Shown: positions 1-64,000 of the stretch, one piece after another | How positions within the stretch are numbered: position 1 is the first letter of the stretch | Layout of the letters: each line of letters starts with the position of its first letter | Source: Promethearchaeota archaeon | GTDB taxonomy: Archaea > Asgardarchaeota > Heimdallarchaeia > Hodarchaeales > Hodarchaeaceae | Direction: 5' to 3' | DNA length: 64,000 nt | Assembly (NCBI GenBank): GCA_048938105.1 | Contig: JBHLMN010000001.1 | Location: forward strand, 320,001-384,000 | Made by a program: the position numbers and the translations under genes | The notes under the pieces: model-generated | The model's input: the letters and a program-made list of their open reading frames with translations, nothing else | Databases searched by the model: none | What the model was told of the DNA's origin: nothing

Positions 1-212
1 ATAGCTTGATTCTCTACGTTCCAAGATATTCGAGCACGAATACGTCTTGGCTCTGGTTGTTCAACATTGATAAATCGCATACCAGTAATGAAGAAACCCG
101 TCCTATTCCGACCATCTTCATCTTTCAGTCCTTTCACATTGAGATGACTTTCTACATCAATTATGGGGTAGATTTCGATTTTTTTAACTTCATCGATTCG
201 GGTCATTCTCAT
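1..212 (-). CDS. Hypothetical protein, N-terminal part only (runs off the window start)
   Basis: Open minus-strand frame MRMTRIDEVKKIEIYPIIDVESHLNVKG... with no stop before position 1. In-frame ATGs at 218, 212 and 206, with AGGA upstream. Lies directly behind the aminotransferase. Not in the ORF track. Confidence 0.6.
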   Translation of the reverse strand, partial: MRMTRIDEVKKIEIYPIIDVESHLNVKGLKDEDGRNRTGFFITGMRFINVEQPEPRRIRARISWNVENQA

Positions 213-242
213 TCTCATTCCTAAATGCTGCATTCATATAAG

Positions 243-1469
243 TTAATTAATTGTTTTCAAGAAGGATTCAACATGATCTAAGGCTTCCCTCATCATTGCA
301 ACGTCTGGGAGTACAACAGATCGGAAATGGCCTTTTCCAAGCTCTCCAAAACCACTTCCAAAAACAAAAAGTACGCCTGTTTCTTGAAGAAGATCCAATA
401 CAAAACGGCGGTCGTTTATATCTTTGTCAATCCGAGGGAAAGCGTAAAAAGCCCCTCTAGGTGGAATAACAGACAATCCATTCATTTCATTAATTCTTTT
501 TGAGAAATAGGCAGCACGTTCTTTCAGTTTTCCAATGACTGCAGGTAGAAAATCCATTTCTTTGTTAATAATTTTACTTACTGCTACTTGTACTGGACTA
601 TTAGCACACAATCGAATCCGTGACTGCTTGGCTAATGCTTCCCAAAATTCTGAGTAGATTTCATCTTCATCTCTTAGTGTTGCCCACCCCAATCGCCAGC
701 CTGGGGAAAGTAACGTTTTTGAAATACCATTTAACTCTAAAATTGGTATATCGGTTAATGAAGCTGTTGATCGAAAATTACTCTCAAAAGTTAGTAAATC
801 ATAAATTTCATCAGAGATTAGTAAAAGATTGTGCTCACCTGCGAGATCTGTTATCTTTTTCACAATATTTTGAGAATAAACTGCTCCAGTGGGATTATTA
901 GGATTGATTATAATAATTGCTTGAGTTTTTGGAGATATTTTTCTTCGAATATCTTCTACATCAGGCTGCCATTCTTTTGATTCTTGGGTATGATATTCAA
1001 TCGGCACAATATTATGATACTTAAAATATGATAAATATGGAGGATAAGAGGGAGAAGGGACTAAAACTTCAGTTCCAGCCTTTAAACTTGCAGATATGAA
1101 TGATATTGCTTCAGATACTCCTGATGTAACCAAGATCTTACTAGGGTCTAGGTTTGTTCCCCAAAGTCGTCTTTGCCTTTTAACTATTTCTTCTCGTAAC
1201 GTAGGATCCCCTGTGGAATCGCTGTAGTAATTAGCCTTATCTTTTGTCACAGCTTCCAACAAAGCCTGTTTAAGAAAGTCAGGAGTATCAAAGTCAAATT
1301 TATCTGGATCACCAATGTTAAAGTAATAAAGCTTTTTTCCCTGTTCTTCTACCTTTTTGGCTAGAAGTACTATATCTCTAATTGCATATTTTATATTAAT
1401 AACATTAGGAGAGAGTTCCATACGGGTACCTTCTTTAAATGCGTACATGCATTTTTCTGTATCTAACAA
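243..1469 (-). CDS. PLP-dependent aminotransferase class I/II (alanine aminotransferase-like)
   Basis: YAIRD, NIGDP, NPNNPTG, SDEIYD and PLP-lysine motif GISKTLLSPGWRLGW. True start may be MELSPN. Confidence 0.93.
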   Translation of the reverse strand: MLDTEKCMYAFKEGTRMELSPNVINIKYAIRDIVLLAKKVEEQGKKLYYFNIGDPDKFDFDTPDFLKQALLEAVTKDKANYYSDSTGDPTLREEIVKRQRRLWGTNLDPSKILVTSGVSEAISFISASLKAGTEVLVPSPSYPPYLSYFKYHNIVPIEYHTQESKEWQPDVEDIRRKISPKTQAIIIINPNNPTGAVYSQNIVKKITDLAGEHNLLLISDEIYDLLTFESNFRSTASLTDIPILELNGISKTLLSPGWRLGWATLRDEDEIYSEFWEALAKQSRIRLCANSPVQVAVSKIINKEMDFLPAVIGKLKERAAYFSKRINEMNGLSVIPPRGAFYAFPRIDKDINDRRFVLDLLQETGVLFVFGSGFGELGKGHFRSVVLPDVAMMREALDHVESFLKTIN

Positions 1470-1658
1470 AGAAGAATTAACCTGGAAGAACAGTAAGGAG
1501 TTGTTAATTACGTTGTTTAATCAACATTTACTTAAACTCTTCTATTTCTCTAGACAAGTATCCTATGATTTTCAGAATTATTATTTCAAAAAATGATCTT
1601 CCTTTTGCAAGCCTTTTTTAAATTTAAAAAAATGAGGATGAATAATTCATAATGACAC

Positions 1659-2366
1659 TTGAGGAAGGTAATTTCTTTGAGTACTGATGTAGAATCATTA
1701 TCTGTACTTATTACTTCTATTGTAGATCTTGGAGCTAAAATTTGTGTTTTATCAGACATTTCAGGGTTACCTATTGTTACTCGTTCGAAAATAGACACAG
1801 AAGATGTAGAAATTGCACTTAGTGCTCTTAGTAGCCTCGTCATTTCAACAGGAGATACTATTGCTCGAGAGTTAGAAGGAAATTTTGTGAATATGTCTGT
1901 TCGAACCAGTGGTGGTTTACTCCTCTCTACTGTTATCGATTCAAACCCCAAGGTAGTACTTACGGCTATTGTTGATGAAAATCTTGAAACCACTATTATC
2001 CACGAAATGCGTCGTCTTCAACCAATTATCTCTAATGCTATTGAAGGAGTAGCCATTGAAATAAAAGAACGTGAAAGACTTCAGGCTCCTAATCAACGAA
2101 AGATTCTCACATTCTTTGATTCATTTTCTCTAAAAGTAAACCAATCAGACTCTCCGAATAATCTAGTTAGTATTATTCAAGCAGCGAAGGATGATCTATT
2201 TACATTAGTTAATTCAGGTACAATTTCCTATGAAATGAATAGATTTGCTCTTATGTTGGAAAAACAAATCCAATATAAATCTGTCAGCCCAGAAATTTTA
2301 TCAAAGATAAAGGTAGAAATAAACAATGCTGTAGAAGACTGGAAAAGACGACTCTTACCTGAATAG
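1659..2366 (+). CDS. Roadblock/LC7-like domain protein with C-terminal helical extension
   Basis: VLSDISGLPI...ALSALSS...GDTIARELEG pattern typical of roadblock folds, followed by ~100 aa of helical sequence. Confidence 0.65.
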   Translation: MRKVISLSTDVESLSVLITSIVDLGAKICVLSDISGLPIVTRSKIDTEDVEIALSALSSLVISTGDTIARELEGNFVNMSVRTSGGLLLSTVIDSNPKVVLTAIVDENLETTIIHEMRRLQPIISNAIEGVAIEIKERERLQAPNQRKILTFFDSFSLKVNQSDSPNNLVSIIQAAKDDLFTLVNSGTISYEMNRFALMLEKQIQYKSVSPEILSKIKVEINNAVEDWKRRLLPE

Positions 2367-3262
2367 ATCTAATTAATCTGTTTTTTTATAGAAGAACCTA
2401 CTTTTACATTCACTTTTTATAATGAATAGAATCACTTGTTAGTGATCACTAGCATATTAATTATTCAATAAGTAAAAATGTATTATTTGTAAATTATAGC
2501 AACAAGAGAACTCCAATATGGAGACCAGATAACGATAAGACCCTGTAAATTAATAAGAGGAATTTCAGTAAAATCTAAACTGAGATAAGGTGTATTCTGC
2601 AAGAGCTCATAGGTAAGTATTTAATTATTGTCTAATAACAATATGCCTCTAGCAATATTCATCCTTGAAAATTGTTCCATAGTACGTCGTGATCTCATGC
2701 CTCGGATATCATTAGGTTTATCCTCATCCGAGATCTGAAAGTGCTTCATGTGATATGACTTTCACATTCTTTCAAGCTATTGCCTCATGTTTGAGCATCC
2801 ATCTGTCGAAGTAAAAAACGTTAAGAAGGGCTCTATTTTCGCAAAAAAAAGAATCGTCTATACGGGAAAACTTATAATCTAAGATGTGTTAGAATTATAC
2901 AAGAAAGAAAGGGCTTCAGTTCGTTTAACTCTTTTATGGTTACCGCAAACCGCCTTTTCTTTCACCTTTTCTCCCAAACAATAATTTCTCCATGTTTTAT
3001 TTGATTCCTACCGTTTTTAGCTATGGCTAGTTTTTCTATTATTAAGTGTCATGGGTGTGTAGAAGCAACCCAGCAAAAAATTTTTTGTCGGCTTCTTTTT
3101 CTTTATATTACTATTATTGGCTCTTTTACTTCCTGAGAAAAACGACAAAAAAGATGAGAAACTATGTTAAGGATGTTTACCTCTCAACCATATTGAAGAA
3201 TTCATTAAAGTGTGTCATTCTGGTAAAAAAAGTTGAAAAATCCTTTTACGAATGAAAAATAA

Positions 3263-3967
3263 CTATTCTGCTGAAAGGCCTATTAAAAAGTTCATGATTG
3301 AACTAGCATTATCAGAACTTTCACGCTGGATCCCGCAATTCGCACACACAGAGTACGGGGCACCATGACTTTTTCCCCAGTAATTTATTTTGTAAGTACC
3401 TTGCCAGAACTTACCTCCACACGCACAATCATCGCCAGGGGTTTCTATGAAATTTGTTTCTATTTGGCGCACCTGACCTACAACTTTACGTAGATAAATA
3501 CTGGGATTACTTATTTTATGAATACTTTCTGGATCAAATCTTGTTTCGAAAAATGAAATTTCGTGTAATTGAGGATATTGACTAAGATAATCTATCTGCA
3601 GCAATTCTGGAGTCAAAATTCCGTTTGTTACAAATATAAAGTGTATTTTATCTATATTTTCTCCCTGAATTTGCGCAATACTATCATTAAGGGCGACATC
3701 TCCTGGAAAATGAGCTATTAATTCATCAAACTCAACAGATTTTACAAAGGTTTTTCTACTATTAGGATCCAATGTGAAAATATCGGCGATCTCTCCATTG
3801 ATTAATGGAAGAAGAGGCTTAATATCACTTCGTGAGGCTAAGGGGGTTGTTGTTCGTGATAATGCATGATGAGCTATTCTATGACTGTTCGTTTTTAGAT
3901 AATCAATGATCACTCTGAGGTATAAGAATCGTTTACGGTCAGATGAGGGGCTTCTAGCTTCAGACAT
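3263..3967 (-). CDS. Hypothetical protein with C-terminal zinc ribbon (YgiT/MqsA-like)
   Basis: CACGG...APYSVCANCG near the C-terminus; GGAG upstream. Confidence 0.6.
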   Translation of the reverse strand: MSEARSPSSDRKRFLYLRVIIDYLKTNSHRIAHHALSRTTTPLASRSDIKPLLPLINGEIADIFTLDPNSRKTFVKSVEFDELIAHFPGDVALNDSIAQIQGENIDKIHFIFVTNGILTPELLQIDYLSQYPQLHEISFFETRFDPESIHKISNPSIYLRKVVGQVRQIETNFIETPGDDCACGGKFWQGTYKINYWGKSHGAPYSVCANCGIQRESSDNASSIMNFLIGLSAE

Positions 3968-4080
3968 TTAGGTATACTCCTTCTACTCATTCATATGACC
4001 CTTTACTTTTTTTGTTTTTCTAAACTTCAAAAGTACTTAAATAAGAAATTAAATTCTTTTTCAACATCTTCTATTAATGT

Positions 4081-5286
4081 TTGAAATTTCTACCTCTATT
4101 CTGGGTTTTCTTTATGTCATTATCACATTCATCAAAGCGAATATTAGTTGTTGGTCGAGAAGTTGGACCTATCACACAGTTACTTAAAGAAAAAGATCCT
4201 AAGGTGTCAATAGGGGCAGTGGATGTGTTAGGGAACAAAGAAACTCGTCGTTATGCTGATTGGAAATTTTCTGTAGAAAAGCAGTCTCCTAATGTCTCTA
4301 TTTACCGTTATAAACATCGTTCAGTTCTTGATCTTCTTTTTGAACTCGCATTAATTATGCTAGAGGATCTGGAATTTGATCTGTTGATTCCTCTGTCTCC
4401 TTTTCAGATTAAACCTCAATATATTCTCAGATTATCTCGGGAAGTCGAAGTTTATGCCCCAAATTATAAATCACTAGAGAAAGCTTCATCTGCGTATACG
4501 TTTTTGACTCAAATTTTAGCTGATTTTTCTGAGATAATTCCTCCAAATTCTTTTATTTCTGATCTTTCTAAGATCCCTTCAATCGAATTTCCAGGAATTT
4601 ATGTTTCAAAAAATCAAACATATTGTCTTTCTTCTAGAGCAGTTATTTCATCTATTGATTCATCAAACAAGTCTGGGTTTCTTCTTCCTCTTTCTAGAAT
4701 TCACTGTGCATTCTTCATTGCTCTTCCTCATTGTATCAATTTCCATGGCTTTCAAACACTCTCTTATCCTCACGAACACTCTTTCTTTTTTAAACATCTC
4801 GAGAAAAATGCCCTTATCCCCTTTTCCTTACCACAAAGTCACTCTTATGAAAGAATCATCTCATTTCTGTCTGAAATTATCACTCAATTAGGATTTACTG
4901 GTATGATTACTATCTATTTCGGATTATCAGAGGATAGGATATTTCCTGTTTCTTGTAATCTCCTCCCTGATGAAAATCTTGACCTTTGGGAGAGTCGATC
5001 TTCAAAACCACTAATTTCACATTTTTTTTCTCCACAAGAAGAACAAGAACCTGTTACATCTTCCTCCAACTTCGCATTTAAACTCCCTATTTATTCTCAT
5101 CGTCCTATTAAAGTTCCCTTACTACCTGAAAACCTTTGTTGCCAACAAAATTTAACTGGGGTGATTTCACATCCAGACTATCCCCTTTGTGCGCTCTTAG
5201 ACTCAAATCCCTCTGCCTCAGTCGCGCAGAACCTATTCCAACAGAAAAAAATGAAAATCTTAAACATCCTTAATCCGAAAGCCTAA
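4081..5286 (+). CDS. Divergent ATP-grasp-like protein (COG2232-like)
   Basis: N-terminal ILVVG...GAVDVLGNKETRRYAD and later LGFTGMITIYF resemble archaeal ATP-grasp carboligases, but the catalytic ExN is not evident. Start probably MSLSH. Confidence 0.5.
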   Translation: MKFLPLFWVFFMSLSHSSKRILVVGREVGPITQLLKEKDPKVSIGAVDVLGNKETRRYADWKFSVEKQSPNVSIYRYKHRSVLDLLFELALIMLEDLEFDLLIPLSPFQIKPQYILRLSREVEVYAPNYKSLEKASSAYTFLTQILADFSEIIPPNSFISDLSKIPSIEFPGIYVSKNQTYCLSSRAVISSIDSSNKSGFLLPLSRIHCAFFIALPHCINFHGFQTLSYPHEHSFFFKHLEKNALIPFSLPQSHSYERIISFLSEIITQLGFTGMITIYFGLSEDRIFPVSCNLLPDENLDLWESRSSKPLISHFFSPQEEQEPVTSSSNFAFKLPIYSHRPIKVPLLPENLCCQQNLTGVISHPDYPLCALLDSNPSASVAQNLFQQKKMKILNILNPKA

Positions 5287-5627
5287 ATTTTTGTTCTTGG
5301 TTTTGTTATTTGCCAGGTTCCTTCACAAATTCCATTTAAATCTTCTTGGGATTATAATTAAGAAATTTAGCTTTTCCTTCTTTCTACTTAAAAAATTCGT
5401 TCGAATAATAAGATTGGTCAATAAAAGTTTATTATCAAAAAATGATAGTCTTTTAGAGATGTATTGCTGCAGAAATCCTTTAAACCTCTATTATTGAAGA
5501 TCTATTCTATTAATTATGACCTTAATATGGAAAGTATAAACATAGAAACCTCTATTAATCATTTAGAGGCAAAAGAAAATGGAAACCTTTATGAATCATA
5601 TTTTTTTCAAGACACATAGGTGTTAAA

Positions 5628-6035
5628 GTGGTTGGAACTGAGTCAGAAGCTAATTTTGTAAGAGACGCTTTTAAAAAATGCAGTCCCGAACTTGCTTTCA
5701 GGTTTTACGGCAGTAATGGTAAAGTAATCGCAACAATTTCAAATTTATCAGAATTGATCTCTACTTTACCCGAGATTCCAGCCACAATTGCACAATTTCA
5801 TATCTTTCGAGAAACAACTCAAGATCTTTTCGAACTAAAACAACTTGACGGCCCAGTAGTACGTTCTGATCTTGCTTTGTGGATTAACTATGTCTTAGGT
5901 GATGTGGAACTTTCTCGTAGAGTATATGAACTTGGAAAAATGGAATCTACTAATCCAGAAGCTCTTAAACGGCAAATTATTGAATTACTAAAACAAAGAG
6001 AACGAGAACTAATTAACTTGATTCGTCCATCTTAG
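5628..6035 (+). CDS. DUF5752-like protein
   Basis: AFRFY...IATISNLSEL...FH...DLALWINYVLGDVELS pattern; GGTG upstream of the GTG start. Confidence 0.6.
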   Translation: MVGTESEANFVRDAFKKCSPELAFRFYGSNGKVIATISNLSELISTLPEIPATIAQFHIFRETTQDLFELKQLDGPVVRSDLALWINYVLGDVELSRRVYELGKMESTNPEALKRQIIELLKQRERELINLIRPS

Positions 6036-6224
6036 ATCATTACTCAAACGTAATTAAAGGTTCTCTTTTCATTTAACATATTTGCAATTCTAATAAATAA
6101 CATCCAAAAAAGTCACTAGAAATCTTTTACAGCGTTCATTCATCATAATATTTTATTCCCCAAACTTTCAAAAATTATCCAAGATTCAAATAATCCAATT
6201 GCTTCCTTAAAGGATGATGAATTC

Positions 6225-7463
6225 ATGCATATCCTTCGACGAATATTCCGTATAGATCCTCAACGTGACTTTTCAAAAGCACGAGAAGCTTTTGATCAAG
6301 GGAAATACGCCTTAGCTTCTAAAATATTTCTAAAAACTCATAATCAATTTGATACTATCGATATGAAAATCATTTCTCTGGAGAATGCAGCCATAGCAGC
6401 AGAATATGCTGATATGTTTGATAGATCACTAGAACTTTATTACCGTACTGTTCTCATCAAATTAGACACCGATCAGCTCCCCAAAGAGGTATTATTAGAT
6501 ATAGATAAGGCCTTACACATGGCACAACAATGTGAAAAACCCTCTATTTCTATAAATAAATTATTCTTAATGAAATTTTTGATTTTTCTATCCCAAAAGG
6601 ATTTTAACCAATTAAACTCATTATATAAGAAGCTCAACTTCGAAATTTCAGATAAATATAGTAAGGCGATTGAAAAAACTTGGCTTTTAATCCATTCTTC
6701 CGATACTTTCGAGAAAAAAGAAACCCTTCCACAGGTTGATCTTCCAAATGAATTCTACAGCATTTTGGAAGCTGCTGAACAAGTCATGCAAAGATGTTCA
6801 TTGTGTGAAATCGCGTTGAGAACTAATGATCAATCTGAGCATATAGAAAAAGGCACCGAGTTTTCACTGTCTGCTACACTGACTGCATATGCCCATTTAT
6901 CCATTCAGAAGACTCATCTAAAAACGGGAACGAAAGGAAGAGTTCTGACCTCATCAGAACCGGAATTTCCTTTAAGATTGAGTGCAGGTGAAAATTATTC
7001 AATTATCTATTCTCTTATTCCCAATTTACCAGGAGAGTGGTTGTTAGGTCCACTATCTTTGGTTTATTCTATTCCATCTGAAACAGGAGAATATCCAGTA
7101 GCATCAAAACCTATCTTGATCACAGTTGAAGATGCAGCGCCCGCATTACGATTATCTATGGAATCGGAGACTATTGAGGAAGATCTGGAATACTTGATAA
7201 TTATTTCTGCTGAAAACGTTGGGAAAACTGCCCTTCAAGATGTGAAGATTGTTTCAGAGGTTCCAGAGGGAGTTAAAATTCACGAGGGAACCAGAGAGAA
7301 ACATATCAGTACTTTAGGAGAAGGAGAGTCATTTCAATATGAAATTAATGTTCAGTTTGAACTAGATCGAACTCATTTTTCAGGGTACATAATTAAAGCA
7401 AATGGATACATTGAAGACAATAAAAGACTTTCAAAGTGTTCTATTAGACTAGGAGGCAAATGA
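6225..7463 (+). CDS. Cytoplasmic TPR-like plus two Ig-like (DUF11/BatD-type) domain protein
   Basis: Helical repeat N-terminus, then two beta-sandwich segments (LSAGENYSIIYSLIP..PGEWLLGPL; ENVGKTALQDVKI...VPEGV...LGEGES). No signal peptide seen. Confidence 0.6.
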   Translation: MHILRRIFRIDPQRDFSKAREAFDQGKYALASKIFLKTHNQFDTIDMKIISLENAAIAAEYADMFDRSLELYYRTVLIKLDTDQLPKEVLLDIDKALHMAQQCEKPSISINKLFLMKFLIFLSQKDFNQLNSLYKKLNFEISDKYSKAIEKTWLLIHSSDTFEKKETLPQVDLPNEFYSILEAAEQVMQRCSLCEIALRTNDQSEHIEKGTEFSLSATLTAYAHLSIQKTHLKTGTKGRVLTSSEPEFPLRLSAGENYSIIYSLIPNLPGEWLLGPLSLVYSIPSETGEYPVASKPILITVEDAAPALRLSMESETIEEDLEYLIIISAENVGKTALQDVKIVSEVPEGVKIHEGTREKHISTLGEGESFQYEINVQFELDRTHFSGYIIKANGYIEDNKRLSKCSIRLGGK

Positions 7464-7522
7464 AAACTAATTTAACGTACAGGTTCAAGTTTAATGGCTT
7501 TTGAAAGAATAAATCCAGTTGA

Positions 7523-9685
7523 TTAACTTGATCGAAGGCCTAATCTAGCAATAAATGTAGAATAATACGCAAAACAATCGACTGATTCTTTTTCATCTAA
7601 AGTGATTGAGGAATGGACAATCCTGTTTCTTAAATTTCGAAAACGAGCAATCTTTCTTTCACTCGGTAGGTCGAAACCCCATTTTCGAAGACTAGCAACT
7701 TGAAACTGAAAATCAGGTTTGGTATAAATAGGATCAGATATTAATTGTTGAAACCGAGTAGATAGAAGATTCTTGACTGCCGCATCAGCCTTAATCACAA
7801 ATAATTCATAATTATTCTCCTTAAAGGCATGTTTAGCTTGATTCCATAAAACTCGAACATAATTTATGTTTTTTAAGGCTTGATCGGCATCCAAAAACTT
7901 AGGAGGATATTCTTTAAGGGAAGTTTCCTGATAATTATGTATAATAAAATCCATCCTACTAATGACTTGGCTATAACTAATAAAAGTAGTGGCATTTATA
8001 AAAATCACGCCGATTGTAAGTAATGCTGTTGGAATTGCCAATACAATAAACAATATCGTGGGATTAGGAATATAAATTGGGAGAAGATGGATCGATAAAA
8101 CGTAATAACCCAGAATATTCAAAAGATCAAAAACTAGAAATCCAATAAAGACATAAAAAATCCACTCAACTTTTCGGCGTAATCGTTTTGATATCACAAG
8201 TGTTTCTGTTTCAGATGATTCCATGAAGCTAATTAATCCAAATGTTTTGAATGGGATACTGGCCACTCGGATTAGAATTGACTCGTTAGGAACCTCCTTA
8301 ACATTGAAGATTCCACGAAAACTATTGTCTAAATATTTATAAGTATCTTTCAAAGAAGCAGGAATAGTCCATTGATTAAGACGAAACCATTTTCCTTTTG
8401 AATCCAAATACATTAGATAAGCTGGCAATGCAGCCAGAATAATGATGCTAAGAATGATAGAGGGAAGAGGCCAAGTAAAGGGCTTCGGTAGCCGATATTC
8501 AAAATGAATGTAAAACAGTCCTTTAGTTTCTGTTTTTGGATAGATAATTAAATAATATTTTCCATCGTCCAACAACTTGGTAACATTAATCTCGCCATCT
8601 TGGGTTGATTGATACTCATATGCAGTATGAATTGGATCTTGAAGCCCCTTGTCTTTGATCTCGATCCATGCATAATCAAGGATTTTATTAATTGTTGGAT
8701 TTTCTGCAAAAACACGGATATTAACCTCTGATCTACTTGTATTCACCATAAACCAGAAATAATATTCTTTGGATATATAATTGTGAACCTCACGAACAGA
8801 AATAGTATGGTTATAAGGTATTTTTATTGCTGTAAGGTAATTAAAACAGTTATGATAAATGGAGGAGGAAATATTATATAATCCTGTATATTGTGTTTTG
8901 TGTGAGATTTCAATTATATAGTCATCTTGCTTAGGAGGATTCCAAGAAAAGTTATACAAACCTAATGTTTCGGAAAACTTTTCTTCTACCGTGGCAGGAT
9001 TTCCCTTTCCCTCTTCCTTTGGGTAAATTATTACTTCTGCTTCGTCAAGCACATTGGACGTTGATTCTTTTAAGAAAACTGTACAATTTTGGTTTTCATC
9101 CAATGAAACCTTCCAAAATTGTATTTCATGATCTATAGTGAAATTAGCAGTTATAAATGATTCACTGAGGGAGATCGCAGATTCAACGCTATATCCGATA
9201 CTAGGTAAACTAACCAATATTGTATAAGAAAAATCCCCACTTTTATCCACTCTAATATCGTTCACTTGTATTGTCCAGTTGCCTGTTCTTGGAGGAATCC
9301 AAGATCCCAAGAATTTATCAGAAGAGAAAGGATTTATTCTTTTTGATTCTAGTGTTTCTTGTATACCTAAAGGATCATAAAGTGTAACTTGAAAATCAGA
9401 TTTGGAGAATGGTGGATTAGGAGCGATCGAAAAATATACTATTTGTCTTAGATTTACAATATTAAGAGTCCAATTATGCTGCGATGACTCATTTGTGAAA
9501 TGCCGAGTCTGAGGAACTCCAGGCCTCAATACTGTTGTGTTTTGGAAATCTGATGACTGTTTCAAGTTATTAAGAGAGAACATAGAAGAAGAACTAGTAT
9601 GTACTGGAGAAAAATGGAAAATCAAGAAATTAAATGTAATAATTGCTACAAGAAGTACAACATGCTTTTTGGGTGTAACTTTCAT
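7523..9685 (-). CDS. Membrane protein: signal peptide, extracellular beta-rich (PPC-like) repeats, ~3 TM helices, C-terminal HEPN-like domain
   Basis: Hydrophobic N-terminus, repeated LYDP..G/G.Y.I segments with many NxS/T sequons, three hydrophobic stretches, then AKHAF...AAVKNLL...RNRIVH. Confidence 0.7.
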   Translation of the reverse strand: MKVTPKKHVVLLVAIITFNFLIFHFSPVHTSSSSMFSLNNLKQSSDFQNTTVLRPGVPQTRHFTNESSQHNWTLNIVNLRQIVYFSIAPNPPFSKSDFQVTLYDPLGIQETLESKRINPFSSDKFLGSWIPPRTGNWTIQVNDIRVDKSGDFSYTILVSLPSIGYSVESAISLSESFITANFTIDHEIQFWKVSLDENQNCTVFLKESTSNVLDEAEVIIYPKEEGKGNPATVEEKFSETLGLYNFSWNPPKQDDYIIEISHKTQYTGLYNISSSIYHNCFNYLTAIKIPYNHTISVREVHNYISKEYYFWFMVNTSRSEVNIRVFAENPTINKILDYAWIEIKDKGLQDPIHTAYEYQSTQDGEINVTKLLDDGKYYLIIYPKTETKGLFYIHFEYRLPKPFTWPLPSIILSIIILAALPAYLMYLDSKGKWFRLNQWTIPASLKDTYKYLDNSFRGIFNVKEVPNESILIRVASIPFKTFGLISFMESSETETLVISKRLRRKVEWIFYVFIGFLVFDLLNILGYYVLSIHLLPIYIPNPTILFIVLAIPTALLTIGVIFINATTFISYSQVISRMDFIIHNYQETSLKEYPPKFLDADQALKNINYVRVLWNQAKHAFKENNYELFVIKADAAVKNLLSTRFQQLISDPIYTKPDFQFQVASLRKWGFDLPSERKIARFRNLRNRIVHSSITLDEKESVDCFAYYSTFIARLGLRSS

Positions 9686-9981
9686 TAGTTAAACTTCATA
9701 AAAATGAGTCATATGATATTTATTAAATTAATGTGAATTTCAAGTTACCATATATCTTTCTAGTAACCTATTTGAGGCAGATAATTCCATTGAATAAATC
9801 TGTTATTAAGTACTGAATGATGATCTTTTATATATTAATGGTAAATAAGAATCATTTCTTTTTGATTAAGTTTATTATTAAGTTTGGAGAAATTATAAAT
9901 AATGGCCTCGAATAGAGCTTACCTTTATTAATTCCTCTATTTGAAGAATTCTGGTATCAAACGTTCAGGTTTGGAAATATA

Positions 9982-10623
9982 TTGAATCAAAGTGTTCGGA
10001 TTTTCAAGAAGCGCCTTCAAATTTCCCAGAAAAAGTGGAACACAGTTCAGGGCCATTCATTAAGAACAGTAAATACCATTTTAACCATTCTTTCAAGATT
10101 AAATTTGACTCAACGTCCCGATGCTTTCTCAAAAGCGCTATTAACCAGATTTACTGATATTCCAGAACGTTTAGCCTATCATCTTGCTGAATTGATAAAT
10201 AAAAGTATTACAGAGCTATATTCTTACATTGAACAATTCTCTGATATTGTTCGTGAAATGAGAAAAATCGAGAAAATTTTTCGGTTAGATTTCTCTCTAA
10301 TGGCAAAGAAACATGTGACAAAAAGAAATGAAGCATGGCCTCATGATCTTGAGATCATAGAACAAGCTGAAAGGACTATCCAAGAAATTGTTGATATGTA
10401 TGAGACTGAGCTCACACTTAGAAAGCAACTAATAAATGAAATACAGGAATCAGTCTGTTTACAACCCTTAAAGATCACAGTTTACTTGGTTCTTTGGACA
10501 TCAGAAGTGTATATTGAGCCGACCAGGATTCATGAGCTCATTGAGGAATTTACACATGTTGAAAAGGTTTATGAACGTGTGTCTCAACAAGAATCTTATA
10601 ATTCTCTTCCAAAATCTCGCTGA
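9982..10623 (+). CDS. CINP/C1orf109 (CA109)-like helical protein
   Basis: MYETELTLRKQLINEI...VYLVLWTSEVYIE resembles the recalled CINP C-terminus (MYRKELLLKRTVAKEL...SYLSMWLHQPYVE); RFTDIPERL resembles C1orf109 AFPDLKERL. Confidence 0.6.
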   Translation: MNQSVRIFKKRLQISQKKWNTVQGHSLRTVNTILTILSRLNLTQRPDAFSKALLTRFTDIPERLAYHLAELINKSITELYSYIEQFSDIVREMRKIEKIFRLDFSLMAKKHVTKRNEAWPHDLEIIEQAERTIQEIVDMYETELTLRKQLINEIQESVCLQPLKITVYLVLWTSEVYIEPTRIHELIEEFTHVEKVYERVSQQESYNSLPKSR

Positions 10624-10664
10624 TCTAATTTTCTAAGTACTAAAAGAATGGCTTATAGAATTCT

Positions 10665-12098
10665 CTAACTTGCATGGAAATTTGCTGACTTCAGAATTTT
10701 ATCAATTGATCCATTGCGAAATCCACGAACTAATAATCCCTGAATCTTATCGTTAACAGCGTACTCAGGTTCACCATTCTCTAAAAATTTCCTTACTAAA
10801 TTCATTGAAACCGTTAAGTTATCTCGAGCAGTTTTTTCTAAACCAGCTGAATATATAGCTACACCTCTTAATTGAGAATTTTGTGGCCCTACTTGTGAAA
10901 TAAAGACACATCGTTTGTCTCCTGCAGTTAAATGGTCAGGTGTATGTCCAATTAAGTCAGAGCTCATTGACTGAATAGCAGAGAATAGACCTGTATACAA
11001 ACAGACTTCTTGACCAGCTGGACGGTGACTTGCAAATAAAGGAAGACCACCATCATCGAAAATATAGATCTCCGAATCTGAGAATATCCTGTTCAAAACG
11101 TTAAAACGTTCATCCTCTTCAGAGGAATCTGATAGTATTGCGTCTGTAAAATTTCTTTTGATTGAAGTTTCACATGAAGCAAGTGCTGGAGTAACAGAAG
11201 TTAGAAAATCAGTTGAGGCAAAACTGGGTACAATATTTCCTATTGGATTAGAATCTGTCAGAAAAATTACCACATTATACCCTGAAATGTAAGGGTTGAC
11301 AATATTAGAAAAAATAATCTCAATTTCTTTTCCAAATGTTTTTGCTATTTGTTTGGATGTATTATTCATTACTTTAAGACTAAGAGATTTAACTGAAGTC
11401 ACAGATATAAATATCATCTCTAAACTTTCAAGTTTTTCAGGGATTGTGGCGACTAATCTCTCACCAACCTGGTTAATAACTTCTTCTATTGCATCTTCTA
11501 AGATTGTTGAAGATGAAATTCCATAGTACATACATTTAGATTCACCAAAAATACGAATTAAATTGGAGAATGAAACTCCAAATCCAGGGGATGGAGTAAG
11601 ACTTGAAATTAGGGTATCTAATAAAACAAGAAATTTCCATCTACCTTTTTCAAGATTACAATCAAAATGAAAATAACATTCACCAAATATCTCCCTTTGA
11701 CAGGAGTTTAATCCTGTTCCTGTATCAATGAAAATAGGAACGGTTCCAGAAAATTCTATAGAAGCTAGAATGGCTCCTAAAGCCCTGAAAACTTCCTTTT
11801 CAGAAGAATTAAAAATAAATATTAAAAAATAGGCATTTAAAAGGCTGTAGATCTGTGGTATCATCGTTTCGGAGTCAAAACTGACTACTTGATCACAGAT
11901 ATCAGGAGTGATTGGTGTCCCAGTTGTTATAAGCAGTAGAGGTAAGCGAGACTCACTTTTTGTAGTTAAATAATCATTTAGAAGTTGTAATTCAGCTGTC
12001 AGATCATTTCCAATACATATGATTTTCCCACGTGGCCGAAAATACTCCAATATTGAATTTTTATCAGATTGTGAGCTCAAAGCTAATATCTCTTGCAT
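10665..12098 (-). CDS. Degenerate FtsZ/tubulin-fold protein fused to C-terminal longin/roadblock-like domain
   Basis: aa ~160-285 follow the FtsZ C-domain pattern, with no GGGTG motif. C-terminal IYIFDDGGLPLF...GLFSAIQSMSSDLIG is longin-like. Confidence 0.55.
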   Translation of the reverse strand: MQEILALSSQSDKNSILEYFRPRGKIICIGNDLTAELQLLNDYLTTKSESRLPLLLITTGTPITPDICDQVVSFDSETMIPQIYSLLNAYFLIFIFNSSEKEVFRALGAILASIEFSGTVPIFIDTGTGLNSCQREIFGECYFHFDCNLEKGRWKFLVLLDTLISSLTPSPGFGVSFSNLIRIFGESKCMYYGISSSTILEDAIEEVINQVGERLVATIPEKLESLEMIFISVTSVKSLSLKVMNNTSKQIAKTFGKEIEIIFSNIVNPYISGYNVVIFLTDSNPIGNIVPSFASTDFLTSVTPALASCETSIKRNFTDAILSDSSEEDERFNVLNRIFSDSEIYIFDDGGLPLFASHRPAGQEVCLYTGLFSAIQSMSSDLIGHTPDHLTAGDKRCVFISQVGPQNSQLRGVAIYSAGLEKTARDNLTVSMNLVRKFLENGEPEYAVNDKIQGLLVRGFRNGSIDKILKSANFHAS

Positions 12099-12383
12099 TT
12101 TATGAATTAGAATACCCTTTCTGATACTATTTTGGAGAAGGGGAATTTCAGATGACAGGTGATCTCAATCTAAAACAAACTCTTCAATAACCATATTATG
12201 TGGAAAATATTCTAAATGACTTTCAAAGGAAGATTGAACAGCTCCTCATAACATAACTAATTGACATCCTCACTGATTTAAAAGAATAGAGAATTAAGAA
12301 AACAATAATTCATTTTTGAAATATTGAATAGATTAATTCATATAGCAATCTTATTCCTCCCTGAGTAAATTTGGTAGATCATA

Positions 12384-14309
12384 ATGACATTTGAAATCAA
12401 AAAATGTGAAGGTTGGGGACGATTGGGACTAGCTTTTGGAAAAGAAGGTTTTATCACACCAAATATAGTTAGACCTTGCTTTTTTAACAATAATTCTTTT
12501 TTTCAACAAACTTCTCTCTTTAACTTTTCAAAATGTCAGGAGAATAAAATTTCTCTGACTTCTAAAAATGATAAGTTAAAAGATAATGTAGATTTCGACT
12601 ATTTCCCTTCATGTTTCATATATCCTTCTTTACAAATGCAAGGAAAGTCTTTGGAGGAGCTTTCTAGTTTTGATGATTTGTTCCCCGTGAACATTACCAA
12701 AAGATCTCACTCAAAAGCATCTTATCACCTTATCCCATGGGATTTACCCACGATATTTTTGAATCGATATGATAAATACTTACAAGCTCTTAATACCCTT
12801 GAAATACCAGAGTTAGGCGAAAAAACGAGATTAATGTTAAATGTCCCATTTACACCTGAAATCCTTGAAACTGAACTCCCACCTCTAGGTTCTTCTGCAA
12901 TTTCAGTGGTAAGTTTAGGAGATATATCATCATTACTAACACATCCGCCACTTTTAATACGATATTTGGTTCATATAAAGTCATGGTTATCCCCTAATAA
13001 GATGTTATACGCTCCTGCAGTTCCTTCAAGTTTTATTCCAATTTTAGTGTACTTAGGTATTGATTTATTTGACTTATTAATTACAGATATGTACTCGACA
13101 AACCCATTTCAAGAATTTAATTTGATTTTCGAACAGAATACGACTAGGAAGTTTTTTTTACAAGTTCTTCATTTCACTAGAGAAGCCATAGAAACAAACA
13201 AATTGAGGGATTTAACAAGGATTTTCGCAAATTCCTTTCCTTATTTAAAGGTATTATTAAGAATAAGTGATAAACAGATTCCACTTGAAAAAGGAACTCC
13301 TCTTTACGGATCTCGAACCCTTTACTGCACTGATGAAACTGATTTCACCCGTCCAGAGGTGACACGATTTCGTGAAAGGGTAAGAACTCGTTATAGCCCA
13401 CCTTCTCACACTACTGGGATTATCTTCCTCCCTTGCTCAGCTAAGAAGCCGTATTCACGATCGAAATCACATCAGATTTTTAGAAAAGTAATCCGTCGAA
13501 ATTTAAAGGGAAAACGTTTCTCAGTTGGAGAAGTAATCCTGACAAGCCCCTTAGGTGTTGTACCACGAAACCTTGAGTACTCTTTTCCAGCAGCTCATTA
13601 TGATATTCCAGTTACAGGAGAATGGAGTCAAATTGAGAAAAACCATTTAAAAAAAGATCTTGTATCTTTTTTGGACAAAGTCAAATCATCTATTCCGCTT
13701 GTGGGTTATGTTAAAGGAATAGAACGTGAGATACTAAAGAAAGTATGTAACCAGCTCAATCGTTTGATATACCTTTTACCTCAAGATGTAACATCGTTAT
13801 CTTCGAAAGAATCTCTCGAAGAATTCTCAGCCATTCTTCAAGAGGTTTCACTTAAGATTTCCTACAAGCCAAAAATTCCTAACCGACTCGTGTTTCTTAG
13901 AACAATTGCTGATTTCCAATTTGGGAAAGGGATTGGGTCAGTTCTCATTCCGGATCATGTTAAAATATATGGTCGAAAAGAACTTGGAATTAGAGTTCAA
14001 CTTAATAACAGACATCACCTCACATTTCGTCCAGAAACAGGTTATCTAACTTTATCTCTGACCGCAGGAAAGTTGTTATTAAACCACAGTAACAATTTAG
14101 TAACATTTGATGGTCAGAAAATCATTGGTTCTACAATATTCTCAAAAGCCATAATCAAGGCAGATCCAGAGATACGTCCAAATGATGAAGTTCTTATTAT
14201 AGATAGAAATGGGGAATTATTGGCTGTTGGTGTAGCACACCTACCAGGAAATCTTTTAGTTGAAATGAAAAGAGGTAAAGGGGTTACTATTCGTCAAAAG
14301 GTGAAGTAA
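12384..14309 (+). CDS. arcS: Archaeosine synthase subunit alpha
   Basis: Degenerate TGT-like N-terminus, LPCSAKKPYSRSKSH motif, YDIPVTGEW, C-terminal PUA domain; adjacent to RaSEA. Confidence 0.9.
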   Translation: MTFEIKKCEGWGRLGLAFGKEGFITPNIVRPCFFNNNSFFQQTSLFNFSKCQENKISLTSKNDKLKDNVDFDYFPSCFIYPSLQMQGKSLEELSSFDDLFPVNITKRSHSKASYHLIPWDLPTIFLNRYDKYLQALNTLEIPELGEKTRLMLNVPFTPEILETELPPLGSSAISVVSLGDISSLLTHPPLLIRYLVHIKSWLSPNKMLYAPAVPSSFIPILVYLGIDLFDLLITDMYSTNPFQEFNLIFEQNTTRKFFLQVLHFTREAIETNKLRDLTRIFANSFPYLKVLLRISDKQIPLEKGTPLYGSRTLYCTDETDFTRPEVTRFRERVRTRYSPPSHTTGIIFLPCSAKKPYSRSKSHQIFRKVIRRNLKGKRFSVGEVILTSPLGVVPRNLEYSFPAAHYDIPVTGEWSQIEKNHLKKDLVSFLDKVKSSIPLVGYVKGIEREILKKVCNQLNRLIYLLPQDVTSLSSKESLEEFSAILQEVSLKISYKPKIPNRLVFLRTIADFQFGKGIGSVLIPDHVKIYGRKELGIRVQLNNRHHLTFRPETGYLTLSLTAGKLLLNHSNNLVTFDGQKIIGSTIFSKAIIKADPEIRPNDEVLIIDRNGELLAVGVAHLPGNLLVEMKRGKGVTIRQKVK

Positions 14310-14310
14310 A

Positions 14311-15408
14311 TTGCCTCAACGAAGAAACACACTACTAGCCTCAAGGATTTTCAATCTACGTCAAGAATACCTCAATAAACGTGCTCCAGATTTTCAAGCA
14401 AAAATATGGAGTAGTACAATCGAAACGAAAGAAAGTATTGTAATAACTATAGTAATCCCAACACGAGGATGTAGTTGGGCTCTTTCAGAGAGCGGAGGAT
14501 GTTCAGTCTGTGGTTATGTGAATGATTCCTCTTATAATCAACCTATCCCAACCCAAAAAATTCTAGACACAATTGATCATTCTTTAAATCAGGTTGACTC
14601 TGAAAAACCCATTGAATTTAAGCTATATAATTCAGGGAGTTTTTTTGATGAAAAAGATGTTCCACAGAGATTACGCTCACAGATTATCGATCTTATAAGA
14701 AATAGAAATGAAATTATTAAATTCGGTGTTGAATGTAGGCCAGAATATCTCATAACTAATCAAATAGTTGTTAAAGAAACAAAAAAAATACTAGAACCCA
14801 TTAAACTAGAAATCGGAGTAGGTCTTGAAAGCTCGAACAATACTATTATAACAGACTGTTGGAATAAAGGATTTTCTATTGAAGATTATAAAAAAAGCGT
14901 ACAAATACTTCGAGCACTAGATGTCCGAATTAAAAGCTATATTTTTATAAAGCCTCCCTTTTTAACTGAGGCAGAGGCAATTATTGATGCAATAAAGACA
15001 GCTCATGACGCAGTGAGATTTGGAACTGATGTGATTTCATTTAATCCTTGTAATGTTCAAAATGGAACACTTGTCAACCTTTTACAAAAACAAGATCGTT
15101 ATCAACCTCCTTGGTTATGGTCTGTGTTATATATTGTAAAAATTATTAGACAGGATTTTCCAGATCTTGAAATTATTTGTGAACCTACCGCAGCAGGAAA
15201 AAAAAGAGGAACACATAACTGTGGGAAATGTGATACGAGAGTTTCTGATCTTATTTCTAAAGTTATTAATAAAGAACAGATAAATGAAAATCTATCTACA
15301 ATCTGTTCTTGTTTTCTAACCTGGAAATTATTAGTGGAAACACCCATAGAAGTGTTTAGATCAAGAAATCTATCGAAACTGCGACAATTGAATCCATTAA
15401 ATGAATGA
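14311..15408 (+). CDS. raSEA: Archaeosine biosynthesis radical SAM protein RaSEA
   Basis: TRGCSWA..GGCSVCGY, YNSGSFFD, ECRPE, KPPFLTE, YQPPWLWS, RGTHNCGKCD; one-base gap after the arcS stop. Confidence 0.92.
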   Translation: MPQRRNTLLASRIFNLRQEYLNKRAPDFQAKIWSSTIETKESIVITIVIPTRGCSWALSESGGCSVCGYVNDSSYNQPIPTQKILDTIDHSLNQVDSEKPIEFKLYNSGSFFDEKDVPQRLRSQIIDLIRNRNEIIKFGVECRPEYLITNQIVVKETKKILEPIKLEIGVGLESSNNTIITDCWNKGFSIEDYKKSVQILRALDVRIKSYIFIKPPFLTEAEAIIDAIKTAHDAVRFGTDVISFNPCNVQNGTLVNLLQKQDRYQPPWLWSVLYIVKIIRQDFPDLEIICEPTAAGKKRGTHNCGKCDTRVSDLISKVINKEQINENLSTICSCFLTWKLLVETPIEVFRSRNLSKLRQLNPLNE

Positions 15409-15443
15409 TTGTGATTCTTAGATAAAATTTTGCTAATTAAAAG

Positions 15444-16601
15444 TTATTTGGATGATGAAAGATACTTTATTAATTCTTCACTGTCTTTAAAGACGTATTT
15501 TTTATCTATTGTCTTGCTAAGCTCTTCTAATAATTTTTTCGAGGATTTGGATAATTTTGAGGGAAATTTCACCACAATTCTGATGTGCATGTCACCTTTA
15601 TGAGAACTATTTGGATATGGAGCTCCTTTATTACGAAGAGTAATTATTTTTCCCGACTCCGTACCAGGTTTGATGTTTATTGTTTCTTTTCCGTCAATGG
15701 TAGGGACTTCAACCTTTGTACCTAATATTGCATCAATAAAACTAATAGGATATTCTAAAAGGATATCAGCGCCATTTCTTCGGAAAAATGGATGAGGTTC
15801 TACTGAAAGGACTACAAACAGATCGCCAGGTGGTCCTCCTAACTCTCCTGGCCGACCTTCACCTTGAATTACAACCCTCATACCATCATCAACTCCAGCT
15901 GGAATTTCAGCACTGACTGATCGATATTGTTTGACTTGGCCCAAACCTCCACAAACCTCACATTCTGCGCCTTTAGGTAATCTTTTCCCCTCTCCATGGC
16001 ATTGCGGACAGGTAGAAATATTAACAATTTGTCCAAATGCTGAACGTTGAATTCGGCGGATTTCCCCAGTTCCCTGACATGTCTTGCAATCTTTCATTGA
16101 TTCTCCTTGTTTTACTTTCGATCCATGACAAGTTGGGCATTGTGCCCAATTAGGAACTCGTATCTTCTTTTTGAGTCCTCTCATTGCCTCATCAAAGGAT
16201 AGATCAAGGTTCAACCGTACATCTTGTCCTCTTCGAGCTCTAGGTCGTGATGTTCGTGCCCGAGAACCTCCGCCGAATGCACTGAAGAGATCACCAAAGA
16301 TGCCAAATCCACTGAAGAGATCCTCGAAACCCATTCCAGAAAAATTCCGGAATTGCGTTCCTGATAATCCAGCATGGCCAAATTGATCATATGTAGCCCT
16401 TTTATCCTTGTCTGATAGAATTTCAAACGCTTCAGCCGCTTCTTTGAATTTTTCTTCCGCATTAGGGTCATCAGGCTTCATATCAGGATGATATTTCCTA
16501 GCAAGTCCGCGAAAAGCCTTCTTTATGGTTTTAAGATCTGCGTCTCTCGATACACCTAAAACTTCATAATAGTCTTTTTTTTCTTCGCTCAGAAACTTCA
16601 C
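15444..16601 (-). CDS. dnaJ: Chaperone DnaJ
   Basis: J domain with HPD, G/F-rich region, four CxxCxGx(G) repeats. Confidence 0.97.
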
Positions 16602-16634
16602 CTATCTTCGATGTTTAATTTTAGAAATCTCTCT

Positions 16635-18488
16635 TCAATCATCGTCAACAATTTCGTAATCTACATCGACAACTTCAGATTCATCAGCTCCACCCCTTGC
16701 GCCTTGGAATCCAGCTCCAGCTGACTGTTGTGCTTGTGCTTGAGCCTGTTGTGCTGCTTGCGCCGCATAGAGTTTCTGAGCCAATTCATGGGTAATTTTC
16801 TCTAATTCTTCACTTTTATTTTTAATATCTTCGATTGTACCGCTTTTGATAGTAGTTTTCAGCTCTTCAATTTGCTTTTCAGCTCTTGATTTCAGATTTG
16901 GGTCAATTTTATCTCCTAAGTCTTTGATTAACTTCTCGGATTGATAAACTAAAGAATCAGCTTTATTACGAGTCTCGGCTTCTTCAAGTCGTTTAGCATC
17001 CTCAGCTTCATACTTTGCTGCTTCATCCACCATTCGTTGGAAATCACTTTCAGAAAGCCCGCTATCACTCTTAATAGTAACTTTTTGTTCATTTCCAGTT
17101 CCTAAATCTTTAGCAGAGACATTAACAATTCCATTTGCATCAATATCGAAGGTTACTTCAATTTGGGGAATCCCACGAGGAGCAGGGGGAATTCCAACTA
17201 ATTGAAATCGACCTAATGTTATATTATCTGCTGCCATCTTACGTTCACCCTGCAACACGTGAACTTCAACAGATGGTTGATTATCTGCTGCTGTGGAAAA
17301 TATTTGACTTTTCTTTGTGGGTATAGTAGTATTTCTTTCAATTAATTGAGTAAACACTCCTCCTAAGGTCTCTATCCCTAATGATAATGGTGTAACATCT
17401 AGTAGTAGCACATCTTTCACATCACCCACCAGAATAGCAGCTTGAACAGCAGCTCCTAAGGCTACACATTCGTCTGGGTTAATTTCTCTTGTTAAATCTT
17501 TATTGAAGAAGCTTTTTAATGCTGATTGAACAGCCGGTACCCTAGTTGATCCACCTACCAATAAAATTTTATCAATATCTGAAGGCTGCAGTTTTGCATC
17601 AGACATTGCTTGTCGCGTAGGACCCATGGCTGCTTCAATCAGATCAGCTATCATTATCTCGAATTTAGAACGTGATAACGTAAGATTAAGATGTTTTGGT
17701 CCGGTGTTATCAGCATAAATATATGGTAAATTAATATCTGCTGATGTTTTTTGTGATAATTCTATTTTAGCTTGTTCTGCAGCATCTTTCAGACGTTGCA
17801 TTGCCATTGGATCATTAGAAAGATCTAATCCTGTATCTTTCTTGAATTCTTCAATCATCCAATCCATAATTCTTTGATCAAAATCGTCCCCACCAAGACG
17901 ATTGTTTCCTGAAGTGGCCTTAACCTCAAAGACTCCTTCTGATAACTCTAAAATGGAAACATCAAACGTACCTCCTCCTAAGTCAAAAACTAGGACAGTT
18001 TGTTCTTCTTCTTTATCAAGTCCATATGCTAACGAAGCACTTGTTGGTTCATTAATAATTCGTAATACTTCCAGTCCTGCAATTCGTCCTGCGTCTTTAG
18101 TAGCTTGTCGTTGTGCATCAGAGAAATAAGCAGGGACAGTTATCACAGCCTGTTTTATGGGTTCACCTAAATATGCTTCAGCATCACGTTTTAACTTCTG
18201 AAGGATCATGGCACTAATTTCAGGTGGTTTGTAAACCTTTCCATCTATCGTAACTGTATAATTAGTACCCATTTCTCTCTTTATTGATCTGATAGTACGT
18301 TCTGGGTTTGAAACAGCTTGCCTTCTAGCTAAAATACCGACAACTCTTTCTCCTTCTTTTGTGATTGTAACCACAGAGGGAGTTATTCTCTGTCCTTCAG
18401 CATTTGGAATGATTTTTGCTTTACCACCTTCCATGGTAGCAATACCAGAAAATGTGGTTCCTAAATCTATACCGATTGGTCTTGGCAT
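16635..18488 (-). CDS. dnaK: Chaperone DnaK (Hsp70)
   Basis: [32 protein letters not shown]. Start placed at ATG 18488 (MPRPIGID), just after the grpE stop. Confidence 0.98.
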
Positions 18489-18489
18489 C

Positions 18490-19155
18490 TTAATTTTCAC
18501 CTTGTGTTACATTTTTAGCTATTACAACTTTAGTTGGGCGTAATACTTTAGAATTCAATAAATATCCAATCTGAACTTCTTCTAGAATTATATCCTCTTC
18601 AGTATCTGGATTAGATTTCACAAAAACAACTTCGTGGAAGTTAGGATCAAACTTCTCACCGATAGCTTGAATTCTTTCGACTCCTTCATTTTTCAAGATA
18701 GTGTTGAATTGTTTGCGAACTGATTGAAAGCCTTCAATCACTGAATGGTGAGAACTTTTCTCTTTACTAGACATATCTATTTCTGCTTTTTCAAAACTGT
18801 CAGCCAGATCGACAAGCTTAAGTAATAACCTTTCATTCGCCTCTTTCACAATCCTGGCTCGCTCTGTCCTCGTACGTTTTTCTAGGTTTTCATAGTCTGC
18901 CAATGCACGCAGATATTTTTGATGTGTCTTTTCATAAAACTCATCTTTCTCTTCGAGTTGTGTATATACTCGTTTCAATTCATCTATCAGTTCTTTTTTC
19001 GTATTATCTTCTACTAAATTAGGCGTCGAGTCTTTTTTAGCCGCAGTTTTTAGATTAGTCTCATTCTCAGTTTCTTCGATCTGATAATCAATATCTACGA
19101 TTTCTTCTTCGATCTTATTAGAGTTTTTGAGATTTTTTTTGCTCATAATAGACAC
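18490..19155 (-). CDS. grpE: Nucleotide exchange factor GrpE
   Basis: [41 protein letters not shown]. Confidence 0.96.
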
Positions 19156-19156
19156 T

Positions 19157-19909
19157 TCATTCTGTTTTTGTGCTCAATGTTGATTCTAACCTGTCCATTA
19201 AATGAATACCTTTTTCAGGTAGTAACTTTTTTTCATGTAATATCCGTAGTGATTCTAAAAGCTCAGATCGCTTGGTATTAATCTCTTTTTGTATCAAATC
19301 AATGGATATAGGGGCTGAACTCGAAAAAATAGTGTAAGCAAGTTCTCTATCCTTCCGATGCACATCACCCTCAAGTTTCATTGAAATTGTTTCGTTTAAT
19401 TCTCCTGTAATAGAGAGTTTTCTGCTTAAAAGAAATGTTTCGATAGAACCGAGTTGATCAAGTACAGTGTCTATCCTTCCTATTTGTTTAGCAAAATCAA
19501 AATTTTTTACCTCTAATGCTTCCAACACATTAAATGATAAATCTTTGCTCAAAGATTCGACATAATCAAGAGGAAGTGACTTCTTTGTATCAAATTCTCC
19601 AATTGAAATCTCGAAAACGTCAAAATCAAAAGAATGTTGAGTTAAGGTAATCCTAACGGAAAGATTTTTCGCAATTCGATATATTTTTCTTGAAGGGCCG
19701 AATGGTCCTTCAACAGCCTCACGAACAATCCACCCCTTTTCCATCAAGCAATGAAGATGTCTTTGTAGAGATTGTTGAGATTTATTCAACTCCTGTGAGA
19801 GCTGAAAGAGATATTTTGGCTCTCGTGCAATGGATCGCAAAATATCACGGCGTGTATCATTGCCAACTAGCTCAAAAAATTCTTGTTCATCCACAGGAAA
19901 CAGAATCAC
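19157..19909 (-). CDS. ArsR-type wHTH regulator, Phr/HSR1-like heat-shock repressor
   Basis: LVGNDTRRDILR...LSQELNKSQQSLQRHL..L...G..RKIY; first gene of the grpE-dnaK-dnaJ operon. Confidence 0.8.
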   Translation of the reverse strand: MILFPVDEQEFFELVGNDTRRDILRSIAREPKYLFQLSQELNKSQQSLQRHLHCLMEKGWIVREAVEGPFGPSRKIYRIAKNLSVRITLTQHSFDFDVFEISIGEFDTKKSLPLDYVESLSKDLSFNVLEALEVKNFDFAKQIGRIDTVLDQLGSIETFLLSRKLSITGELNETISMKLEGDVHRKDRELAYTIFSSSAPISIDLIQKEINTKRSELLESLRILHEKKLLPEKGIHLMDRLESTLSTKTE

Positions 19910-19955
19910 CTTTCAAATGACATATATTGGTCAAAAGGGCAGTAATTGCTAATCA

Positions 19956-20007
19956 ATTTTATAGCTTATTAGTAATTAAGTTGACTAGTGGTAACTTAAG
20001 CTTACTA
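19956..20007 (-). promoter_or_regulatory. TATA box plus palindromic operator of the heat-shock operon
   Basis: Minus-strand TATAAAAT at 19963-19956. Adjacent inverted repeat TAGTAA-TTAAGTT-N10-AACTTAA-gc-TTACTA (19970-20007) has an AC-N5-GT core. Confidence 0.6.
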
Positions 20008-20070
20008 GTTCCTCCAAATCTAAAACAAAAATTATATTATAAACCAGAATATTGAAAGAGATTTTTTAGG

Positions 20071-21027
20071 TCATTCCTCTTCGTCATTGGTAGAACTTAC
20101 TTCAAGAAAATCGGGATTCTGGGTCATCATGATTCTCATTTCTTCGATAGAAAGAGTTTTCTTTTTTGTATGACTTAATTTCTCTCGTATTTTTGCGCTT
20201 TGTGCTTCAAGTATTTCAGCAGTAACTCTATCGCGTTCAATCTGAATTCGTTCCTTTTGAATACGGCTTTGTTCTCTTAGAATACTTGACTTTTCCCTTA
20301 GAGTCTTATTCAATGCGCGAAACTCTTCACGCAATATTCGTATTTCATCTGCTTTTTCTAAGAATTCCTTATGTCTACGATCAGCTTCATCTTTCGCTCT
20401 TTTTCCTGCTTCATATAGTTCTGTTAACTGCTGATGTGACTTTTGCGATTTTTCCACTAATTCAGAGAAATCTTTCCAGCTATGATCGAGAAATCCACGA
20501 AGATTATTTATTTCACGGTTAAGCTCTTTTCGAGCTTGTAGTTTCTCTTCTGAAACAGATATCTCACCTAACTGCTCCATTAAACTGTTTACTTGATCTG
20601 TTAACTGTCTTTCCTCAGCTACTCCCATAGATGGAGTTGTTTGAATTTTCCAATCTAATCGATCAATTCGTTTACGAATACTTTTAGACTGCCTTATTTC
20701 TTTTTCATCAATATCCATTGATTTAATTTCTTCTTGAAGTGATTGGGCTTTTTTGATTAAACCTTTCATTTCCTCTAGGACACTACGGCGAACCATTTTC
20801 AATTCTTGGATAGATTGGTTATTTTTATCCCGTAATTCTTTAAGTTCCCTCACTTGAACAAAATTTTCTGAAGCTATCTTGTTAAGTTCGTCTCTTTCAG
20901 AACGATTTTGATTCCTTTCTCGCTCTAGTTTTCGAAGTTGGCTTAGTAACTGGGATTTTTGGTTACGAAGCTGTATTATTTCATCTTTCAGAGTCCTAAG
21001 GTCTTGAGTTTCAAAGGCCTTGGCCAT
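20071..21027 (-). CDS. Archaeal coiled-coil protein (COG1340-like)
   Basis: Long heptad protein with RDELN, LDWKIQT, EADRRHKEF and LSIEE motifs. Confidence 0.75.
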   Translation of the reverse strand: MAKAFETQDLRTLKDEIIQLRNQKSQLLSQLRKLERERNQNRSERDELNKIASENFVQVRELKELRDKNNQSIQELKMVRRSVLEEMKGLIKKAQSLQEEIKSMDIDEKEIRQSKSIRKRIDRLDWKIQTTPSMGVAEERQLTDQVNSLMEQLGEISVSEEKLQARKELNREINNLRGFLDHSWKDFSELVEKSQKSHQQLTELYEAGKRAKDEADRRHKEFLEKADEIRILREEFRALNKTLREKSSILREQSRIQKERIQIERDRVTAEILEAQSAKIREKLSHTKKKTLSIEEMRIMMTQNPDFLEVSSTNDEEE

Positions 21028-21365
21028 AAATAATGCACCATTAGGAATTAAATAGGCAGTTATTGATATTTTTGTAAGAACGATAACAGAAAAATCCGTT
21101 AAGCAGTATGATAAGGAAAAAAAACCTAATTTAAATCATCTTTGATTGCATTCAACAAGCACTTCTTATAAACTAAATAAATACAAGAGCTAATAAGACT
21201 GCTTTAATGCTTTTTTTTTACTTAAGGAGTTTTTAGATAATTATAAAGAGATTTTATCAGAGAGCTGAAATTTTCAATGCTTTTAATAAATAGAATGACA
21301 TTTGCACGAAAGCTGGATAAATATGACTTTTGAAACTCCTTTTATTTCGAATTAGTGGTAGAACT

Positions 21366-22103
21366 ATGACAGTAAATGCTTTAGGAGTGTTCTTTGATTT
21401 AGATGGTACTTTAATAGATTCAATGAGAAGTTTTTATGATCTAGTTATCAATAATCTTGAACGGAGGAATATTAATATCTCAAAAGAGGCTTTAAAGAGA
21501 CTTGGTATCGAATTAATAGAAGAATATCAAAGTACTCCCTCTGGACAAGGATTGCGTTTAGTTATTAACTTGTTTTGGAAGATTGGTAGAAAATCTGGAC
21601 TTTCTAGACTCAAAACAATAGGATTCACTTTTGATTGTATGTTAAAAGCGAGAAGTGTTTACTATACAGCATCCCTGTTTTCAGATGTAAAAAGAACATT
21701 ATCACGCCTTCAAGAGGCTGGATTTCACCTTGGTGTATATACAATGGCCTCTCGTAAACAATTGATAGAGACCCTTAGTAAACACGAGATTATTCACTAT
21801 TTTAATCCAAAAGGATTAATTTCAAGGAATGATGTTAGGAGAGCAAAACCCGATCCAGAAGGCCTTTTATTAGCGCTTAAAATGTGCTCTATTCATCCTT
21901 CAAAAGGGGTTTATATCGGAGACATGCCTGTCGATGTGATAGCAGGAAACAATGCAGGAATAAGTACTATTGCTATGACTACAGGATTAATAAACAGGAC
22001 AATATTCGAACAGTATTGCCATCCTTCTGCCATTTTCGATTCTTTAGACCAAGCAACAAATTGGATCTTGCAAACAATTCCACCTAATTCTCCCAATTCG
22101 TAA
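21366..22103 (+). CDS. HAD-superfamily phosphatase
   Basis: FDLDGTLIDS, KPDPEG, IGDMPVD; start placed at ATG 21366. Confidence 0.9.
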   Translation: MTVNALGVFFDLDGTLIDSMRSFYDLVINNLERRNINISKEALKRLGIELIEEYQSTPSGQGLRLVINLFWKIGRKSGLSRLKTIGFTFDCMLKARSVYYTASLFSDVKRTLSRLQEAGFHLGVYTMASRKQLIETLSKHEIIHYFNPKGLISRNDVRRAKPDPEGLLLALKMCSIHPSKGVYIGDMPVDVIAGNNAGISTIAMTTGLINRTIFEQYCHPSAIFDSLDQATNWILQTIPPNSPNS

Positions 22104-22235
22104 TTTTAACAACTAATCTTATCTTGTGAAAATACAAAGAATAATTATTAATGGTCTTAAATGATTGAAAAAGGGATTTTCCAAAAAATACAACCAAATT
22201 AACTAATTTATCATCCAATCCTTCTATTTGGAGTT

Positions 22236-23291
22236 TTGAAAATGACTGATTTATCCTTCGACGAAGTACTCGCTCGTTTAAATGAATTAGGTAGGTCTGT
22301 TGAGCCGAAGATGCAAGAGTTTCTCTTAAAAGGAATTGATCCAGAATTTCAGGATTTAGTATTGTGGCAAACTAAAACAGGAGGAAAAAGATTACGGCCA
22401 GCATTAACTATCATTTTTGCTCAAGCATTTGGAGCATCTCCTAATGATTCAGAGGTTTTAGCTGCTGCAGCAGGAATTGAACTCATTCACAATTATTCAC
22501 TGATTCTAGATGATATCATTGATCGCGGTGAGGTTCGACGTGGTAATCCTTCTGTAAGAGCTAAATATGGAGACGAATTCGCAATTCTTTCTGGAATTAT
22601 TCATCGTGAAAGCGTATATGAGGCTGCGAAATCGACTGGAAAGTATATAACTGATGCAATTAACATTTATTCGGAAACTATCAGGAAGTTAACTGAAGGG
22701 GAACGATTAGATATCCTTTTTGAACAAAAAGATGATAGAACCCATGAATACTTTCAAGCAAATCGGTTTCATACAATTACAATTGATGATTATCATAAGA
22801 TGATATCAGGAAAAACAGCTTCACTCATCGCTGCTGCTTGTAAACTGGGAGCTCTTGTTGGAGGAGCATCCATTGATGAACAGGAGGTTGCAGAAAAGTT
22901 TGGATGGACAACAGGTATTGCTTTTCAAATAGCTGATGATTATCTTGATATTTTTACCATTTCAGATAAGTTTGGAAAAGAAATCTATAAAGACATTATC
23001 GAACAAAAACTAGGGAATTTTGTTATATTACAAGCATTAAAAGCGTTTAAAGAAGATAAGGCAGAACAGCTTAAGAAACACCTAAAAGATCCAACACTTT
23101 CAGATGAAGATCGGATAAATAGATGTCTTCCTTTGATTGAGGAATCTAATGCAAAGGAAACCGTGTTAGAAGAGGCTGAGCGATGGGCAGACAAAGCAAA
23201 AACGATTTTGTCATCTGTTGAACTCAAGAACGAGAATTTACGTACTATATTGGAAAAGCTTGCTGAATTTACTGTTAGAAGAGCTTTCTGA
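22236..23291 (+). CDS. Polyprenyl diphosphate synthase (GGPP synthase-like)
   Basis: GGKRLRP, FARM YSLILDDIIDRGEVRRG, GKTA, SARM FQIADDYLD. Confidence 0.92.
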   Translation: MKMTDLSFDEVLARLNELGRSVEPKMQEFLLKGIDPEFQDLVLWQTKTGGKRLRPALTIIFAQAFGASPNDSEVLAAAAGIELIHNYSLILDDIIDRGEVRRGNPSVRAKYGDEFAILSGIIHRESVYEAAKSTGKYITDAINIYSETIRKLTEGERLDILFEQKDDRTHEYFQANRFHTITIDDYHKMISGKTASLIAAACKLGALVGGASIDEQEVAEKFGWTTGIAFQIADDYLDIFTISDKFGKEIYKDIIEQKLGNFVILQALKAFKEDKAEQLKKHLKDPTLSDEDRINRCLPLIEESNAKETVLEEAERWADKAKTILSSVELKNENLRTILEKLAEFTVRRAF

Positions 23292-23349
23292 CTTATATAT
23301 AGTTAAAAATACATCTTATTAATCTGATTACAATAAAATTAGAAAGAAA

Positions 23350-23973
23350 TTATTTTTTTGGATTTGACTTTTCCATAAGTTCAGCTAAATGATCAAGCTC
23401 TTCTAGTCCACTTTTAAGCTCTTCATCTAGTTCTTTAATTTTCCGCTTTAAAAACTTAATAGTATTTTCATTGTCTTTTTGTGATAATTCTTCCCCACAT
23501 GTAGTACAAATGAATCCGAGTTCAAATGCATCGGAGAAAGTAACAGGCGTATGTCCTTCACTACATACGTATAATAGGTTTCTTTGTTCGTAATCTAAAC
23601 GTTGTCTTAATTTTCTTATTGAGAGCTTTCGTCTATTCACAATAAGATCAAGTATTCTTTCAAAAATAGGACTCCAATAATAGACAAAATACCCCGTTTC
23701 TTTGTCTCTAACACGCCGATAACGAGCTAAAGACCTTTCATTTAATTTATACAACGATTTTCTAACTTCTTTTAAAGCGATACGTGAAATTTCTTTTTCC
23801 TTGTCATCATTCAGATCTTTCTGTGACTGTTCTATCTCTTCATTAATAATATTAACCATCTCTTCATCAATTATCTCCTTATGTTCAAGAAGTACATTAA
23901 GAACCTTGACTGTGGTTTTATCTGTCAATTTAAGGATAATATCATTAAGTTGAGAAAAAGACAAAGATTGCAC
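23350..23973 (-). CDS. tfe: Transcription factor E (TFE/TFIIE-alpha)
   Basis: EVRKSLYKL...YRRVRDKETGYFVYYW winged helix; zinc ribbon CSEGH...FICTTCG. Confidence 0.92.
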   Translation of the reverse strand: MQSLSFSQLNDIILKLTDKTTVKVLNVLLEHKEIIDEEMVNIINEEIEQSQKDLNDDKEKEISRIALKEVRKSLYKLNERSLARYRRVRDKETGYFVYYWSPIFERILDLIVNRRKLSIRKLRQRLDYEQRNLLYVCSEGHTPVTFSDAFELGFICTTCGEELSQKDNENTIKFLKRKIKELDEELKSGLEELDHLAELMEKSNPKK

Positions 23974-24055
23974 CTTAAAGCAAGGATAACTAATTTATGA
24001 CATTTTCAATTATTAAATACTGAAATAACAGAATAAAATGTAGAGAATGGACTGG

Positions 24056-24529
24056 TTAGAAATTTTCTAATTCTTTGAGCGCTGCCATAATTGATTGAGA
24101 TTCTGGTTTCTTTATTTTGACAGCGGAAGGCTCTGTTATCTTGTCCATAAGAGAAGACAAAGCTTCAGAGGATTCCTTCATCTTAACACGAATTAATCCG
24201 AGTTGAGCATCTGGTTCGGCCACAACAACCAAAACACCCCGTTCACCGCTTTGTGCAGTAAGAATTTTGCCATCATTAAATTCAGCAAGCATTATTCCTA
24301 GCTCTCCTAAAGTAAGAGCACTCCCTTGTTCCGCGGCTCCACAAAATACAGCTGAAGCTATAGCTCCAATACTTTCGAGATCAAAAGCTCCCATAGTTTC
24401 CGAAACTAACAGTCTAGAAGCTCTAGCTATGGTCAACCCAGTTCTATCACCCAATAAAGTGACCTTAATAGAAGTATCACTTTTCAATAGACGAGTCAGC
24501 TCGCGGTGGATTTCGTCTCTTTGTACCAT
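24056..24529 (-). CDS. Roadblock/LC7 (MglB-like) domain protein
   Basis: DRTGLTIA...IGAIASA...LGEL...EFNDGKI...VLVVVA....LGLIR. Confidence 0.88.
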   Translation of the reverse strand: MVQRDEIHRELTRLLKSDTSIKVTLLGDRTGLTIARASRLLVSETMGAFDLESIGAIASAVFCGAAEQGSALTLGELGIMLAEFNDGKILTAQSGERGVLVVVAEPDAQLGLIRVKMKESSEALSSLMDKITEPSAVKIKKPESQSIMAALKELENF

Positions 24530-24654
24530 ACAGCTTTCACCTAAATCCTCATGACTTTCTACTCACTGTTCCACTTATATCACTTTTTAATATTATGATT
24601 ATAAATTCTTTTTCTAATGTTTCCTTAATACCTTTCAACTTCAATTTAAATGTT

Positions 24655-25374
24655 TCAAAGAATAACTATTACGATGACTAAGGCAATTACTGACCCTGCT
24701 AATAAGGCTAATAATGTCCTGTTCTGAGTCAACTTTCTAGAAATTTTTCCTAACGTAGATTGAACTTTTTGTAGTTTAGTGTCAACCTCAGTTATTTTCT
24801 CGTCAATCTTATCAAGCTTGACACCTTGTTCGTCAAGTCTTTGTGTTAAAGTAGTCAAACTTTGAGAAATTTGATTCATTTGAGCATTCATTTGATCCAT
24901 TGATGTTAGAAAGGAATTCTCTAAAATTTGAAGCCGTTCTTCTAAAGTACCTACATTTTGGGAAGTGATCGCTTCACCAGGGTAAGCTAACTCATAGATT
25001 CGGTTTCCCATTTCATCGCTTGCAGGAGGGGCAGCTTGTAAATCCATAGATTCTATTGATTCGCTTATATTGGCCAATGTTCCTCGTAATAGGTGCATCT
25101 TTCGTTTTGTTTCTTTTATTTCATCTGTTTTTTGATTTTGACGACGAATAGAGCTTGGTTGCACGAACTTAGGCATTGATGCCAGAATCTTAGAAGAAAA
25201 CGATCGTTTTTGGATGACTTGATTGGAATAACCTGAGGAGATATCATCTGCCATACTTTCCATAGATTCTAGAACTGATTCAAGATCATTAATGAATCCC
25301 ACAATAAGCTCTTTTTCACTGGGTTCTTCAGTTTTTTTTAGCCATTTTCCTAACCGTTTTGTTATAACAGACAA
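24655..25374 (-). CDS. Tail-anchored SNARE-like coiled-coil protein
   Basis: Heptad segment LTQRLDEQGVKLDKIDEKITEVDTKLQKVQSTLGKI, basic linker, hydrophobic helix at the extreme C-terminus. Confidence 0.7.
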   Translation of the reverse strand: MSVITKRLGKWLKKTEEPSEKELIVGFINDLESVLESMESMADDISSGYSNQVIQKRSFSSKILASMPKFVQPSSIRRQNQKTDEIKETKRKMHLLRGTLANISESIESMDLQAAPPASDEMGNRIYELAYPGEAITSQNVGTLEERLQILENSFLTSMDQMNAQMNQISQSLTTLTQRLDEQGVKLDKIDEKITEVDTKLQKVQSTLGKISRKLTQNRTLLALLAGSVIALVIVIVIL

Positions 25375-25770
25375 TTTTTTGTCTCCAACTCATTTTTTCT
25401 GGACAATACCATATTTAATTAGCCAATTATGATATAAATTCCTAAACTGAGATCTTCATGGTGCATTCATTTTAAATTAATTTAAAGTATTCTTTTAGGA
25501 TATTTTTTGAGTGAAAATTGCGTATAAATCTTATAAAATTCATTCTTTTGTCTCAATTAACAAGATTTTGCTTTTTAAATTATTCCAATTAATAATTAAA
25601 TGTCTATTATACATTTAGTGTACATACCTTTTTGCATTGACCTTTAGTTTTTAGAAAATTACAATCATCAAGATGATTGTTCACTAATAATGTCTTAATT
25701 AAAATAAGCAGACAAACAAAAAGGATATGAGAACCTCTACGAGGCTACTTTTAGACAAGAAGGAATTCCT

Positions 25771-27078
25771 TTGCAAACTACAAATAATTCTTTGATAATT
25801 TCAAATGCAAGTGAAATTGTAACACTTAGATCTAAAGGTTCTACATCCCACCTAAGGATGAGTGATCAAGAGTTAATACTAATCAAGAACGGGTCTCTCA
25901 TTATTCAAAATGGGAAAATCACCGATATCCTTGATTATCCTGTTTCTGACTCTACTTTTTCTATCTCGGAACCATTTACTTTAGTGGACGCAACCAAGAA
26001 AACAGTGATTCCAGGTTTAGTTGATTCTCACACACATCTTTCTTTTGCAGGAAACCGTGAGGATGAACTGGAGATGAAGTTACAAGGTTTAACTTATCTT
26101 GAAATTCTTAAACAAGGTGGTGGAATCATGAGAACTGTTAAAGCAACACGGAAAGCTTATTTAGAAGATTTAGTTGTAAGGGGTAAAGAAAATGCAGACA
26201 TTATGCTTAAACACGGAACTACAACTATCGAGGCAAAAAGTGGTTATGGCCTTGATCTGGAAAACGAGATTAAACAATTAGAAGCCTTAAGAATATTAAA
26301 CAAAAAGTGTTATAGTTCAGTTATTCCGACATACTTGGGTGCACATGCTCTACCTCCTGAATATTCTAATCAAAAGGAGAAATACATCAATTTGATGATT
26401 CAAGAAGTTATTCCCAAAATTTCAAAAAATCATCTAGCGAAATTTATTGATGTTTTTTGTGAAAAAGGGGTTTATTCCATTGAAGAAAGTCGAGACATCC
26501 TTTTAGCAGGAAAAAAAGAAGGTTTGAGGCCAAAAATACATGCTGATGAGATTGTACGAACGGGAGGGGCTCAGCTAGCTGCAGAAGTAGGAGCTATTTC
26601 TGCTGATCATCTATTAATGACTGACGAAGATGGTTTTAGAGCTTTAGGGAATGCAGGAGTCATCCCAGTACTTTTACCTGGAACACCCTTCTCCCTCATG
26701 AAAAAGGAATACCCACCTGCTCGACAAATGATTGATAAATTTGATCTCCCAGTAGCTTTAGCAACTGATCTAAATCCAAATTGTTTTTGTCATTCTATGC
26801 TCCAAATCATCACTTTAGCTTGTTTCAACATGCAAATGACACCTGCAGAAGCCTTAATTGCAGCAACTAGCAATTCTGCAGCAGCTATTGGCCTTCGAGA
26901 GGAAATAGGAAGCATTGAGGTAGGAAAGCAGGCTGATTTAGTAATACTCAACTCTCTTAATTATAAATATATTCCGTATATGTTTGGATCAGCCAGCTTG
27001 ATAAATACAGTAATAAAGAATGGTAAAGTGGTTGCGACGAATACTCCTGCGCTTGTTAAAAAGTATGAATGTTTATAG
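25771..27078 (+). CDS. hutI: Imidazolonepropionase
   Basis: PGLVDSHTH, GTTTIEAKSGYGL, KIHADE, SADHL, ALATDLNP. Confidence 0.96.
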   Translation: MQTTNNSLIISNASEIVTLRSKGSTSHLRMSDQELILIKNGSLIIQNGKITDILDYPVSDSTFSISEPFTLVDATKKTVIPGLVDSHTHLSFAGNREDELEMKLQGLTYLEILKQGGGIMRTVKATRKAYLEDLVVRGKENADIMLKHGTTTIEAKSGYGLDLENEIKQLEALRILNKKCYSSVIPTYLGAHALPPEYSNQKEKYINLMIQEVIPKISKNHLAKFIDVFCEKGVYSIEESRDILLAGKKEGLRPKIHADEIVRTGGAQLAAEVGAISADHLLMTDEDGFRALGNAGVIPVLLPGTPFSLMKKEYPPARQMIDKFDLPVALATDLNPNCFCHSMLQIITLACFNMQMTPAEALIAATSNSAAAIGLREEIGSIEVGKQADLVILNSLNYKYIPYMFGSASLINTVIKNGKVVATNTPALVKKYECL

Positions 27079-28572
27079 TTTTCTGTTTTTGATTAATTCA
27101 ACACATTGGTTAATGTCAGGTGACAACTCACGATCCTCAATTAGCTTAGGCACTACTTTTCGAATTTTGTGATAGACTTCTAGGGATTTTTGTGCGAGTT
27201 GATCTTGAATTTCAGCTAAGTCAATGGCTTGCGATACACACAGAAGTTCAATGGCAAGAATGTATTGCACATGTTTAATAATTTTCCGTGTCTGAATCGC
27301 TGCAATTGATCCCATACTTACATGATCTTCTTGATTAGCAGATACTGGTATTGAATCAATTGAAGCTGGGGATGCTAAGTGTTTATTTTCAGATACTAAT
27401 GAAGCAGCTGTATATTGAGCTATCATGAAACCAGAGTTCACACCACTTCTTAAGGTGAGAAAAGCGGGTAAACCACTGAGAGTAGGATTTAACAACCTTT
27501 CTATCCGACGTTCCGAAATATTTCCCAGTTCTGCAATTGAAATGGCTAAAAAGTCCATGGCTAGAGCGATGGGTTGTCCATGAAAGTTTCCACCACTGAG
27601 AATTTTATCAGAAGAGAAAATTAAAGGATTATCAGTTGAGGAGTTCATTTCAGTTAAAACAATATTTTTTACAAATCTAATTGTGTCTAATGTAGCCCCG
27701 TGAACTACAGGAACACATCGTAACGAATAACTGTCTTGATAAGCAATATTTTGGCGTGTTCGTTTACTTCCTTTAAGATAATCACGAATTGATTTTGCTG
27801 TTTGTATTTGGCCTTTATGTGGACGTGCTTCGTGAATTAAGGGATTTAATGCATCAATATTAGCTTGATGCACTTCCATACTTAAACTAGCCGCTAAATT
27901 CGCAACTTTAACGAGGTACTCTGCATCTGACACCGCTATTGCTGCTATTGAAGTCATTGCTTGAGTTCCATTGAGAAGTGCTAGTCCTTCCTTAGCAATC
28001 AGCTTTATAGGAGACAACCCAGCTTTTTCTAAGGCTTGGAGACCTGAAGTCCGTTTTCCTTCAAAATTTACAAGGCCTTTACCTATTAAAACTAATGCTA
28101 GATGTGCTAAAGGAGCTAGATCTCCACTCGCTCCTAAGCTTCCTCGTGAAGGTACAATAGGAGTAATATTCTTGTTCAGAAAATCTAATAATAGAGAAAC
28201 TACCTTTAAACGGATACCAGAGTGACCCCGTGCAAATTTATTGACTTGGAGTACTATCATACCTCGTACAACCTCTTGAGAGAATTCTGAACCCACTCCT
28301 GCGGAATGACTGACTACTAGGTTTTTTTGCAGTTTTTCAGCATCAAGAGGTGAAACAACAGTATTTTGTAGATATCCAAATCCAGTAGTAACACCATATA
28401 CCATACGATTTTCTTTTAGAATATTTTGTATAATTTTAGCAGCCTGATTAATCCTTTCTTTGGCTTCAGCAGTAAGTTGAACTCTTTTATGATCACGAGC
28501 GACAGCAACCATATCCAAGATAGATAAATCATTTCCATTTAATTCTATTATTGATTTCTTCATCATAATCAC
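27073..28572 (-). CDS. hutH: Histidine ammonia-lyase
   Basis: YGVTTGFG, MIO-forming GASGDLAPL, GGNFHG, NQEDHVSMG. Confidence 0.96.
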   Translation of the reverse strand: MIMMKKSIIELNGNDLSILDMVAVARDHKRVQLTAEAKERINQAAKIIQNILKENRMVYGVTTGFGYLQNTVVSPLDAEKLQKNLVVSHSAGVGSEFSQEVVRGMIVLQVNKFARGHSGIRLKVVSLLLDFLNKNITPIVPSRGSLGASGDLAPLAHLALVLIGKGLVNFEGKRTSGLQALEKAGLSPIKLIAKEGLALLNGTQAMTSIAAIAVSDAEYLVKVANLAASLSMEVHQANIDALNPLIHEARPHKGQIQTAKSIRDYLKGSKRTRQNIAYQDSYSLRCVPVVHGATLDTIRFVKNIVLTEMNSSTDNPLIFSSDKILSGGNFHGQPIALAMDFLAISIAELGNISERRIERLLNPTLSGLPAFLTLRSGVNSGFMIAQYTAASLVSENKHLASPASIDSIPVSANQEDHVSMGSIAAIQTRKIIKHVQYILAIELLCVSQAIDLAEIQDQLAQKSLEVYHKIRKVVPKLIEDRELSPDINQCVELIKNRKL

Positions 28573-28822
28573 TAATTATAAGTATGGAACAGATATTAGA
28601 ACTATAACAGGCTTTTTCTAATCGATATTTCCTATTGTAGCAATTAACTCTTATTAAAGGCATAATCAAATATCAAGAAAATAATACTTCCAGTCATAGG
28701 AAGAATCTTTCTAAGTCTCCTGCTTATATATCAATTGTCAAGTAACTCATTCGATGTAAAGAAAATTCTTTTCACAAAGGTATCTAAAATTTTGTTAAAT
28801 TAACTCTTTGGTTCCCTAAAGC

Positions 28823-30709
28823 CTAAAGAAGATTGATTGATATTGTTTCCATGGGTGGATAAAGCTTTATTTGAGTACGCTCTTCTACCAGTTGAATGAG
28901 TTCCAGATACAGTTGCTTATAATCCATTTCTCTCTGACTAGTTTTCCCAGGCACAATGATCTCATTGACATTTGCAATTTGAACTGCTTCATTGTACCCT
29001 GCAGCAGCATGGCGTAAAATTGCAGACATCGGATCCCAGGTTAACACCCGAAAGATCATCTCTTGAGATAAAGGGGTTCCATCAGCAACACATACCTGAC
29101 CTGCATGAAGTGAATATCCTACACCAACTCCTCCACCTCCATGATAGCTGGTCCAAGTTGCCCCAGAAAGAGAGTTACCTAATAAATTTAAGACTGGATA
29201 GTCTCCAATCGCATCAGAACCATCTTTCATCCCTTCAGTTTCACGATAAGGACTTGCTACGGAACCTCCATCAAGATGGTCTCGTCCAATTATCACAGGA
29301 GCCTTAATTAAACCATCGGAAAAAAGTTTATTTAGAAGCATCCCAAATGCAGCCCTTCCTTTATATCCAGCCCAAAAAACCCTTGCAGGTAAACCACCCT
29401 CGAAGGGAATATATTTTGATGCTAAATCTATCCAATTTATTAACATTGGATCATCGTAAAATAATAACTTAGCATATTTATCTGTAACTCGAATATCTTC
29501 TGGGTCATTTGAGAGCGCTGCCCATCGAAATGGACCCTTACCTTCACAAAAGAGAGGACGGATATAATTAGGTACGAATCCAGAGAAATTAAAAGCTTCA
29601 GAAAGTCCCACGTTATACGCTTGAGCTCTAATGTTATTCCCATAATCAAATGTTTCTGAACCTCTCTCTTGTAAAGTCAGCATTGCTTGTACATGTCGTT
29701 TTACTGTCTCGAATGCTCGTTTTTTATATTCTGCAGGATTTGATTTTCTAAGCTCTACCGCTTCCAAATAAGTCATATCACTTGGAATATAACCATTTAA
29801 CATGTCATGAGCTGAGGTCTGATCAGTTAGGACATGAGGAGTTATATTTTGTGCAATTAAATATTCTAAGAGATCTACCGCATTACACAGAATACCTATT
29901 GATGTAGGTTTATTCTTTTCAACACTTTCTTGTGCTAGTTGAACACCCTCGCTAATTGATTCTACTTTTTTATCCAAATATGGAGTTCCTTTATCTCTGC
30001 CCTGATGAAATATTCGGTCTAAATTTTCAGGATCAATTTCTGCAATTAGAGATGTTTTTCCAGCCATTTTTATAGCTAAGGGTTGTGCTCCTCCCATCAA
30101 CCCTAAGCCTGCTGTTACGACAAGATTCTGTTCAAAGTTTGAAAGAGAAGAAAAATATTCCTTAGATTCGGCTGCTTTTATTGCTGCAACAATAGTTTCA
30201 TAAGTTCCCTGAATTATTCCTTGAAGTCCGATAAAAATCCAGCTTCCTGCAGTCATTTGACCATAAACGGTTAGACCTGCGTCAACCATTTCTTGAAAAA
30301 ACTGAACCCAATTAGGTACAATTACAGAATTAGTGATGACACATCTTGGTGCAAGGGGATGAGTTATCGTTTTACCATAAGGAACCCCCGATTGCATAAA
30401 CAGCGTTTCATTGGGCTTTAGAGTCTTAAGTAGCTCAATTGTATCATAATAAGCTTTCCAATTTCGCATCGCTTTTCCACTACCTCCATAGATAAAGAAT
30501 TCTTCCCAATTTTTTCCATTATGGAGGTTTGAGATAATTGCACGAATGATCCCCTCTGTTTGCCAACCTGCTTCAGTCGTTGGAGTAAGTGCATCCTTTC
30601 CTCGAGGAAGTGGAGGGATTTCTTTCGGCTTTAAGTCTAATCGTAATCTTTCAGGCTCACTAATCTTGTGAGCACCTTCTTGTATTTCTTTCAATCTTGT
30701 TTTTTTCAT
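28823..30709 (-). CDS. hutU: Urocanate hydratase
   Basis: YGQMTAGSW, TDQTSAHD, GRDHLD, HGGGGVGVG. Confidence 0.96.
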   Translation of the reverse strand: MKKTRLKEIQEGAHKISEPERLRLDLKPKEIPPLPRGKDALTPTTEAGWQTEGIIRAIISNLHNGKNWEEFFIYGGSGKAMRNWKAYYDTIELLKTLKPNETLFMQSGVPYGKTITHPLAPRCVITNSVIVPNWVQFFQEMVDAGLTVYGQMTAGSWIFIGLQGIIQGTYETIVAAIKAAESKEYFSSLSNFEQNLVVTAGLGLMGGAQPLAIKMAGKTSLIAEIDPENLDRIFHQGRDKGTPYLDKKVESISEGVQLAQESVEKNKPTSIGILCNAVDLLEYLIAQNITPHVLTDQTSAHDMLNGYIPSDMTYLEAVELRKSNPAEYKKRAFETVKRHVQAMLTLQERGSETFDYGNNIRAQAYNVGLSEAFNFSGFVPNYIRPLFCEGKGPFRWAALSNDPEDIRVTDKYAKLLFYDDPMLINWIDLASKYIPFEGGLPARVFWAGYKGRAAFGMLLNKLFSDGLIKAPVIIGRDHLDGGSVASPYRETEGMKDGSDAIGDYPVLNLLGNSLSGATWTSYHGGGGVGVGYSLHAGQVCVADGTPLSQEMIFRVLTWDPMSAILRHAAAGYNEAVQIANVNEIIVPGKTSQREMDYKQLYLELIQLVEERTQIKLYPPMETISINLL

Positions 30710-30905
30710 CTAAAATCTCCTAATTACAGTTTAATTGGAAAAACCTTCCACTCCAAGTTATTTCTTCTGAGTTTCAGAATAAAATTTCATCTTATAAAAA
30801 CTCTAGCCTCAGAATAGGGTATTTCTTCTTTAATGCTGGAATTGGCTCCTATTCGAAAAAATTCGGTTTTTTTAATTAGTTAAGAATATAGCATTAAATC
30901 TTGAA

Positions 30906-31610
30906 TTACCCTTTTCGCAGTTCAGAAACGAGGATATCACGAATAACCATTTGAATAGGCTGAATGATTCTTTGGACTGGCTGAGGACGTCGTTTAGGAT
31001 TCCATTCCCCCTTTCCCCAGGCTTCTTTCAATGCTTCCAATGCTTCTAGACAACTAACTTCAAAGGTACTAGCAAAAGTATCCCTTAATTTGTCAGAAAT
31101 GCCAGCTTCTAACATTAATCTTCCAACATCAGCAGCAGAAATTCGTGTATCAGCAGGAAGATCCATTTTGTTTAGCATAATAGCCATTTTAACCTCACGA
31201 CTATAGAGTTTCTCACCCAATATCTGAAACAGTTCAGTGAGGCTATCCTTATTCTCCTCCCAACGAGCACTCTCTGAATCAATTACCACAATAAGTCCAT
31301 GGAGTCCATTAACAACAATTTTTCGCATAGATTTAAACCGATCTTGGCCTGGTGTTGTAAAAAGATGATATTTAAATCCTGAGCCTGGTCCTGTGCCTAA
31401 ACCAAATGTTGCTTGATCGAAACCAATAGTTCGTTCAGTTGCTTTATCTTCGAGTTTCAAAAAGTTATATACGCTCTCAGGATCCTCTTTCTTCTTGATG
31501 GCATGAAATAAGCTGAGTGCAGTAGTTTTTCCAGCTAATGTCGGGCCCCAAAAAACAATTTTAATTCCTTTTTGAGCCTCTTCAAAAACAAGTTCTTCTT
31601 CTTGACTCAA
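30906..31610 (-). CDS. Small GTPase, MglA-like
   Basis: G1 GPTLAGKTT, G2 RTIGFD, G3 TTPGQ (MglA-type, no Asp), G4 NKMD. Confidence 0.88.
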   Translation of the reverse strand: MSQEEELVFEEAQKGIKIVFWGPTLAGKTTALSLFHAIKKKEDPESVYNFLKLEDKATERTIGFDQATFGLGTGPGSGFKYHLFTTPGQDRFKSMRKIVVNGLHGLIVVIDSESARWEENKDSLTELFQILGEKLYSREVKMAIMLNKMDLPADTRISAADVGRLMLEAGISDKLRDTFASTFEVSCLEALEALKEAWGKGEWNPKRRPQPVQRIIQPIQMVIRDILVSELRKG

Positions 31611-31947
31611 TGAAGCTTCCTCGGTGTAATAACTAGGTGGCTTTACGCTAACAAATAAGTCTAACGCATCATCATTATATATTTTATTCTATTTCCAATA
31701 CTACATAAAAGCACCACATAAATAATAAAAATTTGAGAAATGTGATAATATCTGAAATATGCCTCCCTATACCCCTTTTTTTTCCATTCAAGGATTTCTT
31801 GACTATAAATTATTGTTATTATCACAATTAAAAAAAATCACATACTTATTGAGAGCTGCTGTGAAAAATCATATAATAAAATAATATTAATATCTTCTTA
31901 ATTACAATAGCTGTCTGTTTTAGATTCAAATTCTATGGAGAAAAAGA

Positions 31948-32676
31948 ATGACTGATAATTTTGATATAATTGCAGTTTCTCCTCACCCAGACGATGCAGA
32001 AATTGGGTGTGGTGGAACTTTAGCTCAACTTGCTGAATTGGGATACCGTGTTGGAATCATTGATTTAACAGATGGAGAACCAACCCCTTTTAATGATAAA
32101 CCCGAAATTCGGATTGAGGAGTCTTTGCAAGCAGCTAAAATACTAGGAGTCGACAGAATATTGCTAGGTCTCCCTAATCGCGTTCTTATGGATAACCTCA
32201 AAGCTAGAATGGCTTTAGCCCGAATATTTCGTCAAAAAAAGCCAAAAATAGTAATTGGAATGCTGGGAATGACTCCTCAAGGATCACCAGATCATTATCA
32301 AAGCCAACTTATATTCGATGCAGCTGTTTTTTACAGTCGTTTATCTAAATGGGAAAATCATTTTGATAACCTTCCTCCATGGAGAATTGAACATATCTAT
32401 TACTACTTCACTGCTCGTGAATTGTTTACTTCAGATCTACCTCTTCAGTTTATTGTGGATATAAGTAAACACTTCGAGATCAAAAAAAAAGCATTATTGG
32501 CTTATAAATCGCAATTTAAGGCACATCCTTCTTATAATCCACCAATTGTCCAATGGATAGAAGGTATGGGGCGATATTTTGGATCATTAATCAATAAAAA
32601 ATACGGAGAAGTCTTCTATGGTTCAAAAGTATTAAATCTGAATTTATTCCAATATTATCTTTCGTCTCCCAAGTAG
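31948..32676 (+). CDS. PIG-L/LmbE family deacetylase (BshB1-like)
   Basis: SPHPDDAEIGCGGTL, DLTDGE, PDH, VDIS...K..A..AYKSQF. Confidence 0.88.
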   Translation: MTDNFDIIAVSPHPDDAEIGCGGTLAQLAELGYRVGIIDLTDGEPTPFNDKPEIRIEESLQAAKILGVDRILLGLPNRVLMDNLKARMALARIFRQKKPKIVIGMLGMTPQGSPDHYQSQLIFDAAVFYSRLSKWENHFDNLPPWRIEHIYYYFTARELFTSDLPLQFIVDISKHFEIKKKALLAYKSQFKAHPSYNPPIVQWIEGMGRYFGSLINKKYGEVFYGSKVLNLNLFQYYLSSPK

Positions 32677-32793
32677 GATTAAAACGAGCTTTCACCTAAC
32701 TCTTTTCTGTAATATGTTCTATATCTGAAGGAATGGAAATTCTGGTCAATTCAGTTAAACTCTGATGTGTCTGCTATTTTAAAAAGGATATAT

Positions 32794-33720
32794 TCATTCA
32801 TCAATATGGTTTCGTGCTATTTTTGCTGCGAATAAAGCATATTCTAAGAAATCTTGTGGTTCCAGTTGCTCGATTGAGTCTTTTAGTGCTGTTAGAATTC
32901 GGTCTTGTTCATTCTTATCGAGTAGATCTTTTTGAGATAAACACTTTGAAAAAAACACTGCAGAGTCCTGAAAATTACCTAATTCGTAGAGAGCGTCAGC
33001 AAGAGAATGGTACTCTTCTGAGGGATTAATTCGTGTTTCTGATGTAAGACTATCTAATAGATCAGCATAATGTTTTAGAGCAATAATTGCACAACGAAGA
33101 CCTTCGATAACTGCATGCTTTGACAAGCTATCACAAACTTTAGTACGCAAACTCAGAATTAACCTACGTTCATGTTCATTTTTTGGAGTGATCTTAGTCA
33201 AACGCTGAACTACACGCCAATATTGAGGCACTTCGTATCCTTGAATAGGATCGGAAAACCGTTGCAGAATTCTAGATTTTACACCATATTCAGCGAGATC
33301 CTTTACATTTGTTTCTAGTCCAAGAACTTCAGTTATTCCAAACTCTCGCATTTTTGCAGAATAAAACGACTTTAAATAACTGTAAAAATCAAAATTGTTG
33401 GAATAAATTTTTTTAACATATCCTAATGCTGTATGTTGGAATTTAGAAAAGCAGAATGGATCCATTAATTGAAATAATTGTATTTCAGAACCGTGGACAA
33501 CAGCTAGTGAGATTACCTGCCCCTGTAATCCATCAGATTCGAGCTTTAAGATTGCTGTACCACTTGGAAGAGAAATTGGAATACTAACTGTTTTCTCAAA
33601 AACAGGTTTTAATAGATCTTCATTTGTAATCCAGTCTTCAACTAGAAGATTACTAAAAATCCAAAGCTCAGGTTGGCTAGAAATCTCTAATAATGTTTTC
33701 CGTGATCGTTTCCGTGGCAA
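32794..33720 (-). CDS. Hypothetical protein, possibly inactive YprB/RNase H-like domain plus TPR
   Basis: LKLESDGL..., DPIQGYEVPQYW, C-terminal YHSLADALYELGNFQDSAVFFSKCL TPR. Confidence 0.45.
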   Translation of the reverse strand: MPRKRSRKTLLEISSQPELWIFSNLLVEDWITNEDLLKPVFEKTVSIPISLPSGTAILKLESDGLQGQVISLAVVHGSEIQLFQLMDPFCFSKFQHTALGYVKKIYSNNFDFYSYLKSFYSAKMREFGITEVLGLETNVKDLAEYGVKSRILQRFSDPIQGYEVPQYWRVVQRLTKITPKNEHERRLILSLRTKVCDSLSKHAVIEGLRCAIIALKHYADLLDSLTSETRINPSEEYHSLADALYELGNFQDSAVFFSKCLSQKDLLDKNEQDRILTALKDSIEQLEPQDFLEYALFAAKIARNHIDE

Positions 33721-33829
33721 AACTCAAACACTTCTTTCTTTAATTTATATAAATATCCTAATTTTATTTTGATAAATGTTTTTATCTCAATCAGTGGGAG
33801 TTATATCCTTAATATTTTTCATTATTTGA

Positions 33830-35755
33830 TTATCGACGCACATGAACAGCAACTCCCCTATTGAACGCAATCATCTCTGGGGCTGCAAGGCTACTTTTAC
33901 CAAAATTAAGAAAAATGTCGTTTTCGTCAACAATGAATACTTCTTCACCACACAGAATTTCAGGATCCACATTTAGTACAAATTTTGCTAATAAATCTTT
34001 GTTATTGGCAACATAAGGAAGAGCTTCATTTGCTGCTACCACTCGTAAATGTGGAGGGAGAGTTTGTTGGTATAATTTTTGAGCGAAAGTTTTTGAAGGT
34101 ATAATAACAAAATCTGAAGCACGAAATGTCCCCAATATCCCTGATTCATTAGAAAATCTACGAATAATTCCAGTTTTTCTAGATCTTTCAATATTTAGGC
34201 ACAGATCACTCAAAATGGCATGTGTACCAGCCCCAAATTGATAATCAATAATAGCTTTTAGGATATGAGTTTCATTCAACTTATCTTTATTTTTAATCCC
34301 TTCAAAAATATCGAAGTCTTGTAATATTTCAATATCTAGATCCAATGAAGGATGAATTTCGACTTGTTTGAACTTAGATCTATACATGTTGAGAAATCTT
34401 GATATAAAATTAGTAATCTCTGAGGAAAATGTCATGGGAATCCTTTCATGTTGAACTAAAGGATAAATTCCTTGTAATTCGTCAGGAATTATCCCAAAGA
34501 TTGGAGATAATCTTATTACTTGATATGAGTCTGTAGAGTGTATGTTTTGGAAATCTTGGCCGATTATTAGATTTTGATTCCAGATATAAAAACGTTCTAA
34601 AATCCGTTTCCTGTATCGCAATAGGAGAGGGTGGAAAGTAAGAATTGGATGAGTAATGAGGAGAGATCGAGATTTTGAAATGGGTTCATATTTTTCGACA
34701 AATTGAGAGGTTTTTAAACCAAACACAAAATCTAGAACCTTAGCTAAGGAGGGGTGATTCATCACTCGTGCTAAAACAAGTTCGTATAACCGTCCCTCGA
34801 TAATAGCCTGTTTAATTCTACGTATTTCTTCTAAACTGACGATAAGATTATGTTTAGCAAGTAATTCGGTTCGAGTTTCTTGATCGACCTGCTTTAATTC
34901 TGAAGGAGAATAATTCTGACAGATCTCACATGAACAGGGAAGATAATGTAAATTATCAAGATGTTCTGTACCAAATTCTGTAATATAACGATTTTTTTTG
35001 GCAAAAATAATATATGCTGCGGAATCAAACATATCTACACCAAGATATACAGCAACTGCAAAGAACATGGGATGACCTGCTCCAAATAAGTGAATAGGCC
35101 GATTTAGAGGTAAATGTTGTTTAACAGTGAATATTATCTGAACAACAGTAGAAAAATCATACTTCTCCAATAATGGTACAACAGATCCAATGGGATGAAT
35201 ATGGAAGTCTTTTAAGGCCATTTCCATGCAAGATCTTTCGACTAACTTCAAGTATTTCCCTCCTTGAATTGGTCCAGACCATAAAATTGAGTTTGTTAAA
35301 TTTCGGTGTTGAATATGTTCATCCGCTCTAAGAAGGGTTTTTTCCAAAGCTATTTTAGATTCCTCATAGGTCCCCTTTCTTATTGGAACATCTAAGAAAA
35401 CACCGATATCACTACTAATTTGTTCTTGAAACTGGGTAATTTCTTTATTGGTTACTGACACCTCACCATATTCCATAAGTTGAAATGCTCCTGAATCAGT
35501 CACAAGTGGACCAGAATAACCAATATGCTTGTGTAATCCTTCATCTAATGCTTGTTCTCGATTCACAGGATCTCTATATAATAAATAGGCATTTGTGATA
35601 AAAGCTTCCGCTCCACATTTTTCCATTTCTTTAGGAGGTATCAATTGACGATTTGGATTGATCACAGGCAGAAAAACTGGTGTTGTGATTTTGCCATGCG
35701 TTGTCACAATCGTTCCAATTCGTGCTAATCCATCTTTCTTTCTTATTGAGAACAA
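33830..35755 (-). CDS. tgtA: tRNA-guanine(15) transglycosylase (archaeosine TGT)
   Basis: DGLARIG, TDSGAFQ, HLFGAGHP, DMFDSA, CSCEIC...HNL zinc site, C-terminal PUA domain. Confidence 0.95.
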   Translation of the reverse strand: MFSIRKKDGLARIGTIVTTHGKITTPVFLPVINPNRQLIPPKEMEKCGAEAFITNAYLLYRDPVNREQALDEGLHKHIGYSGPLVTDSGAFQLMEYGEVSVTNKEITQFQEQISSDIGVFLDVPIRKGTYEESKIALEKTLLRADEHIQHRNLTNSILWSGPIQGGKYLKLVERSCMEMALKDFHIHPIGSVVPLLEKYDFSTVVQIIFTVKQHLPLNRPIHLFGAGHPMFFAVAVYLGVDMFDSAAYIIFAKKNRYITEFGTEHLDNLHYLPCSCEICQNYSPSELKQVDQETRTELLAKHNLIVSLEEIRRIKQAIIEGRLYELVLARVMNHPSLAKVLDFVFGLKTSQFVEKYEPISKSRSLLITHPILTFHPLLLRYRKRILERFYIWNQNLIIGQDFQNIHSTDSYQVIRLSPIFGIIPDELQGIYPLVQHERIPMTFSSEITNFISRFLNMYRSKFKQVEIHPSLDLDIEILQDFDIFEGIKNKDKLNETHILKAIIDYQFGAGTHAILSDLCLNIERSRKTGIIRRFSNESGILGTFRASDFVIIPSKTFAQKLYQQTLPPHLRVVAANEALPYVANNKDLLAKFVLNVDPEILCGEEVFIVDENDIFLNFGKSSLAAPEMIAFNRGVAVHVRR

Positions 35756-35995
35756 ATGATAATGGCATCTCCTCAGATCTGGTTGTTACATAACCCCCTC
35801 CTCAAGGAAATTATTGCCACATGACTTTAATTTCTCAAATAACATATTTATCATTCTTCTATAAACTTCAGATATTAGAAAATGTCAATTTAATATATTG
35901 AAGCTGATTTAATTAACTTATATTATTTATATCTTCGGTTGATTCCCTTTTTAGTAGAAGTCTGTTTAACAGGTGTTAGTGAAAAAAAAAATAAA

Positions 35996-36895
35996 CTATT
36001 TGGAATCTTGATCTTTCTCTGTGATAACACGAGAAATCTCTGTTAAAGAATCTGTAAGTTTATTCTCGCCTTCCTCTTCTTCAATGATTTCTATCACATT
36101 AGAAACCGTTTTAAAAATGAAGTGTAAGTCTTTTACCTTAAATTCTACCTCCTCTTCTTCAAGTCCTGTTGGTAATGAAAATTCAGCCCAGATCTCAGTT
36201 CCAGAAAAACCTGTAAATGCAGGAGAGTTTTGGAGCTCTTCTTCTACTAAAACAGAGTCTTTCAATGTAAGATTCTTAAATTTCAGGTTGATAAAGCTAC
36301 CCTCAATATCTATGTCTACTTCAAGCCCATAAGATTCCGTTAAAGTTTCAACAATTGAACGTAACATACTAATGCTGTGAATACTAGTCTCTTGAGCATT
36401 TATCAAGCATAAATCCAGTTTTGGCCAGAGAAGAAATAGTTGGTCTCGTAAAAAATGGGTTTCAATAATTTGATCCATACTCCCCATAGGAAAAACCTCC
36501 TTTCCCTTTATTATTGTTCGCTTAAGAAGGTCTGAAGCTGAACGGCGAGTAGATGTTTGTTTTTCATGAATTATCTTCCAATAATCATCAATATAAACAT
36601 AAACATCAGGAAGGAGGGGTTCACCCTCCTGAAACGTTCTCATAAGGCCTTTTATTCGTTGAGAATAACAAAACATTGGTATTTGTTTCTTAGGTTCACG
36701 CTTCAATAATAAGACATCTAAATAACGACGATCAGTACATTTAGGACGTAGCATGTTGACAACTTTATTATTTTGACATTTTTCAAGACAGAATAACCTT
36801 CGATCACGAACCATTTCTTCCCAAAGAGTAACCCCTGATATTAGATTTAAAGTCTCCATTGCTATTTTTGGGGCTTCCTCTTCGTTCCATTTCAT
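35996..36895 (-). CDS. Hypothetical protein (Cys-containing N-terminus, acidic C-terminus)
   Basis: 299-aa ORF with GGAG upstream; no family recognised. Confidence 0.6.
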   Translation of the reverse strand: MKWNEEEAPKIAMETLNLISGVTLWEEMVRDRRLFCLEKCQNNKVVNMLRPKCTDRRYLDVLLLKREPKKQIPMFCYSQRIKGLMRTFQEGEPLLPDVYVYIDDYWKIIHEKQTSTRRSASDLLKRTIIKGKEVFPMGSMDQIIETHFLRDQLFLLWPKLDLCLINAQETSIHSISMLRSIVETLTESYGLEVDIDIEGSFINLKFKNLTLKDSVLVEEELQNSPAFTGFSGTEIWAEFSLPTGLEEEEVEFKVKDLHFIFKTVSNVIEIIEEEEGENKLTDSLTEISRVITEKDQDSK

Positions 36896-37489
36896 CGCTT
36901 TTGGGATCTCCTTCTAGGACTGTTTGTGAGAAAAACTGAATAGATTACTTCTCTGTCGCTATATCGATTTTAGATGGTTCTACTTATATTAGGATCTATT
37001 TTTTTATTGATAAGATGTATGTGGATCTTTCAATATTTTAGGACACTTGCGTTATTAGATGTGTGATAATAGGTAGATGGTTTTATTGTTGAAATTATTT
37101 AGAATTTCTCTAATATTAACTAAATACAACTTTTCATAAAAATTTTGTCATATTCCAGTACCTTTTGTATGATGATTTAAAATTTCTAGTATAAGGGTAG
37201 AAATAAGGTAGAAATAAGCTTTTACAGTTAAGAGTTATTCAAAAGGAGGGCGACAAAAAAAGTTAACCAGTTTCTAAGGCCTTCTGAACAATAAGTAAAT
37301 GTAATTTCCCCCAAATTTTGTTAATTATTGAAGATATCTAGTAAAATTCTAATTAGAATCAAGAATTCGAAGCCTCAGAGTGCCTTTTATATAATTACTA
37401 GTGGGTTTAAGATGCTTTGCCCTATTAACTCTGGAAAAAATAAATATTTCCCTCTAATGTCCCATCCTTTGAAGAAATTCAGTTAGTTC

Positions 37490-37700
37490 TTCGATTATAA
37501 AAGATAGGTTATTAAAATTGATTGAGTTTTATTCAACTTTATTCACAGGAGGTCATCAACTAGCTCGTTACCGCCGCTAGTCTCCATCGTGTGGGATGTA
37601 ACCCGACATCCTCTATCCTGTCAGCGTTAACCGCGTTCAGGAATGCTTTTTTCATAATATTGTACGCGCCATTCACATCAGCATTAATTATAGTGCCTTT
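37490..37700 (-). ncRNA. Putative TnpB omega-RNA / element right end
   Basis: omega-RNAs are known to overlap the tnpB 3' end. Short stems after the stop (AGTT-gaataa-AACT; TTGAT...ATCAA). Boundaries are approximate. Confidence 0.35.
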
Positions 37701-38780
37701 CAGGGATTTGAATAGTCCTCTAGTAATTCTTCGGCCTAGGTATTTCCTATGGTGTTCGATTGACTCATTATCCAAAAAAGAACACTTGCTGGAAAAACTT
37801 TCCTCTTGTTTAATGACCATTATCCCCTGCTCTGCTGCTTTGTATTCCAGTTGTTGAATTAGCTTGTTATACGGAATGGAGACAAAATTCTGAGTGTTCT
37901 TTTTACCAATTTTGCAATTTTGCTTCCACTCGGGATTATACCCGATCACAATTGTTCCAATGTCATTCCTAACACAGTACTCAATGATTTTCTGGCTAGT
38001 CTTATGGAAAAATTCATTGATCTTTCTATTGCGTTTTATGGTCAACTTTTGCATAGTTTTCCCTGTCTTTATTCCCTGACGGTCATAGGTTGATTGAATT
38101 CGGGCGCGTTCTTTGTTATAGTATTGATTAATGGATTTGGCAATCCCACCTTTAATAACAAACGGTTTTAAACCATTGTTATTGACAGTAGTTATGAGAT
38201 TGCGAACCCCTATATCAATTGCAACGATTTTGTCTTTATTTAATGGTTTAGGACTGATTTCTTTCTGGTAGATCATTTCTACCACATAACCTACTCCTTT
38301 CGGAATAATTCGTACCTCTCTGATGTCAGTCCTATCAGGTAGTCTTGTTTTTATTTTCAAACCTACTTTTTTTGGAAATAACAGGAAATTATCTTTTAAT
38401 TTCACCTGTTGGTTGGTAAAAACCAACATAAACTCTCCATTCTTTGGTTTGTATCTAGGAGGATTCGGTCTTCCGTTAAATTTTGATTTGTCCTTCTTCC
38501 ATTCATTAATAGCTCCAAAAAAGGATTTCCAATTCCTATCAAGTATTTTTAAAACTTGTTGAGCTGTTTGAGCTGGAAGTAGGTGATAATTGTCTGAAGT
38601 TTTAAGAAGGTGATATAAAGAATTATACCGAATCCATTTATTATGATTGAAAAACTCTTGACGCACAAGATAGTTAGCCTCATTATAGAGATTTTTCGAT
38701 AAATGACATAAAAATCGTAATTGTGGACAGGATTTTAACCAAATTCGTTCAGTTCTGATAACGCTTTTGTATCTGCTCAC
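37560..38780 (-). mobile_element. tnpB: Solo TnpB RNA-guided endonuclease (IS200/IS605-IS607 superfamily)
   Basis: KNLYN, RuvC-I AIDIG, RuvC-II QEESFSSKC, RuvC-III NADVNGAYNI; no tnpA nearby. Confidence 0.92.
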
Positions 38781-39334
38781 GAATCATCCCTGAAAACGAT
38801 TATCATAATTTATAATACCTTAGCTTTTTAATCACCTAATTACCATTTCTTTCTTGTAAGAATGAGATTATAAACTAAATATGATTAAAATATCGGAAAT
38901 TATTTTAGAAAATAAGCATCAATTTTAATAATACTTTTAGAAGTCTTGAAGAATCAAAAATTTATCTATATTGAATCTTTTTAAAATAATATACTCTCAA
39001 CTAGAAATCATCTCAAGTTCTTAATCATGTGTCATCTTTTGGACGTTAAACGAGAATCCATCGATCATTCCTTATAATGTACGAAAGGTATCCAATAATA
39101 GGTACGTGATGTACTAGCTCTGCTGCATTGTCTATTTTTTGAGTAATCCAGCTTCATCAAACATCTTTCTTAACACTCTCTCCATCTCTACTCCAATTCT
39201 CTTGGCAAATCTTTCTGAAAATTTGTCAAAAAGAAGGTTAAAGTTTACACAAAAATGAAAAATGATAATTTATTGATAAAAATATTCCTCTATATAAATA
39301 CACAACCTTCTGTACAGTTACACTTTTATCATAT

Positions 39335-39919
39335 TTAATTTAGAGATTCTTCGTTACCTTTTGAATAATCTTCATCAAATTCATCTGGTTCCCAGTTGAA
39401 GTTCTTCATGAAAAGATGTCCTATATTTTGAGAACTTTGATCTTCATTATTCATCAAGTGAATTTCGTTTTTAGTATAGAAGAAAGCTTCCATATGTAAT
39501 ACAAAGAAATCTGTTCCAAATTCTCTAGAAAATTTATTTTTTGAATGCGTGACTATCAATAATACACCTATTCCACCAAAAGTTTTAACAAATTCTTCTA
39601 GAAGTTCCCTGTCCCAATAATCTATAGTATTTATTTGAATATCCCAAGAATGATCACCTTGTATAAAATAATTGTTATGAAAGATTTTGTTTTTAAAATG
39701 TCCAGGTTTTTTATTTTCTAGTAATTCAAGAGTCCTGAATTTAAAATAAAGTTCTATCCAATTATCTTTTTTATATTCTATTCCTTTCTTTTTTAGTAAA
39801 TGTATTGCTTCCCTACTCTCTTGAATTGGAGGAAGACATGGAGGAATAACCCCTGATGACCCATATTCATTAAATAATACTTCCGTGATCATTTCAGCTT
39901 CTTTTCGTGGTGAAAGCAT
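39335..39919 (-). CDS. Shortened paralogue of the adjacent restriction endonuclease-like protein
   Basis: MLSPRKEAEMITEVLFNEYGS aligns with MVSPREEAELLINVLFSEFGS; shared EAI, KxPGxFK, GxxSWDI and C-terminal FN..P..F..DY. Confidence 0.7.
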   Translation of the reverse strand: MLSPRKEAEMITEVLFNEYGSSGVIPPCLPPIQESREAIHLLKKKGIEYKKDNWIELYFKFRTLELLENKKPGHFKNKIFHNNYFIQGDHSWDIQINTIDYWDRELLEEFVKTFGGIGVLLIVTHSKNKFSREFGTDFFVLHMEAFFYTKNEIHLMNNEDQSSQNIGHLFMKNFNWEPDEFDEDYSKGNEESLN

Positions 39920-40023
39920 AATTATAACACACATTTCTGGTATTAATAGAATTTTAGTGATGACTACGCTTTTTAAAATCTATATTTAATAGAATTTGAA
40001 TATACTGCAATTTAGGAGAGGAA

Positions 40024-40782
40024 TTAATCTTTTTCTGGGTAATCATCTGTAAAATCTTTGGGGCGGTCATTAAACATCCAAGCTCCTATGTAACACTTCT
40101 CTGTTCTCATCTGTTGTATATCCAATTGATATTTACCTTTCCTTGGAGCTCCACTTGGTAGTCTCATACCTTCTTGGAAAGTTGGGTCAGCCCACCCTTT
40201 TTCAAGGCCTTGTTTTAAATCTTCAAGTGTTAAATAAAAACCTAAGATTTCACCAATAAGAAAAGCAGTCTTTCTTACCTTTCTTGGTCGTTCTTCATCG
40301 ATTCGTTGCTTTGTATATTCACTTGAACCACCTTTGAATTTTTCATGCCATCTTACAAAACTTCCATCCTTATCGTATTTAAAATGAGTCTTTCCAACTA
40401 ATAACCCGTAACCCTCATTCTTTTCCAAATAATTATCGAAGAACGATTTATCAACAAAAGGAACCTCTGGTGATTCATATCTTGATGATTTGAGACGAAT
40501 ATCCCATGAAAATTCTCCTTTAATTAAAAATAACCTTTTCCATGGATCAAAATGTTTGAATTTTCCTGGGAGTTTAGAATCTAGAAGGTGACGTAAATAA
40601 TGTTTAACATAGAAACTTGGCCATTCTAAATGTTTATATGGGAGATTATTATTTCTTAACCATTGAATTGCTTCTTTTCCATCTACAAGTGGAGGTGAAC
40701 GAGATTTATTAGTATCAATTGATCCAAATTCACTGAAAAGAACATTAATTAATAGTTCTGCTTCCTCTCGTGGTGAAACCAT
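40024..40782 (-). CDS. Putative type II restriction endonuclease
   Basis: Overlaps the MTase 3' end by 34 nt. DGKEAIQWLR...EW..FY and WHEKFKGG...RK resemble MTase-associated REases; catalytic motif is only loosely visible (WDIRLK). Confidence 0.6.
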   Translation of the reverse strand: MVSPREEAELLINVLFSEFGSIDTNKSRSPPLVDGKEAIQWLRNNNLPYKHLEWPSFYVKHYLRHLLDSKLPGKFKHFDPWKRLFLIKGEFSWDIRLKSSRYESPEVPFVDKSFFDNYLEKNEGYGLLVGKTHFKYDKDGSFVRWHEKFKGGSSEYTKQRIDEERPRKVRKTAFLIGEILGFYLTLEDLKQGLEKGWADPTFQEGMRLPSGAPRKGKYQLDIQQMRTEKCYIGAWMFNDRPKDFTDDYPEKD

Positions 40783-41810
40783 TCCAACATCCCACGTTCT
40801 TTGTTCTTAACTTCAGAAATGTATACTTCATAAGCTTTTGGATACTTCCTTTTTAGATCATCAATTGACGGTAGCAAAGTTTTATACATACGGTAGTCTC
40901 TTCCTAAAGGTGTTATATCCAAATTATGTTCTATAATAGAACGCATCTTGTCATTAATCTCAAAACCAATAAAATGACGATAGTTAGCTATAGCTGCCTC
41001 TGCTGTAGTGCCATTGCCCATAAATGGATCTAAAATTATATCTCCAGGTTTTGAACTAAAATCAATACATCTCTGAATCAATTGAGCAGGAAGTTTAGTG
41101 CCGTTTTTCTTCTCCCCTGGGGAATAATCTCGTTTGATATCCCAAACATCAGTTGGATAATGTTCGATTTTGTTGAAATAATATTCTTTAGGGTCTTTTG
41201 CAAGAAACAATATATGATAATGACTAGTTACAAACTTAATTTTTGTGTAAACCCCGAATTGATATTGCCAAATTAAATGATTTAACACAATTAAACCTGA
41301 ATTTCTTAGGGATCTGAGAATATCCTCTAAATTTGTCCAGCCACTAAAAATATACGCAGATGAGGTTGGTTTCATGAGACGAGGAAGTTGAGAAATCCAC
41401 TGTTCTGTAAAATCATTATAATTACTTTGTATTTCTTTATAATCTTCAACTACAAAATCAGAATCCCGATTATAAATAGACTCTTTTCCTGAAAAATCAA
41501 GTCCAAAAGGAGGATCAGCAATGATTAAATCGATACTTTCTTTTGATAAAAGCTGCATTCCTTTAATACAATCTTGAAAATATGTTTGATCTATTTTAAA
41601 AGATCCAATTTGTTTAACTTGTTTGTTAAAAAGGTTTAATGCTTGGGACTTATCCCAATCTTCACTGGGGCGGAATCTAAAAGCAGCTAAACCAGGAATA
41701 TATTTATTCTTCCGTTTTCTCTTCTTCTCTTTGTTATATTGTATCATTTCTTGAGAACTCTGAGAAACCATACCTGTAGCCTTCAAATAAAACTCTCCCT
41801 TATTTATCAT
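40749..41810 (-). CDS. Site-specific DNA methyltransferase, N4-C/N6-A, beta class
   Basis: Motif IV ADPPF precedes motif I LDPFMGNGTT; IGFEIN. Confidence 0.93.
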   Translation of the reverse strand: MINKGEFYLKATGMVSQSSQEMIQYNKEKKRKRKNKYIPGLAAFRFRPSEDWDKSQALNLFNKQVKQIGSFKIDQTYFQDCIKGMQLLSKESIDLIIADPPFGLDFSGKESIYNRDSDFVVEDYKEIQSNYNDFTEQWISQLPRLMKPTSSAYIFSGWTNLEDILRSLRNSGLIVLNHLIWQYQFGVYTKIKFVTSHYHILFLAKDPKEYYFNKIEHYPTDVWDIKRDYSPGEKKNGTKLPAQLIQRCIDFSSKPGDIILDPFMGNGTTAEAAIANYRHFIGFEINDKMRSIIEHNLDITPLGRDYRMYKTLLPSIDDLKRKYPKAYEVYISEVKNKERGMLEWFHHERKQNY

Positions 41811-42225
41811 TAATAAAGTTTTTCAGATGAATTGTATTTTTTGATCAGAGAAGCTCTATTTAACCAAAAAGCGTTTCTGTTAGCTACATATATATAATGG
41901 GTTGATCTAAGGGATAGATCGAGCTAAAAGACCCGAGACGTCATTAGTGTATAAAGATGATGATTCTAGATTATTATAGAGGAGTTTCTATTATTTCTAA
42001 TTCTTCAAACAAAAAAATCACTTTATTTTTCTAATATAAAAGAAGATATTACGTAAATAACATCTATTTAAAACTAAAAGTAACCATTTCATTTCCTAAA
42101 AGAGGTAGTTGACTTTACATCAACAATTAAATAAAGTATATACAGTCTTACATCCAATATAACTCAAAATTAATCTAGATTTTAGGTAGATATGAGAAAA
42201 ATTAGATTATAGATTTCCACATATA

Positions 42226-42612
42226 ATGGAAAAAAAACTGGAATCTATTCTGAATTGGAATGAGGATCTTTCTTCAATCCTAGAAATTATCAATCCAGAT
42301 CGTTGGAAAGTTTTTCAGGTATTATATGTTAAAAGAGAAAATGAAGAACAATTTCCTTATTTACAAATTACTCCTAAGCAATTTCAATATTTTATTGAAG
42401 TTCACGCAAAATATCGCCCTGTGGCAGAAGATATAGAACTTATGAGAGGATCATATCTTATGCTTGATCCTCAATGTCGGTTTTTTCAGAATTCAACAGG
42501 TGAATTGGTTTTTAGTCAGTTAATTCTAGATATTGGTATTATCCCTGCAAGTGTAGAAGTGGGATGGGATTTTAGAAAATTCATTAAACGTGGAGGAATT
42601 TACAAATGGTGA
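42226..42612 (+). pseudogene. Viperin (RSAD2-like) C-terminal fragment lacking the radical-SAM core
   Basis: LNWNED, NPDRWKVFQVL, MRGSYLMLDPQCRFF, KFIKRGGIYKW match the viperin C-terminal half; no CxxxCxxC upstream. Confidence 0.8.
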
Positions 42613-42737
42613 TTCAAGAATAGATTTGCCCAATCTGTGGTAATGTTATCGTTTTTATTGAAAGCTAAATGAGAAGAATATTTAAATGGTTTCGATTGTT
42701 GAAGAAACACCAGCAGTTGCTTGTTTTTTGAGATATT

Positions 42738-43511
42738 CTATGAATGTGGAAGTGGTAATGAATTCCCATTATTTCTCAAAAGTATTATTAATTCTTCTAG
42801 CGTGTTTATAATAAATGATTCCACCATCCCCATAATTTTTTTGAAACATTGAACCATTTCTTTGTCTTGAAACCCTGGATTAAAAAATGTGTCGCGTAAA
42901 ATCAATTGGGTTTGAGCAGAAAAAGAATAAGTTAATTGTGAGAAAGAAGGAGGAGTAAGATTTCCATAATTTGCGATATCCTCATGTGTTCCATGATTTC
43001 TAATCTTAATTAAGACATAATACCATCCATTAATATTCCAAGGTTCTATACCTATTTTTGTCTCCCATAGATTTCTTAGATTACATGATGTAGGTCTAGA
43101 TAGAAGTTTTGTAACAACATCACGAGGGTAATAGATGTCATGAGACATTGTATACTCGAACATCTCAACAATTAACTTTGAAATAATATCTATAGCGCTT
43201 TTAAGATTGTATGTTAGATTATCAATAGAAAAAACAATGATGAAAGGAATTTGATGTCTTTCTTTAATCTGAATTTTCCCCAACGTGATGGGAAATTGTT
43301 GTTTCACGTCAGGGTATTTTTTTGAAACATCATTCCAACGATAAATCAATGAAAGATCGACTTGATTAAGTAAACTGAAAAAAATTTCTGCAGCAGCCAC
43401 TTTTTGGTTTATTGAAAATAGATTATTCGTTATTTTTTCTTTTACAGGATGATCTAATGTTGATATTCCAGTAATAATATTGATTAGATCCTCTACTTTT
43501 TGTTGTAACAT
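42738..43511 (-). CDS. HEPN domain protein (Cthe_2314-like)
   Basis: LKSAIDII helix and RxxxxH motif RNHGTH (42984-43001); start overlaps the upstream stop (TAATG). Confidence 0.7.
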   Translation of the reverse strand: MLQQKVEDLINIITGISTLDHPVKEKITNNLFSINQKVAAAEIFFSLLNQVDLSLIYRWNDVSKKYPDVKQQFPITLGKIQIKERHQIPFIIVFSIDNLTYNLKSAIDIISKLIVEMFEYTMSHDIYYPRDVVTKLLSRPTSCNLRNLWETKIGIEPWNINGWYYVLIKIRNHGTHEDIANYGNLTPPSFSQLTYSFSAQTQLILRDTFFNPGFQDKEMVQCFKKIMGMVESFIINTLEELIILLRNNGNSLPLPHS

Positions 43512-46500
43512 TAACTTTCCTCCTCCAGAGATTCTTTTTCACGCTTTAAATCATATTTAACTTCTTGGATGAGTATTTGTCTTAGTTGAATTCCCCATTC
43601 ATCATCTCCAGGTTTATAATCTTCAAGAACTTTCTTTTTTCGCATTATTTCATGCATTCCACTAGTTCCTGTCACAAAACTCGCAATTATACTTTTCTTA
43701 ACTTCGGATTCTCCTTTTGAAGCCATGAAAACATGTTTAAATACTTCTAGAAGATTTTGATCAAACTTATACCAGTTCATAATCGTAGGTATCATCCATA
43801 AATTTTTTACCTGTAAAGAATTAATGAAATCTATCAAAAGCGATTTACCGAGATCAGTAAGAGGTTGTTCTACTCCAACTGAACCTGTAACAAGTTTTTG
43901 GAGTAACTGTGATATTATAATCTGTATTGAATAATCGGAAAGATTGTTTTTCAAATAATTCAATACTCTCCTAATATTTTCCTTTTGTATATCATTTGGT
44001 AATGAATTTACTTTGTCAAAATAAAGATGAAATCTCGGAATTGCGGAATAACCAGATCTTTGAAATTCTTCAGGATTTTCTTTCAAAAATTCAATTCTAT
44101 TTATGAAAAATTCTGTAGTGAAACATAAATGAACTGGAACTAGTTTTGAAAAAATGAAATCTATTTCGTAAGAAGCAAATCGTTCAAGATCAGGTATACT
44201 GATTAATTGATGAATTAGAATCTTTAAAAATGAGATATGTTCCTCTTCCCATGTTTCAAGTCTAGTATACAAATCAAAGATAGCTAAAATTACTTCTTCT
44301 TGTGATATATCCATATTTGTGAGAATTTCAAAGCAATAATTGGGATCAGATTTCCACCAAAGACTGAGAACTCCAATTATTTTTGATTGATAAATTTCAG
44401 GTTTTTCTTTTCTAATTTTACTAATGTTGCTTTTTAGAAGTTCTATATTTGTATCATGGATTTTTCTGGCACGAAAGGAATCTAATACTACTTCAATACC
44501 GTAAGGTGAGTTTAAAGAATATAAATATTCAATAAAATTATTAAATTGTTCCATGCGTGATATTCTTAATCCTGCAAGTATGTAACCAAATAAAGTGGGA
44601 TCAGGAAACTTTGATTTCTCTATTATTAATTTTATGGCTCCAATTGAATAATCGGGCAACATTTCACCCATATTCAATAAAAACTGCCCAAGAATAAAGT
44701 TCAGAGATTTATATGATTCGGATTTCGTGAATTTTACAAGAAACTCAACAAATTCTTCTTCTGAAAAGGAATTTATAATTTTTAATTGTACAGACCACTC
44801 AGATTTGCTTAATGTATGAAAAGAAAATCTTAAATCTTTCAAGATCTTAAGGAAGTTTAAATTTATATTTGAACTTATAATTTGGTTTAATTCATTTAAA
44901 GGATCGTCCCATTTCGTTGAATTCTTGCTTATTGTTTTTACGATAGAATTTATTCCCTTCACTATTGATAAAGAAGATGTGTTATCTTTAATTGTGTCGA
45001 TAAACGAGAAAATCATCTTAATTTCGGTATCAGTTGGGAAATCAGATGTTCCTAACTCATTAGAGAGATTATAATTCCAATGAAGTGTGGAACTCAATTC
45101 TGTGAGTCCTTTTTCAATATAACTCTCCTTATCAGTATTCCTTATAATATTAAGAAGTGTATCCAAGGATTTTTCCCGTAATTTTTCAATCGTAGGAGAT
45201 TTAGTTATTTTTCCAGTTTTTATTATAGCTTTATTCAAATCTTCTGGAGATATATATATTTCCCTAAATTCGATATTTAGAACCACACATAATAATTCAA
45301 AAATAATTTCCGCTTCTTTTGAGGAACTTAACTGGTTGAATGTTTTTTCAACCCATTCTAACGCTTTAAATTGATATTTCAACGGTTTCCTGGTATTATA
45401 CTCAAATTGTGATTTAAGAAGACTGATTGCCTTATCAGACACATATTTTGCTGAATCAAGACATAGGGGATAAAGTAAACTTAGAAATCTTTCGAAATAA
45501 AGGAAATGATACATAATATCATTAAGAACGTCAATTATACTTTTTTTATAGATGTCAGAACTTATTCCTGATGATTTGAAGCTTTCTTCATCTAATGATT
45601 CAGATTTACTGATTAAATTCTGCACCATCTCCAATGTAAAATCTGGTTTATAAAAAGCAATAACTTTGAGATAATCTAGGATATCAATTCTTTCTAGAAT
45701 GTTACCATCTTTACAAACTTTTTCGATAAAATCGAGAAAAGGATGTAGCATCGAAGTTTGAAAGTCAGTTTGAAGTTTGTAGTCAATTTTAATTATATTT
45801 CTTAGAACATTAAGCGGTCTAGCTTTTAAAAGTTCTAATATTATCCCTTGCCATGTTTTTGAAATTTTCCCAGTTTCATATTGAATATTGCTCCAAATGA
45901 CTATATCTGAGAGAATGGGAAGGTTGAATCGAATTTTACCTAAACTAATTCTAACTATTCTTTCTTCAGAAAATTGCTGTAATAAGTTCTCAAACCTGAT
46001 GACATTTAGATCTGCTAATTCAGCAATTTTTTCAAAAAGTTGATTATCATATACAGGAAGTGGCTCAACAAGCGCAATTATGGTTAAAATATTTTTTTGA
46101 GTTGCATCAAAATCCTTGGTGTATCTTTTAGCCAACTTTTCATAAAGATTCGCTGAAGGAAATGCAAGGTCATGTTTTTTTAAATCAATAAGGTATAGAA
46201 GGATACCAGGATTTCCTCGAGCTTGATTCCAGTACATTTGAAGTAGATAATCATCGGTAATATTAAAATTTTCACGGAGATGATGTGTGAAGTCTTTTCT
46301 AGACAATCTTTTTAACTCATGATCTTTAATTTCCAAATTCAATTCAATAATTTCGTAAATTACCTTCTGTTTTGATGCTGTATCGCAAAAAAGGAGAATT
46401 TTGATCTTTTGGTCTTCTTGAAAATTTCCTAATATGCGAACAAAGGTACGTAAGTTGTTGAAATGTTCTGTATCGTCTAAAATGATAAGAACATTTTTAT

Positions 46501-47254
46501 CAAAATTAATTTCACTAAAATGCTGATCTAACGATTCTGTGTCGGAAAGTAAATGATAAACATTCCAATTTTTTTTTTCGCTTATTTTTTTCGAAATTTC
46601 TATTCCTAATCGGCTTTTTCCTATTCCTTTATTTCCAAATACAACTAAGAGTAAACCACTGTCTTCAAGAAACTCTATAATAGATTTAACATCATTTTTT
46701 CTTCCATAAATTGGTTTACCATAAATAATATCATTCAATGATGAAAGGTATTCACTAGAAGGAATGAAAGCTGGTTGATATTGGAAAAAATATCGTGATC
46801 TGAGAAGTGGATATTTCATCAAAAGATTCTCAATGTCTTTTAACTCCCAGATTCTAAACTTAATATCTGACTGGTTTGAAAATAATTCATCTAATTGTTC
46901 TCTATCAGATTTCGTCAGGTTAACGTTTATTAAATAGATTATAAAATTCAATTCTTTAGAAATTAAATTCTTAGAATGTTGTTTTATAGCATTCTTAATT
47001 CTTTTTCTTCTTTGTTCTAATCCAAATTCAAAAGAAATAGTTTTGACCTCAAATCTCCACATTCCTTTTTCCTTCAAATACTCCCCTTGATAATAAGCAT
47101 CAAAACCACCATCTTTCAATTTACCATATGAAATCACATCAGGAGAGATCTCATGTTTAAGCAAATGAATACATAATTCTTCGAACTTATCCCAGTTAAT
47201 TCTCTCCCATTTGAAGATCGGTTTAGGATCCCACACATATTGAGCTTCTTTCAT
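43511..47254 (-). CDS. Avs-like antiviral STAND NTPase with N-terminal Mrr-like nuclease
   Basis: FEELC..LL...DGGFDA...EVK nuclease, Walker A GNKGIGKS, Walker B LIILDD, GxP (GNPG), long helical C-terminus. Confidence 0.82.
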   Translation of the reverse strand: MKEAQYVWDPKPIFKWERINWDKFEELCIHLLKHEISPDVISYGKLKDGGFDAYYQGEYLKEKGMWRFEVKTISFEFGLEQRRKRIKNAIKQHSKNLISKELNFIIYLINVNLTKSDREQLDELFSNQSDIKFRIWELKDIENLLMKYPLLRSRYFFQYQPAFIPSSEYLSSLNDIIYGKPIYGRKNDVKSIIEFLEDSGLLLVVFGNKGIGKSRLGIEISKKISEKKNWNVYHLLSDTESLDQHFSEINFDKNVLIILDDTEHFNNLRTFVRILGNFQEDQKIKILLFCDTASKQKVIYEIIELNLEIKDHELKRLSRKDFTHHLRENFNITDDYLLQMYWNQARGNPGILLYLIDLKKHDLAFPSANLYEKLAKRYTKDFDATQKNILTIIALVEPLPVYDNQLFEKIAELADLNVIRFENLLQQFSEERIVRISLGKIRFNLPILSDIVIWSNIQYETGKISKTWQGIILELLKARPLNVLRNIIKIDYKLQTDFQTSMLHPFLDFIEKVCKDGNILERIDILDYLKVIAFYKPDFTLEMVQNLISKSESLDEESFKSSGISSDIYKKSIIDVLNDIMYHFLYFERFLSLLYPLCLDSAKYVSDKAISLLKSQFEYNTRKPLKYQFKALEWVEKTFNQLSSSKEAEIIFELLCVVLNIEFREIYISPEDLNKAIIKTGKITKSPTIEKLREKSLDTLLNIIRNTDKESYIEKGLTELSSTLHWNYNLSNELGTSDFPTDTEIKMIFSFIDTIKDNTSSLSIVKGINSIVKTISKNSTKWDDPLNELNQIISSNINLNFLKILKDLRFSFHTLSKSEWSVQLKIINSFSEEEFVEFLVKFTKSESYKSLNFILGQFLLNMGEMLPDYSIGAIKLIIEKSKFPDPTLFGYILAGLRISRMEQFNNFIEYLYSLNSPYGIEVVLDSFRARKIHDTNIELLKSNISKIRKEKPEIYQSKIIGVLSLWWKSDPNYCFEILTNMDISQEEVILAIFDLYTRLETWEEEHISFLKILIHQLISIPDLERFASYEIDFIFSKLVPVHLCFTTEFFINRIEFLKENPEEFQRSGYSAIPRFHLYFDKVNSLPNDIQKENIRRVLNYLKNNLSDYSIQIIISQLLQKLVTGSVGVEQPLTDLGKSLLIDFINSLQVKNLWMIPTIMNWYKFDQNLLEVFKHVFMASKGESEVKKSIIASFVTGTSGMHEIMRKKKVLEDYKPGDDEWGIQLRQILIQEVKYDLKREKESLEEES

Positions 47255-47534
47255 TAACTTTCTTTAGCTCCTATGAGTTGTTAAATGTTATTTCTCTTTT
47301 TAGAGGGCCTAAAAACTTATCTCAGACTTTCCTCTTATACTTTATACGTTTTCCCATCCAATAAGCCTCATTTTAACTATTATTCTTCATCTAACCTAAG
47401 ATTTTTCTTCATTTTAACATATAAAAATGAGACATTGAATTCTCAATCTCATGTATGTTTGTAGTTATTTAAGTATATACTTGAAATTCAAAGTATAAAT
47501 ACTACTAATCGCGTTAAAGAGGTAGAGGTACAAT

Positions 47535-47864
47535 TCAGGGTAGTGAAATTCCTTTTTTTATCCTAATGTCACTATAATCTCTCTTTTTCATTCGATATAG
47601 GTAATAGAAGATAAATAATGTTCCTAGTCCAAAAAAAAGCAAAGCCAAGTCAGTAGTAACAATTAAATAATCAGTAACTTCATTTACAATTCCTGTCACA
47701 CTGATGAAAGCAAAAAAACCAGATATAGCATACATAATAGATACAAAATGCCTTAACCGAACAAGATAAAGATGTTCGTGCTTTAATGTCATAATTGCCG
47801 CAGTAATTGTTATAGCATTTAACAAACCTATATTGATGTTAAGAAGAATACCTAAATCAGTCAA
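47535..47864 (-). CDS. Small membrane protein (~3 TM)
   Basis: Three hydrophobic segments and a basic tail; 12-nt gap to the upstream gene. Confidence 0.6.
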   Translation of the reverse strand: MTDLGILLNINIGLLNAITITAAIMTLKHEHLYLVRLRHFVSIMYAISGFFAFISVTGIVNEVTDYLIVTTDLALLFFGLGTLFIFYYLYRMKKRDYSDIRIKKGISLP

Positions 47865-47876
47865 AAAAATTCTCTT

Positions 47877-48107
47877 CTATGCTTTAGTCATTGCCTTTAA
47901 AATCACTAAAATCCCGATGAATAAAAAAACTACTAATAGTACTTCCAAAGGGATACCCAGAGTCTCCACAACTCCAGAAAGATCAGTTGTAACTCCCTGA
48001 AAGAAGGCATTGAAATCAAATCCTTCAGTTTGTACAAACAAAACTGAAGCAACAATAAGAATTATTATCCCTAAGCCGAATAAATAGAAATGATGACTCC
48101 ATTTCAA
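47877..48107 (-). CDS. Small membrane protein (2 TM)
   Basis: Two hydrophobic helices; GGGAG upstream. Confidence 0.55.
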   Translation of the reverse strand: MKWSHHFYLFGLGIIILIVASVLFVQTEGFDFNAFFQGVTTDLSGVVETLGIPLEVLLVVFLFIGILVILKAMTKA

Positions 48108-48300
48108 GTTTTAATTTCTCCCATGTTTATTTTATCTCACATTAAGTTTTGAATTGGATATATTCTACAGTAGTAATCTCTCATCTTACGTTATCTCGAA
48201 ATTGTCTTCAGAAATCAAGAATCAGTTCCAAATATTTTTCATGTTCCCAAATTATTTTTACGATTTTTCCCAATTTTTTTCCATCTTGATATTTACATAA

Positions 48301-51300
48301 TTAGCCGCACTTAGAATAACCACAAACTCGACAAAGAATGCATCCTTCACTATGCTCTACAATATTCCCACATTCTGGACATTCTGGTCGTAAACCTGAA
48401 GTGGTATGAGATAGATAAATTGTATTTCCCCCAGAACTAAAATCATTTTCTTCGGTTTCCCTAACTTGAACACTCTCATTCTTATGATTATTAACGCTAT
48501 AGCGGTTTATGAAACGTTCTACAGCCTTAGCTACTGCATCAGCGCAAGACAATATTGGTCCTTCTGAACCAAATGTAGGAGAAGGGCAACGAATGGATTT
48601 AAGTTGCATGATGATTTCATCTGGTTCAATCCTACTTCGAAGCGCGAGTGAAATTAAACGACCCATTGATTCAATATGTGATGCAACACAACCCCCAGAT
48701 TTACCCAGTGACAAAAACAGTTCAGCTAATCCCTCCTCATCCTCATTGATAGTTATAAATAAGTTTGTTCCACAACCCACACGAACTCGTTCAGTGACTC
48801 CACGGGTAACATCTGGTCTATACCTAGGTTTCTTTGATGAAATAACCTTATCTGATTTGGTTTTTACTTCGTTGGTACCTTTCTTAGACAAAACATCATA
48901 AGAGCGAGAACCAGAACGGTATACTGTTAGCCCTTTACATCCCAATTTGTAAGCCAACATATAGGCATTATTAATATCAGCCACAGTTGCTTCCTTGGGA
49001 AAATTGATGGTATTATGGGACACGATACCGTTTACGAGGTACGTATGAGAATTCTTAACCTCAACATCAAATAGTGGAATATCTCCAATGTCTTCGATGG
49101 ATGTTACTTTCTCAACAGCAGCAATAATTCTAAGATTAAGAGATTTCGCTACAGTATTCCAACAGTACTCTCGTTTTGATTGTTTTAACCATCTTAAATT
49201 GCTATAATACTCGTCTGAAGTTGGAAGAGTTTTTTCTTGGACTTCATTGGGATCAATCAAGACAAAATATTTTTTATAATGTGGTGGCGACCTTTTATGT
49301 TCTTCAATTGGTGTTATTATACCTTGCAGTTCATTACTAATTTCAACATAATAATAAATACCATATCCTTTGACTTTTTTCTGGCCTTGGTATATATATG
49401 GGAGACCAAAACTTCTAAGTAATTCTGAAATCTGATAAGCTAATCGTTTAGACATACCCCCATATACAACTAATCCTCTATTTTTTTTAAGATAACCATC
49501 GAGTGTAACACCTTCTAAGAACGCTTTCTTTTCTTCGGCGCTACCCTCGAGTATTTGTTTCGGAACATGTTTATTTCTTGCTTTGACTCCAATTAAACTT
49601 CTGACAAATCGAACTAAAGCTCTTGATGTAATAACGTGAGAAATCACATTATTTCGTTTATCTTTTATAAGTCGGGGTTTTTCCTCAAAAATCTCCATTG
49701 AGAGAATATCAAAAAGATCCCCTACATTACTATTATTCTCAACAAGAGCTACTGCTCCAGTACTCTCTACCATAGATCCATCTGCAGCTAGCATTCCTAG
49801 CCAACGTGCGAGGAGTGCATCCATCTTCTTTGGTAATTGTACTATATTAGAACTAGTTTTAAATTCATGATTAAAATCAATCGTTTTTCCCCCTTCGGTG
49901 TGAATAGGTGGAGAATTGTGTCTGACAACTACTAGATCCCCCTTTTTTAGATTTGAAAGTGTTTTCCATCCACTAGAAGTCATAATGTTATGAGTAGTTT
50001 TTGCACCAATAATTTTAGATCCATTTCTAAGCATAATTTCAACAGAAGAATGTTTTCCTGCACTATAATGAGAAATAACCTTTTTTAATTGTCCTTCTTT
50101 ACCATCAATAACATACAAATCAGGTAATGGGCTATCGAATTCATCAACACCATTGGCAAATCCGCATTCTGCTACTGGAACTAAACCTTTGTTAGTTGGC
50201 AAAAGAGTATCTCCAGCTATACACTTACTCACAGCATTGTCCACTCCTGATGTTTGGAACGCTGCTTGCATTCGAACATGCCACTCTGGGGAGATATCGT
50301 GTGCTGTAACAAAGGTTTGACGTATTTCCTCAGGTATTTCTGCCATTTCTGCAATTGAACCTGTTGCTGCGATTTTTTCCATCAGGTCTTGCGAATAAAA
50401 ACCCTGGCTTTTTGCTATCTCAACGAAAAAAGGATACCCTTCCACTAAAATATCGTCATCTAAAACTCGCCGTTCATAAGTTAGCATAAATAATGGTTCG
50501 ATTCCACTTGAACAGCCTGCTATGATCGATATGGTACCAGTTGGAGCTATTGTAGTTAATGTGGCATTTCGCATCATTGGATACTTTTCAGCAAAAATAC
50601 TCTTGTTAAAATTAGGAAATGACCCCCGTTCTTGGGCAAGCTTCTGCGACTCACGAATAGCAATTGTACGAATGTAGCTCATTACACGTTTAGCCAATTC
50701 TATACCTTTTTCTGAATTATAGGGGATTCCAACTTTAATTAATAAATCCGCGAATCCCATAATTCCAAGACCTATTTTTCGGTTTCTTTTCGTCATTTCC
50801 TCAATTTCAGGCAAAGGAAAACTTGAAACATCAATTACATTGTCTAGAAATCGCACTGCTAAGGTTATAATCCGTTCAAGATGATCATAATCTATATGAT
50901 ATTTTAGTGGATCAATAGGATCCTTTTTAACCATCTTACTAAGATTTATAGAGCCTAGATTGCATGATTCGTACGCTAACAGAGGCTGTTCTCCGCAGTT
51001 CTGTGTTTTGACGAATTTGATCTTCGTCCTCTCTCCAACTTGTTCTCCAAACCCTCCAATGAAAAAACAATGAAATTCATCCACTGTACCGTTATAAACA
51101 TCCTCCTTTCCTAGATATTTAACGTTTACAACTTTATCATTATACATGGTTGAATGTTCTTTAAGCTCTCTATAATTTTTAAATCCAAATTTTGTTCCTA
51201 ATCTGAACGGGATAGAAGATTGTTTGCATGAGTTTTCCCATTCCTTTTTAAAAGGTTCTCTGTTTAACTTTTCTTTCAATTCAAGATAACATAGTATTTG

Positions 51301-54300
51301 TTTCATCCTTTTTTCTTCAGCAAGATTTTTGTATGTTTTTCTTACACCAAGAGTTCTTTTGATGATCATTTCTTTTTCCGAATTGAAATATTTCATGAAA
51401 CAATTTCTGTTACAATAGCTGATTTCTCTTTCGTTAAAACTGATATGAAATAGCTTCCCACAATGCTCACAAGTCTTTTCAACCATAACACTATTGCCAT
51501 TTAAAAAGCATTTGAGATCTGTCTTTTGTTGACATTTTTCTAGCTTTCTTAAGGCCCTCTGATGAAATCCTATCCGAGATTTTTTGATATATGTAGGATC
51601 CTTCCATTTTTCACGAGAGATCTTTGAGAGTAGGAGTCTTTGTTCTGGATTATTTTCATATGATTGTTTCCGTGATAAGCTTATTTTTCTCTTTGTTTCT
51701 TCTGAAACTTCAACACCATATCTTGGGTTATTTTTTCCAGCTGTGTGATAAAAAGGATTTTCTTCTAGGTACTTTTTCCACTTCCTAGGATCAGCTTTTA
51801 TTTGGAATATGGGATTCTTTCTCCCTTTCATGGATATACCGTGTAAAGCATCATGTTCATTAACATGCATTATCTGAAGGTTTTCTGGTGAATTATTTTC
51901 AGAATCAAAATCTATATGATGAACTATATGATCTTTAGGTATTGGATTATCATTATTATGAAAAAATTTTGCAATTAGTGTATGTTCTGATTTTTCAGAC
52001 CGACCTCGGTTATACATTCTCATGTATTTCTTGTGAGGATTAACGGAATATTTCCCTCTTTGATATTGTAGTACTTTTGTTAAGATATGTAAACTATCTC
52101 CAGATTGTAATTCATCTGTTCGTTTTATGGTTCCGTTCCTAAGATAAAATCTATGATTGGCTGTTGTTTTTAAAATCTCCCCAGAATCCAGAAGTACTTG
52201 GTATACAGGAACCTTTTTTCCTGTTAATCTTGGCCTTCTCATGATTCTAACTGTTATTTTTCCTTGATCATCTTCAGTAAATACAGGAACATCATTTCCT
52301 TCCTTAGCTAATTGTTTCATTGGAACAGCTGATCTACCATCAGCTGTTGCTATCAATGTATCCCCAGTTATACAAGGGTTTGTTGCTTCGATTTTAGCCA
52401 GATCGGGAGTTGGATTTGCAGCATTAATTCGATCTAGAAAAATTATTCCTGGTTCCCCGTTTTTATGGGCCATTTTTACAATTTCATCGAAAACAACTCT
52501 CGCCTTTAACCGAGTTACCTCTTCTGAATTACGAGGATTTACCAACGCATAATCTTTGTCATTGAGTACAGCTTCCATAAATTCCTCAGTAAGCCCAACA
52601 GAGATATTGAAATTATTTAAAGTGCTTAAGTCCTCCTTACAACGAATGAAGTCCATGATATCGGGATGATCAACTCTTAAAATCCCCATATTTGCCCCCC
52701 GACGCCTGTTATGAACGAGAATGCCATTTGCTACAAATTGATTTGAACCTGGAACTTCAATATCCATTGTATGCGATTTGGTCCATTTAAGACTCTTAAC
52801 TTGAGTAAAATAATATTTTGGATCAGAAATTTTAGTAAAATGCTCATTATTCCTGATAATATCGAATTTTTCTTGAAGAAAGCTCAGTCTTTTTCTTGTT
52901 AAATTTCTTCTATGGGATGGATCACCTATATAATGCTGAATGGCTCTATAGAACCTCCTATCAGCTCCTCTCTTTCCTCTTCCTTTACCTGATCCCCTCC
53001 CAACGTATGTGTAAAGTTGTTTTAGTTTTTCTCCTTGATTTGGAATTATATCATTATACTCAAATGCTTTTTCATGATACCTAGATCGAAATGTTTCTGT
53101 CTTCCTTTTTGATATGAACCCTATCTCCTCTTTAAATACTCTCAGACTTCTATCTGAGACTAATCTTAAGGTATAAATTGGTTTTTTCCCGTAGCTATTA
53201 TCTCTTTTCTGCCGTACACTATAGCTAGATACAATATTTAATCCAAGTAACAACTGTTGTGTCTGTTCTATCAATTTTTGAGATGTTGAGTAGAGTCTGG
53301 GATACCCGTTTGTATGTGTATTCCCATCTCCCTCGAATAACCCCCTTATGAACGATTTTGCTACTTCTGGACATGATTGAAATATTTCTCTTGGAATAAA
53401 AGCGTCAGTTGATGATTTCTTCTTCCACTTCATATTTTCAAAAAATCTGCTTAGATCGTAAGAATAGAAAATTATATCAGTCCAAGAAACGTTATCCTCC
53501 TTTCTTCCAATTTTCAAGCCGAAAGAAAAGAGCATTAAATCTTCAATTCGCTGTATTAAATCAAGATCTTTGTTATCAACGCTAAAAATCATTCTTCCCC
53601 CAGTACTCAAACAACCATCGGCCATATATAATCCTAAAGTTTCACCCAGCTCAGATGTCATCGTTTCTGGAATTTTAATAGGAGTAGCATTGAAATGTTG
53701 TTCATTAATTTTGGGTAGAGAGACCTCTTTGCCATTATGACCTCCTAATACAACAATTACCCAGTCTCCGGCCTGAATTTCATTAATGGTCTTCCACACT
53801 CTTTCCCCTTTTTGATCAATACAAGCGATCTGATGATTGCAGGTTGCCTCAAGATTTAACCCAATATCAGTTTTAAGTCGTAGAACTTCAGCTATACCAT
53901 TATCCATTGAAATTAAGGCATTGGAATACGAATCTCCATCATAAACGAGGTCTTTTGTAAAGTTCTCTCCCATTGGGGGACAATCAAGTAATTCACCAAT
54001 TTCGATTACTCCTTCAGGAGTTCGTATATGACTTTTTGTTGACACACATCCGCCTTGCTTAATGATCTCTGTGGCAGAATTAAAGACCGTCATGAAAGAA
54101 ACTGGCCCACTTGCCACACCACCTGTGGTTTGGACCTTATCATTAACAGGTCGTAAATGGGAAAAGGTAAAGCCAGTGTTATGAATGACAAATAATGGGC
54201 CTTTTCCTGCTAAATAATTATTTGTATTTTCCACTGTGAAGTCATAAAACTCTTCTACGTCACCAGATTCCACTGAAGTGACTCTTACTAAAGATGGAAT

Positions 54301-56013
54301 GATTCTGAGTAAATATTTCAGATATTCTTTGTCATTTTCACTTAACTGGTTTCTATAGAATCTTAAAAGCTCTGTGATTAACTCAATAACCTTTTTTCTA
54401 TTTATTAAATTCTTTTCTTTCCATCGCGCTAGAAAGAATCTTCTTTCTCCAACTACGACTGATTTTCTCCAAATTCTAGTAGATTTTGTATTAATTCCAA
54501 CTTTTTCAAGAATAGGTTGAAGAAAGATAAAATCAAGAGGACAGGAAATAGATGAATGAGTTTTTTCAAGATGTTTTTCCATTCTTTGTTTTTTATTTTT
54601 TGATTTCAAATAAGGAAAGATTAAATCTGCTAATGTCCTATAATCTTCAAACCCATTTATAATTATTTCAAAAATAACACTATTTTTCAATCGTTTATCT
54701 TTTCTAACGCGATAACGTGGTTTAATTCCAAATACCGATAATAAACACTTTAGATCTACAGAAAACTCCTTACTTCCAGTTGAAAATTCTATCTTCTTCT
54801 CAGATTTTCTGATGTGACCATCACCGTCAATTAATCCTGCTATGTAAGAACTAATGACCGAAATAGGTGATTTGAAAATAAGCTCAGGTATCCTGACAGA
54901 TTTTGATTTTTTACCTATAATATTGCGATTTAACTTTCTGATTGCTTCATTCATTTCTTGATCGTAAGATGTTACATATTTAACTACCTTTGATCTCTTT
55001 AATGATCTCTTGTCTATTTGGATTGAATATTTTCTTCCTGTGATTTTTTCTAATATATTCTGATAAGAGTTAAGTAAATTGTTGTCAGTTGTAAAGAAGC
55101 TAAGACGTAAACCCTTCCATCCTGTCTTACTGTTTGTAAAATTTCTTAATGAACCATCTGTCTGGAATAAACCTATTAAATAAGCGAAATCCTCATCGAT
55201 TTGATAATTTTGCATATATTTATACTCGTTAAAAGGCCATTTTTTAATAGAACTATTATTGGATGTAATTAAGAAATCTCCCCTTTGAATTTCATCCGCT
55301 CTTTTTTCAATAACCCTATTATTACTCCAAATAAAGAAAGGATGCCAATTACTTGAAATAATTTCATTTTTTCCCTCCGTAACAATTTTAATTGTGTCTT
55401 TTTTGTTTAATACATATTTCCATATTTTCATCACTGGTTTTAAGACTATCTCCCCAGTACTTTTATCAAAGGAAAATGTTTGAATGTTTTCATCGGAAAT
55501 ATTCAAAATCCTTGCATTTCCTTGCTCTAAAACCTCTTTTTTATTAGAAAAAAAATCATAGATAGTATCAATTGCTTCAATACCACAGAATGTGGAATAG
55601 ACTCTAGTACCCCTTGCTATACACCCTCCACCTGATTTATGGATAATTGCTGCGTTCTTAATTGCTTGAAATATAGAATCCATATCATCGCGAATAGGTA
55701 AAACAAAGCAAGCAGATAATTGATTTAGCTCTGTTCCAGCATTCATCAATGTGGGTGAATTTGGTAAAAACTCTAGATTTACCATCATATCATAGAATTT
55801 ATCTTCATAAAAAGCTGGATTACCACCGTACCGTGTTTCATTCGCCGCAATAGCCTTAGCAACACGTTTAAACAGTTGATCAGGTGTTTCAATAACCTCT
55901 CCACGTTCATTTTGCCTCAAGTATCGTTTCTCAAGTACAATTTTTGCATTTGGTGTGAGTCTTGGCAGTTTTGTTTTCATGGACTTCTCTGGTTTTTCTG
56001 ATTTGATAGTCAT
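48301..56013 (-). CDS. nrdJ: Adenosylcobalamin-dependent (class II) ribonucleotide reductase precursor with four inteins
   Basis: PNSPTLMNAG, LSACFV, RRGANMG, TNP|CGE, TIAPTGT, KGLTVYR, C-terminal TSCPD-like region and zinc ribbon. Exteins total 778 aa. Confidence 0.96.
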   Translation of the reverse strand: MTIKSEKPEKSMKTKLPRLTPNAKIVLEKRYLRQNERGEVIETPDQLFKRVAKAIAANETRYGGNPAFYEDKFYDMMVNLEFLPNSPTLMNAGTELNQLSACFVLPIRDDMDSIFQAIKNAAIIHKSGGGCIARGTRVYSTFCGIEAIDTIYDFFSNKKEVLEQGNARILNISDENIQTFSFDKSTGEIVLKPVMKIWKYVLNKKDTIKIVTEGKNEIISSNWHPFFIWSNNRVIEKRADEIQRGDFLITSNNSSIKKWPFNEYKYMQNYQIDEDFAYLIGLFQTDGSLRNFTNSKTGWKGLRLSFFTTDNNLLNSYQNILEKITGRKYSIQIDKRSLKRSKVVKYVTSYDQEMNEAIRKLNRNIIGKKSKSVRIPELIFKSPISVISSYIAGLIDGDGHIRKSEKKIEFSTGSKEFSVDLKCLLSVFGIKPRYRVRKDKRLKNSVIFEIIINGFEDYRTLADLIFPYLKSKNKKQRMEKHLEKTHSSISCPLDFIFLQPILEKVGINTKSTRIWRKSVVVGERRFFLARWKEKNLINRKKVIELITELLRFYRNQLSENDKEYLKYLLRIIPSLVRVTSVESGDVEEFYDFTVENTNNYLAGKGPLFVIHNTGFTFSHLRPVNDKVQTTGGVASGPVSFMTVFNSATEIIKQGGCVSTKSHIRTPEGVIEIGELLDCPPMGENFTKDLVYDGDSYSNALISMDNGIAEVLRLKTDIGLNLEATCNHQIACIDQKGERVWKTINEIQAGDWVIVVLGGHNGKEVSLPKINEQHFNATPIKIPETMTSELGETLGLYMADGCLSTGGRMIFSVDNKDLDLIQRIEDLMLFSFGLKIGRKEDNVSWTDIIFYSYDLSRFFENMKWKKKSSTDAFIPREIFQSCPEVAKSFIRGLFEGDGNTHTNGYPRLYSTSQKLIEQTQQLLLGLNIVSSYSVRQKRDNSYGKKPIYTLRLVSDRSLRVFKEEIGFISKRKTETFRSRYHEKAFEYNDIIPNQGEKLKQLYTYVGRGSGKGRGKRGADRRFYRAIQHYIGDPSHRRNLTRKRLSFLQEKFDIIRNNEHFTKISDPKYYFTQVKSLKWTKSHTMDIEVPGSNQFVANGILVHNRRRGANMGILRVDHPDIMDFIRCKEDLSTLNNFNISVGLTEEFMEAVLNDKDYALVNPRNSEEVTRLKARVVFDEIVKMAHKNGEPGIIFLDRINAANPTPDLAKIEATNPCITGDTLIATADGRSAVPMKQLAKEGNDVPVFTEDDQGKITVRIMRRPRLTGKKVPVYQVLLDSGEILKTTANHRFYLRNGTIKRTDELQSGDSLHILTKVLQYQRGKYSVNPHKKYMRMYNRGRSEKSEHTLIAKFFHNNDNPIPKDHIVHHIDFDSENNSPENLQIMHVNEHDALHGISMKGRKNPIFQIKADPRKWKKYLEENPFYHTAGKNNPRYGVEVSEETKRKISLSRKQSYENNPEQRLLLSKISREKWKDPTYIKKSRIGFHQRALRKLEKCQQKTDLKCFLNGNSVMVEKTCEHCGKLFHISFNEREISYCNRNCFMKYFNSEKEMIIKRTLGVRKTYKNLAEEKRMKQILCYLELKEKLNREPFKKEWENSCKQSSIPFRLGTKFGFKNYRELKEHSTMYNDKVVNVKYLGKEDVYNGTVDEFHCFFIGGFGEQVGERTKIKFVKTQNCGEQPLLAYESCNLGSINLSKMVKKDPIDPLKYHIDYDHLERIITLAVRFLDNVIDVSSFPLPEIEEMTKRNRKIGLGIMGFADLLIKVGIPYNSEKGIELAKRVMSYIRTIAIRESQKLAQERGSFPNFNKSIFAEKYPMMRNATLTTIAPTGTISIIAGCSSGIEPLFMLTYERRVLDDDILVEGYPFFVEIAKSQGFYSQDLMEKIAATGSIAEMAEIPEEIRQTFVTAHDISPEWHVRMQAAFQTSGVDNAVSKCIAGDTLLPTNKGLVPVAECGFANGVDEFDSPLPDLYVIDGKEGQLKKVISHYSAGKHSSVEIMLRNGSKIIGAKTTHNIMTSSGWKTLSNLKKGDLVVVRHNSPPIHTEGGKTIDFNHEFKTSSNIVQLPKKMDALLARWLGMLAADGSMVESTGAVALVENNSNVGDLFDILSMEIFEEKPRLIKDKRNNVISHVITSRALVRFVRSLIGVKARNKHVPKQILEGSAEEKKAFLEGVTLDGYLKKNRGLVVYGGMSKRLAYQISELLRSFGLPYIYQGQKKVKGYGIYYYVEISNELQGIITPIEEHKRSPPHYKKYFVLIDPNEVQEKTLPTSDEYYSNLRWLKQSKREYCWNTVAKSLNLRIIAAVEKVTSIEDIGDIPLFDVEVKNSHTYLVNGIVSHNTINFPKEATVADINNAYMLAYKLGCKGLTVYRSGSRSYDVLSKKGTNEVKTKSDKVISSKKPRYRPDVTRGVTERVRVGCGTNLFITINEDEEGLAELFLSLGKSGGCVASHIESMGRLISLALRSRIEPDEIIMQLKSIRCPSPTFGSEGPILSCADAVAKAVERFINRYSVNNHKNESVQVRETEENDFSSGGNTIYLSHTTSGLRPECPECGNIVEHSEGCILCRVCGYSKCG
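49012..50223 (-). mobile_element. Intein 4 (404 aa, LAGLIDADG) in NrdJ
   Basis: AVSK|CIAGD...VSHN|TINF; motifs LGMLAADG and LEGVTLDG. Confidence 0.92.
50998..52374 (-). mobile_element. Intein 3 (459 aa, HNH endonuclease) at the catalytic Cys of NrdJ
   Basis: ATNP|CITGD...KTQN|CGEQ; block B TTANH; HNH motif VHHIDFDSENNSPENL; NUMOD3-like SEETKRKIS. Confidence 0.92.
52708..54048 (-). mobile_element. Intein 2 (447 aa, LAGLIDADG) in NrdJ, +1 residue Arg
   Basis: KQGG|CVSTK...LVHN|RRRGANMG; motifs LGLYMADG and IRGLFEGDG. Confidence 0.9.
54178..55623 (-). mobile_element. Intein 1 (482 aa, LAGLIDADG) in NrdJ
   Basis: SGGG|CIARG...VIHN|TGF; motifs LIGLFQTDG and IAGLIDGDG. Confidence 0.93.
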
Positions 56014-56486
56014 TATTTTAATCTCTTTTTTTCTAATATAGTGAATTTAGGTAAACGAAATTCTAGTTGTAACATAACATGCATCGCAAGAGATGTTCAA
56101 ATTAGAGTGCCTTTTCATTAATTGATTATTGAATCTCATTTAAAAACCCAAAAAAATGATGGTGTACTAATAATCGTTAAGTAGTTAGAAACATAAACAG
56201 CTCAAACTTTTTTTACTCCTCAAATCGTAAACTGAGGAAGGTTTGATATTTATTAAAAGTCTAATGCCAGGGTACTATTTGGGAAATATGCAGAGAGATT
56301 GTTGTACTACTGTACTGATACGGATACATAATAGTTTCGCTTTAAAATGAATTAATGTCAGATATATATGACCAGAGGCTTATCGATTATAAGATGTAAT
56401 AATCAGTAAGTACTGGGATATTACCTCTGAAATATGCTTGTTTTAAACCATCCATAATATCAAGTTCTTCAACCAACAAAAAGAGG

Positions 56487-56687
56487 TTGATAATACAAAT
56501 GATGAAGCTTATTACAGTACATTTACCAAATGATCAGGTATTAGGTCTTGATGAATTAGTACGCAGTGGACGGTACCCTAATCGCAGCGAAGCAATTCGT
56601 TTTGCCATACGTGATATGTTGAAGGATGAATTGTGGAGTCTTCGTGCCAGTGCATTAATTCCCCAATCTCGAGAGGTTTCTTATTGA
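56487..56687 (+). CDS. Ribbon-helix-helix (CopG/CdrS-like) regulator
   Basis: MKLITVHLP...LDELV..GRYPNRSEAIRFAIRDML. Confidence 0.88.
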   Translation: MIIQMMKLITVHLPNDQVLGLDELVRSGRYPNRSEAIRFAIRDMLKDELWSLRASALIPQSREVSY

Positions 56688-56814
56688 AAATAGAATCTTT
56701 ATAAAAATCAAAGTTCTTTTTTCTACTAATTCTAAAGATCGTTGACTGGTATATACTTAACTTGAAACTGTATTCTTATTAGCTATTTTTATTCGTTCTA
56801 TCTAGGGCATTCTA

Positions 56815-57426
56815 ATGAATGAGAAAAGAAAAGTTAAACGTTGGCGAACTATCAAGCCGAAAACTCCTATTATCGGGATCGATGACGGGGGATTTGATCG
56901 TTTTTCTAAAGAAGATATAATTATTCCAGTTTATGGGGTCATCATGAAAGGATCAGCATATGTTGATGGTATTATTCAATGTCATCTTAAGAGAGATGAT
57001 CCTCAAGCCACTACCACCATCACTCAGATGATCTTAGATTCATCACATAAAAATCAGTTAAAAACAATATTCTTCCAGGGGATCACGATCGCTGGTTTTG
57101 GAGTCATAGATATTGTGGATTTGTATGAATTAACTGGAATTCCTGTTATTGTGGTGCTTCGAAAATATCCAAATTTTACCAAAATTAAAAGTGCTTTAGA
57201 AAAGGTTTTTCCTACTGACCAAGATAGGTGGCAAAGTATAAGACGGGCTGGAGACCCATTAAAAGTCCAAGAAGATCCAGCAATTTTCCTCCAACTTGCT
57301 GGAATTCATCCAAAAGATGCTTATCTACTTATTAAGAGATGTACGGCTGTTGGTACTATTCCAGAAGCTTTGAGGATTGCTCACTTCATTGGAGCAAGTT
57401 ACTATCATTCTTCACGTCAAATCTAA
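56815..57426 (+). CDS. DUF99/UPF0215 family protein (endonuclease V-like fold)
   Basis: IIGIDDG, GITIAGFGVID, PEALRIAH. Confidence 0.87.
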   Translation: MNEKRKVKRWRTIKPKTPIIGIDDGGFDRFSKEDIIIPVYGVIMKGSAYVDGIIQCHLKRDDPQATTTITQMILDSSHKNQLKTIFFQGITIAGFGVIDIVDLYELTGIPVIVVLRKYPNFTKIKSALEKVFPTDQDRWQSIRRAGDPLKVQEDPAIFLQLAGIHPKDAYLLIKRCTAVGTIPEALRIAHFIGASYYHSSRQI

Positions 57427-57429
57427 TAT

Positions 57430-58974
57430 TTAAACTTCTTGATTACCTTTGTCTATCTGGGGAGGTAATAATTCCTCGTACAGGAGAACTATTGGCGCTA
57501 ATAACCAGCTAAATCCGCCTCCTACTACAAACAAAGAGAAATCATTAGATAAGCAAAATACCCCAATTACTATTAAAGTTCCAGATAAACAAAGAGCTAA
57601 TATTGAATTCCGAACTGCATGTATATCACGATTCCAAACACTTCCTTCGCTCAGAGGGGTATTTTTAAGTAACAATCCCTCTATTACACCAGAGATAATG
57701 AAAAAGAAAGCACCTAATGAAAATAAATAGAACGGTATTAACTGTAACAATCGAATAATCAAACTTTGTGTCCTCTTTTCCCAAACAATGGCTAATAGAG
57801 CTGCTAAAGTGTACGATATACTTACAAGCGCTGGCATTAAGTACCCCAAATGAAATCCTAATGCCTCGCTTCGTAAGAAGGGAATATCAGCTAGCATCAT
57901 TATAGCTAAAAGTGATATTAGAAAAACTATACTAATTCCTGAAAAAAAGGCCATTGCATTCAAGATCAACTCGAATTTTTTTTTCCAGCCTATATAAGGA
58001 GAGGATAAGATAGAACGTGACCGTATTCGGAGGATATTACAAGCACCATGAGCCCAACGCCACAATTGAGCTACTTGCGCCTTAGCTGTCTCAGGAACAA
58101 GTCCATATGAGCCAATAAAATCTAGATATCTCCCCTCATAACCCCGTGAAAGAATTTTCATTGAAGTATCAATATCTTCAATCAATGTTTCTTCAGAAAA
58201 GCCACCAACTTCAATTAAAACTTCTTTTCGAAAGCATCCTGTTGTACCATTGAAAAGTACAACCCCTCGTTGCTCTTTTGCCGCCTCAAAAACCTCATAG
58301 AATTGGGAATATAAGATAGAGTTAGCAGCTTGATATAATCTCTGTGTATTTCTATAAGAGGTTTTTGCTTGGACATAACCGACCTGTTCATCCAATATTA
58401 CCTTAGAAAACTCTGTTAATAAGTTTGGGACCGGGATGTGATCAGAATCTAGAATTACTATAAAATCTCCACGAGTCTTATCAAGTACAGCGTTGATATT
58501 CCCAGCTTTGAAACCTCGTGTGTCTGGTTTATGATAAAATTGAATATTAAATGTCATGCAAAACTCCTTTAACAGTTTCGTAACGTTAGGATCCTGACCA
58601 TTATCACTTACAATAATATCATAATGTGAATATTTTATTTTCAGGGTTCCTTCCAGAGTTTTTTTAAGTAACGAAAAGGGAGTTCCATGGGAGGGTACAA
58701 TAATAGTAAAAGATGGAGGTTTTATAGGGCGTTTATCTTGGGGGATTAATTTATACCTGAATTGAAAAGCACCAGATATCATATAAAAAAGATAAAATGC
58801 AAACAAAAACCCAAACAGTTCGATCATAAGAAGGATAATATTAAGCATTATTGTCACAAAGTCTATCTGAATAAAGATTATTAATAAGCTAGATACAGTA
58901 TAAACAGGAATCACAATGAGAATTAGAACAGAAATACCAAGGGTTATCCAGGACAAACAGCGATATACCCACAT
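57430..58974 (-). CDS. Processive GT2 glycosyltransferase (cellulose synthase-like)
   Basis: Two N-terminal TMs, FKAGNIN, DSD, IED, QLWRW (QxxRW), several C-terminal TMs. Confidence 0.88.
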   Translation of the reverse strand: MWVYRCLSWITLGISVLILIVIPVYTVSSLLIIFIQIDFVTIMLNIILLMIELFGFLFAFYLFYMISGAFQFRYKLIPQDKRPIKPPSFTIIVPSHGTPFSLLKKTLEGTLKIKYSHYDIIVSDNGQDPNVTKLLKEFCMTFNIQFYHKPDTRGFKAGNINAVLDKTRGDFIVILDSDHIPVPNLLTEFSKVILDEQVGYVQAKTSYRNTQRLYQAANSILYSQFYEVFEAAKEQRGVVLFNGTTGCFRKEVLIEVGGFSEETLIEDIDTSMKILSRGYEGRYLDFIGSYGLVPETAKAQVAQLWRWAHGACNILRIRSRSILSSPYIGWKKKFELILNAMAFFSGISIVFLISLLAIMMLADIPFLRSEALGFHLGYLMPALVSISYTLAALLAIVWEKRTQSLIIRLLQLIPFYLFSLGAFFFIISGVIEGLLLKNTPLSEGSVWNRDIHAVRNSILALCLSGTLIVIGVFCLSNDFSLFVVGGGFSWLLAPIVLLYEELLPPQIDKGNQEV

Positions 58975-59007
58975 TTGATGTTTCTTCCCGAGTCTTAAAA
59001 GTCTGAA

Positions 59008-59853
59008 TTAAAAATCAAGTTTTCCAGCTAAGAAATCAGACCAACCCTTTTTGTACTTCTCAGGACTGTTAATGTGATTCCAATAGACTGGAGAGTCTGG
59101 AAAATATCCATAAAGTAGCCCCTCTTTAGCTAGAGTTGGGAAAACATCCTTCTCTAGGGATGAAATTGGTTTTTCGATGAATGTGAAAATCTCAGGCTCA
59201 AAAATGTAAATACCAGCGTTAATAAATTTCAATCCTTTCTTCCCACTAGTAATAAATCTAACAATTTTTCTACTTTTTTCATCAAAATCAACTTGACCGT
59301 TTGTATTTTCAAGAATAAACATAGTACATATCCCCCCCTCTTTAATTTTGCGACGATGGTATTCTATCAATGAACTAAGATTTAAATTTGTAATTAGATC
59401 TCCATTCATAACTAAAAATGTAGATTTAAACTGTTTCTGAGCATGTAATACTGCCCCCGCAGTGTCCAAAGGTTTGTCTTCTGAAATAAATCCAATTTCG
59501 ACACCTGGAATCTTTTTTTCTGAGAATTGCTGTTGAATGTGTTCTTGAAGATATCCCACTGAAAGAAAGATTTCGATTAAGGCATGTCGCCGTAATAGGT
59601 CTATAGAATACTCTATAATTGGTTTATAACCAATGGGTAACATAACAGCTGGAGTAGCAACAGAAATTGGTCGAAAGCTCGTCCCACGACCTCCACATAA
59701 AATTAGGGACTTTATAGTGTGAGCTTCTAATGCAACTTTTAATGCTTGGATAATAAACTGCTTAACATTGCCGTGACCTGCTACCTCCACCAAATTCAAC
59801 CAAAATGTGTTTGTGAACTCAATCGTATATTTATGAATGTCCTTATTTTTCAT
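59008..59853 (-). CDS. Sugar-phosphate nucleotidyltransferase-like protein with N-terminal RHH-like extension
   Basis: ILCGGRGT, EDKPLDTAGA, VMNGD, INAGIYIF, SLEKDVFP; ~45-aa N-terminal extension. Confidence 0.8.
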   Translation of the reverse strand: MKNKDIHKYTIEFTNTFWLNLVEVAGHGNVKQFIIQALKVALEAHTIKSLILCGGRGTSFRPISVATPAVMLPIGYKPIIEYSIDLLRRHALIEIFLSVGYLQEHIQQQFSEKKIPGVEIGFISEDKPLDTAGAVLHAQKQFKSTFLVMNGDLITNLNLSSLIEYHRRKIKEGGICTMFILENTNGQVDFDEKSRKIVRFITSGKKGLKFINAGIYIFEPEIFTFIEKPISSLEKDVFPTLAKEGLLYGYFPDSPVYWNHINSPEKYKKGWSDFLAGKLDF

Positions 59854-59895
59854 TGAAAATCATTCTCTAAACCATTTAGTTGAAAATATAAGATT

Positions 59896-60987
59896 TCATT
59901 TTTCACGTTCAGCAAGAAATTGGACTAAAATTTTAAGAAAGACAAACAACTCATTTGCTTGGTTATCTTCACCGCTCTGTTCAGCCTGGATGGCTTCTAA
60001 TTCTTGTACACAAAACTGGGCATACTCATCTCTAACTTCCCTTACTCGATGATTGACTGAACGAAAAGCTTCAATGACATAGTTTATTTCTTCTTCTGTT
60101 TTCTTTCCAACTGGTTTATTATAAATCTCTTTTATCTTAGAAGCATATTCAGTTTGTAAAACGAAAAAAAGGAATAAGTTTCGCTTTGATTCTTGTATAT
60201 CCCAATATGGGACTTTTCCGAATTGTTCTGGATTTCCTAGGATGTCTAAGTAATCATCTTGAATTTGAAATGCAATACCTGCAGCAACAATAGCATCATG
60301 TAATCTATCAGTAAATAGATCTCCACGGTTGGCTGCTAAACAACCTAGCTTAACGCAACCAGCAAAAACAATAGCTGTTTTCAGCTCCATAATTTTGATA
60401 ACATGATCTTTGTCAAAATTAAAATTGTGATTTAATCTATCTTCTAATTCAATGGCATTACCTAAACTGACTTGATAAGCATAATCGAGAACAAGGTTTA
60501 GAGTGGGTTCATTCTTCAGTAATGTCAAAGCATAAGCATGAAGAACATCTCCATCATGGAGCGCACGATCTGCCCCATGAATTATGTGAAAGGCTTTTTT
60601 TCCGCGTCTGAGTGGAGCGCCATCAATTAAATCATCATGAATCAAAGTCATATTATGCAGAAGCTCGATGGCAATTGCGGCATTATACGATCTCTCCATT
60701 GCAACTTCTCGATATTCAGTATTTCTAACTAATAAATCAGTTGTTACTGCAATGAGTGCTGGACGAAGTCGTTTTCCTTGGGTTGTTAGAATGAAATCAT
60801 GAATTCGCTCTCTTGTTGGACTAATAAGTCCATTTATTGCTTGAGTGAGCTTTTTGTTCAAATGTTCCATAATTTCTGCATTTATGAACTCTAGTGCCAC
60901 GAAAAAAGCCCTCTTATTCATATTACATAAAATCGTGTTTTTCTTCAATACACTGATAGAAAATATAGTTGTGTGACATTCTATCAT
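59896..60987 (-). CDS. Polyprenyl diphosphate synthase (second copy)
   Basis: GKRLRP, FARM MTLIHDDLIDGAPLRRG, LKTA, SARM FQIQDDYLD. Real start is probably further downstream (~60870-60920). Confidence 0.9.
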   Translation of the reverse strand: MIECHTTIFSISVLKKNTILCNMNKRAFFVALEFINAEIMEHLNKKLTQAINGLISPTRERIHDFILTTQGKRLRPALIAVTTDLLVRNTEYREVAMERSYNAAIAIELLHNMTLIHDDLIDGAPLRRGKKAFHIIHGADRALHDGDVLHAYALTLLKNEPTLNLVLDYAYQVSLGNAIELEDRLNHNFNFDKDHVIKIMELKTAIVFAGCVKLGCLAANRGDLFTDRLHDAIVAAGIAFQIQDDYLDILGNPEQFGKVPYWDIQESKRNLFLFFVLQTEYASKIKEIYNKPVGKKTEEEINYVIEAFRSVNHRVREVRDEYAQFCVQELEAIQAEQSGEDNQANELFVFLKILVQFLAEREK

Positions 60988-61406
60988 CCTGTAGGTTCAA
61001 TTTTTTGACCAGTATTTAATAGGTTTGCTGTATCTTATTAATAGGTTTTCTCTGAATAAGCTGCAATAAGAGGTTTTTGACTATTTAAAGAGAAGGATAA
61101 ATCAAGACATGAAGGTAATTTGAATTGAATTAGTATTAATTATTTAAAAGAAAGCTGTAGAGCAATACAGTGAACTTATCATATAATTTGGTCTTTTTCA
61201 TTAATATTGGTAATCTGCGTTATAGAACCGATAGTAAAACGAGAACTCCATTATCATTTTGGAAGTTGAGAATCGATTGACTTGCAGGAAATCGTTTCTT
61301 TTAAGTGATTGTAGTTCACTAGGTTTTCTTAACCAATAGGCTTTTTTAAATATAACCAATATTCATTTTAAGAACAGTTAAGATTCTTATACGGATGATC
61401 CCATAA

Positions 61407-62705
61407 TTGTCTTTTCAATTCTGTCCTTATTGTAATAAAAAAACTCCAGTAAGAAACTTTTGTGTCCATTGTGGAAATAAATTATCAAATGCCAATACTT
61501 GTCTTTATTGTAATGCTTCAATTCCTTTGAACACCACTCTTTGCCCTTTTTGCGGTCATAATGCCTCTTTTTCATCATCTAACAATACGCTGAAAGATTA
61601 TTCTCATCTTAATTGGATTTCTATAGATTTTCGTTTAGCGATTTTAGTAATATTTATTCTTTCAGCCTACTATCTTACTCAACTGATGATTGGATCGATT
61701 TTCTTCTTCTTTTTTCCCGTTGAATTCAGCTCAGATAATAATAATGCTTTTTTTTCTCTAGTCATCATGCTAGTAAGTAGTATATTATTGATTTTGATCT
61801 TTGTAAAATGGCTACCGTTTTCAACCAAAGAAAAAAATTTGAAAAAAAGTGAACTACAACTTCTTTTTCTCTTAATTATAATACTTATGGTATCTGTCTC
61901 TATCATTGAGATACTTGTTTCACTCACTGGTATTGGATTAGATCTGATTAATGTAGATCCTTCTCTCTCTTCTCCTTATGATGATTTCTTTATAAATCCT
62001 CTTAATATCCTTACTTTCACAATTTTGGCAACTATTATTGGCCCGATTTTTGAAGAGCTCGTTTACCGTCATTTTACAATATCTACAATGTTGAAACAAT
62101 GTCAATCGAAATTTTTTGTAGTTTTTACGAGTGCATTAATCTTTAGCCTCTCCCATACCGCAGCAAACTTATTAGAAAGCCTCCGTTATGCAATTTTACA
62201 CTTAATTGTTACTTTCAGTATCGGCATTGTCTTAGGGATAATCTTTCTCCGCTGGGGATTAAAATATGCAATTATATTCCACTCTTTATGGAATATATTT
62301 TCACTAATAGTCGAATTATTGATCATTTTTGATGGACAAGAGTTGATCGATTTGATTCTTTTAGTATCTATGGCTATAACTTTTATCCTAACTGTTTTTT
62401 TCCTTTTTCTGTTTCGATCCTCTTTGGTTCGGATTATTTTTAAAACAAAACTCCCAACAAAAACTGAGATTTTGTTTATTTTAGCTAATTTCTCCATTAT
62501 CATTACTTATGAGTTATTATTACCTTTATTACTCTTATCAACAAATCAAAATCTTTTGACTGCAGGACTTATCTTTTTTTATCAGTTTTGTGGGTTTTTA
62601 GTTGGATTAATACTAATTAACAGAAAGCAAAAGATAGTAACAAACTTTAATAGCAATTTACTAGAGGGTAATGACATTTATGAGGATTTATCATCTTTAG
62701 AGTAA
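61407..62705 (+). CDS. CPBP (CAAX/Abi) intramembrane metalloprotease with N-terminal double zinc ribbon
   Basis: Four CxxC at the N-terminus; FEELVYR, FSLSH, HSLWN; multiple TMs. Confidence 0.88.
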   Translation: MSFQFCPYCNKKTPVRNFCVHCGNKLSNANTCLYCNASIPLNTTLCPFCGHNASFSSSNNTLKDYSHLNWISIDFRLAILVIFILSAYYLTQLMIGSIFFFFFPVEFSSDNNNAFFSLVIMLVSSILLILIFVKWLPFSTKEKNLKKSELQLLFLLIIILMVSVSIIEILVSLTGIGLDLINVDPSLSSPYDDFFINPLNILTFTILATIIGPIFEELVYRHFTISTMLKQCQSKFFVVFTSALIFSLSHTAANLLESLRYAILHLIVTFSIGIVLGIIFLRWGLKYAIIFHSLWNIFSLIVELLIIFDGQELIDLILLVSMAITFILTVFFLFLFRSSLVRIIFKTKLPTKTEILFILANFSIIITYELLLPLLLLSTNQNLLTAGLIFFYQFCGFLVGLILINRKQKIVTNFNSNLLEGNDIYEDLSSLE

Positions 62706-62867
62706 ATCAAGTAATCAATTATTATAATCTCTGTAGCAAATTGAATAAATAATCCTTTAAGTGCCAAAAGATTTCAAAACCAATCTAATGTGATAATCAA
62801 CCTGAATTTAAGCCTACTTTTTAGTTTGAGGAAAGCCAATAAAAAAAAGGAAAAAAAGGTGTGTAAA

Positions 62868-63884
62868 TTAATGTGTATTAAAGTGTGATTTTGGATCCTC
62901 TATAAAAACTGGAACTGCAGCTGCTCCTCTTTTCACTTCAATGTCGTTCATTCCAAGAACTCTCACGATTTCCTTGAATCTATTTCGAATAGTCACTGGT
63001 GTTGTTTTTGCAGCTCTAGCAATTTGCTGTTGTGTTCGTCTTTCCCCTGTTTTAACTCCTGCTATATATAGACAAGCAGCAGCTATGGACATGGGGTTTT
63101 TTCCAACAGTTATTCCATAAATTTTCGTTTTCTTTGCAATATTGACAGCTATCATGCGAGTGGGCATTGAAAGAGACAGTTCCTCTCCCAAACGATGTAT
63201 TAGAGCTTCATGTCTTCCTGAATCGGGTTTCGTTTGAAGATGTTGAACTATTGTCCTGACACATCGTCCAAGCTCTTTAAAAGAAACATTTGTATTAATA
63301 GATACATCTTTTAGAGTAAGAGGGATCTTTGTTTTACGACAGGCTAAATATAGGCTTGCTGCAATCATCCCGTCAATTGATCTTCCTCGAATAAGATTCT
63401 TTTTTAAACACTGACGATAATAAGAGCTTGCCATTTGTGCTGTACGATCTGGTAATTCCATTTGACTTCTTAGTCGTTTAAGTTCACGTAAAGCAATTCG
63501 GAGATTTCGAATCTCACTTTCATGTGCATGATTATCGACATTAGTTAACCGATTAAAAGCTAATCGTTTTGAAGAAGAGAGTTTTCTTCCTTTACCATCC
63601 TTTCGTGACCTACTTATCTGGGTTTTGATACCGAAGTCTGGTTGGAGTAAGGATAAAGGAGAACCCCCTCGCGATCGATCCTGTTCCTCTTGATAATCGT
63701 ATGCACGCCATTCGGGTCCTTGATCAAACATTAACGAATCAACCACTACCCCACAACATGCGCAAATGAATTGTCCTGACCTAGGATCAGAAACCACATT
63801 ATCTAAAGTTCCACATTCAGGGCACTTTCTATGTCGGTTGGTATCATGCTTTTGAACCATGGTAATCGTGGTTTCCTCCAACAC
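62868..63884 (-). CDS. tfb: Transcription initiation factor IIB
   Basis: CPECG...CACCG zinc ribbon, DQGPEWRAY, LIRGRSI, GKNPMSIAAACLY, TPVTIRNRFKE. Confidence 0.96.
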   Translation of the reverse strand: MLEETTITMVQKHDTNRHRKCPECGTLDNVVSDPRSGQFICACCGVVVDSLMFDQGPEWRAYDYQEEQDRSRGGSPLSLLQPDFGIKTQISRSRKDGKGRKLSSSKRLAFNRLTNVDNHAHESEIRNLRIALRELKRLRSQMELPDRTAQMASSYYRQCLKKNLIRGRSIDGMIAASLYLACRKTKIPLTLKDVSINTNVSFKELGRCVRTIVQHLQTKPDSGRHEALIHRLGEELSLSMPTRMIAVNIAKKTKIYGITVGKNPMSIAAACLYIAGVKTGERRTQQQIARAAKTTPVTIRNRFKEIVRVLGMNDIEVKRGAAAVPVFIEDPKSHFNTH

Positions 63885-64000
63885 CAGCTTTTAATGACTT
63901 TCTAGATAAGTTCCCCGTAAATTTTATTTGCGAATTAATGACTGGAAATCAGGATAATAACATTTTTATTATGTCTAACGCTATAGAAATCTTTTTGTAG

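Follow-up and report, generated by a model that had tools for sequence, protein, structure and literature searches.

The window, a stretch of 64,000 nucleotides from an Asgard archaeal contig (Promethearchaeota archaeon, JBHLMN010000001.1), carries two adjacent genes on its reverse strand (Table 1). The first encodes P0001, a protein of 1247 aa in which a restriction endonuclease (REase)-like domain is followed by a STAND NTPase and a long C-terminal part, and the second encodes P0002, a HEPN-like partner of 257 aa. Both open reading frames were found as claimed in a preliminary description of this DNA, and the overlap between them had also been read correctly: the TAA stop codon of P0001 (43513-43511) shares one base with the ATG of P0002 (43511-43509), giving TAATG. 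A Shine-Dalgarno-like sequence, GGAGGAGG, which includes GGAGG, lies 7 nt upstream of this ATG. By these signals, the P0002 gene is translationally coupled to the P0001 gene.

Table 1. Features of the gene pair and of the insertion that carries it (positions in the window; a dot indicates no strand)
Feature	Position	Strand	Details	Basis
P0001	43511..47254	(-)	1247 aa; REase-like + STAND NTPase + long C-terminal part	ORF
PD-(D/E)xK (restriction-endonuclease-like) domain	46757..47221	(-)	residues 12-166; E35, D48, D52, E69-x-K71, N110	motif columns
STAND NTPase module	46175..46729	(-)	residues ~176-360; Walker A 46613-46636, Walker B 46472-46489, GxP 46208-46216	conserved motifs
C-terminal part	43514..46174	(-)	~880 aa, presumed helical-repeat sensor	alignment with relatives
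Coupling junction	43509..43526	(-)	GGAGGAGG 43519-43526, 7-nt spacer, TAATG 43509-43513	read from sequence
P0002	42738..43511	(-)	257 aa; HEPN-like partner	ORF
RNHGTH	42984..43001	(-)	R-x4-H HEPN motif, Asn after Arg, residues 171-176	sequence
Variable insertion	36896..48300	(.)	11.4 kb, carries the module	comparison with same-genus genomes
TnpB	37560-38780		in the insertion	
Two small ORFs	40024-40782, 39335-39934		downstream of the methylase; no Pfam match	
DNA methylase (MTase)	40749-41810		in the insertion	
Viperin fragment	42226-42612		in the insertion	

One may ask whether P0002 is a gene at all, or a neighbour of P0001 merely by chance, since two very large databases gave no homologue by sequence and it was an orphan in a word search of 5.8 billion proteins. 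However, its frame stays open for 257 codons (774 nt) at ~30% G+C, a length not expected by chance, and it has both the GGAGG site and the stop/start overlap. Moreover, its ESM Atlas model reaches a pTM of 0.74, and the partner genes of relatives occupy the equivalent position beside the STAND gene. A spurious or fortuitous P0002 thus appears very improbable.

The N-terminus of P0001 contains the catalytic D...(D/E/Q)xK motif set of PD-(D/E)xK or Mrr-like nucleases. The nuclease motif columns vary little or not at all in family alignments of 25-34 relatives; among 25 sequences, D48 and K71 are invariant, and D52 and Q69 nearly invariant, residue 69 being Glu in P0001. The motifs (D48, D52 and E69-x-K71) of the PD-(D/E)xK-type nuclease proposed earlier for this region therefore fall on constrained positions. 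The more precise assignment to the Mrr type stood at the level of the motif and of an REase profile, but not in Pfam, where Mrr_cat matched the N-terminus of neither P0001 nor its family members. The stretch GDGGIDG..VQAK of E. coli Mrr can be aligned with the nuclease motifs of the family; hhalign of the domain against Mrr gives a probability of 6.8%. Of 34 family members, 14 are matched at the N-terminus by the REase part of the PADLOC Aga_REase-TIR profile (best E 3.7e-11) and 3 by the LmuA profile; P0001 itself has no PADLOC REase match. None of the PDB sequences was matched by a profile of the N-terminal domain. The domain is also found without an NTPase, in G240.

The nuclease domain is followed by the three motifs of a STAND NTPase, with GNKGIGKS (207-214) as Walker A (GxxxxGK[ST]), LIILDD (256-261) as Walker B (hhhhDD) and, beyond the P-loop domain, GNP (347-349) as the GxP of the helical/winged-helix module. 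G212 and K213 are identical throughout 34 relatives, and D260 and P349 in nearly all of them; the last motif has the family consensus GxPL. The STAND motifs noted in the preliminary description thus lie on conserved family columns. In a Pfam scan P0001 is below the cut-off of every STAND family, its matches to nSTAND5/6 and AAA_16 being sub-threshold (18.9 bits for nSTAND5, with a cut-off of 34). The relative P0035 scores 35.1 for NB-ARC (cut-off 23.5) and 30.8 for nSTAND3 (cut-off 27.2); among the 14 members of the A3 group, 10 match NB-ARC, 12 nSTAND3 and all 14 AAA_16. P0001 and its relatives align across ~1000 residues at 20-25% identity, and weak HEAT/TPR-like Pfam matches are present in some of them. 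The family comprises 273 representatives, most of them 1250-1310 aa long and aligned nearly end to end; P0001 belongs to a real protein family.

A HEPN motif is defined as R-x4-6-H with a polar residue (N, D or H) after the Arg (PMC3710099). The RNHGTH of P0002, found intact as earlier described, has this form, as do R207/N208/H212 of the partner proteins from Bacteroidota and the RNHFVH of a metagenomic partner, both presented below. The pattern RN...H arises in 1.4% of composition-preserving shuffles of P0002. The ESM Atlas model of P0002 has a TM of 0.71 to a DUF8310 cluster and of 0.68 to a cluster of Bacteroidota 283-aa proteins; for HEPN clusters the values are 0.54 (Cthe_2314) and 0.41/0.69 (HepT), and P0002 and the Bacteroidota partner have their nearest feature clusters in common. 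A single-sequence AlphaFold2 model of P0002 reached a pLDDT of only 34. At the sequence level, no similarity between P0002 and the Bacteroidota partner profile was detectable (hmmsearch 0.4 bits, hhalign 0.9% probability), and neither P0002 nor 19 Bacteroidota partners matched PF18730 in a local copy of Pfam.

Homologues of P0001 do keep the pair. At 22 of 38 related loci, nearly all from Bacteroidota, the STAND gene is followed by an overlapping gene for a partner that belongs to a single family (A4-type, 272-289 aa), this count including two partial or split partners. As called, these partners start ~4-10 bases ahead of the end of the STAND ORF, an overlap like the archaeal TAATG. Residues E136, E143, K148, R207, N208 and H212 are invariant in 19 partner sequences that are 25-39% identical to the first row of their alignment. 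In the AlphaFold2 model of the Bacteroidota partner (pLDDT 82.8), a helix spanning 113-146 goes with E136 and E143-x3-K147/K148, and the third long helix (183-211) ends in RN-x3-H. In the four-helix bundle of HEPN proteins, the motif is located at the end of the third helix (PMC3710099) and an acidic residue (Ex3[KR]) in helix 2, and the placement in this model is thus that of a HEPN protein. The best solved-structure matches of the model are HEPN domains, and one partner bears the UniRef label 'Cthe-2314-like HEPN domain-containing protein'. The proposal that the small protein is HEPN-like is thus supported by its RN-x3-H, its Cthe_2314 and HepT neighbours in the ESM Atlas, and the model and database name of its counterparts. 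A third type of partner, unrelated-looking to the other two, occurs at the metagenome locus L091, where a gene for a 1339-aa STAND protein overlaps that of a 269-aa protein with RNHFVH at residue 169; at another locus (L076), a 287-aa ORF contains RNYAQH. No sequence similarity was detectable among the three partner groups (P0002, Bacteroidota and L091), and in all three RN...H lies at a relative position of 0.63-0.72, with a per-protein chance of 1.4-3.2%. The order of a STAND gene and a HEPN-type RN-x3-H partner gene therefore recurs in distant relatives.

About one third of the relatives have no partner (the neighbours are unrelated housekeeping genes at L052 and L077, and L080 has no neighbour), and hence the STAND protein can apparently exist alone. 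As the REase motifs are intact at these loci, the STAND-nuclease might act by itself, like Avs4 or Avs8A, and the HEPN-like gene be a dispensable accessory or modulator, which for instance adjusts activation or lets the system respond to more triggers, rather than a second killing effector. Avs8 offers a precedent, as the one two-gene analogue that has been characterised: Avs8B is part of the operon and yet dispensable for defence against lambda (bioRxiv 10.1101/2025.07.02.662641). We find this alternative unlikely, because the catalytic-type residues of the partner (E, E, K, R, N and H) remain invariant at such low identities, and RN-x3-H is kept in three groups that share no other detectable similarity. 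Their persistence despite this divergence points to selection on the active site of the partner.

The pair sits in the 11.4-kb insertion with the TnpB, methylase and viperin-related genes. In at least 7 same-genus genomes only 0.4-0.55 kb separates the flanking 299-aa gene from the 3' end of the RNR gene, and the STAND/HEPN pair had no match in 20 genomes of the genus. The G+C content is 28-30% in the insertion versus 33-37% in the flanks. Other members of the genus have transporters, and no defence genes, in this variable interval. Transporters at this position in sister genomes would suit a module without antiviral function, that is, either a STAND NTPase that serves in housekeeping or regulation and has an RNA-processing partner, or an addiction module by which the island selfishly maintains itself; many STAND clades indeed have no link to defence, 198 of 589 having been classed as defence-associated (10.64898/2026.01.04.697583). 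Nevertheless, the signature of Avs proteins is the combination of a nuclease effector with a STAND NTPase and a long sensor part, and the patchy distribution, the low G+C content and the neighbours (TnpB, methylase and a viperin remnant) argue in the same direction, which makes a non-antiviral role quite improbable.

Altogether, the explanation that we favour, with moderate confidence, is a horizontally acquired two-gene module of the Avs (antiviral STAND, NLR-like) kind. Since many Bacteroidota also have such a pair, it is probably a two-gene form of the antiviral Avs sensors that has not yet been named. The mechanism of this uncharacterised Avs-like module can be proposed by analogy. As in Avs3, Avs4 and Avs8, the C-terminal part of P0001 would bind a viral protein, and NTP-dependent oligomerisation would then bring the N-terminal nuclease domains together, leading to DNA cleavage. 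The co-made HEPN protein may serve as a second or backup effector, which the STAND protein would keep bound or recruit and which would cleave RNA once activated, and abortive infection would be the outcome.

The same two proteins could instead form a toxin-antitoxin or guard pair, in which a HEPN toxin is silenced by binding of the STAND protein and freed when a virus inhibits or degrades this sensor. Translational coupling would provide matched amounts of P0001 and P0002, and ATPase sensors that sequester a separate nuclease do exist, as in PARIS and Lamassu. In addition, HEPN RNases are common toxins that require a neutralising partner (PMC3710099). However, the conserved nuclease effector of the STAND protein would be superfluous in a pure antitoxin, and no partner without a STAND gene was present among the loci examined, a sample that was chosen through the STAND gene. 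A guard arrangement is therefore, in our view, improbable.

A broader reading of the favoured Avs-like module, which we advance tentatively and with some doubt, is that it represents a widespread and unnamed class of NLR-like sensors in which one switch governs two nucleases, the DNase being part of the STAND protein itself and the RNase a separate HEPN protein from a translationally coupled gene. The gene of the RNase would change so quickly that nothing but RN-x3-H is retained, and the module would have passed between Asgard archaea and bacteria of the Bacteroidota type. Avs and other NLR-like sensors are usually treated as single proteins with a fused effector, and if a partner is conserved together with its RNase-type active site, some of these sensors would control a second output in trans. 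If the two-nuclease reading is true, a prokaryotic sensor would control a separate effector, loosely reminiscent of the way in which sensor and helper NLRs work together in eukaryotes. Such a partner would also hint at what Avs8B and other small partner genes, currently unexplained, may do, and would give a context to the Cthe_2314-like and DUF8310 HEPN proteins, which have no assigned one. Moreover, the pair adds a candidate immune module to the poorly known defence repertoire of Asgard archaea, a group that matters to the question of how eukaryotic immunity arose.

As to known systems, no model of PADLOC (version 2.0.0) matches P0001 or P0002, in keeping with the earlier remark that the pairing was not recognised as a named system. 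With 34 family members and three pairs from relatives, only REase, LmuA and PDC profiles gave matches; neither P0001 nor its family members had a PADLOC Avs match. This release presumably includes PD-Lambda-4 models, and because none matched, no membership of Avs8/PD-lambda-4 is seen at the sequence level. Avs4, reportedly described by Gao et al. in 2022, is a single-gene Mrr-like nuclease with a STAND NTPase and a TPR sensor that works alone. It shares with P0001 its domain order and the presumed logic (sensor binding, oligomerisation, nuclease activation), whereas the P0001 family has a conserved partner gene. The closest known layout is that of Avs8/PD-lambda-4, a two-gene operon in which Avs8A carries a repeat sensor behind an N-terminal nuclease of the Mrr type and a P-loop STAND NTPase, and is followed by Avs8B, a small protein without recognised homology (bioRxiv 10.1101/2025.07.02.662641). 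In both cases, a small partner gene comes after the gene of a large protein with a nuclease, a STAND NTPase and an extensive C-terminal region; however, Avs8 is gammaproteobacterial, whereas the P0001 family is found in Bacteroidota and one archaeon. This known Mrr-STAND operon was absent from the preliminary description.

On the side of the partner, the Cthe_2314 HEPN (PF18730) and DUF8310 (PF26979) proteins, ESM Atlas neighbours of both P0002 and the Bacteroidota partner, are likewise all-helical, ~250-290 aa long and endowed with R-x4-H. In the 2013 HEPN survey, the entry of Cthe_2314 for architectures and operons reads 'None detected', a link to a STAND gene not being described there (PMC3710099). 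On the side of the sensor, the family shares its Walker A, Walker B and GxP motifs with NB-ARC, nSTAND3 and nSTAND5 (PF00931, PF20720 and PF25199), although the NB-ARC and nSTAND3 cut-offs are passed by family members and not by P0001, and the clade as a whole belongs to no one STAND family of Pfam. Finally, an Asgard relative in G252 has a different N-terminal effector, a TIR-like DUF4062 domain, and the HEPN protein at its locus is of the 141-aa PF05168 type and encoded upstream, together with a TIR gene. Nevertheless, a HEPN gene adjoins the STAND gene there too, and the NTPase and C-terminal part of the STAND protein are homologous to those of P0001 over ~1000 residues (E 2e-17).

Both open reading frames of the preliminary description are present in the window as it had them: a large protein of 1247 aa (P0001) and a small one of 257 aa (P0002). 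The two genes are joined by a one-base overlap of stop and start codon (TAA of P0001, ATG of P0002), within the TAATG reported at 43509-43513, and GGAGGAGG lies within the 3' end of the P0001 gene, 7 nt upstream of the P0002 ATG. As judged from the sequence, this junction has the layout expected of translational coupling. The RNHGTH motif occupies residues 171-176 of P0002, and the pattern RN...H arises in 1.4% of composition-preserving shuffles of this protein. A 109-aa ORF (47535-47864) was discarded as a further member of the module, having no family match and no upstream counterpart in relatives.

Features of the window in and around the two-gene locus
Feature	Position	Strand	Basis or remark
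P0001, 1247-aa ORF	43511-47254	-	ORF reading of the window
P0002, 257-aa ORF	42738-43511	-	ORF reading of the window
Viperin-like fragment, 128-aa ORF	42226-42612	+	convergent to the HEPN-like gene
N6/N4 DNA methylase of 353 aa, overlapping 252-aa ORF, then 199-aa ORF	39335-41810	-	
TnpB (OrfB_IS605)	37560-38780		within the insertion; domain match
299-aa gene	35996-36895		flank of the insertion
Reductase gene, 3' end	48301		flank of the insertion

Taken alone, P0001 gave only sub-threshold Pfam matches to nSTAND5, nSTAND6 and AAA_16 (residues 182-291). It had no match in PADLOC or among PDB sequences, and its N-terminal profile found no real match among the latter. A word-index search of 5.8 billion proteins, which covers neither fused nor split forms, returned each of P0001 and P0002 only as itself. 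When 1.84 billion representatives were searched exhaustively with HMMER, 273 proteins passed E <= 1e-3, 77 of them also E <= 1e-10; they are mostly 1250-1310 aa long, many of them aligned from about residue 15 to past residue 1100. By this comparison P0001 is a member of a real family. Three modules are conserved in it, as read from a 34-member alignment and from views of its N-terminal part: about 160 N-terminal residues, a STAND NTPase and a long C-terminal part.

The N-terminal domain carries E35, then D48 and D52 in a stretch resembling GKDGGIDA, and further on WRF(Q/E)xKF (residues 66-72) and T/N109-110, a residue set that reads as a PD-(D/E)xK pattern. The stretch GDGGIDG..VQAK of E. coli Mrr was aligned to it by hhalign over the motif only, at 6.8% probability. 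Of the 34 family members, 14 match the REase part of the PADLOC profile Aga_REase-TIR-PNTD1-PNTD2 (best E 3.7e-11) and three match LmuA of Lamassu, whereas Pfam Mrr_cat matches neither P0001 nor any family member tested. We therefore call the domain restriction-endonuclease-like, and Mrr-like at the level of the motif. The Mrr-type nuclease proposed earlier is thus supported by its catalytic pattern and by a REase profile that matches relatives, and not by Mrr_cat. The STAND motifs proposed for the same protein are conserved throughout the family, with an invariant G212 and K213 in Walker A, D260-D261 in Walker B and P349 in GxP. Bacteroidota-type members matched NB-ARC (10 of 14), nSTAND3 (12 of 14) and AAA_16 (all 14) in Pfam, and in one of these relatives, P0035, the NB-ARC and nSTAND3 scores exceed the curated cut-offs. 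The C-terminal part is long and homologous throughout the family, and we take it to be the putative sensor.

Pieces of this architecture also occur elsewhere in Asgard genomes. A 1256-aa protein (L016; G240:C82, 4351-8121, minus strand) resembles P0001 in its REase-like N-terminal domain only (27% identity, E 2e-8), with neither a Pfam match nor similarity to the NTPase of P0001, and a gene for a Csa3/HFX_2341-like Rossmann protein lies upstream of it. Stand-alone ORFs of about 255 aa (G286:C56, G268:C2, G274:C236 and G396:C83) match positions ~790-1050 of the C-terminal profile of the STAND family (E 1e-6 to 4.5e-11), and could be separate fragments of the sensor repeats, or their relatives.

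We then asked whether the pair is kept in relatives. With the Bacteroidota-type STAND subgroup as query, 38 loci were recovered from a genome set with one member per species, nearly all of them in Bacteroidota. At 22 of these the STAND gene is followed by a same-strand gene of one family. Two of the 22 partner genes are split or cut by a contig end; the intact ones encode 272-289 aa and start a few bases before the called end of the STAND ORF. The 19 partners aligned are 25-39% identical to the first row and share invariant E136, E143, K148, R207, N208, H212 and G213, the motif reading LRNxFIHGY; UniRef names one partner a 'Cthe-2314-like HEPN domain-containing protein'. On a soil-type metagenome contig (L091), a 1339-aa family member overlaps by 4 nt the gene of a 269-aa partner with RNHFVH at residue 169, and at L076 the downstream 287-aa ORF contains RNYAQH. 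The pair is thus conserved, with an overlapping partner at 22 of 38 loci and at L091, and that it should be an artefact is very improbable. In Chryseobacterium (L068, L069, L070), two family STAND genes of ~1290 aa stand in tandem with the partner after the second; that of L069 lies in two frames, probably through decay. No relative was found on viral contigs, plasmids gave matches at the NTPase level only, and the profile of the Bacteroidota partner found nothing in 401 sampled Gammaproteobacteria.

No significant similarity was detected between the Bacteroidota-partner profile and P0002, or when P0002 and the L091 partner were compared with that family by hhalign. Among the three groups no significant similarity extends past the motif, and HEPN domains are typically that divergent (PMC3710099). 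P0002, the Bacteroidota family and the partner of L091 all have RN...H at a relative position of 0.63-0.72, with a per-protein chance of 1.4-3.2%, a recurrence that is difficult to account for without a common function.

The fold was approached through the Bacteroidota partner, whose AlphaFold2 model from the 19-sequence alignment reached a pLDDT of 82.8 and a pTM of 0.84. The model has long helices at 48-74, 113-146, 183-211 and 251-278, a beta-hairpin after the first and, between the second and third, an inserted short helix; helix 113-146 bears the invariant Glu and Lys, and RN-x3-H ends helix 183-211. In the published description of HEPN domains, the motif ends helix 3, an acidic Ex3[KR] lies in helix 2 and an insert separates helices 2 and 3 (PMC3710099), which the predicted structure matches. 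Foldseek returned no PDB match for it at E <= 0.001. P0002 itself had only noise-level matches in 399 genomes of the same phylum, nothing significant in Pfam, NCBIfam or PADLOC and no real match among PDB sequences, and its single-sequence AlphaFold2 model (pLDDT 34) was unusable. Its sequence is present in the ESM Atlas with a model of its own (pTM 0.74), the neighbours of which are a DUF8310 cluster (TM 0.71 over 228 residues), a Bacteroidota 283-aa cluster (TM 0.68), a Cthe_2314 HEPN cluster (TM 0.54), and PasA/DUF6586, NTase_sub_bind and HepT, all of the HEPN-type group. P0002 and the Bacteroidota partner have the same nearest ESM feature clusters, of 257 aa and 259 aa from Pseudomonadota, and Cthe_2314-containing clusters are also common to both. 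By its motif and by these neighbours the small protein appears HEPN-like.

Some relatives have other arrangements. The STAND genes of L052 and L077 are followed by TetR and response-regulator genes, that of L080 by an oppositely oriented gene, and those of L083 and L078 by overlapping genes without a recognised family, of 703 aa and 315 aa. In L074, L075, L077, L078 and L083, which are among the loci without the standard partner, the C-terminal third diverges from the query. This is a hint, weak since related loci have features in common anyway, that partner and C-terminal part of the STAND protein vary together. The phylum of the window yielded a single full-length relative of this NTPase and C-terminal part (L015; G252:C257, 2698-7518), with a DUF4062/TIR-like N-terminus; directly upstream lie genes for a TIR protein (156 aa) and a PF05168 HEPN protein (141 aa), with gaps of 5 nt and 16 nt, and this locus, too, may combine a STAND gene with effectors encoded separately.

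The island that holds the pair is accessory. Neither gene was found in 20 genomes of the same genus, and the flanks, 11.4 kb apart in the window, are separated by 0.4-0.55 kb in at least seven same-genus genomes and by 2-9 kb in others, with P-type ATPases, a Na/H exchanger and unknown genes between them. The G+C content of the insertion is 28-30%, against 33-37% around it, and no flanking repeats of the module were seen beyond short AT-rich chance repeats. The interval 36896-48300 is variable within the genus; as it holds transporters or unknown genes in sister genomes, it is a variable spot and a dedicated defence hotspot is ruled out. A non-defence role for the pair seems very unlikely to us. 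The methylase and the two small ORFs beside it, which have no Pfam match, are probably a restriction-modification unit. The viperin fragment matches residues ~177-301 of solved viperin-like enzymes (E 2e-20) and corresponds to the C-terminal third of such a radical-SAM enzyme, the N-terminal radical-SAM core being absent. An archaeal host is indicated by two genes of the window, one for Endo_dU and one for a ribonucleotide reductase with several inteins.

On the model of Avs3, Avs4 and Avs8, a viral protein would be bound by the C-terminal part, NTP-dependent oligomerisation would activate the N-terminal nuclease, and the HEPN partner would be a second or backup RNase controlled by the STAND protein. 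A guard or toxin-antitoxin arrangement, also raised in the preliminary description, would be a very unlikely use of the same two genes. The two-gene finding is real and the earlier reading of it is supported.

The Avs-like class itself is well known. PADLOC 2.0 models match neither P0001 nor P0002, and with the pairs of three relatives and the 34 family members they gave only domain-level REase, LmuA and PDC matches. The 2026 STAND census treats Avs proteins as single polypeptides, the terms 'operon', 'two-gene' and 'co-encoded' being absent from its main text (10.64898/2026.01.04.697583), no association of Cthe_2314 with an operon is given in the 2013 survey of HEPN domains (PMC3710099), and no mention of DUF8310 was found in the literature searched. 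The sources searched describe neither such a conserved HEPN partner, nor how extremely it diverges, nor that it occurs in an Asgard-type archaeon. The closest described layout, compared by its published description, is the two-gene operon Avs8/PD-lambda-4, in which Avs8A, an Mrr nuclease with a STAND NTPase, binds the HK97-fold capsid protein and cuts DNA, while Avs8B has no recognisable homology and is dispensable for defence against lambda (10.1101/2025.07.02.662641). The HEPN-like partner could likewise be a dispensable modulator, which we hold to be unlikely, if less so than the other alternatives; we propose that the pair is probably a functionally coupled two-gene defence module of the Avs-like kind.
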